In this document: positions 1 through 64,000 of the stretch, in pieces
Layout: every line of letters starts with the position of its first letter
Numbering within the stretch: position 1 is the first letter of the stretch
Assembly (NCBI GenBank): GCA_050253075.1
Contig: JBFWJS010000004.1
Span: 1 to 64,000 of the forward strand
DNA length: 64,000 nt
From: Deferribacterales bacterium
Lineage (GTDB): Bacteria; Chrysiogenota; Deferribacteres; Deferribacterales; Geovibrionaceae
Direction: 5' to 3'
Position numbers and translations under genes: made by a program
Notes under the pieces: model-generated
Told to the model about the DNA's origin: nothing
What the model saw: only the letters and a program-made list of their open reading frames with translations
Database searches by the model: none

Positions 1-119
1 ACATTTACCCAAACTATTTGTAGTTGATTAATCTGATTGTTGTTGTTAATTTTTATCATTAAGATATATTTAAAAATAATCGTGATATAATTATTAAATA
101 CAATCAATCAGGATATACT

Positions 120-449
120 ATGGATGATATTTGCGGAGCTATGATTCAGCTCGACAAAGACGGTGTCGTTACATCATGGAATGACAGCGCTTCCGAAATT
201 CTCGGTTTCGATAAAGATACGGTCATAGGCACAAACGCCATGAACAGCATCTTCATCAACGATGTTGCCAAAGGGGGGAACATCCTTAACGTCATCGAGA
301 CAGGCGAAGTCTATTACAGCTTTGATGAATACGCACAAAACAGCGAAGGACACATGCAGCCGGTATCGCTCGTGGTATCTCCGCTTTGCGAAGGCGGCGA
401 AGAGGTCACAGGCGTGACCATACTCGTCAGCAACGTCCTTTTGATATAA
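120..449 (+). CDS. Stand-alone PAS domain protein
   Basis: 109 aa; PAS pattern (IQLDKDGVVTSWNDSASEILGF...VSLVVSPL...GVTILV); AGGA RBS. Confidence 0.8.
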   Translation: MDDICGAMIQLDKDGVVTSWNDSASEILGFDKDTVIGTNAMNSIFINDVAKGGNILNVIETGEVYYSFDEYAQNSEGHMQPVSLVVSPLCEGGEEVTGVTILVSNVLLI

Positions 450-549
450 AAGCCTCTGTCATCCCTCTTCAGCCCATTCCGCCCATATTTTACGCCTGCA
501 TATGCAAATGCCTGATGTAAAAAGCCTGAAAAGATGATATACAGTGCCT

Positions 550-2274
550 ATGAAAAACCTGAAAAGACTCTGGACATATTTTTGTAAATATAAGCTGCTG
601 CTCATCATTGCCGTTATCACATCCTCCGCCGTGGCGGGGACAGATGCAGCCGTGGCATACATTGTAAAAGACATAATGGACGGCATCTTCATAAACAAAG
701 ATACAGAGCTGCTCAGGATGATCCCGCTCGTAATTATTGCACTCTTTCTCATACGCTTCGGGTGCAGATTCCTTCAGTCTTACACTGTTCAGTACGCAGG
801 CGAAAAATCCATAGAGAAGATACGCAACGAAATGTTCTCCAAGGTCGTCAGACTGCCCATGCAGTACTTCCACGAAAACAACATCGGCATCATAATGACA
901 AAGATCATAAACGACGTCGCCATGCTTCAGAGTGCAGTTTCAGCCATGATGCGGATATTCCGCAGTGCGCTCTCCATTGTCTTCCTTTTTGCGGTGATAT
1001 TTAAGCAGAACATACAGCTCGCCGCTATGATACTCCTGCTCATCCCCATCATCACATTCATCATAATGAAGTCAGGGAAAAAGATAAAAAAGACCAGCAG
1101 AAAGATACAGGAACAGACAGGCTTTATGGGTAATGCCCTGAACGAGAGCTTCACGGGGATAAGGGTCGTTAAATCCTTCAACACCGAAGCCCGTGAGGTA
1201 AAAAGATTCAGCAGTGTGGCCATGAAAGAGCTGAAGTATAAGCTGAGACAGGCGATGGTGGCATCCATCAGCGCACCTCTTCTCGAGACACTGGCAGGGC
1301 TCTCTGTCGCAGGCATCATTGCCTACGGCGGGTCTATGGTCATCAGCGGTGAAACCACCACGGGGACTTTCTTCTCGTTCATAACGGCATTCGGGCTAAT
1401 GTTTGAACCTATCAAAAAGATAAACGGATACAACCGTGTGATACAAGTGGCAAACGCTTCTGCGGAAAGGATATTCGAAGTTTTAGATCAGGAAAATAAC
1501 ATTGTCGGCAACAACGGCACTATCATATGCGATGCAAAGGGCGCAGACGTCACATTTGAAAACGTCTCTTTCAGCTACGGCGAAGGCTCTCAGCAGGTTC
1601 TGAAAGACCTCAGCATCACAGTCCCCTACGGCACTACCGTCGCACTCGTCGGGCCGAGCGGAGCGGGCAAGAGCACATTTGTATCGCTTATCCCCCGATT
1701 CTACGATGTAAAAGCTGGCTCTATCAAAATAGGCGGCACAGACATCAGAGACTTCGACGTACACTCTCTGCGCAGAGAGATAGCCATAGTTTCACAGTCG
1801 CCGTTCCTATTCAATAACACCATCAGGTATAACCTGACATACGGATGCGGTGACGACATAACCGAAGAAGAGATGATACAGGCAGCGGAAAAAGCGTATG
1901 CCCTGGACTTTATAAACGCTCTGCCGAACGGATTCGACACACTGATAGGCGAGCGGGGGACAAAGCTCTCCGGCGGGCAGAAGCAAAGGCTCACAATAGC
2001 CAGAGCAATACTCTCCGACCCGCAGATACTGATACTGGACGAGGCGACAAGCGCACTGGACACTGAGTCTGAAAAGATAGTGCAGAGCGCAATGGACAAC
2101 CTTATCAAAAACCGCACATGCTTCACCATAGCCCACAGACTGTCCACTGTTATCGATGCGGACGTAATAGCCGTTGTGGAAAACGGCAGGGTGACAGAGA
2201 CGGGCACACACACAGAGCTGCTCGAAAGCTCAAATACTTATAAAAAGCTGTATGAAATGCAGTTCAATGTATAG
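550..2274 (+). CDS. msbA: MsbA-like ABC transporter (fused permease/ATPase), probable lipid A flippase
   Basis: N-terminal TM domain, Walker A GPSGAGKS, signature LSGGQKQR, Walker B ILILDEAT, AHRLST; alternative GTG start at 544. Confidence 0.8.
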   Translation: MKNLKRLWTYFCKYKLLLIIAVITSSAVAGTDAAVAYIVKDIMDGIFINKDTELLRMIPLVIIALFLIRFGCRFLQSYTVQYAGEKSIEKIRNEMFSKVVRLPMQYFHENNIGIIMTKIINDVAMLQSAVSAMMRIFRSALSIVFLFAVIFKQNIQLAAMILLLIPIITFIIMKSGKKIKKTSRKIQEQTGFMGNALNESFTGIRVVKSFNTEAREVKRFSSVAMKELKYKLRQAMVASISAPLLETLAGLSVAGIIAYGGSMVISGETTTGTFFSFITAFGLMFEPIKKINGYNRVIQVANASAERIFEVLDQENNIVGNNGTIICDAKGADVTFENVSFSYGEGSQQVLKDLSITVPYGTTVALVGPSGAGKSTFVSLIPRFYDVKAGSIKIGGTDIRDFDVHSLRREIAIVSQSPFLFNNTIRYNLTYGCGDDITEEEMIQAAEKAYALDFINALPNGFDTLIGERGTKLSGGQKQRLTIARAILSDPQILILDEATSALDTESEKIVQSAMDNLIKNRTCFTIAHRLSTVIDADVIAVVENGRVTETGTHTELLESSNTYKKLYEMQFNV

Positions 2275-2284
2275 ACGGTAAGAT

Positions 2285-3340
2285 ATGAATATTTGCTTTA
2301 TCAACTTTAACAAAAACTGGGGCGGGGTCAAAACATGGACCTTAGACTTCGGCAAAATACTTCAGCAGAGCGGACACAGCATCACCACGGTGGTGAGGCC
2401 GAACACTCCGTTTGAAACGGAATGCAGGAAAGCAGGCTTTGACGTACACGCATTCAGACCGGGGATGAAATACAGCCCCCTCAGCGTGCTGAAAATAATG
2501 AAGATACTCAAAAGATCCAATATCGACATATGCATAGTAAACATAGCAAAGGATATAAACATCGGCGCAACCGCAGCAAAGCTCTGCGGGATACCTGTCG
2601 TGCGCAGGGTCGGACTGCCTCAGGACGTGCGGAACAACCTTGAGGAAAATGTGCTTTCCAAGCTGACAGATGCCGTGATAGTCCCCAGCAATACCCTGAA
2701 AATGCAGATAAAAGACCTGCCGTATATGAAGGGGAAAGAAATCTATGTCCTGCCGAACAGCAAACAGCCAGAGCTGTATTCTAATAAGAAAAATGACGAA
2801 AAAGAGATAATCATAGGCGTCACCAGTCAGTTATCAAAGACAAAGGGACATAAATATCTGATAGATTCAATGAAAACCCTCTGTGAGAAAGGGCTGGATA
2901 TAAAGCTGAAGATAGTCGGAAGGGGCGGTGCCTACGAAGCGGAACTCAAAGATATGGTTTCCGAATACGGCCTTAACGAAAATATAGAATTTTGCGGATT
3001 TACAAGAGACATCCCCGGATTTCTCTCGGGGCTGGATATATTCGTACTGCCCAGCCTGACAGAAAACTTCCCGAATACGCTGGTGGAAGCCCTCTTTGCA
3101 GGACTGCCATGCATCAGCACCGACACAGGCGGGATACCCGAAGTGGTCGGCGACACAGGCATATTGATACCACCGAAGGACTCCGAGAGCCTCACGACAG
3201 CACTCGAAAAGCTGATATCATCCGAAGAGCTCAGAAATGAGCTGGGAGCAAAGGCGAAAGCAAGAGCCCTTGCAAATTTCGACATAACAGAGAATGCAAA
3301 GAAGCTCGAACAGATATTCGGAGAGATTATCCGCCGATAA
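2285..3340 (+). CDS. Glycosyltransferase family 4 (GT-B), probably LPS-related
   Basis: WGGVKT N-terminal motif; FVLPSLTENFPNTLVEAL...TDTGGIPEVV (EX7E); directly follows msbA. Confidence 0.9.
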   Translation: MNICFINFNKNWGGVKTWTLDFGKILQQSGHSITTVVRPNTPFETECRKAGFDVHAFRPGMKYSPLSVLKIMKILKRSNIDICIVNIAKDINIGATAAKLCGIPVVRRVGLPQDVRNNLEENVLSKLTDAVIVPSNTLKMQIKDLPYMKGKEIYVLPNSKQPELYSNKKNDEKEIIIGVTSQLSKTKGHKYLIDSMKTLCEKGLDIKLKIVGRGGAYEAELKDMVSEYGLNENIEFCGFTRDIPGFLSGLDIFVLPSLTENFPNTLVEALFAGLPCISTDTGGIPEVVGDTGILIPPKDSESLTTALEKLISSEELRNELGAKAKARALANFDITENAKKLEQIFGEIIRR

Positions 3341-4760
3341 TATCGTCTACATTAAGACCTGCGTCTTTATATTCGTTCAGCTTATTTCTAAGGGTGCGGA
3401 CAGTTATGCCCAGCTTTTCCGCTGCTTTTGTCCTGTTGCCGTCTGTCTCTTTCAACGTTTTTATGATGAGCTCACGCTCCATCTCGGCTATGGTTCCTGC
3501 GAACTCTATCCCCGATGATGCTTCTCCGCCGTTCACGGCTTCGCCCGGCTCGTCGCCGTAGCTGTCCACATACGCCAGCTCTTCCTTATCTGTCATGAAC
3601 TGATTGATGGTGATACCGTGCAGAAAGAGGTTCCTTTCGTTGATCACGCCTTCCTTACACAGCACGACTGCACGCTCTATGGTGTGCTCCAGCTCACGCA
3701 CGTTGCCAGGCCAGTCATATTCCAGCAGAGCCTTAACAGCGTCGTCAGCCAGCTTACACAGCCCTTTACCGTTTATCTGTGAATACTTTTCGGCAAAGAA
3801 TGTGGCTAGCTCCATGATGTCTTCTTTGCGCTCACGCAGAGGGGGAAGCTCTATGGAGATTACATTCAGTCTATAGAAAAGGTCTTCACGGAAATTTCCC
3901 GAGTCGACCTCTTTTTTCAATTCTTTGTTAGTGGTGGCGAGGATCCGTACGTTTATCTTCACAGCCTTTGTACCGCCGAGTCTCTCGACCTCTTTCTCCT
4001 GAAGCACACGCAGCAGCTTTGCCTGCAGGTGGAGCGGTATCTCGCCCAGTTCGTCGAGAAGTATAGTGCCTCCGTCCGCCAGCTCAAACTTGCCCGGCTT
4101 ACGGTTCGCCGCACCCGTGAATGCGCCCTTTTCATATCCGAAGAGTTCGCTCTCCATGAGGTTTTCGGGGAGCGCCGCACAGTTTACCGCTATGAACGGA
4201 CCTGATGCACGGTTAGAGTTTTCGTGGATAAATCTGGCGAAGACCTCTTTACCCGTACCTGATTCCCCCGTGATGAGCACTGTCGCTTCGCTGGCTGCGA
4301 CGTCCCTCGCCAGAGCGAAAAGCTGCGACATGAAAGCCGAGCGGAATATCGCCGTATTCTTTTTACGCTTTGTGCTGGGGGCTGTCTCTTCTATCTCGAG
4401 CACCCTGCGGACGAGTTCCTCTATCACTTCGGGTGCGAAAGGTTTTAAAATGTAGTCGTATGCGCCGAGCTTCAGGGCGTCCACGGCGTTGTTCACCGTG
4501 CCGAAAGCCGTCACGAAGCAGAGCGGTGTCGTTATCCCTGCGGACTGGATCATGTTCATCATGGTCATACCGTCGACATTCGGCATACGCATGTCGCTTA
4601 TGATCAGGTCATACGGGTTCTTTGACGCTTTTTCAAAGCCCTCCTGACCGTCTGTGGCATACTCCACCACCACGCCCATACGGCGCACTGTCTCGAGCAT
4701 TGCCTCGCGCATGTTGTCGTCGTCGTCTACTATCAAAATCTTCTTTGATGAAATATCCAT
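3327..4760 (-). CDS. Sigma54-dependent response regulator (FleR/FlgR-like)
   Basis: REC domain (VDDD, SDMRMP), GESGTGKE, GAFTGA, WPGNVREL, Fis-type HTH. Confidence 0.9.
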   Translation of the reverse strand: MDISSKKILIVDDDDNMREAMLETVRRMGVVVEYATDGQEGFEKASKNPYDLIISDMRMPNVDGMTMMNMIQSAGITTPLCFVTAFGTVNNAVDALKLGAYDYILKPFAPEVIEELVRRVLEIEETAPSTKRKKNTAIFRSAFMSQLFALARDVAASEATVLITGESGTGKEVFARFIHENSNRASGPFIAVNCAALPENLMESELFGYEKGAFTGAANRKPGKFELADGGTILLDELGEIPLHLQAKLLRVLQEKEVERLGGTKAVKINVRILATTNKELKKEVDSGNFREDLFYRLNVISIELPPLRERKEDIMELATFFAEKYSQINGKGLCKLADDAVKALLEYDWPGNVRELEHTIERAVVLCKEGVINERNLFLHGITINQFMTDKEELAYVDSYGDEPGEAVNGGEASSGIEFAGTIAEMERELIIKTLKETDGNRTKAAEKLGITVRTLRNKLNEYKDAGLNVDDIIGG

Positions 4761-4775
4761 TAAACACCTGCTTTT

Positions 4776-4843
4776 GTCATCCTGAATGAAATGAAGGATC
4801 CGTGCTTATCGGCAAGCAGATTCTTCGCAAAGCTCAGAATGAC
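4776..4843. repeat. CGTC-type palindromic (REP-like) element pair
   Basis: gtcatcctgaatgaaatgaaggatc...gattcttcgcaaagctcagaatgac; related copies elsewhere in the window. Confidence 0.7.
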
Positions 4844-4853
4844 CTTATTCTGT

Positions 4854-5981
4854 CTAAATAGGGAGCTCCACACGAAACTTCGTAAAGCTCTCTCCGTCGC
4901 TGTCCACCGTGATGTTCCCTTCGTGAGCCTTGATGATCTTATAAACAATCGCAAGCCCGAGCCCTGTCCCTTTTGCCTTTGTGGTCTGGAAAGGTATGAA
5001 GAGCTTCTTACGCATATCTTTGCCTATGCCGCTGCCGTTGTCTGAAACGGTGAAGCCGCTGAGGCCTTCCTCACAGAAGGATTCCATGACTATCTCGCCG
5101 TTTTCGCCCACTGCGTCTATGGCATTATGCACGAGGTTCATCACTACCTGTTTGAAGAGCTCCATGTCGCATCTCAGCATATGCTCTTCGTCTATCTTAT
5201 TTATAAATCTAACACTCTTGTCACGCATCAGATGCTGCATATAGAGTATGACATCGTCTACGATATCGGCAACATGATGATCGGATTTAACCAGCTGTAT
5301 TTCTTTGGTAAATATCAGTATGTTTGATATGATCGAGTTTATGGTGCGCACACCCTTCACTATGGATCTGGTGAGCTTTACGCCCGATTCATTATTTTTA
5401 AGGTCACGCTCCAGCAGAGATGCAAAGAGCTCTATACTCCCCAGAGGGTTGCGTATGTCGTGGGCAATGTTTGCCGCCATTTCACCCATCAGCTTCAGCT
5501 TTTCGTCACGCTGACGCTCCATCTCGAGATGGCGCAGGTGTGTTATATCATTGATAACGTAAACGTATCCTTTCTGCTCTTCATTATCCAGAAGTCCGAC
5601 GGAGAGCCTGAATGTAAGCCCGTCCACCTCATGGTCGAAAACTCCCGCACGGCTGTATTCCTTCAGCATGGAGAAGAATGTCTCTTCGCCTATGTCGTCT
5701 ATCAGCTTATCCGCCACAGGGTTTTTCACCAGCATGTTAAAGCTCTCGTCCACGGCTGATACACAGCTGTTCGAATTATACAGCACGGATTCCAGAAGGC
5801 TGGATATCTTCGACAGCTCCACGTTCTTTTCCTGAACCTCTACACGGAGCTTTTTCGCCTCATCCTCGATGATGGCGTATTTCTCCTCAAGCTGTATGGA
5901 CGCTTTATTAAACTGTTCGAAAGCCTCCATCAGCATTTCTAGCTCTTTCGGCTGTTCTACTTTGTCAGGTTTTTCCGCCAC
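4854..5981 (-). CDS. Cytoplasmic sensor histidine kinase (FleS/FlgS-like)
   Basis: H-box AHDIRNPL, N-box NLVHNAIDA, DNGSG, KGTGLGL; coiled-coil N-terminus and no TM segment; GTG start with GGAG RBS. Confidence 0.88.
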   Translation of the reverse strand: MAEKPDKVEQPKELEMLMEAFEQFNKASIQLEEKYAIIEDEAKKLRVEVQEKNVELSKISSLLESVLYNSNSCVSAVDESFNMLVKNPVADKLIDDIGEETFFSMLKEYSRAGVFDHEVDGLTFRLSVGLLDNEEQKGYVYVINDITHLRHLEMERQRDEKLKLMGEMAANIAHDIRNPLGSIELFASLLERDLKNNESGVKLTRSIVKGVRTINSIISNILIFTKEIQLVKSDHHVADIVDDVILYMQHLMRDKSVRFINKIDEEHMLRCDMELFKQVVMNLVHNAIDAVGENGEIVMESFCEEGLSGFTVSDNGSGIGKDMRKKLFIPFQTTKAKGTGLGLAIVYKIIKAHEGNITVDSDGESFTKFRVELPI

Positions 5982-8584
5982 TTTATCTCCTCCAGTTCAC
6001 TTCTGGCTGCACTGGCATAGACAGAGTCAGGCACACTGTCGAGAAGCTCCATAAAAGCATTCACCGCCTGCTCTTCCTTATTGTTCATCTTTATGTATGT
6101 CTTTCCGAGGTAATAGAGCCCTTCCGCCCTCTTCTCGTCCCTCGGCATATGTTTCAGCTTAAACTGTTCGAGAACCTTTGCAGCATTCTCGAAATTGTTT
6201 CTCTTGTAATATGCGATGCCCGTATCCAGATATACTTCGTCGTATCCTTCAAACCTGCTGTCTTCGTCTTTATCCAGCCTTTCATACAGGTCAAAGAGGA
6301 TGGCCTCACGCTTAAGATCGTCAAAGACCCCTTTGCTGATGCTGTATATCTTGCCTGCGGCGTATTTCTTATCATTTGTATAGCTCTTCAGCATGCCTAT
6401 GATGTAGTCAGGCTTCGTGGATTCCAGCTCCTGCACCAGATAGTCCATCATACTGTCGGCGAAGATGTTAGGGTTTATCTGGTCTGTTATCAGACCGAGC
6501 ATTATCGCCGTCATCAGATAATAGGGATTCTGCTTATTCTCAACCTGATTCAGTATTTTAATGGATTCGTCACGCATCCCCATCTTATACAGGGCAAATG
6601 CGGTGTAGCTCTTCACCTTATCACGGAAAGCGGCATCGCCCCCCTCGGCTACAAAGTCTGTGTTGTGGTCGTTCAGGCTTATTATCTTAAGGAACTCTTT
6701 ATTCGCATAGTAGGAGTCCATCTCTCTGGATATAGAGTCCACCATCATCTTTTCCGCTTCCGCTATATGTACTCCGTTAGGGAACGATGTACGGTATTCC
6801 GCCAGAGCTATGATGGCATCTGCGAGGTGTTCTTCCTCATAGAGCTGTTTGCCGTATGCGAATTTCGCCTCCTGCAGCATGTCTATCCACTTATCGGGGT
6901 TTATCAGGTCGGTATTCTCCGTCAGATAAACCGTCAGCTCGTCTATGGTGTCCTTGTACTGTCCGTTATAGAACTTATCTTTGATATCGCCGAAGCTGAT
7001 ATCCTGCAGGATCTCTGTCGCCTCACGCTTAAACTCCGTATCGGGGAAAACGGTGAGCATCTCTTCTATGAGCCTCTTCGCTTCCTGATACTGGGATTTC
7101 TGATAAGCATCACGAGCCTTTGTCAGCGTGATTATCTGGCGTATACGGTAAACGTCCTGAAGGTGGTTTGATGTGAAGTTCTTTCTTATGAATTCCTCCA
7201 CACGCTTATCCGCCTCGTCGTATTTATTCTGTTTAAAGAAGGCGTTGATCAGCACAAGCTGAGCCTCCGAACGGATGTCCAGGTCGTCGGAGTTCAGAGC
7301 ATTTTCAAGCTCTTTTTCCCACTCTTCGGGCATCTTTTCCTCGAGGTGTCTGCGGGCATACATAACAGAACAGAGCAGACCGCCCTTTTTCTCTTTATAC
7401 ACCTGACGACAGATGTCGAGCCTTGCGTCTGTGGCTACGTCATTTTTAAGGAATTCATACATTCTGGCAGAGTCATACATAGCCATATCCGCCAGATCGT
7501 TCGAAGGATAAAGGGCATAGACCTTTTCAAATGCTTCTCTGGCGTCGTCATACTTCGTACGCTGAGAGAAGACCTCTCCCATTGTGTAGAGCTCCTCTGC
7601 GCCGAGCAAACCCAGCTCCTGCTTATTATCCAGAACGGTGAGAAATGTCCTGTAGGCAAGGTCGAAGTCTTTCTTTTTCGCCTGCAGCATACCTATCTTT
7701 GCCTTTTGAGCGGTGAACGTTTCTTTGAAGTTGTGTATGACATTCTCGTGGGCGTCTATCGCCTTTTCATACTGCCCTGCTTTAGCATATATGTCCGCTA
7801 TGCGCTCGTAGGCCATCTTTCTTATATCTCTGTCACGCAGAGACTTTATGACATTATTATACGCAAATATCGCTTCGTTATACTGCATGGCGAGCTCCTT
7901 CGCTTCTGCAGTTTTTATCAGCACGTCCTTCTTACGAAAGGATTCGGGGTATTCCTTTATAAATTCGTCGAATATCTTTGCGGCAAAGATATAGTTGTCG
8001 TCGGACTGCTCGCCCATTTTGAAATAGACCATCCCCAGCCTGAAGAGCCCCTCCTGCCTGTAATACCCCTCAACGCCTGAGTTCAGGAAGTTTTCTGTCA
8101 GGGTCATGGCATATGCGAGGTCATCCTCTGTCATGGCGTCGTCTATCATGCCGAGCACTTCCTCGGCGTTTTTATCGTCCAGTATCCTTGCATTATCTTT
8201 TATCAGAGGCTGTTCGATGCCGTAGCCAAGCTGTATGCCGTCTTCTTTCTTCTTTTTCGCCGCTGTTATGAGTATGTCGCCTTTTGTTCTGGATAGCGAA
8301 TAGTCCGTCTCGGGGAAGAAAGATATGATGACCATACGCCCGTCTATGGAGACAGACTTAAAGAAAGGGTCGTTGAAATTGCCTACAGAGTTGGCCTCCA
8401 GCGGATTTAACAGCTCCACCATCATGCGGCTCTCACCCTCGCTGACAGAGACAATCCTGTCTGCCATGCCGGCTATGATAAATTCGGAAAAATGCCCGTT
8501 ATTACGGATATAAACACCCGCAGCGTGAGCAGTGATAAACATAAAAAAGGTTAAAATTATTAAAAATATCCTAGCCATTGGCAT
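5957..8584 (-). CDS. Exported tetratricopeptide-repeat protein
   Basis: Signal peptide and many TPR-like helical pairs; overlaps the kinase start by 25 nt. Confidence 0.8.
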   Translation of the reverse strand: MPMARIFLIILTFFMFITAHAAGVYIRNNGHFSEFIIAGMADRIVSVSEGESRMMVELLNPLEANSVGNFNDPFFKSVSIDGRMVIISFFPETDYSLSRTKGDILITAAKKKKEDGIQLGYGIEQPLIKDNARILDDKNAEEVLGMIDDAMTEDDLAYAMTLTENFLNSGVEGYYRQEGLFRLGMVYFKMGEQSDDNYIFAAKIFDEFIKEYPESFRKKDVLIKTAEAKELAMQYNEAIFAYNNVIKSLRDRDIRKMAYERIADIYAKAGQYEKAIDAHENVIHNFKETFTAQKAKIGMLQAKKKDFDLAYRTFLTVLDNKQELGLLGAEELYTMGEVFSQRTKYDDAREAFEKVYALYPSNDLADMAMYDSARMYEFLKNDVATDARLDICRQVYKEKKGGLLCSVMYARRHLEEKMPEEWEKELENALNSDDLDIRSEAQLVLINAFFKQNKYDEADKRVEEFIRKNFTSNHLQDVYRIRQIITLTKARDAYQKSQYQEAKRLIEEMLTVFPDTEFKREATEILQDISFGDIKDKFYNGQYKDTIDELTVYLTENTDLINPDKWIDMLQEAKFAYGKQLYEEEHLADAIIALAEYRTSFPNGVHIAEAEKMMVDSISREMDSYYANKEFLKIISLNDHNTDFVAEGGDAAFRDKVKSYTAFALYKMGMRDESIKILNQVENKQNPYYLMTAIMLGLITDQINPNIFADSMMDYLVQELESTKPDYIIGMLKSYTNDKKYAAGKIYSISKGVFDDLKREAILFDLYERLDKDEDSRFEGYDEVYLDTGIAYYKRNNFENAAKVLEQFKLKHMPRDEKRAEGLYYLGKTYIKMNNKEEQAVNAFMELLDSVPDSVYASAARSELEEIKWRKNLTK

Positions 8585-8687
8585 ATTCTACAGTAAGGCG
8601 TGAAACCCTGCAACTATCCTTTGTTGATTATTTGTTGAAGACTAAAATTATTCGTGGTAGTTTAAATTACTAACGCGAGGGTGAAAG

Positions 8688-9578
8688 ATGGCATTAGATC
8701 ACGGCATTCTACTCGAAACAGGTACAAACGAATTTGAAATCGTTGAATTTATTATCAGATCAGACACAAAGGAACATCATTTCGGTATTAACGTTGCAAA
8801 AGTCAGGGAGGTTATCAGGTTTCCTGATATAGTACACGTGCCGGATGCCCATCCAAGTGTTGTAGGAACTGCTAATATCAGACAAAAGCTCATCCCCATC
8901 ATAGACCTTGCCCAGTGGCTGGAGCTTAAATACGACGATGAATATAAAGACAAGAAGATCATCGTCACATTCTTTAACCACCAGTACAACGGCTTTGTCG
9001 TGGACGAGGTTGTGCGCATACACCGCATCACATGGGCAGATATAAAAGACTATTCATCCATCACTGACTTCTCACTGGTTGAGACGGTGCTTGGCGTTAT
9101 AGATATCGGCGGAAATCTCATTCAGCTTCTCGACTTTGAGAAGATTGTACTAGAGATGAACCCGGACACAGGACTGAAACAGGTCGAGATCGACTATTCC
9201 AAATCTCACCTGAGACAGGACAAGATAGTATTCCTCGCCGAGGACTCCACTGTTATCAGGACATTCCTGCACAGCCATCTGGAGCAGTCGGGATATCAGG
9301 TTTACGCATTTGAAAACGGCAAACTGCTGCTGAACAAGCTGAAAGAGCTCACACCGCACCTCGTCGTAACAGACCTTGAGATGCCCGTCACAGACGGTGC
9401 TTTCGTTGTGAAGACCATCAGGGAAAACCCAGAAACAAGGGACATCCCCGTGCTGGTATTCTCCTCTCTCGCATCCGAGGAAAACGAAAGAAAGGTTATG
9501 AGCGTCGGAGCAAACCGCTTCATCGGTAAGCCCGATACGGACATTCTCGTTAACGAAGTAGATAAATATCTTATATAA
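8688..9578 (+). CDS. cheV: Chemotaxis protein CheV (CheW + REC)
   Basis: LLETGTNEFEIVEF, FGINVAKVREVI, C-terminal receiver (AEDS, TDLEMP). Confidence 0.92.
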   Translation: MALDHGILLETGTNEFEIVEFIIRSDTKEHHFGINVAKVREVIRFPDIVHVPDAHPSVVGTANIRQKLIPIIDLAQWLELKYDDEYKDKKIIVTFFNHQYNGFVVDEVVRIHRITWADIKDYSSITDFSLVETVLGVIDIGGNLIQLLDFEKIVLEMNPDTGLKQVEIDYSKSHLRQDKIVFLAEDSTVIRTFLHSHLEQSGYQVYAFENGKLLLNKLKELTPHLVVTDLEMPVTDGAFVVKTIRENPETRDIPVLVFSSLASEENERKVMSVGANRFIGKPDTDILVNEVDKYLI

Positions 9579-9588
9579 AGGAGAGATC

Positions 9589-10347
9589 ATGATTAAGAAA
9601 TTAGCTGTTGTTTTGATAGCAGGACTTTCCCTTTCTGCCTGTACGGGCAACCAGGACCTTGTCCAGCAGAGTCTTAACAATATTAAGGACGAAATGCTCG
9701 GCATCCAGTCCACCATAGGCGATATGCAGGTGCAGATTCAGTCTCTGGATAAAGATATCCGTATGAACTCAGACAGCATCAACAAAAACTCCGATGCTAT
9801 ATCTCAGCTCCGTGAGGAAATGACTGTGACAAACACGGACATCATGGAACTGAAAGACCGTGTGACAGAGCTTGAAAAAACAAAGATGGAACTTTCCGAC
9901 GCCGGCAAAGCACCTGAAATGGTGAAAGAGAACGGTGAGGATGTCATCATCATAGAGGACAACATTCAGGACAAGATCGGACTTTACACTTACGCATACG
10001 AGCTGTACCGCAGCGGTAAATATGCCGAGAGCGAAGCAAAGTTCGGCGAATTCCTTCAGCGCTACCCTGACGTAGAGAGATCAGACAACGCCATGTACTG
10101 GCTTGGCGAGATCAAATACGCTCAGAAAGACTACGAAGGCGCAATAGCTAAGTTTCAGGAGCTCGTAGACAAATATCCCGAAGGGAACAAAGTGCCCGAC
10201 GCACTCCTTAAAATGGGATACAGCTACGGCAACATCTCAGATAAAGACAACGCCGTGGCAACACTGCAGAGAGTCGTATCCGAATACGGCGACACAGACG
10301 CAGCCAGACTCGCCACAAACAAACTCCGCTTCTGGGGAGTTAACTAA
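9589..10347 (+). CDS. cpoB: Tol-Pal-associated CpoB/YbgF-like lipoprotein
   Basis: Lipobox LSAC, coiled coil, TPRs (DNAMYWLGE, NKVPDALLKMG). Confidence 0.8.
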   Translation: MIKKLAVVLIAGLSLSACTGNQDLVQQSLNNIKDEMLGIQSTIGDMQVQIQSLDKDIRMNSDSINKNSDAISQLREEMTVTNTDIMELKDRVTELEKTKMELSDAGKAPEMVKENGEDVIIIEDNIQDKIGLYTYAYELYRSGKYAESEAKFGEFLQRYPDVERSDNAMYWLGEIKYAQKDYEGAIAKFQELVDKYPEGNKVPDALLKMGYSYGNISDKDNAVATLQRVVSEYGDTDAARLATNKLRFWGVN

Positions 10348-10374
10348 GACTTCTACCCTTTCACGGGTTTAAAT

Positions 10375-10410
10375 AAAAAAGGCGGAAGCATTTGCTTACC
10401 GCCTTTTTTT
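10375..10410. terminator. Bidirectional intrinsic terminator between cpoB and glyA
   Basis: aaaaaaggcggaagc-attt-gcttaccgccttttttt. Confidence 0.8.
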
Positions 10411-10498
10411 ATACCTATATAACATTGCTCTATACAATACCGCACTCTTCTAACACGGGCTAAGCCCATGCGGTACTGCCCGCGAGCGGGTTATCCTA

Positions 10499-11737
10499 TT
10501 AAAGCCCCGGAGGCTGAAACTTTATGCAGAGTTCCTTAACCTCTTTGGCTATATTCTCGAGGATTTCGTCACTTTCATAGTTTTCTATCGCTTCGTTTAT
10601 CCACTGCGCTGTCATCTCGACCTCGTTTTCGCAGAAACCTCTGGAGGTCACGGCGGCGAGACCCATTCTGATACCGCTAGGATCGAAAGGCTTTCTGGTG
10701 TCGTAAGGCACGGCGTTGTAGTTCAGCACTATGCCTGCTTTGTCGAGAGCTTTCGCAGCCTGCTTTCCTGTTACACCTTTATTAGTAAGGTCGATGAGGA
10801 GCAGGTGGTTCTCTGTACCGCCTGTCACAAGCTGGAATCCGTATCCGCTGAGGCACTCTGCCATCTTTGCGGCATTTTTGACTATCTGTTCGGCGTATTC
10901 CTTGAACTCCGGCAGCATAGCTTCCTTAAGCGCAACTGCGATGCCCGCCGTAGTATGGTTGTGCGGTCCGCCCTGAATCCCGGGGAAGACTGCCTTGTCT
11001 ATGGCTGCTGCGTGCTGTTCTTTGCAGAGGAGCATACCGCCTCTCGGTCCCCTGAGAGTCTTATGGGTAGTGGTGGAAACAACATCTGCGTAAGGCACCG
11101 GCGATGGGTGTGCACCGCCCGCCACAAGACCTGCGAAGTGAGCCATATCAACGAAGAGTATCGCACCGACCTCATCCGCTATCTCTCTGAACTTTTTAAA
11201 GTCTATCTGGCGGGGATAAGCAGAGTGGCCTGCGATGATCATCTTAGGCTTGTGCTCTATCGCCATATCTCTGATGGTGTCATAGTTCAGCAGTCCTGTC
11301 TCACGGTCGAGCTCGTAGGATACTATATTAAAGTATTTACCCGTGATGCTCACGGGTGAGCCGTGTGTAAGGTGTCCGCCGTGCGGGAGAGCCATGCCGA
11401 GCACAGTCTCGCCCGGTTTAACAAATGCGAGGTATACGGCAAGGTTCGCAGGGGATCCTGAGTATGGCTGAACATTTGCATGCTCCGCACCAAAAAGCTC
11501 CTTTGCACGCTCGATGGCGATGGTCTCTATGGGGTCGATGAACTGCTGACCTTCATAGTATCTCTTGCCGGGGTAGCCTTCGGAGTATTTGTTGGTGAGC
11601 ACATTGCCTGTTGCTTCAAGTACGGCGTGTGACACATAGTTTTCAGATGCGATAAGACGTATCTTGTCTATCTGTCTCTGCTCTTCTTTTTTGATTAGTT
11701 CCGATATCTCAGGATCAAAATTTGAAAGGTATTCCAT
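10499..11737 (-). CDS. glyA: Serine hydroxymethyltransferase
   Basis: [21 protein letters not shown] lysine [13 protein letters not shown]; true ATG at 11737 after AGGAGG (the ORF track extends into the riboswitch). Confidence 0.97.
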
Positions 11738-11768
11738 ATAAAAGCCTCCTTTTGCCCGGGTGTGAAGC

Positions 11769-11810
11769 AAAAAAAAACGCCCGGCAGTTTCTTTTGAAAC
11801 AGCCCAGACG
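11769..11810 (-). terminator. Riboswitch expression-platform terminator
   Basis: CGTCTGGGCTGTTTC-AAAA-GAAACTGCCGGGCG followed by T9; the 5' arm overlaps the aptamer 3' hairpin. Confidence 0.8.
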
Positions 11811-11876
11811 CACGGCTTAAATATTATCGGCTGCACTCCCCGGAGGTACTCCTCCAAATGCGTCAGTCATGCAGCT
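11800..11876 (-). ncRNA. ZTP (pfl) riboswitch aptamer
   Basis: Minus strand GCTGCATGACTGACG...GGGGAGTGCAGC-linker-GCCGTGCGTCTGGGC matches the pfl consensus; loop CGTC can pair with GACG (pseudoknot); lies upstream of glyA. Confidence 0.9.
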
Positions 11877-12003
11877 AAGTAGAAAATAATAAACTTCGGC
11901 CAACTTGTCAAAGGTTTATTTGATGTTCAAAAATTATGCAATTTTTTTATCAAATCAATTAGTCTTTGTTGATTATTTTTTAACCATAATATATATTCGA
12001 AAT

Positions 12004-13398
12004 ATGAGAAAAATACGAGTTCTAGCCGTCGACGACGAAGAAAACATCCTATGGATACTGAAAGAAGGGCTTTCTGATGAGAAGATAGACGTTCTCACCA
12101 CCACAGACCCTGCAACAGCGGAAAACTATCTGGCAAAGGGAGTGGACATCTGCCTTGTGGATATTTTTCTGGGAGAGCACAACGGTATCGCTCTCACCGA
12201 GCGCTGGTGTCCGCTGTTTAAGGACACACACTTCATTATAATGACCGCTCAGGATACAGGCTCAAACGTTATCGAGTCTATCAAATCAGGCGCAAAGGAC
12301 TTCTTTCCTAAGCCTTTCGACCTTGCCGAGCTGAAGAATAAGGTCATATCGCTCTGCGGAAACATACAGCAGACATCCGTCGTAGACAGCAAAGAATACG
12401 ACTTTGAAACTAAAAACAAAAAGATGCTGGAGATATACAAGCTGATAGGCAAGATCTCCAAAACAAATATCAACGTACTCATACTGGGTGAATCGGGAAC
12501 GGGTAAAGAGGTCATCGCAAGGATGATACACAAGCAGTCCGCAAGGGCGGAGCGTCCGTTCATCCCTATAAACATGGCTGCCATCCCCAACGAACTGCTC
12601 GAAAGTGAGCTCTTCGGACATGAGAAAGGCTCCTTCACAGGCGCTATCGGGGACAAAAAGGGTAAATTCGAAGAAGCAAACCACGGCACTATCTTCCTCG
12701 ACGAGATATCCGAAATGGATCTCGGACTGCAGTCAAAGCTGCTCCGTGTCATTCAGGAAAAGGAAGTCACAAGGATAGGCTCGAGCAAAACCCTTAAGCT
12801 CGACACCCGTATCATCGCAGCATCAAACAGAAACCTCGAGGAGCTCGTCTCCACGGGTAAATTCACGGAAGACCTATACTATCGACTTAACGTGGTCTCC
12901 ATCGAGCTGCCACCCCTCTACGAGAGGAAAGAGGACACCGCATACCTCACAAACCACTTCCTGCATAAGCACAAATCCATAAAGGACAAGGTGCTGACAT
13001 GCAGCGAGGAAGCTCTGGACATACTGACGGCATACCGCTGGCCGGGGAACATCCGAGAGCTGGAAAACACTATTCAATACGCCATCGTAAATGCAGAAAC
13101 AGACGTTATAAAGATGGAAAACCTGCCGCCGAAGATATTCGAACAGTCTCACGGTTCAGGCAAATCGAGCACATCCCACGACCTTTATAAACTGGCTCTG
13201 GATATCATAGAATCCGAAATACTCTCCGAAGGGAACAACGCCTATGAGGAGTTTATGAAGATAGTGGAATACCCCATTATTAAAGCCGTATTGGACAAGA
13301 CAGGCAACAACAAGTCCGTATCTGCAAAGATACTGGGCATAAACAGGAACACCTTCCGTAAAAAGGTAAGGGAACACGGCTTTGAGCAAGATTCTTAG
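12004..13398 (+). CDS. NtrC-like sigma54-dependent response regulator
   Basis: REC, GESGTGKE, GSFTGA, WPGNIREL, HTH LGINRNT; start placed at ATG 12004. Confidence 0.88.
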   Translation: MRKIRVLAVDDEENILWILKEGLSDEKIDVLTTTDPATAENYLAKGVDICLVDIFLGEHNGIALTERWCPLFKDTHFIIMTAQDTGSNVIESIKSGAKDFFPKPFDLAELKNKVISLCGNIQQTSVVDSKEYDFETKNKKMLEIYKLIGKISKTNINVLILGESGTGKEVIARMIHKQSARAERPFIPINMAAIPNELLESELFGHEKGSFTGAIGDKKGKFEEANHGTIFLDEISEMDLGLQSKLLRVIQEKEVTRIGSSKTLKLDTRIIAASNRNLEELVSTGKFTEDLYYRLNVVSIELPPLYERKEDTAYLTNHFLHKHKSIKDKVLTCSEEALDILTAYRWPGNIRELENTIQYAIVNAETDVIKMENLPPKIFEQSHGSGKSSTSHDLYKLALDIIESEILSEGNNAYEEFMKIVEYPIIKAVLDKTGNNKSVSAKILGINRNTFRKKVREHGFEQDS

Positions 13399-15430
13399 AC
13401 TACTTAAAAAAAGTAGAAATCCTATAACATTTAAACAGCTTCTGACACAGTCGGGCATGGATGCGAAATCTCTGAAAAGAGAGCTTCGTGACCTTATCCG
13501 TGCGGGCAAAGCAGAGAAATACCGCAACGGCACATACGTGTCGAAATCCACCCCTCAGCACATAGAGGGTAAAATAGATATGCACCCCGACGGATACGGA
13601 TTCCTCTCCCACGGCGGAGAGGGGCGTGATATCTTCATCCCGAAAAACAAGATGAACGGAGCCATGCACGGCGACAAAGTGCGCATAGTGCCCGAGACAT
13701 TCCGCGGAAAGCAGGAAGGACGCATAGTTGACATCATCGAGCGTTCATCACAGCTTGTCGTCGGCAGGGTCGAAAACCTCGCAGGCATCATCCGTGTCGT
13801 CCCCATGACCCGAAAGATAAACACATACATTTATATGTCTTCCAATAAAGAGCAGTACGAAAACGACACAATAGTACTGGTCGAGATAACCACCTTCCCT
13901 TCCGAACGCTCCGCAGCGAGAGGACACGTCGTAAAGGTTATCGGAAACATAAATGACCCCCGCATAGAAGACGAAATAGTGCTGAACAGGTACAACATTG
14001 ACAAGGTCTACCCCGCAGAGGTGGAGGAATATGTCAATACAACATCGAAAGAGCTGATGGCACACCCGGGAGCCAGAACCGACTTCCGCAAGCTGACCAC
14101 CGTCACCATCGACGGCGAAACAGCGAAAGACTTCGACGATGCTATATCCATAGAGGTTTCTGAAAATGAGTACCACCTCTATGTACACATCGCAGACGTC
14201 AGCCATTTCGTTCAGCCCGGCACCCCCGTAGACAGAGAGGCATATCGCAGGGGAACCAGCTTTTACTTCCCCGAGTTTGCCGTACCGATGCTGCCGGAGA
14301 GCCTTTCAAACGGACTGTGCAGTCTGCGCCCGAATGAGGACAGGCTAGCCATGACAGCAAAGATAACCTATACAAAGGACGGTCAGAGGAAGAAATCACA
14401 CTTTTACCGCTCGATAATAAACAGTGACCGCAGGCTCACATATAACTATGTGCAGGACGTATTGGAAAAAAGAGTGAAGGAAACGGACAAAGATATCCTC
14501 TCACTGCTGACCACATCCGAAGTGCTGGCGGGCAAGATAATGAAACGGAGAGAAAAGGCGGGGATGCTCGACTTTGATTTCCCCGAGACAGTTTTCAAAC
14601 TCGCAGACGACGGAGAGGTTCTCGAGATACTCCCCGCAGAGAGACACATTTCCCACCGCATCATCGAGCACTTCATGATAGAAGCCAATGAGGCAGTGAG
14701 CGAATTCCTCGAAAAACATACGAAGAAATCCGTCTACAGGATACACGACAAGCCCGACCCTATGAAGCTGAAAGACTTCGCAGGGCTGGCGGAGACCTTC
14801 GGCGTTATTGTCACCGTAAGGGACGTGACACCGAAAGACGTGAAAAAGATAAACGAAAAAGTGAACGAATCCGAATATGCCGACATACTCGGCTCTGCCC
14901 TGGTGCGCACAATGGCAAAGGCAGAGTACAACACGAACAACATCGGACACTTCGGACTGGCATCCACATCATACACGCATTTCACCAGCCCCATCAGGCG
15001 ATACCCCGACCTTATGGTTCACCGTCTGCTGGGCAACACGCTCTTCGGAGCAGAATACCACTCCGAGACAGGACTCGACGAGGCATGCCAGCTATCCACC
15101 GAGAACGAACAGCGTGCGGAAAATGCAGAACGTGACATACAGAAATTTAAAAAGCTGAAATACCTCGGCAAGCATATGGACGAACCTTACGGAGCCGTCA
15201 TTATGTCCGTTGGGGCTTTCGGTCTGAATATTTATATCGAGTCTCTGATGCTGAAGGGCACGGTCCCTCTGGAGTCTATCCCGGGCGACATATACCAGTT
15301 CTTTAAAAAGGAACAGATGGTACGCGGGCGAACTACCGGCAAGATGTACAGGGCAGCAGACACCATGGAAGTGATGGCTGAAAGGATCGATATAGATATG
15401 CAGGAAGCATTCTTTTATCCTGCCAAATAA
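13382..15430 (+). CDS. rnr: Ribonuclease R
   Basis: HPDGYGF, TIDGETAKDFDDA, YTHFTSPIRRYPDL, S1 domain; TTG start overlapping the upstream gene. Confidence 0.92.
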   Translation: MSKILRLLKKSRNPITFKQLLTQSGMDAKSLKRELRDLIRAGKAEKYRNGTYVSKSTPQHIEGKIDMHPDGYGFLSHGGEGRDIFIPKNKMNGAMHGDKVRIVPETFRGKQEGRIVDIIERSSQLVVGRVENLAGIIRVVPMTRKINTYIYMSSNKEQYENDTIVLVEITTFPSERSAARGHVVKVIGNINDPRIEDEIVLNRYNIDKVYPAEVEEYVNTTSKELMAHPGARTDFRKLTTVTIDGETAKDFDDAISIEVSENEYHLYVHIADVSHFVQPGTPVDREAYRRGTSFYFPEFAVPMLPESLSNGLCSLRPNEDRLAMTAKITYTKDGQRKKSHFYRSIINSDRRLTYNYVQDVLEKRVKETDKDILSLLTTSEVLAGKIMKRREKAGMLDFDFPETVFKLADDGEVLEILPAERHISHRIIEHFMIEANEAVSEFLEKHTKKSVYRIHDKPDPMKLKDFAGLAETFGVIVTVRDVTPKDVKKINEKVNESEYADILGSALVRTMAKAEYNTNNIGHFGLASTSYTHFTSPIRRYPDLMVHRLLGNTLFGAEYHSETGLDEACQLSTENEQRAENAERDIQKFKKLKYLGKHMDEPYGAVIMSVGAFGLNIYIESLMLKGTVPLESIPGDIYQFFKKEQMVRGRTTGKMYRAADTMEVMAERIDIDMQEAFFYPAK

Positions 15431-15495
15431 TTACTGACTTGATAATACTATGCATACTAGTTATAATTTATTAGTTTATTCCATATGGATGTGCG

Positions 15496-17922
15496 ATGCT
15501 AACTAAACTCTTCAACGAAAAGAACGTCGGACGTATAAGCTTGATCAACATGGTCGCCATAATATTGGTGCTCACCCTTGCGATGATAGCATTGATAGTG
15601 CGCCAGACCAATTCAGAGTTTGAGAGTGAAAGAGCGCAGCTTGTTAAGAGCTTTATCGAAGATAAGAAATCGGGGCTTAAATCCGAGATAGACCGACTGC
15701 TAGACTTCGCTAAGTTCAACACCATCCAGACCAGAAACAGCGTAAAAGTCATCATGAAAGACAGAGTAAATGAAGCTGTGCAGATGACTCAGGATTATCA
15801 CAACGAGCTGAAAAAAGACTTCCCCCATACCAAAGTCGACGAACATCTTATAAAATTCTTCAGCCTTTACAGCTGGAACGACGGCAAAGGCTACCTCTAT
15901 GTCATAGACCGCAACGGAAACGTGGTATACCACCCGAAGTATAAGCAGGGGACAAACCTGCTTAAGCTGAAGACTCCGTTCGGCACTATGCCTATACAGA
16001 CAGAGATACTCACCGCATTTGAAAGCGGCGGCGGATATGTTGAAAACATGATGCCTGTTGCTCCAGGCTCGACAGAATTCATACAGCGCATCGGCTACGT
16101 TAAGCCTGCGGGCATACACGACTGGTACATAGGAAGCTCCTTCGACGAACACATCATCTCCGAGATGATACAGGAGAAGGTGACGGCACGTATCGACGGC
16201 GTAAACTTTGACAATGACGGACATTATTTCATCTTCACCACCGACGGCAAAGGGGTCCGAATGCCGGGCAACCGCTCACTCGAGGGTGAAAACGTAACAG
16301 AGATAACAGACAACAGCGGTGTCCCATATTATAAAAACCTGCTCTCATATGCCCTGCAGAAGAATGACCTTTTCGTCTTTCACAAGCAGAAATACGTAGA
16401 CTGGGAAAAGACCACACAGGTCATATCCTACTGCCGTATATATGAGCCGTGGAACTGGCTCATGTGCGGAAGCGTCTCCATGAGCAACCTTACCCCGCTA
16501 ATCACAGCAAAGAACGACGCATTGAAAAAGCGACTCTCAGACAACAAACAGTACGCATTTGTACTGTTCATGATAGCAGCCGTTATAGCTGCGGGGGTTT
16601 CATACCTCTTCTCGGGAAACATTCAGAAGATATTCTCCAGATATAAGACAGACATCGAGAACCGTAACAGAGAGCTCGAAGAGCTGAACATAGAGCTGAC
16701 AAACCAGCTCTACACAGACCACCTGACAGGACTGCCGAACAGAAACAAGCTGATAAACGACCTCAATACTGTCGAGCATCCTGTGCTTATCCTGCTGAAT
16801 ATCGACTCGTTTAAAAAGATAAACGAGACATACGGATTCATCATCGGCGACTTTGTACTCATCGACGTCGGCGAGCGCATCGCATCATTCGAATGTAAAT
16901 ACGAGCTGAAGACATATAAGTTCCACGGTAACGAATACGCCATACTGCTCGACGAGCAGATAAGCAGCAAAGACCTGAAAACACTGCTCCACGAGCTGAC
17001 TGACTTCCTCGATTTCAACGCTAAGTACGAAGAGCTTGAGATAGAGATAGACATCTCCGTAACTGCTGGCGTATCCGCCGAGAAGGGCAACATATTTGAA
17101 AAAGCGGGCATGGCTCTCCGTCATGCCGATAAGAAGAAACAGCAGTACGCTATCTACGACAGCACGATAGACATAGTGGACGAATACGAGAACGACATCC
17201 GCTGGACAAAGATAGTGAAGCGTGCGCTGAACGAAAACGCTCTTATGCCTTACTTCCAGCCTATCGCGAACTCACGCACGGGCGAAGTGGAGAAATTCGA
17301 GTGTCTGCTCAGACTTATAGATAATGACGAGGTCATCACACCGTTCCAGTTCCTCGACATCATCAAAAAGACAAAGCTGTATCAGCACATCACAAAGAGG
17401 ATAATCACAAAATCCTTCGAGATGTTCACCAGCAACGACTATATGTTCTCCATAAACCTCTCTATCGAGGACATCATGGATGAATCCACATCTAAGTTCA
17501 TCCTCGAGCTGCTGAAGACAAGCGGCATCGCTAACAGAGTTATCTTCGAACTGCTTGAATCAGAAGGTATAGAGAGCTTTGAAGTGGTGAACGACTTTAT
17601 CAAAGAGATCAAAAAGACAGGTGCTATGGTCGCCATCGACGACTTTGGTTCCGGTTATTCGAACTTTGTCTACCTCTCTGAGCTGCAGGTGGACATTATC
17701 AAAATAGACGGCTCGCTCATCAAGAATATCGACAAGGATACTCAGGCGCAGATCATCGTGGGAACTATCATTAAGTTCGCCAACCAGCTGAATATCAAGA
17801 CTGTCGCTGAGTTTGTACACTCCGAAAGTGTTAAGCAGAAGGTCATCGAGATGGGCATCGACTATATTCAGGGCTACCACATAGGCAAGCCTATAGCCGA
17901 CATTCAGGACTATATCATTTAA
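15496..17922 (+). CDS. Membrane Cache-domain c-di-GMP phosphodiesterase (degenerate GGDEF + EAL)
   Basis: Two TM helices flanking tandem Cache domains; DHLTGLPNR; GGDEF site reads HGNEY; EAL domain ECLLR, DDFGSGYS, QGY. Confidence 0.88.
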   Translation: MLTKLFNEKNVGRISLINMVAIILVLTLAMIALIVRQTNSEFESERAQLVKSFIEDKKSGLKSEIDRLLDFAKFNTIQTRNSVKVIMKDRVNEAVQMTQDYHNELKKDFPHTKVDEHLIKFFSLYSWNDGKGYLYVIDRNGNVVYHPKYKQGTNLLKLKTPFGTMPIQTEILTAFESGGGYVENMMPVAPGSTEFIQRIGYVKPAGIHDWYIGSSFDEHIISEMIQEKVTARIDGVNFDNDGHYFIFTTDGKGVRMPGNRSLEGENVTEITDNSGVPYYKNLLSYALQKNDLFVFHKQKYVDWEKTTQVISYCRIYEPWNWLMCGSVSMSNLTPLITAKNDALKKRLSDNKQYAFVLFMIAAVIAAGVSYLFSGNIQKIFSRYKTDIENRNRELEELNIELTNQLYTDHLTGLPNRNKLINDLNTVEHPVLILLNIDSFKKINETYGFIIGDFVLIDVGERIASFECKYELKTYKFHGNEYAILLDEQISSKDLKTLLHELTDFLDFNAKYEELEIEIDISVTAGVSAEKGNIFEKAGMALRHADKKKQQYAIYDSTIDIVDEYENDIRWTKIVKRALNENALMPYFQPIANSRTGEVEKFECLLRLIDNDEVITPFQFLDIIKKTKLYQHITKRIITKSFEMFTSNDYMFSINLSIEDIMDESTSKFILELLKTSGIANRVIFELLESEGIESFEVVNDFIKEIKKTGAMVAIDDFGSGYSNFVYLSELQVDIIKIDGSLIKNIDKDTQAQIIVGTIIKFANQLNIKTVAEFVHSESVKQKVIEMGIDYIQGYHIGKPIADIQDYII

Positions 17923-18509
17923 TAATTAAAGACCTCTGTACCCTCAGGTATTGCAGGAGAAAAGACAGATTCGGGTATCATTGCGTCCCGTTTAATATTC
18001 TTAAACTCGATGCGTGTGTTATTACCGCTCTGGTCTTTTGTCTTTATGCCGTGCACCATTCCGTTTTTGATGACGAATATAATGGTCTCTATGCCGAGGT
18101 CAGCCTTTGGAGCAAGTGTTAGCTCGTCACCCGAGAGTGTAAGGGCGAAGTCTGTCTCTATATCCGCAGGGTTCAGCATAAGACGCATAAAGACGTTTGT
18201 GGCAGGGTTAAGCGCCTGTACTATCATCTGTCTTGTGTCGCTGTCATAGTATTTCATTGTTGTTTTATCAAACAGATAGAATTGTCTGTACGGCTTGTCG
18301 TAGTCCCACAGGGCATTATCGCCGGCTTTGATATACAGCTTTCCCGAGTAGATATCCTCGCCGAATCCCTCTATCTCTGTAGCCTGAGTGAAATCAGCGG
18401 TAAAACTCTTCACCTGTTTCAGGCTGTCCACCACCTGCTGTGTGGTCTGAGCATAGGAAACGAGTGCCGTAAGCATTAATACTATGTATGTGATGAGCAG
18501 TTTCTTCAA
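17919..18509 (-). CDS. lolA: Outer-membrane lipoprotein carrier LolA-like protein
   Basis: Signal peptide, SFTADFTQ, WDYDKPY; TTG start after GAGGTG. Confidence 0.75.
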   Translation of the reverse strand: MKKLLITYIVLMLTALVSYAQTTQQVVDSLKQVKSFTADFTQATEIEGFGEDIYSGKLYIKAGDNALWDYDKPYRQFYLFDKTTMKYYDSDTRQMIVQALNPATNVFMRLMLNPADIETDFALTLSGDELTLAPKADLGIETIIFVIKNGMVHGIKTKDQSGNNTRIEFKNIKRDAMIPESVFSPAIPEGTEVFNY

Positions 18510-18826
18510 TTTAACACCTCTGAGAATCAATGAATTCCAAATATATACTTTATACAGACAGGTGTAAAGAGACATAGTTCAGAATAGACAATGACCAATA
18601 CCTATACCTTGCAAGCCTTTATCAAAGGCAACTTTGAAAAGATTTAACTAAATAATGCGTGATATTTCCAATACATTATTTGATTTATCTATCGATATGA
18701 CTGATTTTATATGAATTTAACAATTAGGTTAAAATTATATTTTTTTAATCAATCAAAAACCGTTATATAACAAGGCTTCAAGCATTAACATCCACTTAAC
18801 CCCTATAAACAAAGGATTCAAGCCTA

Positions 18827-18855
18827 TTGACAAAATATATATTAAATTATATCAT
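18827..18855 (+). promoter_or_regulatory. Sigma70-type promoter of pyc
   Basis: TTGACA-17 nt-TATCAT. Confidence 0.7.
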
Positions 18856-18906
18856 CTCGAATAAATACAAAGGTATTCAATAATAATATGCTTTTTTGGA
18901 GTACAT

Positions 18907-21900
18907 ATGAGAATTAAGAAATTGATGTCAGCCAACAGAGGCGAGATAGCAATCCGTACTTTCAGAGCCTGCACAGAGATGGGCATCCGAACAGTGGCAC
19001 TTTACTCAGACGAAGATAAATATTCACTCCACAGATATAAAGCCGATGAAGCATACCTCATCGGGAAAGGTCTCGACCCTGTGGCAGCATATATGAACAT
19101 AGATGAAATCATACAGCTTGCCGTTAAGAAGAAGGTCGACGCCATCCACCCGGGATACGGCTTCCTCGCTGAAAACGCTCAATTCGCAAAGGCTTGTCAG
19201 GATGCGGGTATCATTTTCGTCGGTCCTACATCTGAAACCATTAATATGTTCGGCGATAAAAAGAACGCTAAAGAACTCGCCAAAACCTGCGGAGTGCCTG
19301 TTATCGGCGGTTCTGAAGGCATCGTAAGCACTACCGAAGAAGCAATGGCAATATCCGAATCCATAGGCTACCCGGTACTCATCAAAGCAGTAGCGGGCGG
19401 CGGCGGACGAGGGATACGCGTAGCAAAAGATAAGAAAGAGCTCCTCGACAACTACGACTCTGCCAAGAGCGAAGCGCTGAAAGCATTCGGCAACGGGGAC
19501 ATCATAATAGAAAAATACATCGAAGAACCGAAGCACGTCGAAGTGCAGCTACTCGGTGACAAGCACGGGAACCTCGTGCACCTCTATGAAAGAGACTGCT
19601 CCATCCAGCGCCGTCATCAGAAGCTCATAGAGATAGCTCCTTCAATCAGCGTGGCAACAGACACACTGAACAAGATGTACGACTCCGCCATCAGCATAGG
19701 AAAGAAATCTAACCTGCAGAACGCTGCTACGGTTGAGTTCCTCGTTGATAAGAATCAGGAGTTTTACTTCCTCGAGGTAAACCCGAGACTTCAGGTAGAG
19801 CACACAATATCCGAGCTGATCACAGGGATAGATATCGTGCAGGCTCAGATACTTATAGCTCAGGGCGAAAGACTCGACTCGCCCGATATCGACATTAAAT
19901 CACAGGAAAGCGTACGTAAGAACGGATACGCTATCCAGTGCCGTGTAACAACGGAAGACCCTGAAAACAACTTTTTCCCTGATACGGGAGAAATTGAGGC
20001 ATATAGAATTGCCACGGGGTTCGGTGTGCGGTTGGATGCCGGAAATGGTTTTGCAAACGCCAAAATTTCGCCTCACTATGACTCCCTCTTGGTGAAGGTG
20101 TCCACCCACGCCCACTCCTTTTATCAGTCTGCCCGTAAGATGCAGCGTGCTCTCAGCGAGTTCCGCATCAGAGGGGTGAAGACAAACATCCAGTTCCTTG
20201 AGAAGGTCGTCTCCCACGATAAATTCCTCGCAGGGGAGATAACAACCACATTTGTAGATACAAACAAGGATCTGTGCGTATTTAAGCAGCGTCAGGACAG
20301 GGCTTCAAAAGCTCTCAAATTCCTCGCAAATAACATAGTAAACAACCCGTCAGGCTCAAGGCTGAATGACAACATAATCCTCCCGAACATCAATCCGCCT
20401 GTAGTTCCATACGGACAGCAGGTCCCCACAGGCACAAAAGATATATTGAACAGACAGGGTGTCGAAGGCGTGATGGATTACCTCCGTCACAATAAAGAGG
20501 CACTCTTTACAGATACCACATTCAGAGACGCGCATCAGTCTCTCCTCGCAACACGCATGCGCTCCAAAGACATGCTAGACGTAGCGGAATACTACGCACA
20601 GAACCTCAGCGGGCTTTTCTCTATGGAGATGTGGGGTGGAGCAACATTCGACGTTGCATACAGATTCCTCAAGGAATCCCCGTGGGACAGAATGGCGAAA
20701 CTTCGTGAGAAAGTGCCTAACATCCTTTTCCAGATGCTCCTGCGTGCATCGAACGCCGTGGGATATACAAACTATCCCGACAACGTGGTTAAAGAGTTCA
20801 TCAAGCTCGCCAGCGAGCACGGCATGGACATCTTCCGTATTTTCGACTGTTTCAACTGGGTAGACCAGATGATCCCCGCAATAGAAGAAGTGAAAAAGAA
20901 CGGACGCATAGCCGAAGCTGCGATATGCTACACAGGCGACATCACAGACCCGAGACGCACTAAGTATTCTCTGAAATACTACACAGGGCTCGCCAAAGAG
21001 CTGGCAGAAGCAGGCACAGACATCATAGGCATCAAAGATATGGCAGGTCTGCTGAAACCATACGCAGCAAAAACGCTCATCAAAGCGATCAAGGAAGAGA
21101 CAGGACTTCCCGTACACTTCCACACACATAACACAAGCGGTAACGCAGAAGCAGCAGCCCTCATGGCTTTCGAAGCGGGTGCAGACATCATCGATGCAGC
21201 CGTCAGCTCTATGTCAGGACTGACATCTCAGCCAAACATGAACTCCATAGCAGCGGCCCTCGAAGGACAGGAAAAACATTCCAAGCTGGACACAAAAGCC
21301 ATGCAGAACGTATCAGACTATTTCGACAGAGTGCGCAGATACTACTTCCCGTTTGAAAGCGGTATGAAGGCATCCAGCGCAGAAGTATATATGCACGAGA
21401 TCCCCGGCGGACAGTACTCAAACCTCATCGTACAGGTTGAGGCTATGGGGCTGATCGACAGGTGGGAGGAAGTGCGCCTTATGTATGCCGACGTAAACCG
21501 CGAGCTCGGCGACATTATCAAGGTCACACCTTCATCTAAAGTAGTGGGCGACCTCGCCCTATTCCTTGTGCGAAACAACCTGAAGGTTGAGGATATCTAT
21601 GAAAAAGGCGAAACGCTCAACTTCCCTGACTCTGTCGTATCATTCTTTCAGGGTATGCTGGGACAGCCTTACGGCGGTTTCCCTAAGCGACTTCAGGAGA
21701 TCGTGCTCAAGGGTGAAAAGCCTCTGGACGGACGTCCCGGAGAGCTTCTCACAGATTTCGACTTTGCCGCTGCAGCCAAAGAGCTGAAAGACCAGTTCGG
21801 CAGAGAGTTTTCACCTACAGAGATAATCTCTTATGCGCTCTATCCTGCAGTGTTTAAAGATTACATCAAGTTTAATAACGAATACGGCGATCCTTCCGTC

Positions 21901-22341
21901 TTCTGCACACGCTCATTCTTCTATCCTTTAGATAAGGAAGAAGAGATCGAGCTCGACATCGAAGAGGGCAAGACGCTGATAATAAAATACCTCGGACTCA
22001 GCGAACCAGACGCCAGAGGTATCAGAAAAGTATACTTTGAGCTGAACGGACAGGCCAGATCCGTAATGATCAAAGACGCAACACTCACGGACATAATTAA
22101 ATCAAATGCCAAAGGTGACCCTGCGAACCCTAATGACGTATGCGCTACAATGCCCGGCAGCATTACAAAGGTGAACGTAAAGGTTGGCGATAAGGTCTCC
22201 AAAGGCGATATACTCCTCATCACCGAGGCGATGAAGATGGAAACAAAGATAGCCGCTGCTACCGACGGCGAGGTATCCGATGTTCTTCTTCACGAAGGTG
22301 ACAAGATCGAATCAGGCGACCTCCTCATGACTATTGCCTGA
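18907..22341 (+). CDS. pyc: Pyruvate carboxylase (single-chain)
   Basis: ANRGEIA biotin carboxylase, RDAHQSLLATR carboxyltransferase, EAMKME biotin site. Confidence 0.97.
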   Translation: MRIKKLMSANRGEIAIRTFRACTEMGIRTVALYSDEDKYSLHRYKADEAYLIGKGLDPVAAYMNIDEIIQLAVKKKVDAIHPGYGFLAENAQFAKACQDAGIIFVGPTSETINMFGDKKNAKELAKTCGVPVIGGSEGIVSTTEEAMAISESIGYPVLIKAVAGGGGRGIRVAKDKKELLDNYDSAKSEALKAFGNGDIIIEKYIEEPKHVEVQLLGDKHGNLVHLYERDCSIQRRHQKLIEIAPSISVATDTLNKMYDSAISIGKKSNLQNAATVEFLVDKNQEFYFLEVNPRLQVEHTISELITGIDIVQAQILIAQGERLDSPDIDIKSQESVRKNGYAIQCRVTTEDPENNFFPDTGEIEAYRIATGFGVRLDAGNGFANAKISPHYDSLLVKVSTHAHSFYQSARKMQRALSEFRIRGVKTNIQFLEKVVSHDKFLAGEITTTFVDTNKDLCVFKQRQDRASKALKFLANNIVNNPSGSRLNDNIILPNINPPVVPYGQQVPTGTKDILNRQGVEGVMDYLRHNKEALFTDTTFRDAHQSLLATRMRSKDMLDVAEYYAQNLSGLFSMEMWGGATFDVAYRFLKESPWDRMAKLREKVPNILFQMLLRASNAVGYTNYPDNVVKEFIKLASEHGMDIFRIFDCFNWVDQMIPAIEEVKKNGRIAEAAICYTGDITDPRRTKYSLKYYTGLAKELAEAGTDIIGIKDMAGLLKPYAAKTLIKAIKEETGLPVHFHTHNTSGNAEAAALMAFEAGADIIDAAVSSMSGLTSQPNMNSIAAALEGQEKHSKLDTKAMQNVSDYFDRVRRYYFPFESGMKASSAEVYMHEIPGGQYSNLIVQVEAMGLIDRWEEVRLMYADVNRELGDIIKVTPSSKVVGDLALFLVRNNLKVEDIYEKGETLNFPDSVVSFFQGMLGQPYGGFPKRLQEIVLKGEKPLDGRPGELLTDFDFAAAAKELKDQFGREFSPTEIISYALYPAVFKDYIKFNNEYGDPSVFCTRSFFYPLDKEEEIELDIEEGKTLIIKYLGLSEPDARGIRKVYFELNGQARSVMIKDATLTDIIKSNAKGDPANPNDVCATMPGSITKVNVKVGDKVSKGDILLITEAMKMETKIAAATDGEVSDVLLHEGDKIESGDLLMTIA

Positions 22342-22368
22342 TTGATAGCCTGAAAACTCAACATACTG

Positions 22369-22401
22369 AGAGCCCGTCTGCACATGCATGCGGGCTTTTT
22401 C
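22369..22401 (+). terminator. Intrinsic terminator after pyc
   Basis: agcccgtctgcacatgcatgcgggcttttt. Confidence 0.7.
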
Positions 22402-22458
22402 AGTTTATAGGAAATGAAGTTACAACTTCGCTGTCACAGCTTGAGCATTTGCAAAAAC

Positions 22459-22556
22459 GTCACTGCGAACCTGCAAGGTGAAGCAGTCTTCCAACGTTTT
22501 TGTCAAATTTACTTGGAAGGTTGCTTCGTCAAACCTATGGTTTTCCTCGCAATGAC
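22459..22556. repeat. CGTC-type palindromic element pair
   Basis: gtcactgcgaac...gaagcagtcttccaa / ttggaaggttgcttcg...ctcgcaatgac; homologous to the reverse complement of 33288-33377. Confidence 0.75.
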
Positions 22557-22721
22557 TTTCAGGCTCTAAAGCTGTGATTTACTCATCCATCCACGAATAA
22601 ATGCGTGGCGTTCTACTCGCTTCGCCCATACGGCTAAAGCTAGAGCCTGCGACCAAATAAAAAAGCCTGCCGATTTCAAACCGACAGGCCTTTATTTATC
22701 AAAGCGTGTTTAAAAGCTTTA

Positions 22722-23990
22722 TTAGAATGCGAATCCTAGGTTAACAGAGTAGCCGTTCACGCCTTCCTCTGCGAACATGTAGGTGAATCCGATGCGGGCT
22801 TTTCTCATGAGCTTAGCCATTTTGCCGCCCTTCTCTTTCTCAACAACTTTTGAGAAACCGTAAGAAATACCGACTTCGTTGTATGTTTCAACATAGAGCT
22901 CAGAACCGAAGTATCTTGTATCAGTAACAAACAGTTCGAAGCTGGTGCCTTTTTTCAGCCCGTCTGAAGGGATGTTCAGGTTAAGGCCGTTGCGGAGCAC
23001 GGTATTCTGTATGTCTACGTCGATGGAATAATCGCCGTAGTTGAAAGGTATCGTCTGGTATCTACCTATCATGTTGCCCATTGTCAGCGTGTATTTACCC
23101 AGCTTAAAGTTGTATGAACTGGTGAGAGATCCGCTGATGATCTGTGCTACGGATGCGAGGTCAATAGAACCGACAGCGCCGTATCCGATAGCAGGAGTAA
23201 GGCTCCACTGGTCTTTTATAAAGTATGTGAGACCGAGACCAAGACCGAAGTTATAAGCCTCTGAACCGTCTACGTCGACATATGATATAGGCATACGGAT
23301 GCTCATGGAGTTCTTCGAACCGTCGAATCTGATGGTGTATGCGAGGGGCAGAGAGTAGGATGTACTGCTCACGCCGTCGAGGTCATAGTTTGAGTATCTG
23401 GCAAATACGGAGATCATGTTTGCGTTGATGCTCCCCTGATCGCCCATACCTGCGTTGTTCATCTCGATAGCCTCGTCAGAGTTCACACCGTAGAGGAAGT
23501 CTGAAGCGACCATTCTGGACTGTAAACTCGTAGGGTTACCTGCTACAGGGTCTGTGGGCGTCTCGGCAACGAGCTCCTGCATGAGCTTTGTCACGGCATC
23601 TTCGCCGTTATCTTTAAGCCAGTCTTCTATCATGTCCACACTGTCATCCCTGTCTGTTCCTGTGAATGTCTCTGAAACACCGATGCTGGGGATCTCGAGA
23701 ACTATAGTAGTAGAGTTCTGAGCGATGGAAAGATAAATAGGCACACCACGGAAGTTGATCGTGGCGTTTGCCGCTGTAATGTCTTCGTCATAGTTTGTGA
23801 TGTGATTCTGGATCTCGTCCGTGTCGAGGTTGTCGATAACATCCTCTACAGATGAGAAACTGTCAGTATATACATCGGGGGTTGCTGCGTCAGGGTTCGC
23901 CACTATCGTAAGGTCGAACACCCCTGCATAAAGCGTAGCGGGCAATAAAATAGTAAAAGCCGCTATTGTGAGAAATAGGTTCCTAAACAT
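22722..23990 (-). CDS. Hypothetical exported protein, probable C-terminal outer-membrane beta-barrel
   Basis: Signal peptide; alternating beta-strand pattern; ends in aromatic F (VNLGFAF); AGGAGG RBS. Confidence 0.6.
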   Translation of the reverse strand: MFRNLFLTIAAFTILLPATLYAGVFDLTIVANPDAATPDVYTDSFSSVEDVIDNLDTDEIQNHITNYDEDITAANATINFRGVPIYLSIAQNSTTIVLEIPSIGVSETFTGTDRDDSVDMIEDWLKDNGEDAVTKLMQELVAETPTDPVAGNPTSLQSRMVASDFLYGVNSDEAIEMNNAGMGDQGSINANMISVFARYSNYDLDGVSSTSYSLPLAYTIRFDGSKNSMSIRMPISYVDVDGSEAYNFGLGLGLTYFIKDQWSLTPAIGYGAVGSIDLASVAQIISGSLTSSYNFKLGKYTLTMGNMIGRYQTIPFNYGDYSIDVDIQNTVLRNGLNLNIPSDGLKKGTSFELFVTDTRYFGSELYVETYNEVGISYGFSKVVEKEKGGKMAKLMRKARIGFTYMFAEEGVNGYSVNLGFAF

Positions 23991-24094
23991 ACTCTCCTCC
24001 TTAATACTTCTTTACACTTATCCACAATGTTACCATATATCGTTTCATATTCAAACTTTTAGACAGTTATATAAATGCAAAAAATTGTGAAAAT

Positions 24095-25897
24095 TCACTT
24101 TTTTGAAGAGAGGAAAAGAGCGATATTTCTCGCCGTATTGAGAGGGATGGAGCAGAGAGTGGCTATCTCTTCTGCTGTCAGGTCGTTTCTGTCGTGTATA
24201 TCAGGGAGGACTTCCAGTATCTTTTTAACGGTCTTTTCGCCTACGCCCTCGATGTCGAGCAGAGGGGAGCGCTTAAAGTTTTTCAGAGCCAGCTTCCTGC
24301 TGTAGTCGATGGCAAAGCGGTGGGATTCATCACGCACTTTCTGTATGAAGAGCAGGACAGGGTCATTCTTCTTCAGGTTCAGCGGATTCTTACGCCCGGG
24401 TATGTGGACGGATTCGATGGAATCCTCCTGCTTATCCTTCATAAATTTTATGCTGCGCCCTTTGGATATGGAGATAAAGTCGGCGTCTATGCCTGCTTCC
24501 TCCATAGCTCTCAGAGCGGAATTGAGCTGTCCTATCCCTCCGTCTACAACGTAAAGGTCAGCCTTCGGCTCGGTGCCTTCTTTTATGTTTTCAAACTTTC
24601 TGGTGAACAGCTCGTATATGCTTACAAAGTCGTCATTCTCCGCTGACTGTATGCGGTATTTCCTGTAGTCCGCTTTGGAGAATTCGCCGTCTATGCTGAC
24701 GATGGACACGCCCACAGTGCCCGAACCGCCTAGGTGGGATATATCCACACACTCTATACGGGAGACACTCTCGACACCGACCACCTTTTTCAGTCGTTCG
24801 CTTATGTCCTTGCGCTTTGAGAGCTTTTTCAGATACAGGTCTGTCTGCACCCTGCCGTTTTCCAGAGCGAGCTTTTCCACGGCAGCATAGCCTCGCCTGC
24901 GGAAGCGTATCTTTTTTTCAGACAGCTTTTCTATAGCCTCATGGAGGGAATCGCTCTCCCCCAGTCCGGCGACGTATATCATCTCGGGATAGTTCCGTAT
25001 GGCGGAGTAAAGCTGAAGTACGAAAGACTCAAGCACCTCAGCGGGGTTTTCGTCATCCTCCAGTATCTCCGTGCGGCTGCCTATCATCCTGCCCCCTCTT
25101 ATGAACATTGCGGTGATACCGCTGACGTTCTCAAACACATGGGGGACAAAGACATCTATGCTGGAAGTATCCTCAGGCATCACGACAGTCTGTTTTGTGA
25201 ACAGCTTCGACAGACCTTTCAGCCTGTCCCGCATTAGGGCTGCTTCTTCGAACTTCATCTCTTCGGAAAGGCGCATCATCTCGGCCTGCATATGCTCCTT
25301 CAGATCGGTGATATTCCCTCGGAAGAACTCACGCACCTCTTCCACCAGCTGCATATACCGGTTTCTGCTGATCAGCTTTTCACAGGGGCCGAGGCATTTC
25401 TTTATCTGATATTTCAGGCAGACCTTCCCCTCTTTGAACTTTGTGTCGTTGCAGGAGCGCAGGGGGAACACACGCAGGAGCTCCTCCACGATGGAGCGAA
25501 GACCGCTGACATCCACAAAAGGGCCGAAGTATTCGCCGTTTTTCCCCGTCTCACGGGTTATGCGGAGCTTTGGATAATTTTCGTCTGTGATGAGTATGAA
25601 CGGATAACTCTTGGAGTCTTTCAGCCGAACGTTGTATCTCGGCTTTTCGGTCTTTATGACATTATTTTCCAGAAGGAGTGCTTCCGCCTCGGACGATGTC
25701 ACCACAAAGCGGATGTCACGTGCAGATTGAAGCATCTTTCTGGTACGTATAGGTTTATTGTCGAAATCAACAAAATACGAAGAGACCCTGTTCCGCAGGT
25801 TTTTAGCTTTACCCACGTAAAGGATCTCTCCGTTTTTTCCTAAGTAGAGGTATATACCCGGGTTTTCGGGTATGTCTTTTAATTCAGGCTTAAACAT
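24095..25897 (-). CDS. uvrC: Excinuclease ABC subunit C
   Basis: GIY-YIG (PGIYLY...YVGKAKNL), UVR, RIECVDISH, DGGIGQL, RDESHRFA, HhH. Confidence 0.96.
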   Translation of the reverse strand: MFKPELKDIPENPGIYLYLGKNGEILYVGKAKNLRNRVSSYFVDFDNKPIRTRKMLQSARDIRFVVTSSEAEALLLENNVIKTEKPRYNVRLKDSKSYPFILITDENYPKLRITRETGKNGEYFGPFVDVSGLRSIVEELLRVFPLRSCNDTKFKEGKVCLKYQIKKCLGPCEKLISRNRYMQLVEEVREFFRGNITDLKEHMQAEMMRLSEEMKFEEAALMRDRLKGLSKLFTKQTVVMPEDTSSIDVFVPHVFENVSGITAMFIRGGRMIGSRTEILEDDENPAEVLESFVLQLYSAIRNYPEMIYVAGLGESDSLHEAIEKLSEKKIRFRRRGYAAVEKLALENGRVQTDLYLKKLSKRKDISERLKKVVGVESVSRIECVDISHLGGSGTVGVSIVSIDGEFSKADYRKYRIQSAENDDFVSIYELFTRKFENIKEGTEPKADLYVVDGGIGQLNSALRAMEEAGIDADFISISKGRSIKFMKDKQEDSIESVHIPGRKNPLNLKKNDPVLLFIQKVRDESHRFAIDYSRKLALKNFKRSPLLDIEGVGEKTVKKILEVLPDIHDRNDLTAEEIATLCSIPLNTARNIALFLSSKK

Positions 25898-26020
25898 AGC
25901 CTAAGATTATATTTCACTTTCCTGCTATGGTCAATCCATGAGCAGGGAACAGGTGTGTCCGTATACCTTTCTGCACTCTAAGCCAATGCAAAATCGCTTA
26001 AACATTTTGGTTCGTTTCTC

Positions 26021-26205
26021 GCACAAAACTTCACGAACGCAGGTTTTGTGCACACTTAAAAGGTTCAGGATGAACCTCGCGGAGTGTACCGCAGCGTAAC
26101 TTGTAAGCGCAGGTACAAACAAAGCGGGGCGAAGCATGGATTTTATCCCTGCTGAGCCTTAGCACAAAACTGCACGGACGCAGGTTTTGTGCACATTTAA
26201 AAGGT
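26021..26205. repeat. Two 44-bp direct repeats, each a hairpin
   Basis: gcacaaaact(t/g)cacg(a/g)acgcaggttttgtgcaca(c/t)ttaaaaggt at 26021 and 26162, 3 mismatches. Confidence 0.85.
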
Positions 26206-26550
26206 AATTAACCTTGTACCGCTTTGGAGCATTCTGGTAACAGGCTCGCCCATATAGCGGACATCAACGCCTATCTCGGCTAGCCTTTCAGACACACCGT
26301 ATGCGTCAGAGTTCTCTTTGCACGCCGAAACCCTGACCCCTGCAGAAATCATTTCCTGCACTTTTCCCTGGATAACCTCATCTTCTGCTAAAAGCTTTGC
26401 CGAAGGGCCCCAGATCACAAGGTGTACTTCATCCCACCATTCTCTGCATTTCGCATTCAGCGTATACATGAACACGGTGGTCTCCGCCACATCACGATTT
26501 GAGGAACTCCAGATAACAGCTAGTTCATTGTTGTCTAATGTGACTGTCAT
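26197..26550 (-). CDS. DsrE-family protein
   Basis: WWDEVHLVIWGPSAKL, VSACK, ends ITF. Confidence 0.8.
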   Translation of the reverse strand: MTVTLDNNELAVIWSSSNRDVAETTVFMYTLNAKCREWWDEVHLVIWGPSAKLLAEDEVIQGKVQEMISAGVRVSACKENSDAYGVSERLAEIGVDVRYMGEPVTRMLQSGTRLITF

Positions 26551-26722
26551 GACTTCCTCCTGTAAAATAATTATACATGTAAAGGTAGGACGTCTTCTGA
26601 CAATATCAAGGCTAATCGGATATTTTTGATCTTAATTTAACATAAAATAAAGGGCACCCGAAAGTGCCCTAAGTATGGAAGATTGCATGTAAAAAGGTAC
26701 AAACACCTTTAGGAGTTGCAAT

Positions 26723-27100
26723 TTAGTGAGAACAAGAATGTGTTCCGTGGGAACATGTCCTCATGTTTACAGTGAGTCTTTCGAGCTCACCGCTGTTATA
26801 GAGTCTGATGTCGTCCTCGATGAGCCCGCTGCCCGAACGCATAACTTCTATGCCGTCCTGCATAAGTCTCATCAGAGCGCCCTGGCCTATCCCGCCCACA
26901 ACGACAGCATCGACTGATCTGCCGGACAGAGCGGATGCAGGGTTGCATGCGCCGTGCTCGTGGTTTATGTCTCTGTTGTCTATATAGTCAAGCTCTTCGG
27001 ACTCTGTATCATACATAACAAAGCCGGGAGCGGAGCCGAAATGGCCGTAAACACTGCTTGAAATACCGTTGTTTTCTTCAACCGGGAAACATACTTTCAT
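26723..27100 (-). CDS. NifB/NifX-family (FeMo-cofactor-binding-like) protein
   Basis: MKVCFP, VYGHFGSAP, HEHGACNP, VGGIGQGA, C-terminal Cys/His tail. Confidence 0.85.
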   Translation of the reverse strand: MKVCFPVEENNGISSSVYGHFGSAPGFVMYDTESEELDYIDNRDINHEHGACNPASALSGRSVDAVVVGGIGQGALMRLMQDGIEVMRSGSGLIEDDIRLYNSGELERLTVNMRTCSHGTHSCSH

Positions 27101-27130
27101 GACTTCCTCCTTACGTCTACAAGGTTAAAA

Positions 27131-27150
27131 TAATCAACATATGTTCATTA
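27131..27150. promoter_or_regulatory. Palindromic operator candidate upstream of the NifX-like/DsrE genes
   Basis: TAATCAACATATGTTCATTA, near-perfect 20-bp palindrome next to a TTGACT -35. Confidence 0.5.
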
Positions 27151-27181
27151 GTCAATAAGAAATATTCCCGTCTTTTTAAAA

Positions 27182-28162
27182 TCAGATATACTCCGGCTGC
27201 AGTGTCACGTGTCCTATCTTGAACTTATACTTCAGGTCATGGTTTATCTTACAGACAAGGTCGTGATAGCAATCTTTATCCTCACAGTTTATGGCTATAT
27301 GGGCAGACATACAGTACATCTTATGTGTTACTTCCCAGATGTGTACGTCGTGGATATCTTTCAGGTTTTCGTATCTGTCTGTCAGATAGTCCTGCACCTC
27401 GTTTATATCAACGGGTGACGCCTCCAGCAGTACATTCACCGAGCTTTTAAACAGCCCGTAAGACCACTTTGCGATGACCCCTGCCACCATAAGGGCGAGT
27501 ATAGGGTCTATGATGTACCAGTCGGTGAAATATATCACCACGGCACCGACAACGATGGCGAGTGAGGAAACGGTATCCGCCATCATGTGAAAGAATGCTG
27601 AGCGGAGGTTTACGTTTGTCATGTCCCCCTTCATGAGGATGACGCCTGTGACGACATTCACCACCAGCCCGATGAAGGCAACTGTCATGGTTGTCCCCGC
27701 CTCTATTTCCATAGGGTTGATGAACCTGTCCACTGCCTCGTATAATATCCACAAGACAGACAGCCCGATGGTCAGGGCGTTTATAAAAGCGGCGAGCACC
27801 TCCAGACGGTGGTATCCGAATGTCTTTGATGCGGGAGCCGTGCGGGATGCCATAACTATCGCCAGCCAGCTTATCCCCAGTGCGAACGAATGGGTGAACA
27901 TGTGAATGGCGTCGCTGATAAGGGCGAGTGAGCCCGCCAGCAGTCCGTATACTATCTCTACTATCATAGTGCTGAATGTTATAATGAGCGAGATTCCGAG
28001 CACTCTCTTATCTACGCTGCGGTAGTCGTGTGAATGATCATGTCCGTGATCATGCTCATGGCTGTGCCCGTGGTCATGGTCGTGGTCGTGATCATGATGA
28101 TGGTGATGATCGTCACCTGCGATGGGCGCATGGTCATGACACCCGAATAAACATTTTTCCAT
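27182..28162 (-). CDS. Cation diffusion facilitator (CzcD/DmeF-like metal efflux)
   Basis: His-rich N-terminus, SLALISDAIHM, FGYHRLEVLAA, AFFHMMAD, HVTLQPE. Confidence 0.92.
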   Translation of the reverse strand: MEKCLFGCHDHAPIAGDDHHHHHDHDHDHDHGHSHEHDHGHDHSHDYRSVDKRVLGISLIITFSTMIVEIVYGLLAGSLALISDAIHMFTHSFALGISWLAIVMASRTAPASKTFGYHRLEVLAAFINALTIGLSVLWILYEAVDRFINPMEIEAGTTMTVAFIGLVVNVVTGVILMKGDMTNVNLRSAFFHMMADTVSSLAIVVGAVVIYFTDWYIIDPILALMVAGVIAKWSYGLFKSSVNVLLEASPVDINEVQDYLTDRYENLKDIHDVHIWEVTHKMYCMSAHIAINCEDKDCYHDLVCKINHDLKYKFKIGHVTLQPEYI

Positions 28163-28166
28163 ATTG

Positions 28167-28460
28167 CTACTTCCCGAATACTTTTAATATTTCCAGAAAC
28201 TGACTGAGCTGTGCTTCTGCCTCTTCCTTCTCTTTATTCCGCATGTCGTCCACCATATGCCCCTTAGCATATATCTCAAGGTATTCGCTCATCATAGAGT
28301 GCACGGCGCCCTTTACGGATGCCAGCATGTGTATGAGCTCGTACGGGTCACGGAATTCGTAGTTCTCGTCGCCGAGGCACTCTTTTATACGGTTCACCTG
28401 ACCTGATATCCTGCTTACACGGTTATACAGCTTCTTTTTCGCTTCTTTCGAATGAGACAT
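28167..28460 (-). CDS. RcnR/CsoR-family metal-sensing repressor
   Basis: MSH N-terminus, RVSRISGQV, LASVKGAV; upstream of the CDF gene. Confidence 0.82.
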   Translation of the reverse strand: MSHSKEAKKKLYNRVSRISGQVNRIKECLGDENYEFRDPYELIHMLASVKGAVHSMMSEYLEIYAKGHMVDDMRNKEKEEAEAQLSQFLEILKVFGK

Positions 28461-28495
28461 TAACACACCCCTAAGTTAAGTTTCTAACCTGCAAT

Positions 28496-28518
28496 ATAGG
28501 ATAGGGGGGTATACTATG
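28496..28518. promoter_or_regulatory. RcnR/CsoR-type operator (G-tract flanked by AT inverted repeat)
   Basis: ataggata-gggggg-tatactat immediately upstream of the repressor gene. Confidence 0.75.
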
Positions 28519-28610
28519 CAATAGTTTTTTAAAACAAAAAAGGGGTACACATGCACCCCTTAAATAATCAGGCCTATGAAAAGACCTCACACTTTTATAT
28601 GTAGAACAGC

Positions 28611-29318
28611 CTATTCATTAGGCTTCCAAACTTTCCACACTTTACCGACAAGGTCAGGGCCGGGGTGCAGGACAGTCTGTCCGGGCTCCCACCCTGCAGG
28701 GCAAACCTCTCCGCCTTTTGTCGCGCGGACATGCTGGAATGCTTTTACCTGTCGGATAGTTTCTGATATTTTTCTGCCGACCGGAGGTGTGAGAACCTCC
28801 ATGGCTTGTATGACGCCGTCAGGGTCGATGATGAACCTGCCTCTGATATCAACGCCTGCTGTTTCATCGTAAACGCCGTATGCGGTTCCGAGCCCGCCGC
28901 CGGCATCTGATAGGATTGGAAATGGGACTTTTTTCTTTGTGATCATCTTGGAAAGTTCTTCTTCTTCCCAGATTTTGTGAACGTGGACGCTGTCCACAGA
29001 ACAAGCGAGCACTTCGACTCCGAGTTCTTTTAAATCTTCGTATTTTTCTGCGACCGCAGAAATTTCAGTAGGTCAGACGAATGTGAAATCGCCCGGGTAG
29101 AAACAAAGCAGAAGCCATTTACCCACGTAGTCTGAGAGCTTTACTGGGACGTATTTACCGTCGAAGTATGCAGTCATCTCAAACTCGGGAGCCTTTCTGC
29201 CGACACGTGCCTGGCTCATAGTGCGTTCCTCCTCTTTCTTCTCAATCTTTTCCGCAGCTTTCTCCTCTCCGACAACCTGCCCGACAGGTCTGCTGCATCC
29301 TACAGGCTGCTCACTCAT
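28611..29318 (-). CDS. prxU: Selenocysteine-containing peroxiredoxin PrxU (UGA recoded at 29073-29075)
   Basis: Two in-frame ORF halves join as [17 protein letters not shown]; resolving Cys [13 protein letters not shown]-like hairpin 3' of the UGA; alternative start 29219. Confidence 0.9.
29045..29062 (-). other. Bacterial SECIS-like hairpin
   Basis: TTTCTGC-GGTC-GCAGAAA starting after a 10-nt spacer 3' of the UGA. Confidence 0.7.
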
Positions 29319-29449
29319 ATAAGCACCTCCATTTGTATTATTATAACACAAAATTAACATCCCGCATGGCTTATGGATAAAAATTATCGTTTACTTCAAC
29401 TTTATTTGTGATATACTAAGATATTCTGATTATCCAAAAGGAGGACATA

Positions 29450-29956
29450 ATGAGAAAAAGATATGAAACCAGTATCAAGCTGCTAAACGAAGCGGTCGCC
29501 GACGAGATTTCGGCTCTGCATCAGTATATGTACTTTCACTTTCACTGCGACGATCAGGGCTATGATCTCCTCGCAGGTCTCTTCCGCAGGATAGCCATAC
29601 AGGAAATGATGCATGTGGAAAAGCTCGCTGAAAGGATACTCTTCCTCGACGGCGATGTAGAGATGAAGGCTAATGCCGAGGTCGTGAAAGAGCGTGATGT
29701 CAAAAAGATGCTCGAAATGGCTCAGAAGATGGAAGACTCCGCAGTTGAGATGTATAACAAGTTCGCCATAGAGTGCGGACAGGCAAGCGACTCAGTTTCA
29801 AAGACACTCTTCGAAAGCCTCGTAGTGGACGAAGAAGGACATTACGACAACTTTGACGACGAGCTTGAAAACATGGCACGCTTCGGTGAGAACTACCTCA
29901 CTCTTCAGGCGATAGAAAGAGCACGTACAAGACAGGCAAACCAGCCCGCCGAATAA
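29450..29956 (+). CDS. bfr: Bacterioferritin
   Basis: Ferroxidase motifs ADEISALHQY, EMMHVE, DEEGH; AGGAGG RBS. Confidence 0.88.
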   Translation: MRKRYETSIKLLNEAVADEISALHQYMYFHFHCDDQGYDLLAGLFRRIAIQEMMHVEKLAERILFLDGDVEMKANAEVVKERDVKKMLEMAQKMEDSAVEMYNKFAIECGQASDSVSKTLFESLVVDEEGHYDNFDDELENMARFGENYLTLQAIERARTRQANQPAE

Positions 29957-29979
29957 GGCAAACTTTTAACAGCATATAT

Positions 29980-30006
29980 AAAGCCCGTCTGAATGGCGGG
30001 CTTTTT
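29980..30006 (+). terminator. Intrinsic terminator after bfr
   Basis: aaagcccgtc-tgaat-ggcgggcttttt. Confidence 0.8.
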
Positions 30007-30069
30007 GCGTTTATGTTTCGGCATGTTTCAGCCGATATTTATATATACAGCACACAGTAAGGAGACATC

Positions 30070-30798
30070 ATGCTTAAGCTCATCCCGCTCTTACAGACAG
30101 ATACATCCGCACAGCTCACCGTCAGAGATTTCCGCAATGACGAAATAGTCAGAAAGTTTCTCCCCGACGGCAGCGAGATAACGCAGAATGAGCACCTCGT
30201 ATGGGTCAGCAGGCTGAAGCAGGACAAGTCCGAGCTTGCCTTCACCGCATACATAGACGAGTCCCCCGCTGCTATGCTGGCATTTACAAAGATAAACCGT
30301 GCAGACCTCTCCGCAGAGCTCTACTTTCACATCCCGCCCTCAGTATCCCTAAAGGATAAGACAGCTATGGTAAACGCCATGACAGCCTTTGCATTTGGGA
30401 CTCTAGGTCTGGAAAAGCTGAATGTGCAGTGCGTGGAGGGCGATTCAAGCTCTGTACTGTTAAAATCTCTCGGATTCAAAGAGGAAGGCTTCAAAAGAGC
30501 AGAACTGCTCAGAGAGGGAAAGCGCATCGGTGTGCACCTTATGGGGCTTTTAAAAGACGAATTCACCCCTGCCGAAGTATCCGCAGAGATATCTTTTGAT
30601 AACAACGGCGAGGCATATCTGCACCCGCTGGACGCCATAGAGGCAGCCAGAGCAAAGAACAACCTGAACTGGATGAGCATACTCCGCCTAGTGCTGGAGC
30701 TTTCGCCTGAGCACGGAACAAACCTAGTGCGGGACATCAGAGACCTGGACAAGCAGATATCCGCCCACACGGACGACCTCGTAAATTTTAAGAAGTAG
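30070..30798 (+). CDS. PseH/RimL-like GNAT N-acetyltransferase with extra C-terminal helical domain
   Basis: RNDEIVRKF...ITQNEHLVW, FAFGTLGLEKL, LGFKEEG; extra ~60-aa tail. Confidence 0.7.
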   Translation: MLKLIPLLQTDTSAQLTVRDFRNDEIVRKFLPDGSEITQNEHLVWVSRLKQDKSELAFTAYIDESPAAMLAFTKINRADLSAELYFHIPPSVSLKDKTAMVNAMTAFAFGTLGLEKLNVQCVEGDSSSVLLKSLGFKEEGFKRAELLREGKRIGVHLMGLLKDEFTPAEVSAEISFDNNGEAYLHPLDAIEAARAKNNLNWMSILRLVLELSPEHGTNLVRDIRDLDKQISAHTDDLVNFKK

Positions 30799-31351
30799 CA
30801 CCGAGCCCTGCGGCCTTTTTAAGCCATATACTGCGCATCTCAGGTGTGGACTTTTTCATAACGGCGAACTCTGTGGTCTTCACACTCTTCACCCCGCAAA
30901 AATCAAGAATAGACTTCTGCATAGCTCTGTGACCGGGCATCTTATACACCATCTTGTAATACCACGGCGGTGTGTCCATCGTCACCAGAAGCTGAGCCGT
31001 CTTCCCCTTCAGCAGTCCTTTCGGCAGTGGCGAGCTTTCACTGAATTCAAATGCGAACCCCTCTAGAAACACTCTGTCGATAAACCCCTTCATCAGGGCA
31101 GGCATCAGCCCCCACCAGTTCGGATAAATGAATGCTATGTGGTCTGCATCCTGTATCTTCTGCTGAGCGTCCTTTAGACACTGCTCCATCTCCATCCCCT
31201 TTCGCAGCACAGGGTTAAAGTCCATATCGCCAAGATTCAGCCTGTCCACTTTACGCCCGTTCTGCTCTGCTCCCTTGCTGAAAGAATCTGCCAGAGCACC
31301 GCAAAAGCTGTCCGTATCCGGGTGTCCGAGTATCACAAGAATATTTTTCAT
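30788..31351 (-). CDS. NAD(P)H-dependent oxidoreductase (flavodoxin-like, MdaB/KefF type)
   Basis: ILVILGHP...SFCGAL, YPNWWGLMPALMKGFIDRVF; GAGGAGG RBS. Confidence 0.88.
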   Translation of the reverse strand: MKNILVILGHPDTDSFCGALADSFSKGAEQNGRKVDRLNLGDMDFNPVLRKGMEMEQCLKDAQQKIQDADHIAFIYPNWWGLMPALMKGFIDRVFLEGFAFEFSESSPLPKGLLKGKTAQLLVTMDTPPWYYKMVYKMPGHRAMQKSILDFCGVKSVKTTEFAVMKKSTPEMRSIWLKKAAGLGATS

Positions 31352-31363
31352 AGCGCCCTCCTC

Positions 31364-31409
31364 ATGTTTACACTGCAAACATAAAATTTAATGTTGCTAT
31401 TGTCAACAT
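31364..31409. promoter_or_regulatory. Tandem TetR operator candidates
   Basis: ATGTTTACACTGCAAACAT (31364-31382) and ATGTTGCTATTGTCAACAT (31391-31409) between the divergent genes. Confidence 0.7.
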
Positions 31410-31437
31410 TTATTTTATACTAAGCGTCGGAGAGTAT

Positions 31438-32028
31438 ATGAGCAATAAATATCATCACGGAGACCTCGAGCACGCCCTTGCCGAAACAGGCAGAAAGATG
31501 CTCGAACAGGAAGGTATAGAAAAGCTGAGCCTGAGAAAGGTCGCAGCCGAAATAGGTGTCAGCCACACCGCACCCTACAGGCATTTTAAGGATAAGACCG
31601 AACTTCTGGCAAAAATTGCCGAGCAGGGCTATACAGAGCTGGGCGACGCTATGGAGAAATGCATAGCAGAGCGCAAAGGGAGCGTGCCTGAGCTGATAAA
31701 ACAGACAGCGGTGGAGTATGTCAAACAGGCGGTAATCACACCCGAGACATCAAAGCTGATGTTCAGCGGGATAATAGTCATCAAAGACTACCCGAAGCTG
31801 AAAGAAGCCGCCACACGAGCCTATGACCTTTTGGTGGATATCATAAAGAGCGGTCAGTGGGAAGGCGATATAGAAAAATACACGGCAGCAGTCTGGTCTC
31901 TCATACACGGGCTTTCGTCTCTCATACAAGCAGAGAACCACAGCGACGTGTCACAGACCCATCAGGTTATAGAATTCACCGTACCTGCTGTTATGGATGT
32001 TTTGATAAAGGGGATCGGAACGGACTAG
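31438..32028 (+). CDS. TetR/AcrR-family regulator (WHG-like C-terminus)
   Basis: YHHGDL, LSLRKVAAEIGVSHTAPYRHF, WSLIHG. Confidence 0.92.
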   Translation: MSNKYHHGDLEHALAETGRKMLEQEGIEKLSLRKVAAEIGVSHTAPYRHFKDKTELLAKIAEQGYTELGDAMEKCIAERKGSVPELIKQTAVEYVKQAVITPETSKLMFSGIIVIKDYPKLKEAATRAYDLLVDIIKSGQWEGDIEKYTAAVWSLIHGLSSLIQAENHSDVSQTHQVIEFTVPAVMDVLIKGIGTD

Positions 32029-32387
32029 ACCTTACAGCTTCCGTCGCACTCCCCTGCGAAGATGCGCCTGAGTGCGTTTGCCTTGAACAGTTCGATATCT
32101 TCGGATATCGTACCGCCCTTTGATGCATAGGCGTCTATCCGGTGCCCACGCAGTCTGTTCACTGCGGCACAGCCTATCTCTTTCACTATGACGGTCTCGA
32201 CACCTGTCTCTGATGCTGACAGCACGGCCGATTTCCCGCCGTCGTCCTCACCGCAGCCGTCATTATCCGCAAAGCCGTGTCCGCCTGTCTCTGTATCAAA
32301 CCAGAGGAATGTCGGAGCATCGGCAAAGTCTTTATACACAGAGCTTTCCAGCCCTGCGTTATCCCCCGTGGGGAAAAGTATTTTCAT
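32025..32387 (-). CDS. NifB/NifX-family protein
   Basis: MKILFP, DFADAP, IGCAAVNRL; paralogue of 26723-27100. Confidence 0.75.
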   Translation of the reverse strand: MKILFPTGDNAGLESSVYKDFADAPTFLWFDTETGGHGFADNDGCGEDDGGKSAVLSASETGVETVIVKEIGCAAVNRLRGHRIDAYASKGGTISEDIELFKANALRRIFAGECDGSCKV

Positions 32388-32390
32388 CTG

Positions 32391-32753
32391 TTACTGTCTG
32401 TAGGAGCCGTCGCACTTGCCCTTTGTCGCAGCAGGCAGTTTGCCCGATTGATAGAGCTTCAGGTCGAATTCGACCATCCCTGACTGAGCCCAGTATACCT
32501 CTATGCCGAGGCTGTTCAGCCTGTTTATGGCGCCGTCGCCCATACCGCTTGCGATGACAACATCCACACCCGCTTCCTTTATGGCTTCGGATGCGTTTCT
32601 GCTCCCTGCTGAAAGGGTTGCTTCGTTATTGGCTATCTGTCCGTATTCATCTGTATCTGTGTCGTATGTGACAAAGACGGGGGCAGCAGCGAAATGCTCG
32701 AAAAGCACACTGTCGCCCTTCTGATCACTATCCACGGGGAAGCATATCAGCAT
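32391..32753 (-). CDS. NifB/NifX-family protein
   Basis: MLICFP, HFAAAP, GMGDGAINRL. Confidence 0.8.
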   Translation of the reverse strand: MLICFPVDSDQKGDSVLFEHFAAAPVFVTYDTDTDEYGQIANNEATLSAGSRNASEAIKEAGVDVVIASGMGDGAINRLNSLGIEVYWAQSGMVEFDLKLYQSGKLPAATKGKCDGSYRQ

Positions 32754-32758
32754 GACGC

Positions 32759-33142
32759 TTAACCGCAGTCACACATGCAGGACATGTTTTTCTGTCCGCA
32801 CGAGAGATTTACAGTGAGACATATGAGAGAACCGCTTTTGAAAAGCTCGATATTCTCGCCGACATTGCCTATGCCTGCCCTGACAGCCTGAATACCCGCT
32901 GCCTGGAGCTTTTTAAGAGGGGCTGGCCCTATCCCATTCAGGATGACCACTTCGACCTTTTCCTCGCCGAAAGCCTTCGCAGGGTTACAGTTGTTAGGAG
33001 TGTGGTTCAGGTCGGTGTTATCGATGTATCTGTGTTCTTTTGTTTCGGTGTCGTAAAGGACAAATCCGGGAGCATCGCCGAAATTACCGTAAATTTCGCT
33101 ATCGAGCCCCTCATTTACCTCCACAGGAAAGCTGATTAACAT
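32759..33142 (-). CDS. NifB/NifX-family protein
   Basis: MLISFP, NFGDAP, HTPNNCNP, Cys-rich tail SCMCDCG. Confidence 0.8.
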   Translation of the reverse strand: MLISFPVEVNEGLDSEIYGNFGDAPGFVLYDTETKEHRYIDNTDLNHTPNNCNPAKAFGEEKVEVVILNGIGPAPLKKLQAAGIQAVRAGIGNVGENIELFKSGSLICLTVNLSCGQKNMSCMCDCG

Positions 33143-33287
33143 AAATCACCTCATGTGTTTTACTATGAGTGATATTATATACCTATTTAGTCTTTTTGCA
33201 AGTTACCAGATGTGAAGCTGTAAGCGAATCTAAGAACCCTAAAACATATCCCTCAATGAATATCGTATCTATAAGCACTGTTTTACT

Positions 33288-33424
33288 GTCATTACGAGGA
33301 ACAGAGTAACGAAGTAATCTTTTACATGCATTTGACGAAACACGCCGGAAGACTGCTTCACTTTTGTTCGCAGTGACAATTTAGTGATCAGATTCTCACG
33401 CTCATTCCATTCGCTCAGCATGAC
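33288..33424. repeat. CGTC-type palindromic elements (one pair plus a half element)
   Basis: gtcattacgagg...gaagtaatct / agactgcttcac...cgcagtgac; then agattctcacg...ctcagcatgac. Confidence 0.7.
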
Positions 33425-33433
33425 TATATTGAA

Positions 33434-33468
33434 TAAAAAAAGGCAGTGCCCGAAGACACCGCCTTTTA
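33434..33468 (-). terminator. Intrinsic terminator after the kor operon
   Basis: aaaaaaaggcagtg-cccgaaga-caccgcctttt. Confidence 0.7.
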
Positions 33469-33499
33469 TATATTTTCAAAGCTGTATATTAATCAGTGA

Positions 33500-34042
33500 T
33501 TACTTAGCAGCTTTTGCAAGTTCGATACCTGCAGCGATCGCGTTTTTGTTAAGCTCTTCTGTACCTTTTGGTACGCGGGATAGAACAGCTTTCTCAAGTG
33601 TCTCAGGAGCAACAAGTCCGCAAATCTCGTTAAGAGCGCCGAGTGTTACAACGTTAGCAACCATAGCCTTGCCCACTTTTTCAGCAGCAGTTCTGATGAT
33701 TGGCATCATGTAAACTTTCCAGTCGCCTTTAGGAGCCTCTTTAACCATAAGGTCATCGAGGATAAGTATTCCGCCCGGTTTAAGGTCTTTGGAATACTTT
33801 TCAGCAGCTTCCTGTGTAAGAGCTACGAGTATGTCCGGAGCCATTACCTTTGGGTAGTATATCTCTTCATCAGAGATGATAACTTCAGCTTTGGAAGCAC
33901 CACCACGAGCCTCTGGTCCGTAGGACTGAGACTGGATGGATTTTTTGCCTTCGAAAACAGCAGCGCCAGCTGCAAGAATGATACCGGCAGTGATCATACC
34001 CTGTCCGCCGGATCCACTAAGTCTGATTGAAGTTTTAGCCAT
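33500..34042 (-). CDS. korC: 2-oxoglutarate:ferredoxin oxidoreductase gamma subunit
   Basis: GSGGQGMI, QSYGPEARGG. Confidence 0.88.
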   Translation of the reverse strand: MAKTSIRLSGSGGQGMITAGIILAAGAAVFEGKKSIQSQSYGPEARGGASKAEVIISDEEIYYPKVMAPDILVALTQEAAEKYSKDLKPGGILILDDLMVKEAPKGDWKVYMMPIIRTAAEKVGKAMVANVVTLGALNEICGLVAPETLEKAVLSRVPKGTEELNKNAIAAGIELAKAAK

Positions 34043-34056
34043 TTCTAAATCCCCCC

Positions 34057-34863
34057 TTAGCTTAAACCGACGTTAGCGTCGTATGCTTCGATAAATTCAG
34101 GCTTCTCTTCTTGGTGAAGAACGCCTATTGGGAACTTGCCTACTTTTTCTTCGTCAGACATTTTATCCCACTGTGCTTTGTTCACAGAGTGCTCTTTCTG
34201 CCATTCGATCATAGCAGCAGGAGCAGCTATTTTGTTCTTACGGCCGTAACCAGTAGGGCAACCGGCGATGATCTCTACAACAGAGAAACCTTTGTGCTCG
34301 AAAGCCTGCTTGATAACTTTTTCCATAGGAACAGCATGGTATGTTGTGCTTCTGGCAACAAATGTAGCGCCGGCACCGATAGCGAGCTGAGCGATGTCGA
34401 ACTGGTTATCGGAGTTACCGTATGGAGCTGTTGTTGCACGGGCAGCTTTAGGAGTAGTAGGTGAGTACTGACCGCCTGTCATACCGTAGATGTAGTTGTT
34501 AAACACAAGACATGTGATGTTGATGTTACGACGGCATGCGTGGATGAAGTGGTTACCACCGATAGCTGTCATGTCACCGTCACCGCCGAGTGCGATAACG
34601 TTAAGTTCTGGCTTAGCCATTTTAACGCCTGTCGCGAAAGCGAGTGAACGTCCGTGTGTTGTGTGCAGTGTGTTTGCATCAATGTAGCCTGGGAGACGAG
34701 ATGCACAGCCGATACCGGATGTGAAAACAAGTTTATCTTTATCCCAGCCCATGTCGTCTACAGCACGGATAACGGATTTCATGATGATACCGTAACCGCA
34801 GCCTGGACACCAAATATGTGGAATTTTACCTTTTCTAAGGTATTTAGCGTAATCGTAAGCCAT
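34057..34863 (-). CDS. korB: 2-oxoglutarate:ferredoxin oxidoreductase beta subunit
   Basis: WCPGCG, GIGC, TPP motif GDGD...NN, YGMTGGQ. Confidence 0.9.
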   Translation of the reverse strand: MAYDYAKYLRKGKIPHIWCPGCGYGIIMKSVIRAVDDMGWDKDKLVFTSGIGCASRLPGYIDANTLHTTHGRSLAFATGVKMAKPELNVIALGGDGDMTAIGGNHFIHACRRNINITCLVFNNYIYGMTGGQYSPTTPKAARATTAPYGNSDNQFDIAQLAIGAGATFVARSTTYHAVPMEKVIKQAFEHKGFSVVEIIAGCPTGYGRKNKIAAPAAMIEWQKEHSVNKAQWDKMSDEEKVGKFPIGVLHQEEKPEFIEAYDANVGLS

Positions 34864-34865
34864 GA

Positions 34866-36002
34866 TTATTTACCCTCCTTGATCTTGTTAAGGATTGTAA
34901 TAGGTGTGATAGGCTCAGAGTCAATCTGGTTGATACCTTCGATTGATGGAACTGTTCCTTCCATTACACGCTTAACTTCAAGGATCGCCATACCGAGGTT
35001 CATCTCAGGGACGATGATTCTTTTTACTTTGCCTTTGTATTTCTCAAGGTGTCTATCTGGGAAAGGCCAGATTGTAAGTGGTCTGAAAAGACCTACCTTG
35101 ATGCCTTCAGCTCTTGCCATAGCAATAGCTTCTTTAGCAGAACGTGCTGTAGAACCGAATGCGAAGATAAGGATTTCAGCATCCTCTGTCTCCATCTCGT
35201 CTACTTTCACGATTTCGTCGTAGTGATCCATGATCTTGTTTTCCTGACGGATTTCGTCAGCCTGAGCAAGTTTACCGTCGTTTGAAGGGAAACCGTCTTC
35301 AAGGTGGTTAAGACCAGTGATGTGGTATCTGTAGCCAGAACCGAAATCAGCCATAGGAGCTACGCCGTCAGCTTCCGGCTTGTAAGGGAGGTAATCTTCT
35401 GGAGCGCATGTTGGGCGCTTACGATCGACTACTTCAAGATCGCCAGGCTCAGGCATAGTAACAGCCTCTCTCATGTGACCGATGATCTCGTCAGTGAGGA
35501 GGATAACAGGGAGTCTGTATTTTTCAGCTATGTTGAAAGCTCTAACAGTTTCTTCAAGCTGTTCTTGTACTGTAGAAGGTGTGAGAGCAACCGCTGGGTG
35601 GTCACCGTGAGTACCCCATTTAGCCTGCATGATGTCAGACTGTCCAGGACCTGTAGGAAGACCTGTAGAAGGACCGCCTCTCATAACGTTTACTACAACG
35701 CATGGAATCTCTGTGAGATAACCATAACCAAGGTTCTCCATTTTAAGGGACATACCAGGACCTGATGTTGCTGTCATGGATTTTCTTCCCGCGATAGAAC
35801 CACCAAGAGTCGCTGCCATAGCGGCAAGCTCATCTTCCATTTGCACGAAACGTCCGCCAACTTTTGGCAGGCGTGCTGCAAGTATCTCTGCTACTTCAGT
35901 GGAAGGTGTGATTGGGTAGCCACCGTAAAATGTACAGCCAGCGTACAGAGCACCTTCACATACTGCTTCATTCCCCTGAAGGAACTTTACTTCTTTAGCC
36001 AC
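34866..36002 (-). CDS. korA: 2-oxoglutarate:ferredoxin oxidoreductase alpha subunit
   Basis: GNEA, YPITPSTE, ATSGPG, RGGPSTGLPT; substrate inferred from TCA context. Confidence 0.9.
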   Translation of the reverse strand: MAKEVKFLQGNEAVCEGALYAGCTFYGGYPITPSTEVAEILAARLPKVGGRFVQMEDELAAMAATLGGSIAGRKSMTATSGPGMSLKMENLGYGYLTEIPCVVVNVMRGGPSTGLPTGPGQSDIMQAKWGTHGDHPAVALTPSTVQEQLEETVRAFNIAEKYRLPVILLTDEIIGHMREAVTMPEPGDLEVVDRKRPTCAPEDYLPYKPEADGVAPMADFGSGYRYHITGLNHLEDGFPSNDGKLAQADEIRQENKIMDHYDEIVKVDEMETEDAEILIFAFGSTARSAKEAIAMARAEGIKVGLFRPLTIWPFPDRHLEKYKGKVKRIIVPEMNLGMAILEVKRVMEGTVPSIEGINQIDSEPITPITILNKIKEGK

Positions 36003-36017
36003 AAATTCCTCCTAATA

Positions 36018-36212
36018 TTATTTTTTATACACTTCGATCGCGAAATCAGGGCACCTGAGTTCGCACTGCATGCAAGCTATACATTTGTCAAGATCTTTGA
36101 CAGCGGCTTTGAAATCTTTCATTTCAAGAGCGTCAACTGGGCAAAGTTCCACACAAATTTCACAGCCTTTGCAGAGGTTTGTGTAAATTTCGATTTTTTC
36201 TGCCTTAGCCAT
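36018..36212 (-). CDS. korD: 2[4Fe-4S] ferredoxin, delta subunit
   Basis: CKGCEICVELCP and CIACMQCELRCPDFAI. Confidence 0.9.
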   Translation of the reverse strand: MAKAEKIEIYTNLCKGCEICVELCPVDALEMKDFKAAVKDLDKCIACMQCELRCPDFAIEVYKK

Positions 36213-36257
36213 TTACCTCTCCTTTTAAATTTGAGATTCTCAAATCGAATTTATCTT

Positions 36258-36371
36258 AAAGGGGAGCGTCAGACCCTTTTCAGAAAAGACTTTTTTAGTT
36301 TATCTAAACAGTGTTCTGATTTAGACATCCCAAATCAGCCTAGTCTGAAAAGGACCTTTCAGCCCCCCTTT
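36258..36371 (-). ncRNA. Unclassified long rod-like hairpin in the korDABC leader
   Basis: About 45 bp of pairing over ~114 nt with several G-U pairs on the minus strand. Confidence 0.55.
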
Positions 36372-36400
36372 ATTTCCATTAACATTTTTTTCGACACAGT

Positions 36401-36429
36401 GTTATAACCCGATAAAACACATATGTCAA
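36401..36429 (-). promoter_or_regulatory. Sigma70 promoter of korDABC
   Basis: TTGACA-17 nt-TATAAC. Confidence 0.75.
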
Positions 36430-36445
36430 ACATGTAAACAAATAT

Positions 36446-37333
36446 TTATTTTTTCTTTTTCTTAAGGACTTCTGCGACCTTCTTTCCGATATCGGCAGGA
36501 GACTCAACAACATGAACTCCGCACTCCTGAAGAGCCTTCATCTTTGCTGCTGCGGTGTCATCCCCGCCGGAAATTATCGCTCCTGCGTGTCCCATTCTCT
36601 TACCCTTCGGTGCTGTCTGACCTGCGATGAAGCTGACAACAGGCTTAGAGAAATTCTGTTTTATCCACTCGCCCGCCTTCACTTCCGCCTGACCGCCGAT
36701 CTCACCGATGAGAACAACACATTCAGTCTGCGCATCGTACTCGAACATCTCAAGTAGATCGATGTATTTGAGACCGATTATAGGGTCGCCTCCGATACCG
36801 ATACATGTCGACTGACCGTATCCTTCAGCACCGACCTGCTTAACCGCCTCATAAGTCAGCGTACCTGATTTGGATATGATGCCGATAGTGCCCGGTTTAT
36901 GTATTTCGCCAGGCATAATGCCCATCTTACACTCGCCCGGTGTGATAACCCCTGGGCAGTTCGGTCCGATAAGCATTGTGCGGGAAGAGCTGGTCTTCAT
37001 CAGTCTCTTCACCATTATCATATCTTTCACAGGGATGCCTTCTGTTATACATACACAAAGGTCAAGGTTCGCATCCACAGACTCTATCACAGCGTCCGCC
37101 GCATATGCGGGTGGAACATATACTATGGAAGCGTTGGCGCCCGTCTTGCGGATGGCCTCTTCCACTGTGTCAAACACCGGAGTACCGTCAACTTCGGTAC
37201 CGCCTTTACCCGGCACAACACCTGCAACGATGTTTGTACCGTATTCTTTCATCTTTTGTGCGTGAAACTTACCCTGAGAGCCGGTGAGTCCCTGCACAAG
37301 AACTTTTGTTCTGTTGTTTACAAGTATGCTCAT
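36446..37333 (-). CDS. sucD: Succinyl-CoA synthetase alpha subunit
   Basis: [16 protein letters not shown], phospho-His MGHAGAI. Confidence 0.96.
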
Positions 37334-37343
37334 TAGTGACCCC

Positions 37344-38558
37344 CTACTTAGCCTTTGCTCTGGATGGTTTCTTCGCTGCTTCGGCTTCTTCCGCCAGCTT
37401 CACGGCTTTCTCAGCCGCATCTGCCATTGTGTCGCCGGTAACGATGTTAAGGCCGCCTTTGGCAGCACCGTCATCCAGAATCTTTTTGCCTTCGGCAACG
37501 TTTGTACCGTCCAGTCTGACAACAATATATTTGTCTCCCGGAACCTCTTCAGAGGCTTTCAGTACACCTTGGGCTATAAGGTCACAGCGGACAATCCCGC
37601 CGAATATATTAACAAAGATAACCTTCACTTTAGGGTCTGTGAGGATAATCTTGAATGCTTCTCTTACTTTGTTGACATCGGCACCGCCGCCGACATCGAG
37701 GAAGTTCGCAGGCTGACCGCCGAAAGACTTGATGATGTCCATAGTGGCCATCGCAAGACCTGCGCCGTTTACCATACAGCCGATATTTCCTTCCATACTT
37801 ACATATGAGAGATCGAAGATACTCGCCCTCACTTCCTGAGGCTCGAGCTCGCCGTAGTCTTTCATCTCTTCTATTGCTCTGTGGCGGTAAAGTGCATTAT
37901 CGTCCACAGACATCTTAGCATCGAGACAAACAATATCACCGCTTCCCGTAACAACGAGAGGGTTGATCTCCAGCATCATACCGTCATGATCTACAAAACA
38001 CTGGTAGAGCTTGTTGGCGACATCAGCGAATTTATTGAGGAGTGATGAATCGAGTCCCATCTTCTTGGCAATCTTGCGGCCAAGAAACTGACCCATACCC
38101 GTAACAGGGTTGATGCGCTCTTTTATAACTTTTTCGGGTGTGTCGGCAGCTACCTGCTCTATTTCCACACCGCCCTCGGAGCTGGCAATGATCATATGCT
38201 GCTCTGAGTCTCTATCAACAAGAAAGCTGACGTATATTTCCTGCTTGATATCCGTAGCTTTCTCTACCAATATCCTGCGTACTACTTTGCCCTCTGCTCC
38301 TGTCTGCTTGGTAACGATCTTCATCCCCAGCATATTAGCAGAGGTGTCGTAAAGCTCACTGAAATCATCAATGACTTTTACGCCTCCGGCCTTTCCTCGA
38401 CCGCCCGCGTGCACCTGGGCCTTTATAACCCATCTGTCGCTGTGGAGTTCTTTTGCTACACGGAGAGCATCACTGGCTGTTGATGCCACGCCGCCGTCAG
38501 GTACGGGTACACCGTATGTCCTGAGTAGACCTTTGGCCTGAAATTCATGCAAATTCAT
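37344..38558 (-). CDS. sucC: Succinyl-CoA synthetase beta subunit
   Basis: [42 protein letters not shown]. Confidence 0.96.
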
Positions 38559-38690
38559 GGCTCACCTTCCTTTGTTTTCTTGCCGGACTATTAACCTTTA
38601 TATGATCAATAGTCTTATTATACAAGACCTTTTCAGGAAAGCGAGCCATGATTTATTACTAGTTTACCACCTATTAAGTAATGTCAATTA

Positions 38691-39683
<993 letters not shown>

Positions 39684-39738
39684 TCAGTTTATTAAGCGGC
39701 CCGATACCTTCAGGCCGCCCTTTTATTCGTATTCGCTA

Positions 39739-42015
<2,277 letters not shown>

Positions 42016-42069
42016 TTACAGCTTTAAACCACTGTTTGACATTATTATAATGCCATTTCGTTTTCAATG

Positions 42070-42120
42070 CTGTATACAGTATACAGTTATACTTATAGCT
42101 ATATATTTGTCAAGCACTAT
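42070..42120 (-). promoter_or_regulatory. icd promoter with 17-bp palindromic operator
   Basis: CTGTATACAGTATACAG (42070-42086); minus-strand TTGACA (42108-42113), 16 nt, TATAAC. Confidence 0.65.
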
Positions 42121-42475
42121 CAATTGTACGCGTGATAAAACGTCATTTAATTTTTATTTCCTGAGCATCCACAATCTTTTGCAACTTAACATAAATATAT
42201 ATGAATTTTATGTCATATAACTGCCCGAAAGGGGGCTTATTTTCATGACGATTATTACAAGTGATAGTTCATATCCAATTTTAAAATAGCACCGTGTTTT
42301 CATCGGAAAAGATGAACATATGTAAAATATAACCCCATATCAGCTAAAGAATCTCCACAATGCCGTCAGCCGATTTATCATCCTGCCCCTCATTTCTCAT
42401 AGAAGAGCAATTCTTGACCTGTACACTTATATTAATGTAAGATTAAATAAATACACAACGTTGCGGGAGTGCGAA

Positions 42476-43543
42476 ATGCTTGAAAGTAACGAAAAAGCCA
42501 ACCTGCTGATCGTCGAGGACGATCGTTTTATTAGAAAGCTGTATATCGAGATACTCAAAGGTATCGACACCATAGACATACACGAGCTGGATTCTGCAGA
42601 AAACGCCATAAACTATATAAAAGAGAGCAAACCCGACCTGGTGATAATGGACTACAGGCTCCCAGGCATGAACGGACTGGAGGCCACAAAGCAGATAATC
42701 ATGGCTCACCCCGACACTATCGTACTGGTAATAAGCGGTGACGACAGAAGCACTCTGGAGGAAGAGATGCTGGAGGTCGGAGCCATATCCTTCCTCAAAA
42801 AACCCGTCAGGGGCAAGCTGCTCTACTTCACCATTATGAACTTCGTGGAAATAATACTTACGAAAAAACGCCTGAAAATGCAGATAGATCAGCACACCGT
42901 GAGACAAGCCGAGGTAAAGGCGGCATCCTCCTACACCTGCAAACCTATCCAATATACGACATCCAAAGACAAGTCGAACACCTTCGTCGACTCCTTCGAA
43001 AACAATGAGATCAGCCAAGACGCAGGCAATGTGCTCTCCGGCGGACAAAGCTCCGACACAAAGAGCGCAGTGGAGCTCTTCAATACTATAGAAGACTTTG
43101 AATACATAGAGGACTTCCTCGACAGCTATGAAAGGCTGACATACGACATAGACACCCTCAGCACCATAGTGGAGACACACATACTCCATGAGCTGAAAGA
43201 CATCATACACGACAACGCCACAAGGCTGAACATGCTCCTCGAGTTCCCTACTCTGACATACACGCTGTCGAGCATAGCCGACTTCATGGATGTGCAGGAT
43301 ATAGAGAACATGTGCGACATCCCCATGAAGAAGTTCGCAGTTTTCCTTCAGGACTTTTTCGACATGTACAGCCAGTGGGTGAAATCAGTCTTCATAAACA
43401 AAGACGCAGACGACATACACTATATGGACGTAACTCTAATGAGCTACGGTCTGCAGATTGACTCCATATTCTCCGACGTGAACGTGCTGACAGAGGACGA
43501 CGAGTCAGCCATAGACGAAGGCGGAAGCGTAGAGTTCTTTTAA
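42476..43543 (+). CDS. Response regulator with acidic helical C-terminal domain of unknown function
   Basis: REC (VEDD, MDYRLP, KKP); no HTH; ends GGSVEFF. Confidence 0.75.
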   Translation: MLESNEKANLLIVEDDRFIRKLYIEILKGIDTIDIHELDSAENAINYIKESKPDLVIMDYRLPGMNGLEATKQIIMAHPDTIVLVISGDDRSTLEEEMLEVGAISFLKKPVRGKLLYFTIMNFVEIILTKKRLKMQIDQHTVRQAEVKAASSYTCKPIQYTTSKDKSNTFVDSFENNEISQDAGNVLSGGQSSDTKSAVELFNTIEDFEYIEDFLDSYERLTYDIDTLSTIVETHILHELKDIIHDNATRLNMLLEFPTLTYTLSSIADFMDVQDIENMCDIPMKKFAVFLQDFFDMYSQWVKSVFINKDADDIHYMDVTLMSYGLQIDSIFSDVNVLTEDDESAIDEGGSVEFF

Positions 43544-43667
43544 CATTAGTTTTTTGTCAGAAGGACGTTAAACATAGGGAACTGCTGGTTATTTTTACCT
43601 AACACGTATTTGCTTTACGTTCAAAACTGGTATATTATTTATGTACTAAGTTAAGGGCTGTTCTTTT

Positions 43668-45218
43668 ATGTTTGGAAAAATTTGTTCATTTTTTATCTTC
43701 ACAATATCTGCATATTTACTTGCGTGTAATGTTTCATATGCTGATTCCAGAGCGCTTAAGAGTGCATCCGTGCACAATGATGAAAAGCGTGTAGCTATAG
43801 TAATAGGCAACTCCGACTATGCATCAGCCCCCCTTAAGAATCCTGCCAATGATGCGAAATCCGTGGCAGACACTCTTAGAAAACTCAATTTCAAAGTTTA
43901 CGACTATTACAATCTGAACCTGAACGACATAAAACGTGTTACGGATACCTTTGCCAAAAGCGAAAACGCAGGGGGCACCGCTCTATTCTATTTCGCAGGT
44001 CACGGCATGCAGTCAGGGGGGAACAACTACCTCGTCCCCGTTAATGCCGATATCAAAGGCGAAGGCGACATAGAATTCGAAGCAATGAACCTGAACCGTG
44101 TACTCTCCAAAATGGAATCCGCCAACAACAGAGTGAATATCGTAATCCTCGACGCATGCAGAAACAACCCATTCACAAGGAGCTACCGCTCCGCATCGGC
44201 AGGGCTGGCAACTGTGGATGCGCCTCTCGGCAGCTTCATCGCCTATGCCACCGCACCGGGTAAGGTCGCCAGCGACGGCAATGACGCAAACGGGCTCTTC
44301 ACCAGCGCATTCATAGACGTGCTGAACAATACAAAAGGGATAACCATCGAACAGCTTTTCAAATATGTCCGTTCGAATGTGAGGATATCCTCCGACGGAG
44401 AACAGATACCCTGGACATCTTCCAGCATGGAGGGGGATTTCTTCTTCTCTCCTTCGGACACTCCCGTAGTATCTCTCCAGACACAGACACCTATCAAAAA
44501 AGAAGTAAAAGCATCATCCGCAGGGATAGACACTTTTACGGAAAAATATACAGGCATGAAGCTGAACAAGATAAAGGCCGGATGCTTCATGATGGGCAGC
44601 CACCAGCAGGAGAAGCACGCCGAAGCCGACGAAACACCTCTGCACAGAGTATGCCTCGGCGAATACTACATAGGCATACACGAAGTCACCCAGCAGGAAT
44701 GGACAAAGGTGATGGGGTATAATCCGTCAATATTTCAGCAGTGCGGAGCAGACTGCCCCGTCGAGAATATCTCATGGGACGACGCCGTATCATTTACCAA
44801 AAAGCTGAGCGAGACCACAGGCAAGAGCTTTCGACTGCCCACAGAGGCAGAGTGGGAATACGCAGCCAAAGAGGGCGGGAAAGTCTCCGTGACACCGACA
44901 GAGCTGGACGCCGTATCATGGCATAAGGGTAACGCCTCAGGCAGAACACACCAAGTCGGTGGAAAGGCTCCGAACGGATTCGGCATCTACGACATGCTGG
45001 GCAATGTTCAGGAGTGGTGCTCGGACAACTACCAATTCGGCTATTACAGCTTTTCCCCTATGAACAGCCCGAAAGGCGCAGATGAAGACACCAGAAAGTC
45101 TTTACGGGGAGGCTCGTGGATAGGCGACGAGACAAAGGTGAGGCTGACAAACCGCAGAGGGATAGGCTCCCACGGCATCGGGCCTTACATCGGATTCCGT
45201 ATAGTTATGACAGACTAA
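43668..45218 (+). CDS. Exported caspase-family (peptidase C14) protein with C-terminal FGE-sulfatase/SUMF1 domain
   Basis: Signal peptide; RVAIVIGNSDY, LKNPANDA, His FAGHG, Cys LDACR; RLPTEAEWEYAA, DMLGNVQEW, RGGSW, IGFR. Confidence 0.9.
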   Translation: MFGKICSFFIFTISAYLLACNVSYADSRALKSASVHNDEKRVAIVIGNSDYASAPLKNPANDAKSVADTLRKLNFKVYDYYNLNLNDIKRVTDTFAKSENAGGTALFYFAGHGMQSGGNNYLVPVNADIKGEGDIEFEAMNLNRVLSKMESANNRVNIVILDACRNNPFTRSYRSASAGLATVDAPLGSFIAYATAPGKVASDGNDANGLFTSAFIDVLNNTKGITIEQLFKYVRSNVRISSDGEQIPWTSSSMEGDFFFSPSDTPVVSLQTQTPIKKEVKASSAGIDTFTEKYTGMKLNKIKAGCFMMGSHQQEKHAEADETPLHRVCLGEYYIGIHEVTQQEWTKVMGYNPSIFQQCGADCPVENISWDDAVSFTKKLSETTGKSFRLPTEAEWEYAAKEGGKVSVTPTELDAVSWHKGNASGRTHQVGGKAPNGFGIYDMLGNVQEWCSDNYQFGYYSFSPMNSPKGADEDTRKSLRGGSWIGDETKVRLTNRRGIGSHGIGPYIGFRIVMTD

Positions 45219-45250
45219 AAAATAATTATAGAGAGAAGGAGGGCTGTATT

Positions 45251-45667
45251 TTGAAAAAGTTAATACTAATTTTGTCAGTGGCCGTATTTATGCTGACAGG
45301 GTGTGCTTCGGCGCCGAAGAGACCGTTTATGGAGGTCGCCAGCATACCGCAGGGTAAGGGTGTAGTGTATATCTACATGCCGTCTAAGGAAAACTATCTG
45401 AATGAACTGGACGTAAGAGTAGACAACATCGAAGGGATAGGCACCATCGCAGGGAACCTGCTCAAAGGGACATACGTGTCTTATATGGCTCCTGTGGGCG
45501 ACAACCTTTTCAGAGCTGAAAAGAAAGCCGTTAACATCACCGTCGAAGAGGGTCAGTCTTACTTTGTTAAGATAAAGACTTATAAGTTTTTCGGTGTGAA
45601 GATCGAACTTACCGAAATCGATCCTTCGGCAGGGTTCGTACATATCAAAACAACTCAGCAAAGATAA
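45251..45667 (+). CDS. Lipoprotein, DUF2846-like
   Basis: TTG start after AGGAGG; lipobox LTGC; KGVVYIY...VEEGQSYFVK. Confidence 0.7.
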   Translation: MKKLILILSVAVFMLTGCASAPKRPFMEVASIPQGKGVVYIYMPSKENYLNELDVRVDNIEGIGTIAGNLLKGTYVSYMAPVGDNLFRAEKKAVNITVEEGQSYFVKIKTYKFFGVKIELTEIDPSAGFVHIKTTQQR

Positions 45668-45685
45668 TCACTTAAGGAGATAAAG

Positions 45686-45811
45686 ATGAAAAAAACATTA
45701 TTTCTGATACTGGCATTGAGCATCCTCGTCGCAGGCTGTGTGCCACAGAAGCAAACGATCCCTACGAGGACGACACTCACAAAATACACTGTTGATACAG
45801 ACTGTAAATAA
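45686..45811 (+). CDS. 41-aa small lipoprotein (missing from the ORF track)
   Basis: AAGGAG RBS; MKKTLFLILALSILVAGCVPQKQTIPTRTTLTKYTVDTDCK; lipobox VAGC; fills the gap in the operon. Confidence 0.7.
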   Translation: MKKTLFLILALSILVAGCVPQKQTIPTRTTLTKYTVDTDCK

Positions 45812-45819
45812 GGCGGGAG

Positions 45820-46578
45820 ATGAAAATGAAAAGAATAATAATACTTTTTACCATAGCGGCGGCAATGTTCTTAACAGGATGCACACAGTCCGCAGTTCAG
45901 TATACAAATGTGGGAGCTATGGATCTCCCTATTAAGAAATATCCTGCAAGGGAAAACCTTTCAGACCTGTCGCTTGCCATCGCAAAGCCAGAGGTCACCA
46001 TATCATTCAAAGCGTCAAACGTGCTTAAGCTCGCTCTGCAGAAGCGCATCGCTCAGGATGCATACACACTTGCTTGTCACCTTACGTCTGAAATGCGTAA
46101 GATACTCGTGGCAAAAGGCTTCACTATCACTGATACATTCGACAGCCTGAACGCTATGACATTCACACAGAAGAGAAACACATCTGCTCTTTTCACTGCT
46201 TTCATAAACATAGAGATAAGCGAAGAGACACTCTCTGAGCTCGTAGACTTTGTTCCACAGAGAGCATTCGGAACCATCGCTTCCAAGGCTAAGCTCCAGA
46301 TCGCTACAATCGAGCCTCTCTCAGGCGAGATCGTATGGCTGAAGAATGTACCTGTTCAGGACAGCGACATCCAGCTTCAGTACCCATACTGGCCTAGCAT
46401 GAACGCTTCCGAGTCTATGATACCGAACGAACTCACAGGCACAGTGGACTCTGTGGACGCTATCTTCAAGCAGACAAACGATAAGATCACAGACGCTGTG
46501 GACTCATTCGTAAGTGTTGACGAATTCATGTTCCTCAACACAGACATCAAAAAGCTGAAGAACATCAAACGCTACTAG
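45820..46578 (+). CDS. Lipoprotein, HpaA/NLBH-like
   Basis: Lipobox LTGC; ILVAKGF, MTFTQK, IEPLSGEIVW resemble the HpaA family (from recall). Confidence 0.6.
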   Translation: MKMKRIIILFTIAAAMFLTGCTQSAVQYTNVGAMDLPIKKYPARENLSDLSLAIAKPEVTISFKASNVLKLALQKRIAQDAYTLACHLTSEMRKILVAKGFTITDTFDSLNAMTFTQKRNTSALFTAFINIEISEETLSELVDFVPQRAFGTIASKAKLQIATIEPLSGEIVWLKNVPVQDSDIQLQYPYWPSMNASESMIPNELTGTVDSVDAIFKQTNDKITDAVDSFVSVDEFMFLNTDIKKLKNIKRY

Positions 46579-46682
46579 GCAGGCGCCTAGAGGCTTATTA
46601 TAAGCGGATGCAATATGCGCTCACACTGTGAGCTGCATAGTTTATATAATTATAAGGGCTGCTCGGAAACGGACATAGCCCC

Positions 46683-46897
46683 TTAAAAGATTTGTTGTAG
46701 AATCTCTAAAACAAACAAAGCTACGTCATTCTGAGCGTAGCGAAGAATCTGATACCATTAGAGAATCTACGTGTTCAGATCCTTCGGCTAAAGCCTCAGG
46801 ATGACGAAAAAATTTTCCTGAAACATAAAAACCCCAATCTTATTATTAAAATTGGGGTTTTTCTTATTTTACTTCAAAATTTCAACACGTCTTTTAA
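46683..46897. mobile_element. MITE-like element, copy 1
   Basis: Imperfect TIRs ttaaaagatttgttg / caacacgtcttttaa; first ~115 bp similar to 59424-59538; carries a CGTC palindrome pair. Confidence 0.6.
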
Positions 46898-46931
46898 GTC
46901 TCTTGGGAAATGGGCGGCCTTTTTATTTCTA

Positions 46932-46964
46932 AGATTGCCGCGTCACTCCGTTCCTCGCAATGAC
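46932..46964. repeat. CGTC-type half element
   Basis: agattgccgcgtcactccgttcctcgcaatgac. Confidence 0.65.
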
Positions 46965-47113
46965 TTTTAACACAAGGAACACGGATGTTCCTGTTTCACG
47001 CCAAAACAAAAAGGGCTGAACCTTTGCAGGAACAGCCCTTTATTTTATTCAGCATTTACAGCACCTGAGAAAGCTATGCTTTCGATAGTGCCAAAAGGAA
47101 GGACACGAGTGTC

Positions 47114-49663
47114 CTAGAATGCTACAGTTTCGACGTAAGAGAGCTCGAAGTCTCCCATTTTGTCGAATTCGAGGTATTTGTATATCTCAGCTTTGTTAGG
47201 AGCTACTTTAGCGTTGTAAAGCTCGAAGTATTCAGCAGGTGTAGGGAGCTGACCTTTAAGAGCTGTTACGGCTGTGAGCTCGGCAGAACCGAGGAATACC
47301 ATAGATCCGTCACCGATACGGTTAGGGAAGTTACGTGTGGATGTGGAAAGCACGTATGCTCCCGGTGCAACACGTCCCTGGTTACCCATACAGAGTGAAC
47401 AGCCTGGAACTTCCATTCTAGCGCCTACGGAAGAGAAGATGCTGTAGTAGCCTTCATCTTTAAGCTGCATTTCGTCCATAAGTGTAGGAGGTGTCATCCA
47501 CATGCGTGTGGAAGGATACTGCTCGCCTTCCCAGATTTTACCTGCAGCGCGGAAGTGACCGATGTTTGTCATACAGGAACCGATGAATGTCTCATCGATC
47601 TTCTGACCTGCAACTTCGGAAAGAAGTTTAACATCATCAGGGTCGTTAGGGCATGCAAGGATTGGCTCTGTGATCTCTGCGAGGTCGATCTCGATAACAG
47701 CAGCGTATTCTGCGTTTTCGTCTCTCTCGAGGAGTTTCGGAGCAGCAAGCCATGCTTTAGCATCGTCGATACGCTTCTGAAGTGTAGCTGCGTGCTGGTA
47801 GCCTGCTTTGATCATTTTCTCCATCAGGGCGATGTTAGACTTAAGATAAGCAGCAACAGCTTCTTCTGTGAGCTTTATAGTACCGCCGGCAGCAGAGCGC
47901 TCAGCAGTAGCGTCAGTAAGCTCGAAAGCCTGCTCAACAGTCAGGTTCGGCAGACCTTCCATCTCAAGGATACGTCCGTTGAAGATGTTCTTTTTATTTT
48001 TCTTAGGAACAGTGAGAAGACCCTGCTTGATAGCCCAGAATGGGATAGCGTTTACAGCATCGCGAAGTGTGATGCCGGGGTTGAACTCACCTTTGAATTT
48101 TACAAGTACAGACTCAGGTACGTCGAGAGGCATGAAGCCGAGAGCACCTGCGAAAGCTACAAGACCGGAACCAGCAGGAAGTGAAAGTCCCATTGGGAAT
48201 CTTGTGTGGGAGTCACCGCCTGTTCCGAGTGTATCAGGAAGGAGGAGTCTGTTCAGCCAAGAGTGGATAACACCGTCTCCGGGTCTGAGAGCAACACCCT
48301 TTCTAGCGGATACGAAATCAGGGAGTGATTTGTGCATAGCAACGTCTGCTGATTTAGGGTAAGCAGCAGTGTGGCAGAAAGACTGCATAAACATAGGAGA
48401 AAGGAACTCAAGACAAGCGAGCTCTTTGATCTCGTCTCTTGTCATTGGTCCTGTTGTATCCTGAGAACCTACAGTAGTCATCTTAGGCTCACAAGCTGTT
48501 CCCGGAAGAACGCCTTCTACGCCGCATGCGCGTCCGATGATCTTCTGAGCGAGTGTGTAGCCCTGATCAGCCTTAGGTGTAGGGTTAACAGCTTTTGTAA
48601 ATACTTCGGACTCGCCGAGGCCGAGAGCTTTACGAGCATTATTTGTAAGTGTACGTCCGATGATAAGGTTAAGACGTCCGCCGGCTCTGTACTCGTCTTT
48701 AATAGTAGCAGGCTTAAGCTCGAAAGTGGAAACCACTTTACCGTTAGCGGATACTTCGCCTTTTTCAGTGTTGATAGTAACAACATCGCCTGTGTTAAGC
48801 TCATCAACGTTACACATGATAGGCAGACCGCCAGAGTCCTGTGTTGTGTTGAAGAAGATAGGAGCGATAACGTTACCGATGATAGTACCGCCGTTCTTTT
48901 TGTTAGGAACGAAAGGAATATCTGAACCTATTCTCCACATAACAGAGTTGCATGCAGACTTACGGGAAGAACCTGTACCTACAACGTCACCGATGAAAGC
49001 AACTTCAAAGCCTTCAGCCTTGAACTTTTCCATTGTCTCGTTTCCGTCAGGGAATCCTGTCTCACCCATAGCAAGAGCGTGGAGTGGGATATCAGGACGG
49101 CTCCATGCGTGTTTAGCAGGAGAAAAGTCGTCTGTGTTAGTCTCACCGGCAACTTTGTATATCTTAACCTGATACTCTTTTCTGAGCTCAGGCTTGCTTG
49201 TAAACCATTCAGCGTCAGCCCAGGACTGAAGAACAGCCTTAGCATTAGCGTTAGAAGCAGAAAGTTTAACTATCTCGTCGAAAGCACCGTAAACGAGGAT
49301 AGTCTTTTTAAGAGCTTCGGCAGCATCGGCACCGAGCTCTGCATCAGAGAGAAGCTCAACGAGGTATTTTACGTTGTAACCGCCGAGCATTGTTCCGAGA
49401 AGGAATACGGCGCGTTTTTTGTCGATAAGTGCACACTTGGCAGCACCTTTAGCGACTTTACCAAGCCAATCAGCTTTAACCTCGGAAGCAGGGTCAACAC
49501 CGGGTGCAACTCTGTTTTCGATGAGGTCTACGAGCTCAGCAGTAGCGTTTGCCTCGAGCATTTTGCATACTTCTGCAGTAAACTCAGCAGAAAGTGGAAG
49601 AGCAGGAATGCCCATTTTGGCTCTGTCTTCGACCTGTTTCTTGTAATCATCCATCATTGACAT
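47114..49663 (-). CDS. acnB: Aconitate hydratase B
   Basis: [48 protein letters not shown]. Confidence 0.96.
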
Positions 49664-49786
49664 GATCAACTCCTATTAAGTTTAATGATTTATTTCCGAC
49701 CTGCAAAAGTTTAGGCACCTTCAACAGGCCTATTTTTTTCTTTTAGTTTTGCATTTGGGCGAAATACGCCTATGCCTCGCTAAAGA

Positions 49787-49829
49787 TTGTATTCTGTATA
49801 CAATATTTGGAACATTTGTCAAGCACTAT
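49787..49829 (-). promoter_or_regulatory. acnB promoter with 17-bp palindromic operator
   Basis: TTGTATTCTGTATACAA (49787-49803); atttgtcaagcactat identical to the icd upstream region. Confidence 0.65.
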
Positions 49830-50025
49830 TATTACGGCGTTTCAGCTAAAACACCTTAATTAAAGGGGATTTGAATAAGAAGAAGCAAAGATACACATAT
49901 GGAAATGAAACACCTTTTGACCACGCACCAATCATAGAATTCGTCGGCTTTTCCAGCGATTTCTTTCTCTGTGGACGAAAGATTTACCGCCTTTTTACCC
50001 AAGTGCGCGAATTCGGCAGTGCAAT

Positions 50026-52620
50026 TTACTCTTTGATCAATATCTCGAGAACCTGTGATTTTATATCCGATCTGAGCACAAGAGGCATTTCGTCAAATCT
50101 GTAAAGCCGCACGGCCTTATTGATCTCAGGCATGTCCGTCACGACATCTGAAAAGCAGTTTTCGAACCTGTCAAAAACATCTTTCTTATATGTACACTCG
50201 AATGATTTCGGAAACAGTGCCATGAAAAAGATGTTCCCCTCGACCAGATCCTGAAAAAAGTGCGACCCGAAAGAAAGCTCAGGCATGAGCCCGCCTTCCT
50301 CGAACTCTATCTCGCCAAGGGCGCTCATGTGATTTATATCTGCGAAATTAACAGGCACACCGAGCTTCGGAGTAGAAGTGCCCCATCGCCCCGGCCCCAG
50401 AAGCAGCGTCTGACGCCCGCACTCGGGGATATCGTCATTGATCTGCCTTATAGCTCTGGCAACGGAAAACTTCTCAGACTCGCTCAGATAATAATATTCA
50501 TAAGGATCGACAACAATCACCTGATGAAGTCTTATGATGGCATTCCCGCCCATAAAGTTGCTTTTCGACTGAAACACGGGCTTATAGTCTGCCAGTCTGC
50601 TTTCATCAAAATCCAGATCGTCTGATATTATATTTGTCTGGTGCGGTCTGCACTGAACCAGATTGACCTTGTAAGAGCCGTCTTCCGTGAAATTCAGCGT
50701 GAATTCAATATCGACCGGATATTCGTATTCATCTTCGATAATGTTCATAAGCTCCATCATCTGCTCGGTAAAATCTGTCTGTTTCAGCAGTCTGTCGAAG
50801 GTGACTATCCAGATATCTTTTCTCGGACGCCCCCTGTCCGCAAGCATCCTTTCCGCCGCTCTGTCATGGACGGCTACTTTATTAAAATCAAAAGGGAAAT
50901 CCTTATTATATAATTCATAGATAGAGACAGCATTCTTACCGCTCACTCTCGTGTCGAGCACATCGAGCTGCCTCTGTGAAAAACGCTTTATATCGTCCGT
51001 ATCATTCAGAGGGTTCATATCCGGTGCATTAAGCGCCACGACACGGGGATAGTCGTCCTTCACCCTGTTCACAGCCCTTGTGCCGAGCCCCACGACCAAA
51101 CGGAGCATACCTGCCTCCGGCTTTATATCATCGTGCCAGACATAAGTGTTGTATGACAAGCCCACGCCCGCCACATGAGGATAATAATAGTATCCGTGAA
51201 AACACCCTGAAACCCTTTGTATAAGGATCCCCATCTGCTCATCGGTATGCGCCAGCCCCTTAGTAATGCGGTATTCAAGGGCGTCCTGACACATCGCGCT
51301 GGCATATACACGTTTCAGGTTATAAATGAACTCCTTAAGCCTCGTCTCAGGTGAACCCTGAATCGAACAGAAAAAGCTCTCATATTTCCCTGCAAAAGCA
51401 TTACCGAAGCCGTCCTCCATTATACTGCTGGAACGGACAACGATAGGGTACTGGCCGTAATAGTCCAGCATAGCGCTGAACTGCTCTATGATCTCAGCAG
51501 GGAATTCGCCGTCAAGCATTAGCTTTTCGAGCTGTCTGCCTGCTTTCAGATACCCCTGTTCTGTCCTGTGCTCGATATACAGATTCCACCAGCCGTTATG
51601 AATGATGAAAGTATGAAAAACATCCGAACCGATAAAATACGAATCATGGGGCTCCATAAGGTTTCCCCATCTTTCTAAATCGTTGTTCTCCAATATCTTT
51701 CTGGACAGCAGCATACCTGTGGACTTTCCGCCGATAAATCCCGTGCCTATCATTCTGGATTTGATCGCTATCATATCCCCGAGGGTGAAATGCTTTTTCA
51801 CAAGTCTCAGTATATCCCTGTCACGGCTGATGATATGGCTTGAAATAGTATCGAAGACCTCAGATTTCTCTTCACTGTCGGGTAAAGACACCATCTCTCT
51901 GGCGTGCAGGATCATCCTGTCCCATGCATCCAGCTTCTTCTGGGCAGATGTCGTGACAGAACACAAGCTATAGAAAAGCCCCGTTGCCTCAATGCTGTTC
52001 ACGACGGGTCTGAATACGCCGTCCTCATGAAGTTTATGCGGGAGAAACATCGTAGGCGAGCTTCTTTCAAAAACTTTATGGGGGTGCATATATATTGTCC
52101 CTGCGTCGTTATACAGCTCAACAAATATCTGCGTTGTACCCTTTATTTTATTAATAGTATTGAACGAATGAGAGTTTTTCAAAGTGGCGAAGTATGCCAG
52201 AGCTTTCATCTTATACAGGTACGGACAGGTAACCATGAAAAGGTTCGCTATCATCGAATCTGTCGCCCAGTGCGAAAGCAGAGAGGAAAGACAATCAAAA
52301 ACGAAATACGAACCTTCCCCTGCCTGATTTATGTGTTCATATATCTGTTTAGAAAAGTTCTCGAAACCGACAGTGGGGTCCAGCTCGTGCAGTATGACAT
52401 TCTCGTTGTAGATGTCGATGACATAAGAATGGTCTGCAAAGCGGATGTAATGAACTTTGTTCCCGAGGTTTAAGGCTTTGTCGGCGTAAGGCTGAGCAAA
52501 TTTAATGTACTCATCGACGGATGGGGTGTGCCATACGACATTATCCCCTGCCCACAGAAAATTCAGGATTTCATCCAGACATTCCCTGCCTGTACTGATA
52601 TTTTCGGGCTGGCTGTTCAT
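50026..52620 (-). CDS. PEP/pyruvate-binding (PPDK N-terminal ATP-grasp-like) domain protein of unknown function
   Basis: IGGKSTG, VRSSSIMEDGFGNAFAGKYES, VVGLGTRAV, PVDIEF, VQCRP; no phospho-His swivel or PEP TIM-barrel recognised. Confidence 0.8.
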   Translation of the reverse strand: MNSQPENISTGRECLDEILNFLWAGDNVVWHTPSVDEYIKFAQPYADKALNLGNKVHYIRFADHSYVIDIYNENVILHELDPTVGFENFSKQIYEHINQAGEGSYFVFDCLSSLLSHWATDSMIANLFMVTCPYLYKMKALAYFATLKNSHSFNTINKIKGTTQIFVELYNDAGTIYMHPHKVFERSSPTMFLPHKLHEDGVFRPVVNSIEATGLFYSLCSVTTSAQKKLDAWDRMILHAREMVSLPDSEEKSEVFDTISSHIISRDRDILRLVKKHFTLGDMIAIKSRMIGTGFIGGKSTGMLLSRKILENNDLERWGNLMEPHDSYFIGSDVFHTFIIHNGWWNLYIEHRTEQGYLKAGRQLEKLMLDGEFPAEIIEQFSAMLDYYGQYPIVVRSSSIMEDGFGNAFAGKYESFFCSIQGSPETRLKEFIYNLKRVYASAMCQDALEYRITKGLAHTDEQMGILIQRVSGCFHGYYYYPHVAGVGLSYNTYVWHDDIKPEAGMLRLVVGLGTRAVNRVKDDYPRVVALNAPDMNPLNDTDDIKRFSQRQLDVLDTRVSGKNAVSIYELYNKDFPFDFNKVAVHDRAAERMLADRGRPRKDIWIVTFDRLLKQTDFTEQMMELMNIIEDEYEYPVDIEFTLNFTEDGSYKVNLVQCRPHQTNIISDDLDFDESRLADYKPVFQSKSNFMGGNAIIRLHQVIVVDPYEYYYLSESEKFSVARAIRQINDDIPECGRQTLLLGPGRWGTSTPKLGVPVNFADINHMSALGEIEFEEGGLMPELSFGSHFFQDLVEGNIFFMALFPKSFECTYKKDVFDRFENCFSDVVTDMPEINKAVRLYRFDEMPLVLRSDIKSQVLEILIKE

Positions 52621-52637
52621 TCGCTCCTCCGGATTAT

Positions 52638-52661
52638 AAAAAAGCGGGGCCGAAACCCCGC
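52638..52661 (-). terminator. Intrinsic terminator between gdhA and the PPDK-like gene
   Basis: GCGGGGT-TTCG-GCCCCGC-TTTTT. Confidence 0.75.
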
Positions 52662-52668
52662 ATATTAT

Positions 52669-54033
<1,365 letters not shown>

Positions 54034-54364
54034 TTAATCTAAACCCAATCAAGAACCTAATAATGTAATAAATACTACACGATTGGCATTAGAAAACAAT
54101 GTATTACTTTAAACAATGCTTTCATGCCTATTATCCGAGACTCTAAATTTGTGGTATTTCGAATGATATTTAAGAACAGAAAAAGGACATTAGATAACCT
54201 CTATGCAGGCAGCAGAATATCTGCTGACTCACTGACGGCCTTATAGTTATTTTTACGTATTTTCACTCTTTAAAAACACATATTAACACTTAGGCGATAA
54301 TAGTGGTATAATAGCGTATATGTGTGGCTTCCTAATTTAATTCATCATGAGTGTGGTTATTATT

Positions 54365-56380
54365 ATGTTTAGGCTAGTGTTTTTTACGGCCGCTTTACTA
54401 ATATGTTTCCCTCTTTATGCCCGTGACAAATATGTCGCGGCATTCCCGGAGAATGTCCCGCCATACTACATAACCATAAACGGAGAGACAAACGGCTTCG
54501 GCATTGAGCTTGTGAAAGAGCTGGCAAAAAGGCTGGATATAGATGTCGAGTTCCACCCTATGCGCACCCGAGAAGACGTTGTAAAAGCTATCATGCAGGG
54601 TGAGGCAGACATCATCCCCAACACCATAAAGACAGATAAACGCTCCCCCTTTCTCCTTTATACCGAGTCGTACAACACCAGCCCCGTGGGTGTGATGACA
54701 CGAACGGACAAGTACGACATCAACTCTCTGGAAGACCTCGCAAATCATAAGCTGGCATACCAGTCAAACAACATTTACCTTAACAAACTGGCACACATAG
54801 ACAACATAAAGCTCATCCCCACGGAAAACGGCGAACACCTGCTTTACGACCTTTTCTCAGGGAAAGTAGACGCCATCCTTTATCACATCCCCCCCACACT
54901 GGAGACGGCAAAAGCCATGGGCATAGGCAACAGAATAAAGATAATACACCCTATACTATACGAATCCGTGCGTTCCATCGCCGTGTCTAAACGCCAGCCA
55001 GACCTTTACCTTATGCTTAACAGCGAGCTGATAAACTATATGAAGACAGGCGAATACATAGACCTTTTCAAAAAGTGGCACGCAGACGATGAGGTCTATT
55101 GGGACAGGCGAAAGACTTACACCATTTTCATATCCATATTCATAATAACTATGGCAGGGATGATCCTCTGGAGGTTCATATCCCTGAAAAAGAAGAATAA
55201 AGAGCTGAAAAGCGCAAAAGAGGCACTGGAAAAATCAGAGGAATCTTTCAGAGCTCTTGCGGGGGTATCAAACGACATCATGATATTCTGCAGTCCTGAT
55301 TATAAAGACGTGTTCTTCATCAGCGACTCTTACAGCAGGATCTGCGGAAGGGACATCGACAGCTTTAAGGAAGACCCGCTCTCCCTCAGGCGCTGTGTAC
55401 ACCCCGCAGACAGAGAGTTTCTCGAACCGAACAGTATATTCCTGAAAGAATCAGAACTGAACAAAAACATACGGCTGATAAACAACAGAACCGAAGAAGT
55501 ACACTGGGTAATAATACGTAAATACCTTTTCACCGGCGAAAAGAGCAAAGAAGCAATGCTCGCCGTGGTTATGACAGAGATCAGCGATGTGATCAAAGCT
55601 CAGGAAGAGCGTGCAGCACACGAGGCTGTCATGGTGCAGCAGGCAAAATATGCCTCAATGGGAGAGATGATAAGAGCCATATCCCACCAGTGGAAACAGC
55701 CGCTAAACGCCCTCTATCTCTGTACACAGCTGATGCAGGACGAAGCAGAAGAGAGACAGGACGATACCATGCTGGAATACCTGCACTCTTCCGAAGAGCT
55801 TATTGAGCACATGGCGTCCACCATCTCTGATTTCCGCTCATTCTTCAAAAGCGACAACACCAGCGAGGACTTCGACGCCACAGCCACAGTCATAAACACC
55901 ATAAAGCTCATAGAGCCCCAGATACGCTCACTGGGCATCAAATACAGCATTACCTGCTCCTGTCATAATCAGGAGTACAACTGCAGCAACAAGATCGTCA
56001 ATAAAGACCACCCATGCAAATTCTATGTAAAGGGTAAGCGGAATGAATTCAAACACGCAGTGATAAACATACTGCAGAACGCCAAAGACGAACTGGTAAG
56101 AAAATCAAGCGATGATAAGAATATAACTGTCACCATGCACTGCAACGGCGGATTTATGCTGGATATATCAGACGACGGAAAAGGGATAGCAGAAGGCATG
56201 CTGGAAAAGATCTTCAACCCCGATATAACAATGAAGGAAGACGGCACGGGGCTCGGGCTGCACCTGACCAAAAAGATAATTGAAAATATGCAAGGCAGGG
56301 TCTGGGCAGAGAATTATAACGACGGCGCCAGATTCAGGATAAAGCTCCCGCTTTATAACAAACAGGACACCTTTAACTGA
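54365..56380 (+). CDS. Membrane sensor histidine kinase (periplasmic solute-binding domain + PAS)
   Basis: SBP_bac_3-like N-terminus (PPY...GFGIEL), TM, PAS (VHPADR), SHQWKQPL, DDGKG, GTGLGL. Confidence 0.88.
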   Translation: MFRLVFFTAALLICFPLYARDKYVAAFPENVPPYYITINGETNGFGIELVKELAKRLDIDVEFHPMRTREDVVKAIMQGEADIIPNTIKTDKRSPFLLYTESYNTSPVGVMTRTDKYDINSLEDLANHKLAYQSNNIYLNKLAHIDNIKLIPTENGEHLLYDLFSGKVDAILYHIPPTLETAKAMGIGNRIKIIHPILYESVRSIAVSKRQPDLYLMLNSELINYMKTGEYIDLFKKWHADDEVYWDRRKTYTIFISIFIITMAGMILWRFISLKKKNKELKSAKEALEKSEESFRALAGVSNDIMIFCSPDYKDVFFISDSYSRICGRDIDSFKEDPLSLRRCVHPADREFLEPNSIFLKESELNKNIRLINNRTEEVHWVIIRKYLFTGEKSKEAMLAVVMTEISDVIKAQEERAAHEAVMVQQAKYASMGEMIRAISHQWKQPLNALYLCTQLMQDEAEERQDDTMLEYLHSSEELIEHMASTISDFRSFFKSDNTSEDFDATATVINTIKLIEPQIRSLGIKYSITCSCHNQEYNCSNKIVNKDHPCKFYVKGKRNEFKHAVINILQNAKDELVRKSSDDKNITVTMHCNGGFMLDISDDGKGIAEGMLEKIFNPDITMKEDGTGLGLHLTKKIIENMQGRVWAENYNDGARFRIKLPLYNKQDTFN

Positions 56381-57005
56381 TAATAGCGAAAGCCCTCACA
56401 GGGGAACCGTCTCCACGCTCTATGTTCAGAGGCAGACAGCTTATCGCAAACTCTTTCCCTTCGAGCTTATCAAGATTTGCGAGGTTTTCAACTATCAGCA
56501 TCTCATGACCAAAGAATATCTTGTGATTGCCAAAGTCCACAGTGTCCACAGGGTCTACGGATATCATATCCACGCATATCCCCTTCAGACCGCTCTTCGC
56601 AAGGAAAAGTGACGCCTCCTCAGACAGCACGGGATAGTTTGTGAAATACCTGTCATCGCCCCATCTCTTGCTCCAGCCGGACATCAGCACGGCAAAGTCC
56701 GCACCTTTCAGCTCCGCTTCATAGCTTTTGATATATGATAGCGACACTATCTCCATCCCACGCACGTCTATCAGCACGCCCCGCCCTGTGAAGTCGGATA
56801 TGTCATAGTCCGAAAGCGACCTTCCCCCCTCCATAATGTGGCAAGGGGTATCCATGTGTGTCCCCGTATGGGAAAACATAGTGATGAGGCGCTCCTCGAA
56901 GCCGTTCTTTCCGATGGTGGTTTCCACCTTTATCTCAGGCGGTTTTGTCCCCGGATATACTGGCATATTCTCTTGTATCATGTGTGTAAGGTCTATCATC
57001 TTCAT
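56373..57005 (-). CDS. Cyclase-family protein (kynurenine formamidase-like)
   Basis: IDLTH, HTGTHMD, ENLANL, GDGSPVRA. Confidence 0.9.
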   Translation of the reverse strand: MKMIDLTHMIQENMPVYPGTKPPEIKVETTIGKNGFEERLITMFSHTGTHMDTPCHIMEGGRSLSDYDISDFTGRGVLIDVRGMEIVSLSYIKSYEAELKGADFAVLMSGWSKRWGDDRYFTNYPVLSEEASLFLAKSGLKGICVDMISVDPVDTVDFGNHKIFFGHEMLIVENLANLDKLEGKEFAISCLPLNIERGDGSPVRAFAIIS

Positions 57006-57062
57006 AACTGCTATTTACCACAAGTTTTGCCCTTTGTAAAAGGATTTGACTTTTGCCCATAC

Positions 57063-57088
57063 TTAGACTAATTTGGACAAAATTAGAC
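57063..57088 (+). promoter_or_regulatory. 10-bp-phased direct repeats TT(A/G)GAC
   Basis: TTAGAC 57063, TTGGAC 57073, TTAGAC 57083, just upstream of the HTH gene. Confidence 0.65.
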
Positions 57089-57101
57089 AGGAATCATAAT
57101 A

Positions 57102-57770
57102 ATGGACACACTATTTCTCTCTGTGAAAGATATGTCGGCAAAGCTGAACGTGTCTGAAAAGACTGTCTACCGCATGATCAACGATAACAAGATACCCTAT
57201 GGTATCAAGATCGGCGGGCAGTGGCGGTTTAATTCTGAAAAGATAGACAAATGGGTAAACAGCGGGAGCGCCTCCGAGGAGAGTACGCCGTCCTTAAAGG
57301 ACATCACAATAGGCGAGACCCTCGACTACGGCTCTGTGATATACAAGCTGTGCGGGACAAACCGTGACGAAACCCTCGATCAGATACTATCCATACTCAG
57401 CAGATTCACACCGGAAGAGAAGCAAAACATCAAGAAGAACATTTTGTACAAGGAATCTATTATATCCTCCTCTGTCAGCGGAGTATCGGTCATGATAGCC
57501 GACTACGACCAACAGATAAACAGCGGGAAGTCAGTCTTCGCCGTTGCATATCTGGATACTCCGCTGGATTTCAAGGCGATCGACGGCATCGCCACAGAGA
57601 TAGTAATACTCATCATCCCCGCAAATACGACAGAACAGCTCGTCCTCTCCACCAGACTGAGAGGACTGATGCATAACGATAAATTTGTGCAGATACTCAG
57701 GAGCGAGCCCACAAGGAGCGCTCTGATAGAATATGTTAAGGATCTCGAGTCTAAACTATTTTCGAAGTAG
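57102..57770 (+). CDS. Excisionase-type HTH fused to a degenerate PTS EIIA(Ntr)-like domain
   Basis: LSVKDMSAKLNVSEKTVYRM...KIGGQWRF; LDTPLDFKAIDG; catalytic PH motif absent. Confidence 0.8.
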   Translation: MDTLFLSVKDMSAKLNVSEKTVYRMINDNKIPYGIKIGGQWRFNSEKIDKWVNSGSASEESTPSLKDITIGETLDYGSVIYKLCGTNRDETLDQILSILSRFTPEEKQNIKKNILYKESIISSSVSGVSVMIADYDQQINSGKSVFAVAYLDTPLDFKAIDGIATEIVILIIPANTTEQLVLSTRLRGLMHNDKFVQILRSEPTRSALIEYVKDLESKLFSK

Positions 57771-57777
57771 GTGAGCC

Positions 57778-59400
57778 ATGCCCAATGCCGCATCACGAAC
57801 AGCCCGTCTAAGGGGCGATATATACGGCGGTCTGACCGCAGCAGTCATTGCGCTCCCCCTTGCCCTCGCCTTTGGTGTTGCAAGCGGTGCAGGGGCACAG
57901 GCGGGTCTGTACGGAGCTATCATACTCGGCTTTGTAGCATCTGCCTTCGGCGGTACGGCTGTGCAGATATCCGGTCCGACAGGCCCGATGACAGTCGTCG
58001 CAGCATCTGCCATAGCAATATTTTCGGGCGATATATCGTCGGTGGTGACAGTCATATTCCTCGGCGGTGTGTTTCAGATAATGCTGGGCGTGCTGAAGGT
58101 GGGGAAGCTGGTTCGCTTCATCCCTTACCCTGTAATATCAGGCTTCATGACGGGGATCGGGGTGATAATCATACTGCTTCAGATACACCCCCTCGTCGGT
58201 GCCGAAGGGTACAGCTCGCCGATACTGGCTGTGGAACATCTGCCGGGCGTCTTTCAGGGATTCAGACCTGCCGATGCCGCTCTAGGGCTCATCACCCTCG
58301 TGATAGTCTTCTTCTTTCCCAAAAAACTCTCTGCAAAGCTCCCGTCGCCTCTGGCGGCGCTCATCATATGCACAGCCGCATCCGTTATATTTAAGATGGA
58401 TGTGACAACCATAGGGCACATCCCCACAGAGCTGCCGAAGCTGATAATGCCGTCGCTTGACATAGCACACCTCACATTCATGGTGACCACTGCGCTGTCT
58501 CTCGCCGTGCTCGGCTCCATAGACTCGCTTCTGACTTCGCTGGTGGCGGACTCCCTCACAAAGACAAACCACAACCCGAACAAAGAGCTGATAGCTCAGG
58601 GAATGGGAAACTCTCTGGCGGCACTCGTCGGAGGCATCCCCGGTGCAGGGGCGACAATGCGTACCGTAGTGAATGTTAAGGCCGGGGGCACAACCCGCTT
58701 TTCAGGGATACTGCATGCCTTAGTGCTCCTTTTGATAATGCTCATCTTCGGCGGAGAGGCAGAGATGATACCCATGGCAGTGCTTTCGGGTATACTGATA
58801 AAGGTCGGGATAGACATAGTCGACTATCGTTTCCTCAGAATACTGAAAAAAGCACCCAGACACGACACGATCGTCATGTTTGCAGTGCTTGGTCTTACGG
58901 TTTTCGTTGACCTCATCGTTGCCGTGGGTGTCGGCATAGTGCTCGCATCCATACTGCTGACATACCGCATAGCGAGCCAGACCAGCACACAGATACACGA
59001 GATACCGATAGATATAGAAGAACACGAGCTGAGCCGTGAGGTTCAGGAGAGTACAAAATACTCCATACGAGTGGTTGATATAAACGGACCGTTCTTTTTC
59101 GGCTCTACCAGCCAGATAGTGGGCAAAATAGGCCAGCTGCTCGGCACGCAGATAGTCATATTCAACTGCCGTAACGTGCCTTTCATAGATTATTCTGCCG
59201 TCTTTGCCCTTTCTGAAAAGATAATGAAGCTGAACGGACACGGCATAATGACCATGCTCGTATTCAGCGAGGATATAGCCGAAAGCCTTAAAAAGTGTGA
59301 GATAACGAAACTCCTGCCGAAGGAGCACATCTTCACCACTCTGGAAGACGCAGTGAAACATGCGGAAAAGCACTTCCACGAAAACAGTATAAAAAAATAA
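57778..59400 (+). CDS. SulP/SLC26 anion transporter (BicA-like) with STAS domain
   Basis: GDIYGGLTAAVIALPLALAFG, ISGPTGPM, GAGATMRT, STAS GPFFFGS. Confidence 0.92.
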   Translation: MPNAASRTARLRGDIYGGLTAAVIALPLALAFGVASGAGAQAGLYGAIILGFVASAFGGTAVQISGPTGPMTVVAASAIAIFSGDISSVVTVIFLGGVFQIMLGVLKVGKLVRFIPYPVISGFMTGIGVIIILLQIHPLVGAEGYSSPILAVEHLPGVFQGFRPADAALGLITLVIVFFFPKKLSAKLPSPLAALIICTAASVIFKMDVTTIGHIPTELPKLIMPSLDIAHLTFMVTTALSLAVLGSIDSLLTSLVADSLTKTNHNPNKELIAQGMGNSLAALVGGIPGAGATMRTVVNVKAGGTTRFSGILHALVLLLIMLIFGGEAEMIPMAVLSGILIKVGIDIVDYRFLRILKKAPRHDTIVMFAVLGLTVFVDLIVAVGVGIVLASILLTYRIASQTSTQIHEIPIDIEEHELSREVQESTKYSIRVVDINGPFFFGSTSQIVGKIGQLLGTQIVIFNCRNVPFIDYSAVFALSEKIMKLNGHGIMTMLVFSEDIAESLKKCEITKLLPKEHIFTTLEDAVKHAEKHFHENSIKK

Positions 59401-59423
59401 AGGGCGGTATCACCCCGAGCCGT

Positions 59424-59664
59424 TTAAAATATTTGTTGCAGAATCTCTAAAACAAACACAGCTAATTCATTCTGAACGGAGTGGAGAATCTGATACCATC
59501 AGAGAATCCAAGTGTTCAGATCCTTCGGCTAAAGCCTAACATCTTCTTGTCATTCTGAGCCTGTTTAAAGGCGTAAGAATCTCAGACTGCTGCTTATTAA
59601 GCTCCTCAGAGTGACGGTTACCTTTTCTTATCTTAAATATTTTTCGCAGCAACACGTCTTTTAA
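59424..59664. mobile_element. MITE-like element, copy 2
   Basis: ttaaaatatttgttgc...gcaacacgtcttttaa; shared 5' half with copy 1; internal CGTC palindrome 59549-59615. Confidence 0.6.
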
Positions 59665-59696
59665 AAGGCTTAGATATCACCTGCCCTCTTGATTTA

Positions 59697-61379
59697 TCAA
59701 TCAACCTGCAGAACCACAGGTTCGTTTATCCCCGTGTCGAAATTCTTCTCTGATATCGTCTCCTGAACATTTACAACAGGCTCCACGTTTGCATCACGTC
59801 CATAGATAAAGCTCTGATCCTCAACGATAACCTTGTACGCTTTATTCAGCGTCACCGCACGTTCGGCAGATGGGTAAAGGAGCAGGCTGACATCACCGTG
59901 CAGTGCCTCTATCATGTCCTTTTTAATACTGCCGTCCTTGTTAAAGAACTTTTCCATCACTTCATAATTACCTCGGAACTCGTCCCCTGCCTTGTTGTTT
60001 TCAAGGTAAAAGGAATACTCATATCTCTCGCCGTATTTTTCATATGTTGCTTTAGGCTCGGGCGTACCCTCCAGACCTTTCTGTGTCCAGTGATACCACC
60101 CACGCTGGAATGATTTTCCGTCGAACTTTCTGGGGAAAGAAAAGATGCTGTCCGTTGTCACGCCGAGGTTTGTGTGACATCCCATGCAAAAGATATTTTC
60201 CTCGAATGTCTGCGGGCGGAGGTTCCCTTCGGCATCCTCGATGAATGCCTGATAAGCCCACCCCTGCGAGTTGCTTACGCCCTCTTCCACATCGCCGTAG
60301 TATTCACCCAGCCTGTCGGGGAAGTCGTATGTCTCTTTCATCTCTTCTCTGGCGAGGTGTTCGAGAACGGTGTAGTTCTTATACCTCTTCTTCACTGCAT
60401 AGCGGAGCTCCTTCATACGGGGAGACATGGCTATGCTTCCGTCTTTCACGTCTATGTATCTAACAGAGTGCAGGAATTCTGTCCCCTGAGGGAACAGCCC
60501 GGCAGCTATCTGTATATCGCCTTTTTTAAACATCTTTTCCGCTAGCCCCACAAGGTGCATCAGCTCGCCGTTTCTGGGATCCCACCTGTAGACAACCTTT
60601 GACGCTATGTCCGCCTTACCGTTTTTGTTCAGGTCAATGCCGTATTTCGACTCATCCACGGGGTCTATATCCACATCACGCATCATGACCATAGCCTCCA
60701 CCACAGCCATATTCAGCTTATACACTTCAAGATCGAATTTACCCTCTGCATCCTTGCGGAAGTCGCTTGAGAGCCTTATCAGCACATCGTCCGTGGAGCC
60801 GTTTGTCGGCCAGAATGTCCCGAGGAATGGTGAATATGCAAACGCCCTCCACCCTGTGAAGCGTCCGTCGGGAGATTTGTCAAAGCCCTGCGCATCAAAG
60901 CTGAAGTAACAGTCGGGGATGTATCCGTCCCACTTTCCGTTTCCGTTATAGTCCCATTCCTTCGGCAGGTTAGACAGCTCCCCTGCGAGGATTATCTTTC
61001 CGTCTTTAGCTTTATAGTTGTCCATGCGGACATACTGCATTATCTCTTTGTCCGAGATGGCTTTTACCCGCTCGGTCTTATCGAGAAAGAGGTTCTTCCA
61101 TCTGTTGTCGTTAAGGTATTCAGCGAAATCATAAGAAGACTGAAGGTCTCCGTCGGCGTTGTAATTGGGCTCTACAGAGTTTGTATGACAGCTGTAGCAA
61201 GGGTTGTAAACCTCGCCCTTCTCACCTTTCGTCTTTGTATAGCACTGCGGAGGCAGGTATGCTGCCTCGTTCACGGTGCTTTTGGATGTCAGGTTTTTAT
61301 ACGCCCTGCTCTTTGCCCCTGCCGTAAATGCAGAGACAGCCATAACCACAGAAAAAACAATCAGTAATAACTTTTTCAT
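59697..61379 (-). CDS. Exported protein with two CxxCH motifs (putative c-type cytochrome), PhoX-associated
   Basis: Signal peptide; CYSCH and CMGCH. Confidence 0.7.
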   Translation of the reverse strand: MKKLLLIVFSVVMAVSAFTAGAKSRAYKNLTSKSTVNEAAYLPPQCYTKTKGEKGEVYNPCYSCHTNSVEPNYNADGDLQSSYDFAEYLNDNRWKNLFLDKTERVKAISDKEIMQYVRMDNYKAKDGKIILAGELSNLPKEWDYNGNGKWDGYIPDCYFSFDAQGFDKSPDGRFTGWRAFAYSPFLGTFWPTNGSTDDVLIRLSSDFRKDAEGKFDLEVYKLNMAVVEAMVMMRDVDIDPVDESKYGIDLNKNGKADIASKVVYRWDPRNGELMHLVGLAEKMFKKGDIQIAAGLFPQGTEFLHSVRYIDVKDGSIAMSPRMKELRYAVKKRYKNYTVLEHLAREEMKETYDFPDRLGEYYGDVEEGVSNSQGWAYQAFIEDAEGNLRPQTFEENIFCMGCHTNLGVTTDSIFSFPRKFDGKSFQRGWYHWTQKGLEGTPEPKATYEKYGERYEYSFYLENNKAGDEFRGNYEVMEKFFNKDGSIKKDMIEALHGDVSLLLYPSAERAVTLNKAYKVIVEDQSFIYGRDANVEPVVNVQETISEKNFDTGINEPVVLQVD

Positions 61380-61463
61380 AAACCACCAAACCAATAATTA
61401 AAAAAAGCACACAGAGCCGTTAAGCCCCGTGTGCCTTATATATGTCAAAAACTTTTTCGACTA

Positions 61464-63329
61464 TTAATCCATAGCAGGGAAAGGACCTACATAGCCTGTG
61501 TAGCCTCTTGTAGCTTCAGATCCCGGTGTTGTTTTATCTTCGTCAGATTCACCGTATGGGTGCTGGATAACAGACATCATATACGCCCATCCGTTAATGT
61601 TAGGGTAAAAGTATGGTGATGTTGTCTCAGAGCCGTAAGGTGTTGTCTGGATACGTGTGAGTTTCTTATCTTTCAGGTTGTAAGACCAGATAACGTCATT
61701 CTGGTGACCGGAGCCTGTGTCCTCACCAATGATGAGAGTGTTGTATCCGGGCATGAATGTGAGGTTATCAGGGTTTGATATACCGTCGAGGTCACATTTG
61801 TTCTTTTCGAACTCGCTCCCTTTCTCATACATTTTACTGTCGTTGAAAGCGCCGTAGCCTATTGTGAGAGGCTTGCCTTTCACCACTGCGTACATGTTCC
61901 TAGCTACATAGTTCTCGTCGAGGTCGAGGGCATATACGGCACCGCAGTTGTTCAGCATCAGCTTGATGTCGTTGTATCCGCCGCCGTCGTAAGAAGATGA
62001 AGGCTTGCCGTTCTTCTTCATGTTTTCCATACCGCGTGAAACTTCGGAGATAGCGAGGTACATAGTGTTTGTATCAGGGTCGAGTGTGATACCTTCCATC
62101 TTACGGAACTCTGTAGTACCGCCCATGATGGCTGCGTATCTGCGTGTCTCAAGTCTGGAAGCAGCCTTGGCCATTCCCTTTTTAACTTTCAGACACTCTT
62201 TGCCTGTTGTTGTGTTGATGTGTGTGAAGCCCGGGGTGGAGCATTTTCCGTCTTTAGCCTCTTCAGCATCAAATATGTCATAGAAAGAAACTTTTTCGTT
62301 GATGTAGTGAGCTATCTCAGCATCTGTGGAGTGTCCGAGGCTTATCCAGCCGAGGTCGGCTTCGCCGCCGCCGACAGCTTTTTTCTGTATCCACTTAGCC
62401 ACGTAAAGAGTACCTGCGCTGAGGTCGCCCTTTTTATCAGCGACAAAGCGGAAGAGACCGACGTTTGTTCCGTCGTCTGAGATGTATGCTGTTTTGCCGT
62501 CAGGCATAACGTATGAGAGCTCGTGAGCAACGCGTCCCATAGCGTAATGCTTTGCTACTTTTACATAGTCGTAGTCGTCTACGTTTATCTCTATCTGATA
62601 TCCATAGTCGTATGCGTTCATATCTTTGAAAGCAGCAGGCTTTGTATCTTTCGGGTCGAGACCGAAATATTTTGTCTGTGAGAAATCGTATTCGTCGTTA
62701 AAGTTGCCTGTGACAGGGTCAACTTTTCTTGCATCGGGCTCATACTCTTCAGAAGCGAGGTGAGCGCCCCATGGTGTTACGCTGCCCGCACAGTGTACCC
62801 ATCCGCCCTTGACGTTTGAATAGTCTATGTGGCGTGTTTTCATAGCTGTGAGCTTGCCTGTTGCCTTGTCCTGAGACAGAGCAGTGATGTATATCGCACC
62901 GGGGGAGTTCTCAAAGTGGGATACCATATAAAGGTTTCCGTCGCGTCCTGTGATGAGCGATGCGAAGTCGTTGCTCACAGAGATAAACTTTGAGCCGTCT
63001 TTATTTATGATCTCTTTTCCGTCCTTATCAAACATAAGTCCGAATGTTCCGTTTGCAGGGTTGCCTTGTGGGTTTTCGCCGCTTCTGAGGATAGTGTTAT
63101 ATCCGATGGCGTATTCCTTGCCGTTGATAGTAACTTTGCTAGATGCGAGTATGTCGCGCTTCTCTGCGTCAGTAGCAGGTGCCTTCACACCTTCGAAGAT
63201 GATGCTCTTCTCGGCAGATGATGTCTTCTCAGGGGTCGTCTTTACATTCCCGGAGCCGGCGCAGGCGGTAATAGCAGCTGTGACAGCCACGGCGCAGGCA
63301 AATGTAGTAAATCTTTTAACTATGCACAT
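61464..63329 (-). CDS. phoX: PhoX-family alkaline phosphatase, lipoprotein
   Basis: HCAGSVTPWGAHLASEEYE, AMGRVAHE, KMEG, NPDNL, IGED, IQHP; lipobox ITAC. Confidence 0.88.
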   Translation of the reverse strand: MCIVKRFTTFACAVAVTAAITACAGSGNVKTTPEKTSSAEKSIIFEGVKAPATDAEKRDILASSKVTINGKEYAIGYNTILRSGENPQGNPANGTFGLMFDKDGKEIINKDGSKFISVSNDFASLITGRDGNLYMVSHFENSPGAIYITALSQDKATGKLTAMKTRHIDYSNVKGGWVHCAGSVTPWGAHLASEEYEPDARKVDPVTGNFNDEYDFSQTKYFGLDPKDTKPAAFKDMNAYDYGYQIEINVDDYDYVKVAKHYAMGRVAHELSYVMPDGKTAYISDDGTNVGLFRFVADKKGDLSAGTLYVAKWIQKKAVGGGEADLGWISLGHSTDAEIAHYINEKVSFYDIFDAEEAKDGKCSTPGFTHINTTTGKECLKVKKGMAKAASRLETRRYAAIMGGTTEFRKMEGITLDPDTNTMYLAISEVSRGMENMKKNGKPSSSYDGGGYNDIKLMLNNCGAVYALDLDENYVARNMYAVVKGKPLTIGYGAFNDSKMYEKGSEFEKNKCDLDGISNPDNLTFMPGYNTLIIGEDTGSGHQNDVIWSYNLKDKKLTRIQTTPYGSETTSPYFYPNINGWAYMMSVIQHPYGESDEDKTTPGSEATRGYTGYVGPFPAMD

Positions 63330-63518
63330 TATGTACCCTCTCCTAATAATTTTAATTGAGATTAGCAAAGGGTTATTATCTAGTTTCAAAATCTATGTTG
63401 TTAAAGTGTAAAATTTATTAAATAAAAGCAAATTTCACTCAGTTATAAATATGCTTTAGAACTAAAAAGGCCCGCCTTTAAAAGACGAGCCCTATATAGT
63501 GTTTAAATCGACAGTATC

Positions 63519-64000
63519 TTACTGGTCGAGTGTTATTTCCATAAACTCAGCCATCACTTTGAATATCTGAGTATTGTCTATAAGCCCTGTAGCCACAGAC
63601 GGATATGATGATCCCGCATATTTACCGAAGAGTGTCTCCGCAGCATAGCCTTTTGCATATACGGATACATTCTCGTTTGTATGACCGCCGGAGCCGTAGT
63701 AAACCTCTCCGTCAGGGTAAACAAAGCTGCCGCAGTATTCGCCGTCAGGACATGTACCTGTGAATGCTTCCTGAGCAGGAAGTTCACCGAGCCCCGGAGC
63801 GAGCGCCCTGTTTGTTCTGAGATAACTGTTACCGTGGTCGGATGTCACGATGATCAGTGTGTTAGACCAGTCAATGTTATCTCCCGGCTGATCAACGAAA
63901 TCTATAGCTTCTTTGACAGCGTTTTCAAGATCCATGATCCCGCCGACCATACCTGCATAGTTATTAGCGTGGTTGCTCCAGTCGATATCGCCCTGCTCCA
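63519..64000 (-). CDS. Alkaline phosphatase (PhoA family), C-terminal part; gene continues beyond the window
   Basis: EQGDIDWSNHAN, IIVTSDHG, GGHTNENV, IDNTQIF. Confidence 0.85.
   Translation of the reverse strand, partial: EQGDIDWSNHANNYAGMVGGIMDLENAVKEAIDFVDQPGDNIDWSNTLIIVTSDHGNSYLRTNRALAPGLGELPAQEAFTGTCPDGEYCGSFVYPDGEVYYGSGGHTNENVSVYAKGYAAETLFGKYAGSSYPSVATGLIDNTQIFKVMAEFMEITLDQ

Follow-up and report, generated by a model that had tools for sequence, protein, structure and literature searches.

The leader of korDABC, a 2-oxoglutarate:ferredoxin oxidoreductase-like operon (33500-36212, minus strand, korD first), contains a long RNA rod at 36257..36372 on the minus strand. The rod is a real, selected, previously undescribed leader element of narrow distribution, and the long leader in which it lies very probably consists of two tandem copies of a short ancestral leader of ~90 nt. 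All positions are those of the window, i.e. the whole stretch of 64,000 nucleotides that was analyzed. In the literature searched we found no previous description of the rod, or of bacterial leader rods born by duplication.

The korDABC locus and the genomes compared

The window belongs to genome G000; G001, G002 and G003 are the other three genomes of the genus. The korD-region loci used for comparison carry L numbers. L041 and L042 come from metagenomes and L042 was counted as a duplicate of L041, the same-genus set comprising five leaders (G000, G001, G002, G003 and L041); L013 and L021 end short of the leader and were excluded from leader comparisons. The same pre-RBS leader motif is present in two named Denitrovibrio records, and by this shared motif the leader type is assigned to Denitrovibrio (Geovibrionaceae, Deferribacterota).

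The minus-strand gene order is idh-mdh-sucC-sucD followed by korD-A-B-C. The final gene of the upstream run, sucD (36446..37333), is on the same strand as korDABC and is separated from the gene for the korD-like ferredoxin delta subunit (36018..36212, minus strand) by 233 bp (36445-36213). The sucD, sucC, mdh and monomeric idh matches all exceed the NCBIfam cut-off. For the kor subunits the top NCBIfam matches are the OorD/OGOR delta, alpha, beta and gamma models, mostly below the curated cut-offs; together with the TCA cluster context they suggest that the substrate is probably 2-oxoglutarate. The korD Shine-Dalgarno (SD) sequence (36216..36223, minus strand) is unpaired with the rod.

Some variation was seen at this place in other genomes. 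In G001 (L070) sucC and sucD are absent between mdh and korD, and ~290 nt with palindromic remnants are left. REP-like palindromic elements are inserted in the sucD-korD gap of another genus (L016, L017 and L018); elements related to these account for the REP-like rods of G000 described below. A short ATCTCA/GTCTCA motif is found 5' of the korD RBS in several genera of the family (L019, L020, L022 and L013-L015), sometimes in a hairpin loop.

The internal promoter

A sigma-70-type internal promoter, TTGACA-17-TATAAC, is located at 36401..36429 (minus strand), with TTGACA at 36429-36424, a 17-nt spacer and TATAAC at 36406-36401. It had been proposed in the preliminary description, and the comparisons bear it out: the five same-genus leaders all keep both hexamers and differ in the spacer sequence, and the form TTGAC[AT]-17-TATAAC occurs in three of the four promoter-like sites upstream of the G000 16S genes. 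A consensus promoter scan missed the site because it requires a final T. Judged from its sequence, transcription from this promoter would start near 36394; this start, like the leader length of ~180 nt given earlier, is inferred.

Fourteen letters around the -35 box (36420-36433, minus strand) are identical to the convergence point of two 16S leaders, which we take to be their boxA-like position; the match may be due to chance, or may mark a Nus site on read-through transcripts. In the G000 assembly the rRNA operon is interrupted.

Structure of the rod

The rod has 46 bp, interrupted by one 4x3 and three 2x2 internal loops and one bulge, and ends in a 4-nt apical loop; 92 of its 116 nt are paired, and its basal helices are 11 and 14 bp long. 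It is both the minimum-free-energy and the centroid structure, and the six helices drawn earlier at 36258-36371 on the minus strand are all present as written. The folding energy is about -58 kcal/mol (-57.8 to -58.6; z -9.0) and none of 200 shuffled sequences folds as well. In a census of 839 intergenic stretches of G000, which yielded 310 non-overlapping rods, it is the joint most stable unbranched one.

The opposite (plus) strand folds at -38.3 kcal/mol, which leaves a strand gap of 20.3 kcal/mol. Only one of the 60 top intergenic rods of G000 has a larger gap; 34 of these 60 are REP-like, and their gaps reach 14.5 kcal/mol at most, with a median of 2.5. The oppositions point the same way: six G-U and no A-C in the G000 rod, seven G-U and one C-A in that of G002. 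With 6 G-U out of 46 pairs the label "G-U-rich" was overstated. The argument attached to it, that the G-U pairs reflect selection on the transcribed strand, is supported by these counts and by the G002 covariation and strain variants described below. Mutation bias could explain part of the G-U excess, since C-to-T changes on the coding strand would likewise yield G-U more readily than A-C.

Two further non-REP intergenic rods of G000 are asymmetric, at G000:C8:102161-102309 (plus strand, 25.9 kcal/mol) and G000:C2:648162-648255 (minus strand, 18.9 kcal/mol); possibly they too are structured RNAs.

Directly 5' of the RBS lies a 17-bp palindrome (36229..36245, minus strand). It had been drawn as a second hairpin with a 1-nt loop, which cannot close; it folds with a 3-nt loop. 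The palindromicity is lost and the stem broken in G003 and L041, so this is not a conserved RNA stem. As an operator of a regulon the palindrome was also rejected, being unique among G000 intergenic stretches at up to 2 mismatches.

Distribution and known RNA families

Among 61 genomes the rod is present in two only, G000 and G002. The G002 rod has the same size and place and folds at -54 kcal/mol (z -7.9). A covariance model built from both long forms detected no further locus at E <0.01 among the 61 genomes, where the lack of a match is not proof of absence, and a metagenome scan returned two loci only, both with short-form leaders. In G001, G003, L041 and L042 a single short hairpin lies between the same promoter and the RBS, ~30 nt from each, and the hairpins have in common an A-G...C-U base. 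In other genera of the family the korD leader position is occupied by unrelated hairpins or by REP-like inserts. A widespread new cis-regulatory motif is not supported, with the rod in 2 of 61 genomes and distal arms identical at 13 of 49 positions.

A match to a known RNA family was not found either: Rfam gave no hit at the rod at the gathering threshold, the sole hit in the window being a ZMP/ZTP riboswitch at 11795-11880 (minus strand), which is above its cut-off. Below threshold, the best Rfam match at the rod was to a miRNA model from plants (29 of 100 bits). SRP RNA (RF00169) and 6S RNA (RF00013) do not match at the rod; both score above cut-off on other contigs of G000. Nor is the rod a dispersed repeat, being single-copy in G000 by BLAST and found in none of 60 relatives beyond G002 by BLAST and the covariance model; the plasmid and phage collections contained no rod match. 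A REP or MITE repeat was rejected on the single copy and the strand gap of 20 kcal/mol, against the many copies of similar stability on both strands that characterize such elements.

Origin of the long leader

The preliminary description recognized the rod and overlooked its origin, which in our judgement is in all probability a tandem duplication of the short leader. Copy 1 of the leader unit (36319..36406, minus strand, 88 nt) comprises the -10 box, a linker, hairpin 1 and a decayed copy of the pre-RBS flank. Copy 2 (36224..36318, minus strand, 95 nt) comprises a dead -10 box, a remodelled linker, hairpin 2 and the intact pre-RBS flank. Between the -10 box and the RBS the long leaders span 183 and 187 nt. 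The short ones are 97-103 nt long, and the difference is about one unit. When the long leaders are cut at the apex the first part is 88 nt and the second 95-99 nt, a boundary that was chosen after the repeat had been seen.

Alignment of copy 1 with copy 2 gave z 4.3 in G000 (0 of 1000 shuffles) and z 3.6 in G002 (2 of 1000). When each copy was aligned to the single units of G001, G003 and L041, all 12 comparisons gave z values between 2.9 and 10.5, those for G000 being 3.5-5.8 for copy 1 and 5.9-10.5 for copy 2. The top direct repeat, 17 nt long in G000, has a spacing of 88 nt in both species and joins the -10/+1 stretch to the apex (36305..36319, minus strand), which lies at the duplication junction and is a copy of that stretch. 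An offset (diagonal) scan, which is independent of the chosen cut, peaked at 88-93 in G000 (5/500) and was not significant in G002 (437/500). Outside the hairpins the 5' distal arm of G000 resembles the pre-RBS flank (5/2000); the other within-species flank tests were not significant (G002, 1343/2000 and 818/2000; G000 linker, 288/2000). Tandem Repeats Finder reported no repeat, the copies being ~54% alike and below its range.

The duplication would account for the basal part of the rod as follows. An ancestral leader with one short hairpin, ~30 nt from its promoter and ~30 nt from its RBS, would have been duplicated in tandem over 88 bp, beginning at the -10 box and ending just past the pre-RBS palindrome. 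A hairpin of the form a-loop-a', once present twice, could then cross-pair, a(1) with a'(2) as helix 1 and a'(1) with a(2) as helix 2. The anatomy fits this scheme: hairpin 1, the first copy of the ancestral hairpin (36348..36371, minus strand, -8.2 kcal/mol), gives the 5' strands of helices 1 and 2, and hairpin 2 (36258..36280, minus strand, -4.8 kcal/mol alone) gives the 3' strands of helices 2 and 1. The copies pair better with each other than with themselves in G000 (-25.2 vs -20.0 and -14.9) and in G002 (-29.9 vs -26.6 and -19.7), and the 4x3 internal loop corresponds to the two old hairpin loops facing each other.

The distal half (36281..36347, minus strand), where the flank of copy 1 is paired with the linker of copy 2, is not explained by duplication; its complementarity was acquired afterwards and separately in G000 and G002. 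Distal pairing in G000 amounts to -23.2 kcal/mol (1/500 shuffles), against -5.9 for the un-remodelled working originals. In G002 it is -12.9 (77/500), largely a matter of U-richness, and it is not formed on the plus strand. Distal arms combined across the two species pair no better than shuffles (214/500 and 424/500). Because the originals pair weakly and the cross-species arms do not pair better than chance, the distal zip is placed later and separately in each species. In this scheme the duplication would have produced an A/U-rich loop of ~60 nt, closed up later by substitutions that took different routes in G000 and G002.

Gene trees leave G000, G001 and G002 unresolved; the mdh and sucD splits are starred and conflict with each other, and a G000+G002 clade is unsupported. 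The direction from short to long therefore rests on anatomy and on the linker and loop letters common to G001, G003 and L041.

Conservation and covariation

Between G000 and G002 the promoter region is identical at 55 of 60 positions and the downstream flank at 42 of 46, against 13 of 49 aligned columns in the distal arms; the basal helices are partly changed. All 23 basal pairs are kept, five of them through a double and four through a single change. The covariation score was equalled by 16 of 500 column shuffles, and slid controls paired at 40-67%. Covariation among korD leaders, named in the preliminary description as a check, was thus observed; as it comes from two species, it supports the pairing and does not prove it. 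For comparison, four-fold sites of the two genomes are 65% identical in korA and 42% (62/146) in sucD.

Of the 16 DNA runs containing the stretch, four, each from a different study, were used to compare related strains by their contigs. No RNA run matched more than 9% of the stretch's words. Ten substitution sites were found, all within 36274-36343; the variants cluster in the distal half, and there were none elsewhere in the intergenic region. There are also four indels, three of them in an A run within the rod and the fourth in the linker. In the neighbouring 255 nt of sucD 18 sites are variable. Five of the ten substitutions fall at paired positions, against 92 of 116 nt paired in the rod (P about 0.03). 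A U-A pair has become A-U by a double change in X12 and X13, and the intermediate A-A is seen in X6. A C-U mismatch has become a new G-C pair in X12 and is C-C in X13, and a G-A opposition has become a new G-U pair in X12 and X13. A U-G pair is U-A in X6; a change from U-A to U-G was also seen. Most variants preserve a pair or create one; two break pairs, the A-A of X6 and a U-U beside a deletion in X13. No A-C opposition occurs among the variants of the four runs. At 36385 the A run of the linker is one base shorter in all four runs than in the window, either a strain variant or an assembly slip.

These data bear on the possibility that the rod is a near-neutral by-product, a quasi-palindrome made by duplication and kept by DNA template switching, with little function as RNA. 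Template switching, according to 10.1101/2021.04.15.439925, can create stems, multi-base compensatory changes and biased pair types. The distal arms have moreover diverged faster than synonymous sites (13/49 vs 65%), and the relatives lack the rod. Against this stand the 13 G-U and single A-C oppositions across the two species, and the strand gap of 20 kcal/mol where REP-like DNA palindromes have a median of 2.5. The strain intermediates (A-A in X6, C-C in X13) are stepwise, as expected for point-by-point compensation, and the insert has been retained since the split of G000 and G002. We consider this near-neutral reading unlikely.

The apex and HgtR-type sites

At the apex 14 of 15 letters are common to G000 and G002 while the flanks are scrambled. 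The pairing register of the apex differs between the two, and one of its loop letters is variable in a strain. The HgtR operator has been described as GTATAC-N-GTATAC near the promoter (PMC2817479). The apex and korD leader were rejected as such an operator, the best leader match being 8/12 with a matrix score of 0.9, against at least 18.5 for real sites.

Elsewhere HgtR-type sites do occur. An exact one lies just 3' of the idh -10 box and is conserved in G000-G003. The sites in the window, at 42072-42084 and 49789-49801, are this exact one and a one-mismatch site upstream of an acnB-like gene. All six exact sites of G000 are intergenic, and intergenic DNA makes up ~7% of the genome by a crude mask. 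Further one-mismatch sites are found 5' of nuoA-, ATP synthase F0-, sdhC- and fumarase-like genes, names given by eye from the N-termini. These operator sites suggest that the Geobacter HgtR regulon may extend to Deferribacterota.

Possible function of the rod

The rod looks static: it lies 23-28 kcal/mol below the best local-hairpin fold, the SD is no less accessible than in the short leaders, and the U tract that follows the rod is only 3-4 long. As such it could serve as an RNase III processing site or a nuclease barrier, setting mRNA ends or half-life and uncoupling korDABC from the upstream message; by analogy with known systems we give this reading about an even chance. The rod would then be both an RNase III substrate and a barrier between the idh-mdh-sucCD and korDABC messages. 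RNase III substrates need about two helical turns of double-stranded RNA, a length that the 46-bp rod reaches, its two basal helices measuring 11 and 14 bp. G000 encodes RNase III (PF00636 above cut-off, in a 238-aa open frame) as well as RNase J and an RNase E/G. Relatives have the short hairpin only, and the rod is therefore not essential to the operon.

Of the functions suggested earlier, an RNase III site or stabilizer is still the likeliest. A riboswitch was rejected, the rod being in 2 of 61 genomes, with distal arms identical at 13 of 49 positions and no expression platform; the leader folds contain neither a terminator/antiterminator pair nor SD sequestration.

In prefix folding hairpin 1 forms first, the distal stem nucleates independently and then replaces hairpin 1. 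During transcription, then, hairpin 1 would appear first and the distal stem would form alone, zip downward and displace it. This behaviour would explain how distal pairing can be selected without a fixed sequence.

A leaky intrinsic terminator or a pause, tuning korDABC against the upstream TCA genes, would make use of the same early hairpin, which ends in U4. The basal stem is followed by 3-4 U and then AGAU in all five same-genus leaders, and terminator-like hairpins occur 3' of sucD in other members of the family. However, a scan for a short GC-rich stem with at least 5 U in 8 found none, the canonical terminators of G000 have U tracts of 6-7, and the hairpin would act only ~30 nt past its own promoter with no antiterminator fold. 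Termination or pausing is therefore distinctly unlikely.

The local hairpins can still form in both species (-8.2 and -4.8 in G000, -11.5 and -6.8 in G002), and the apex has kept 14 of 15 letters between scrambled flanks, as might be seen if a ligand or protein switched the leader between the two-hairpin form and the rod, or if a protein bound the apex. The rod is, however, 23-28 kcal/mol below the best local fold and the SD is predicted to be equally open in long and short leaders. Furthermore, the apex registers differ by species, one loop letter varies and the apex is not an HgtR-type operator, so that we regard a switch or apex site as very unlikely. That the rod is the relic of a mobile or REP-like element, or a small RNA of its own with no link to kor, is extremely improbable and largely refuted: G000 is rich in REP-like palindromes and such elements occupy the sucD-korD site in L016 and L018, but the rod is single-copy in G000, has no second locus at E <0.01 in 61 genomes and no plasmid or phage match, and both its halves derive from the local leader.

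Evolutionary meaning and comparison with known systems

Processing by RNase III, or protection from nucleases, would have a local reach, in two Denitrovibrio species of one anaerobe genus; the value of the rod is evolutionary. That larger RNA folds originate by hairpin duplication has long been proposed, usually on the basis of ancient molecules whose precursors are lost. In this case the precursor still exists, alongside two products refined independently and intermediates that are segregating, and the steps can be rebuilt and assayed. The rod is also a warning: a metabolic leader may owe strong covariation and a G-U strand bias to a young structural element and not to a riboswitch. A bolder scheme would read the leaders as a staged record, with a single unit in G001, G003 and L041, a doubled and separately zipped one in G000 and G002, and tuning among strains; a factor binding the apex would choose between hairpin 1 and the rod and so govern RNase III access or read-through into korDABC. 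We regard this scheme as decidedly improbable.

In shape the rod resembles SRP RNA and 6S RNA, which have rod-like folds of ~100-180 nt; neither matches at the korDABC locus. In E. coli the long stem-loops of the sdhB-sucA intergenic region and of the aceE leader are cut by RNase III, with changes in protein levels, according to PMC9731577, which credits the cleavage to Cunningham and Guest 1998 and Gordon et al. 2017. The likeness is a long stem-loop ahead of a 2-oxoglutarate-oxidising TCA enzyme in a cell with RNase III. The phylum and the enzyme are different, however, the sequences are unrelated, the cleavage described in that source is that of the E. coli stem-loops, and the korDABC rod is duplication-born. 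The cspA leader hairpin of S. aureus, where RNase III cleavage is reported to open the RBS and stabilise the mRNA (PMC3386247), is likewise a long 5' hairpin before the RBS in a bacterium with RNase J. There cleavage opens the RBS, whereas the korD SD is predicted to be equally open with or without the rod.

The closest parallel to the proposed origin is the hairpin-duplication model for tRNA (PMC2630981). In that model a hairpin is duplicated directly, the copies cross-pair into a larger fold and the junction comes to lie at the far loop, as proposed here. The product in korDABC differs in being an unbranched mRNA rod of recent origin, with living relatives that have the single unit.
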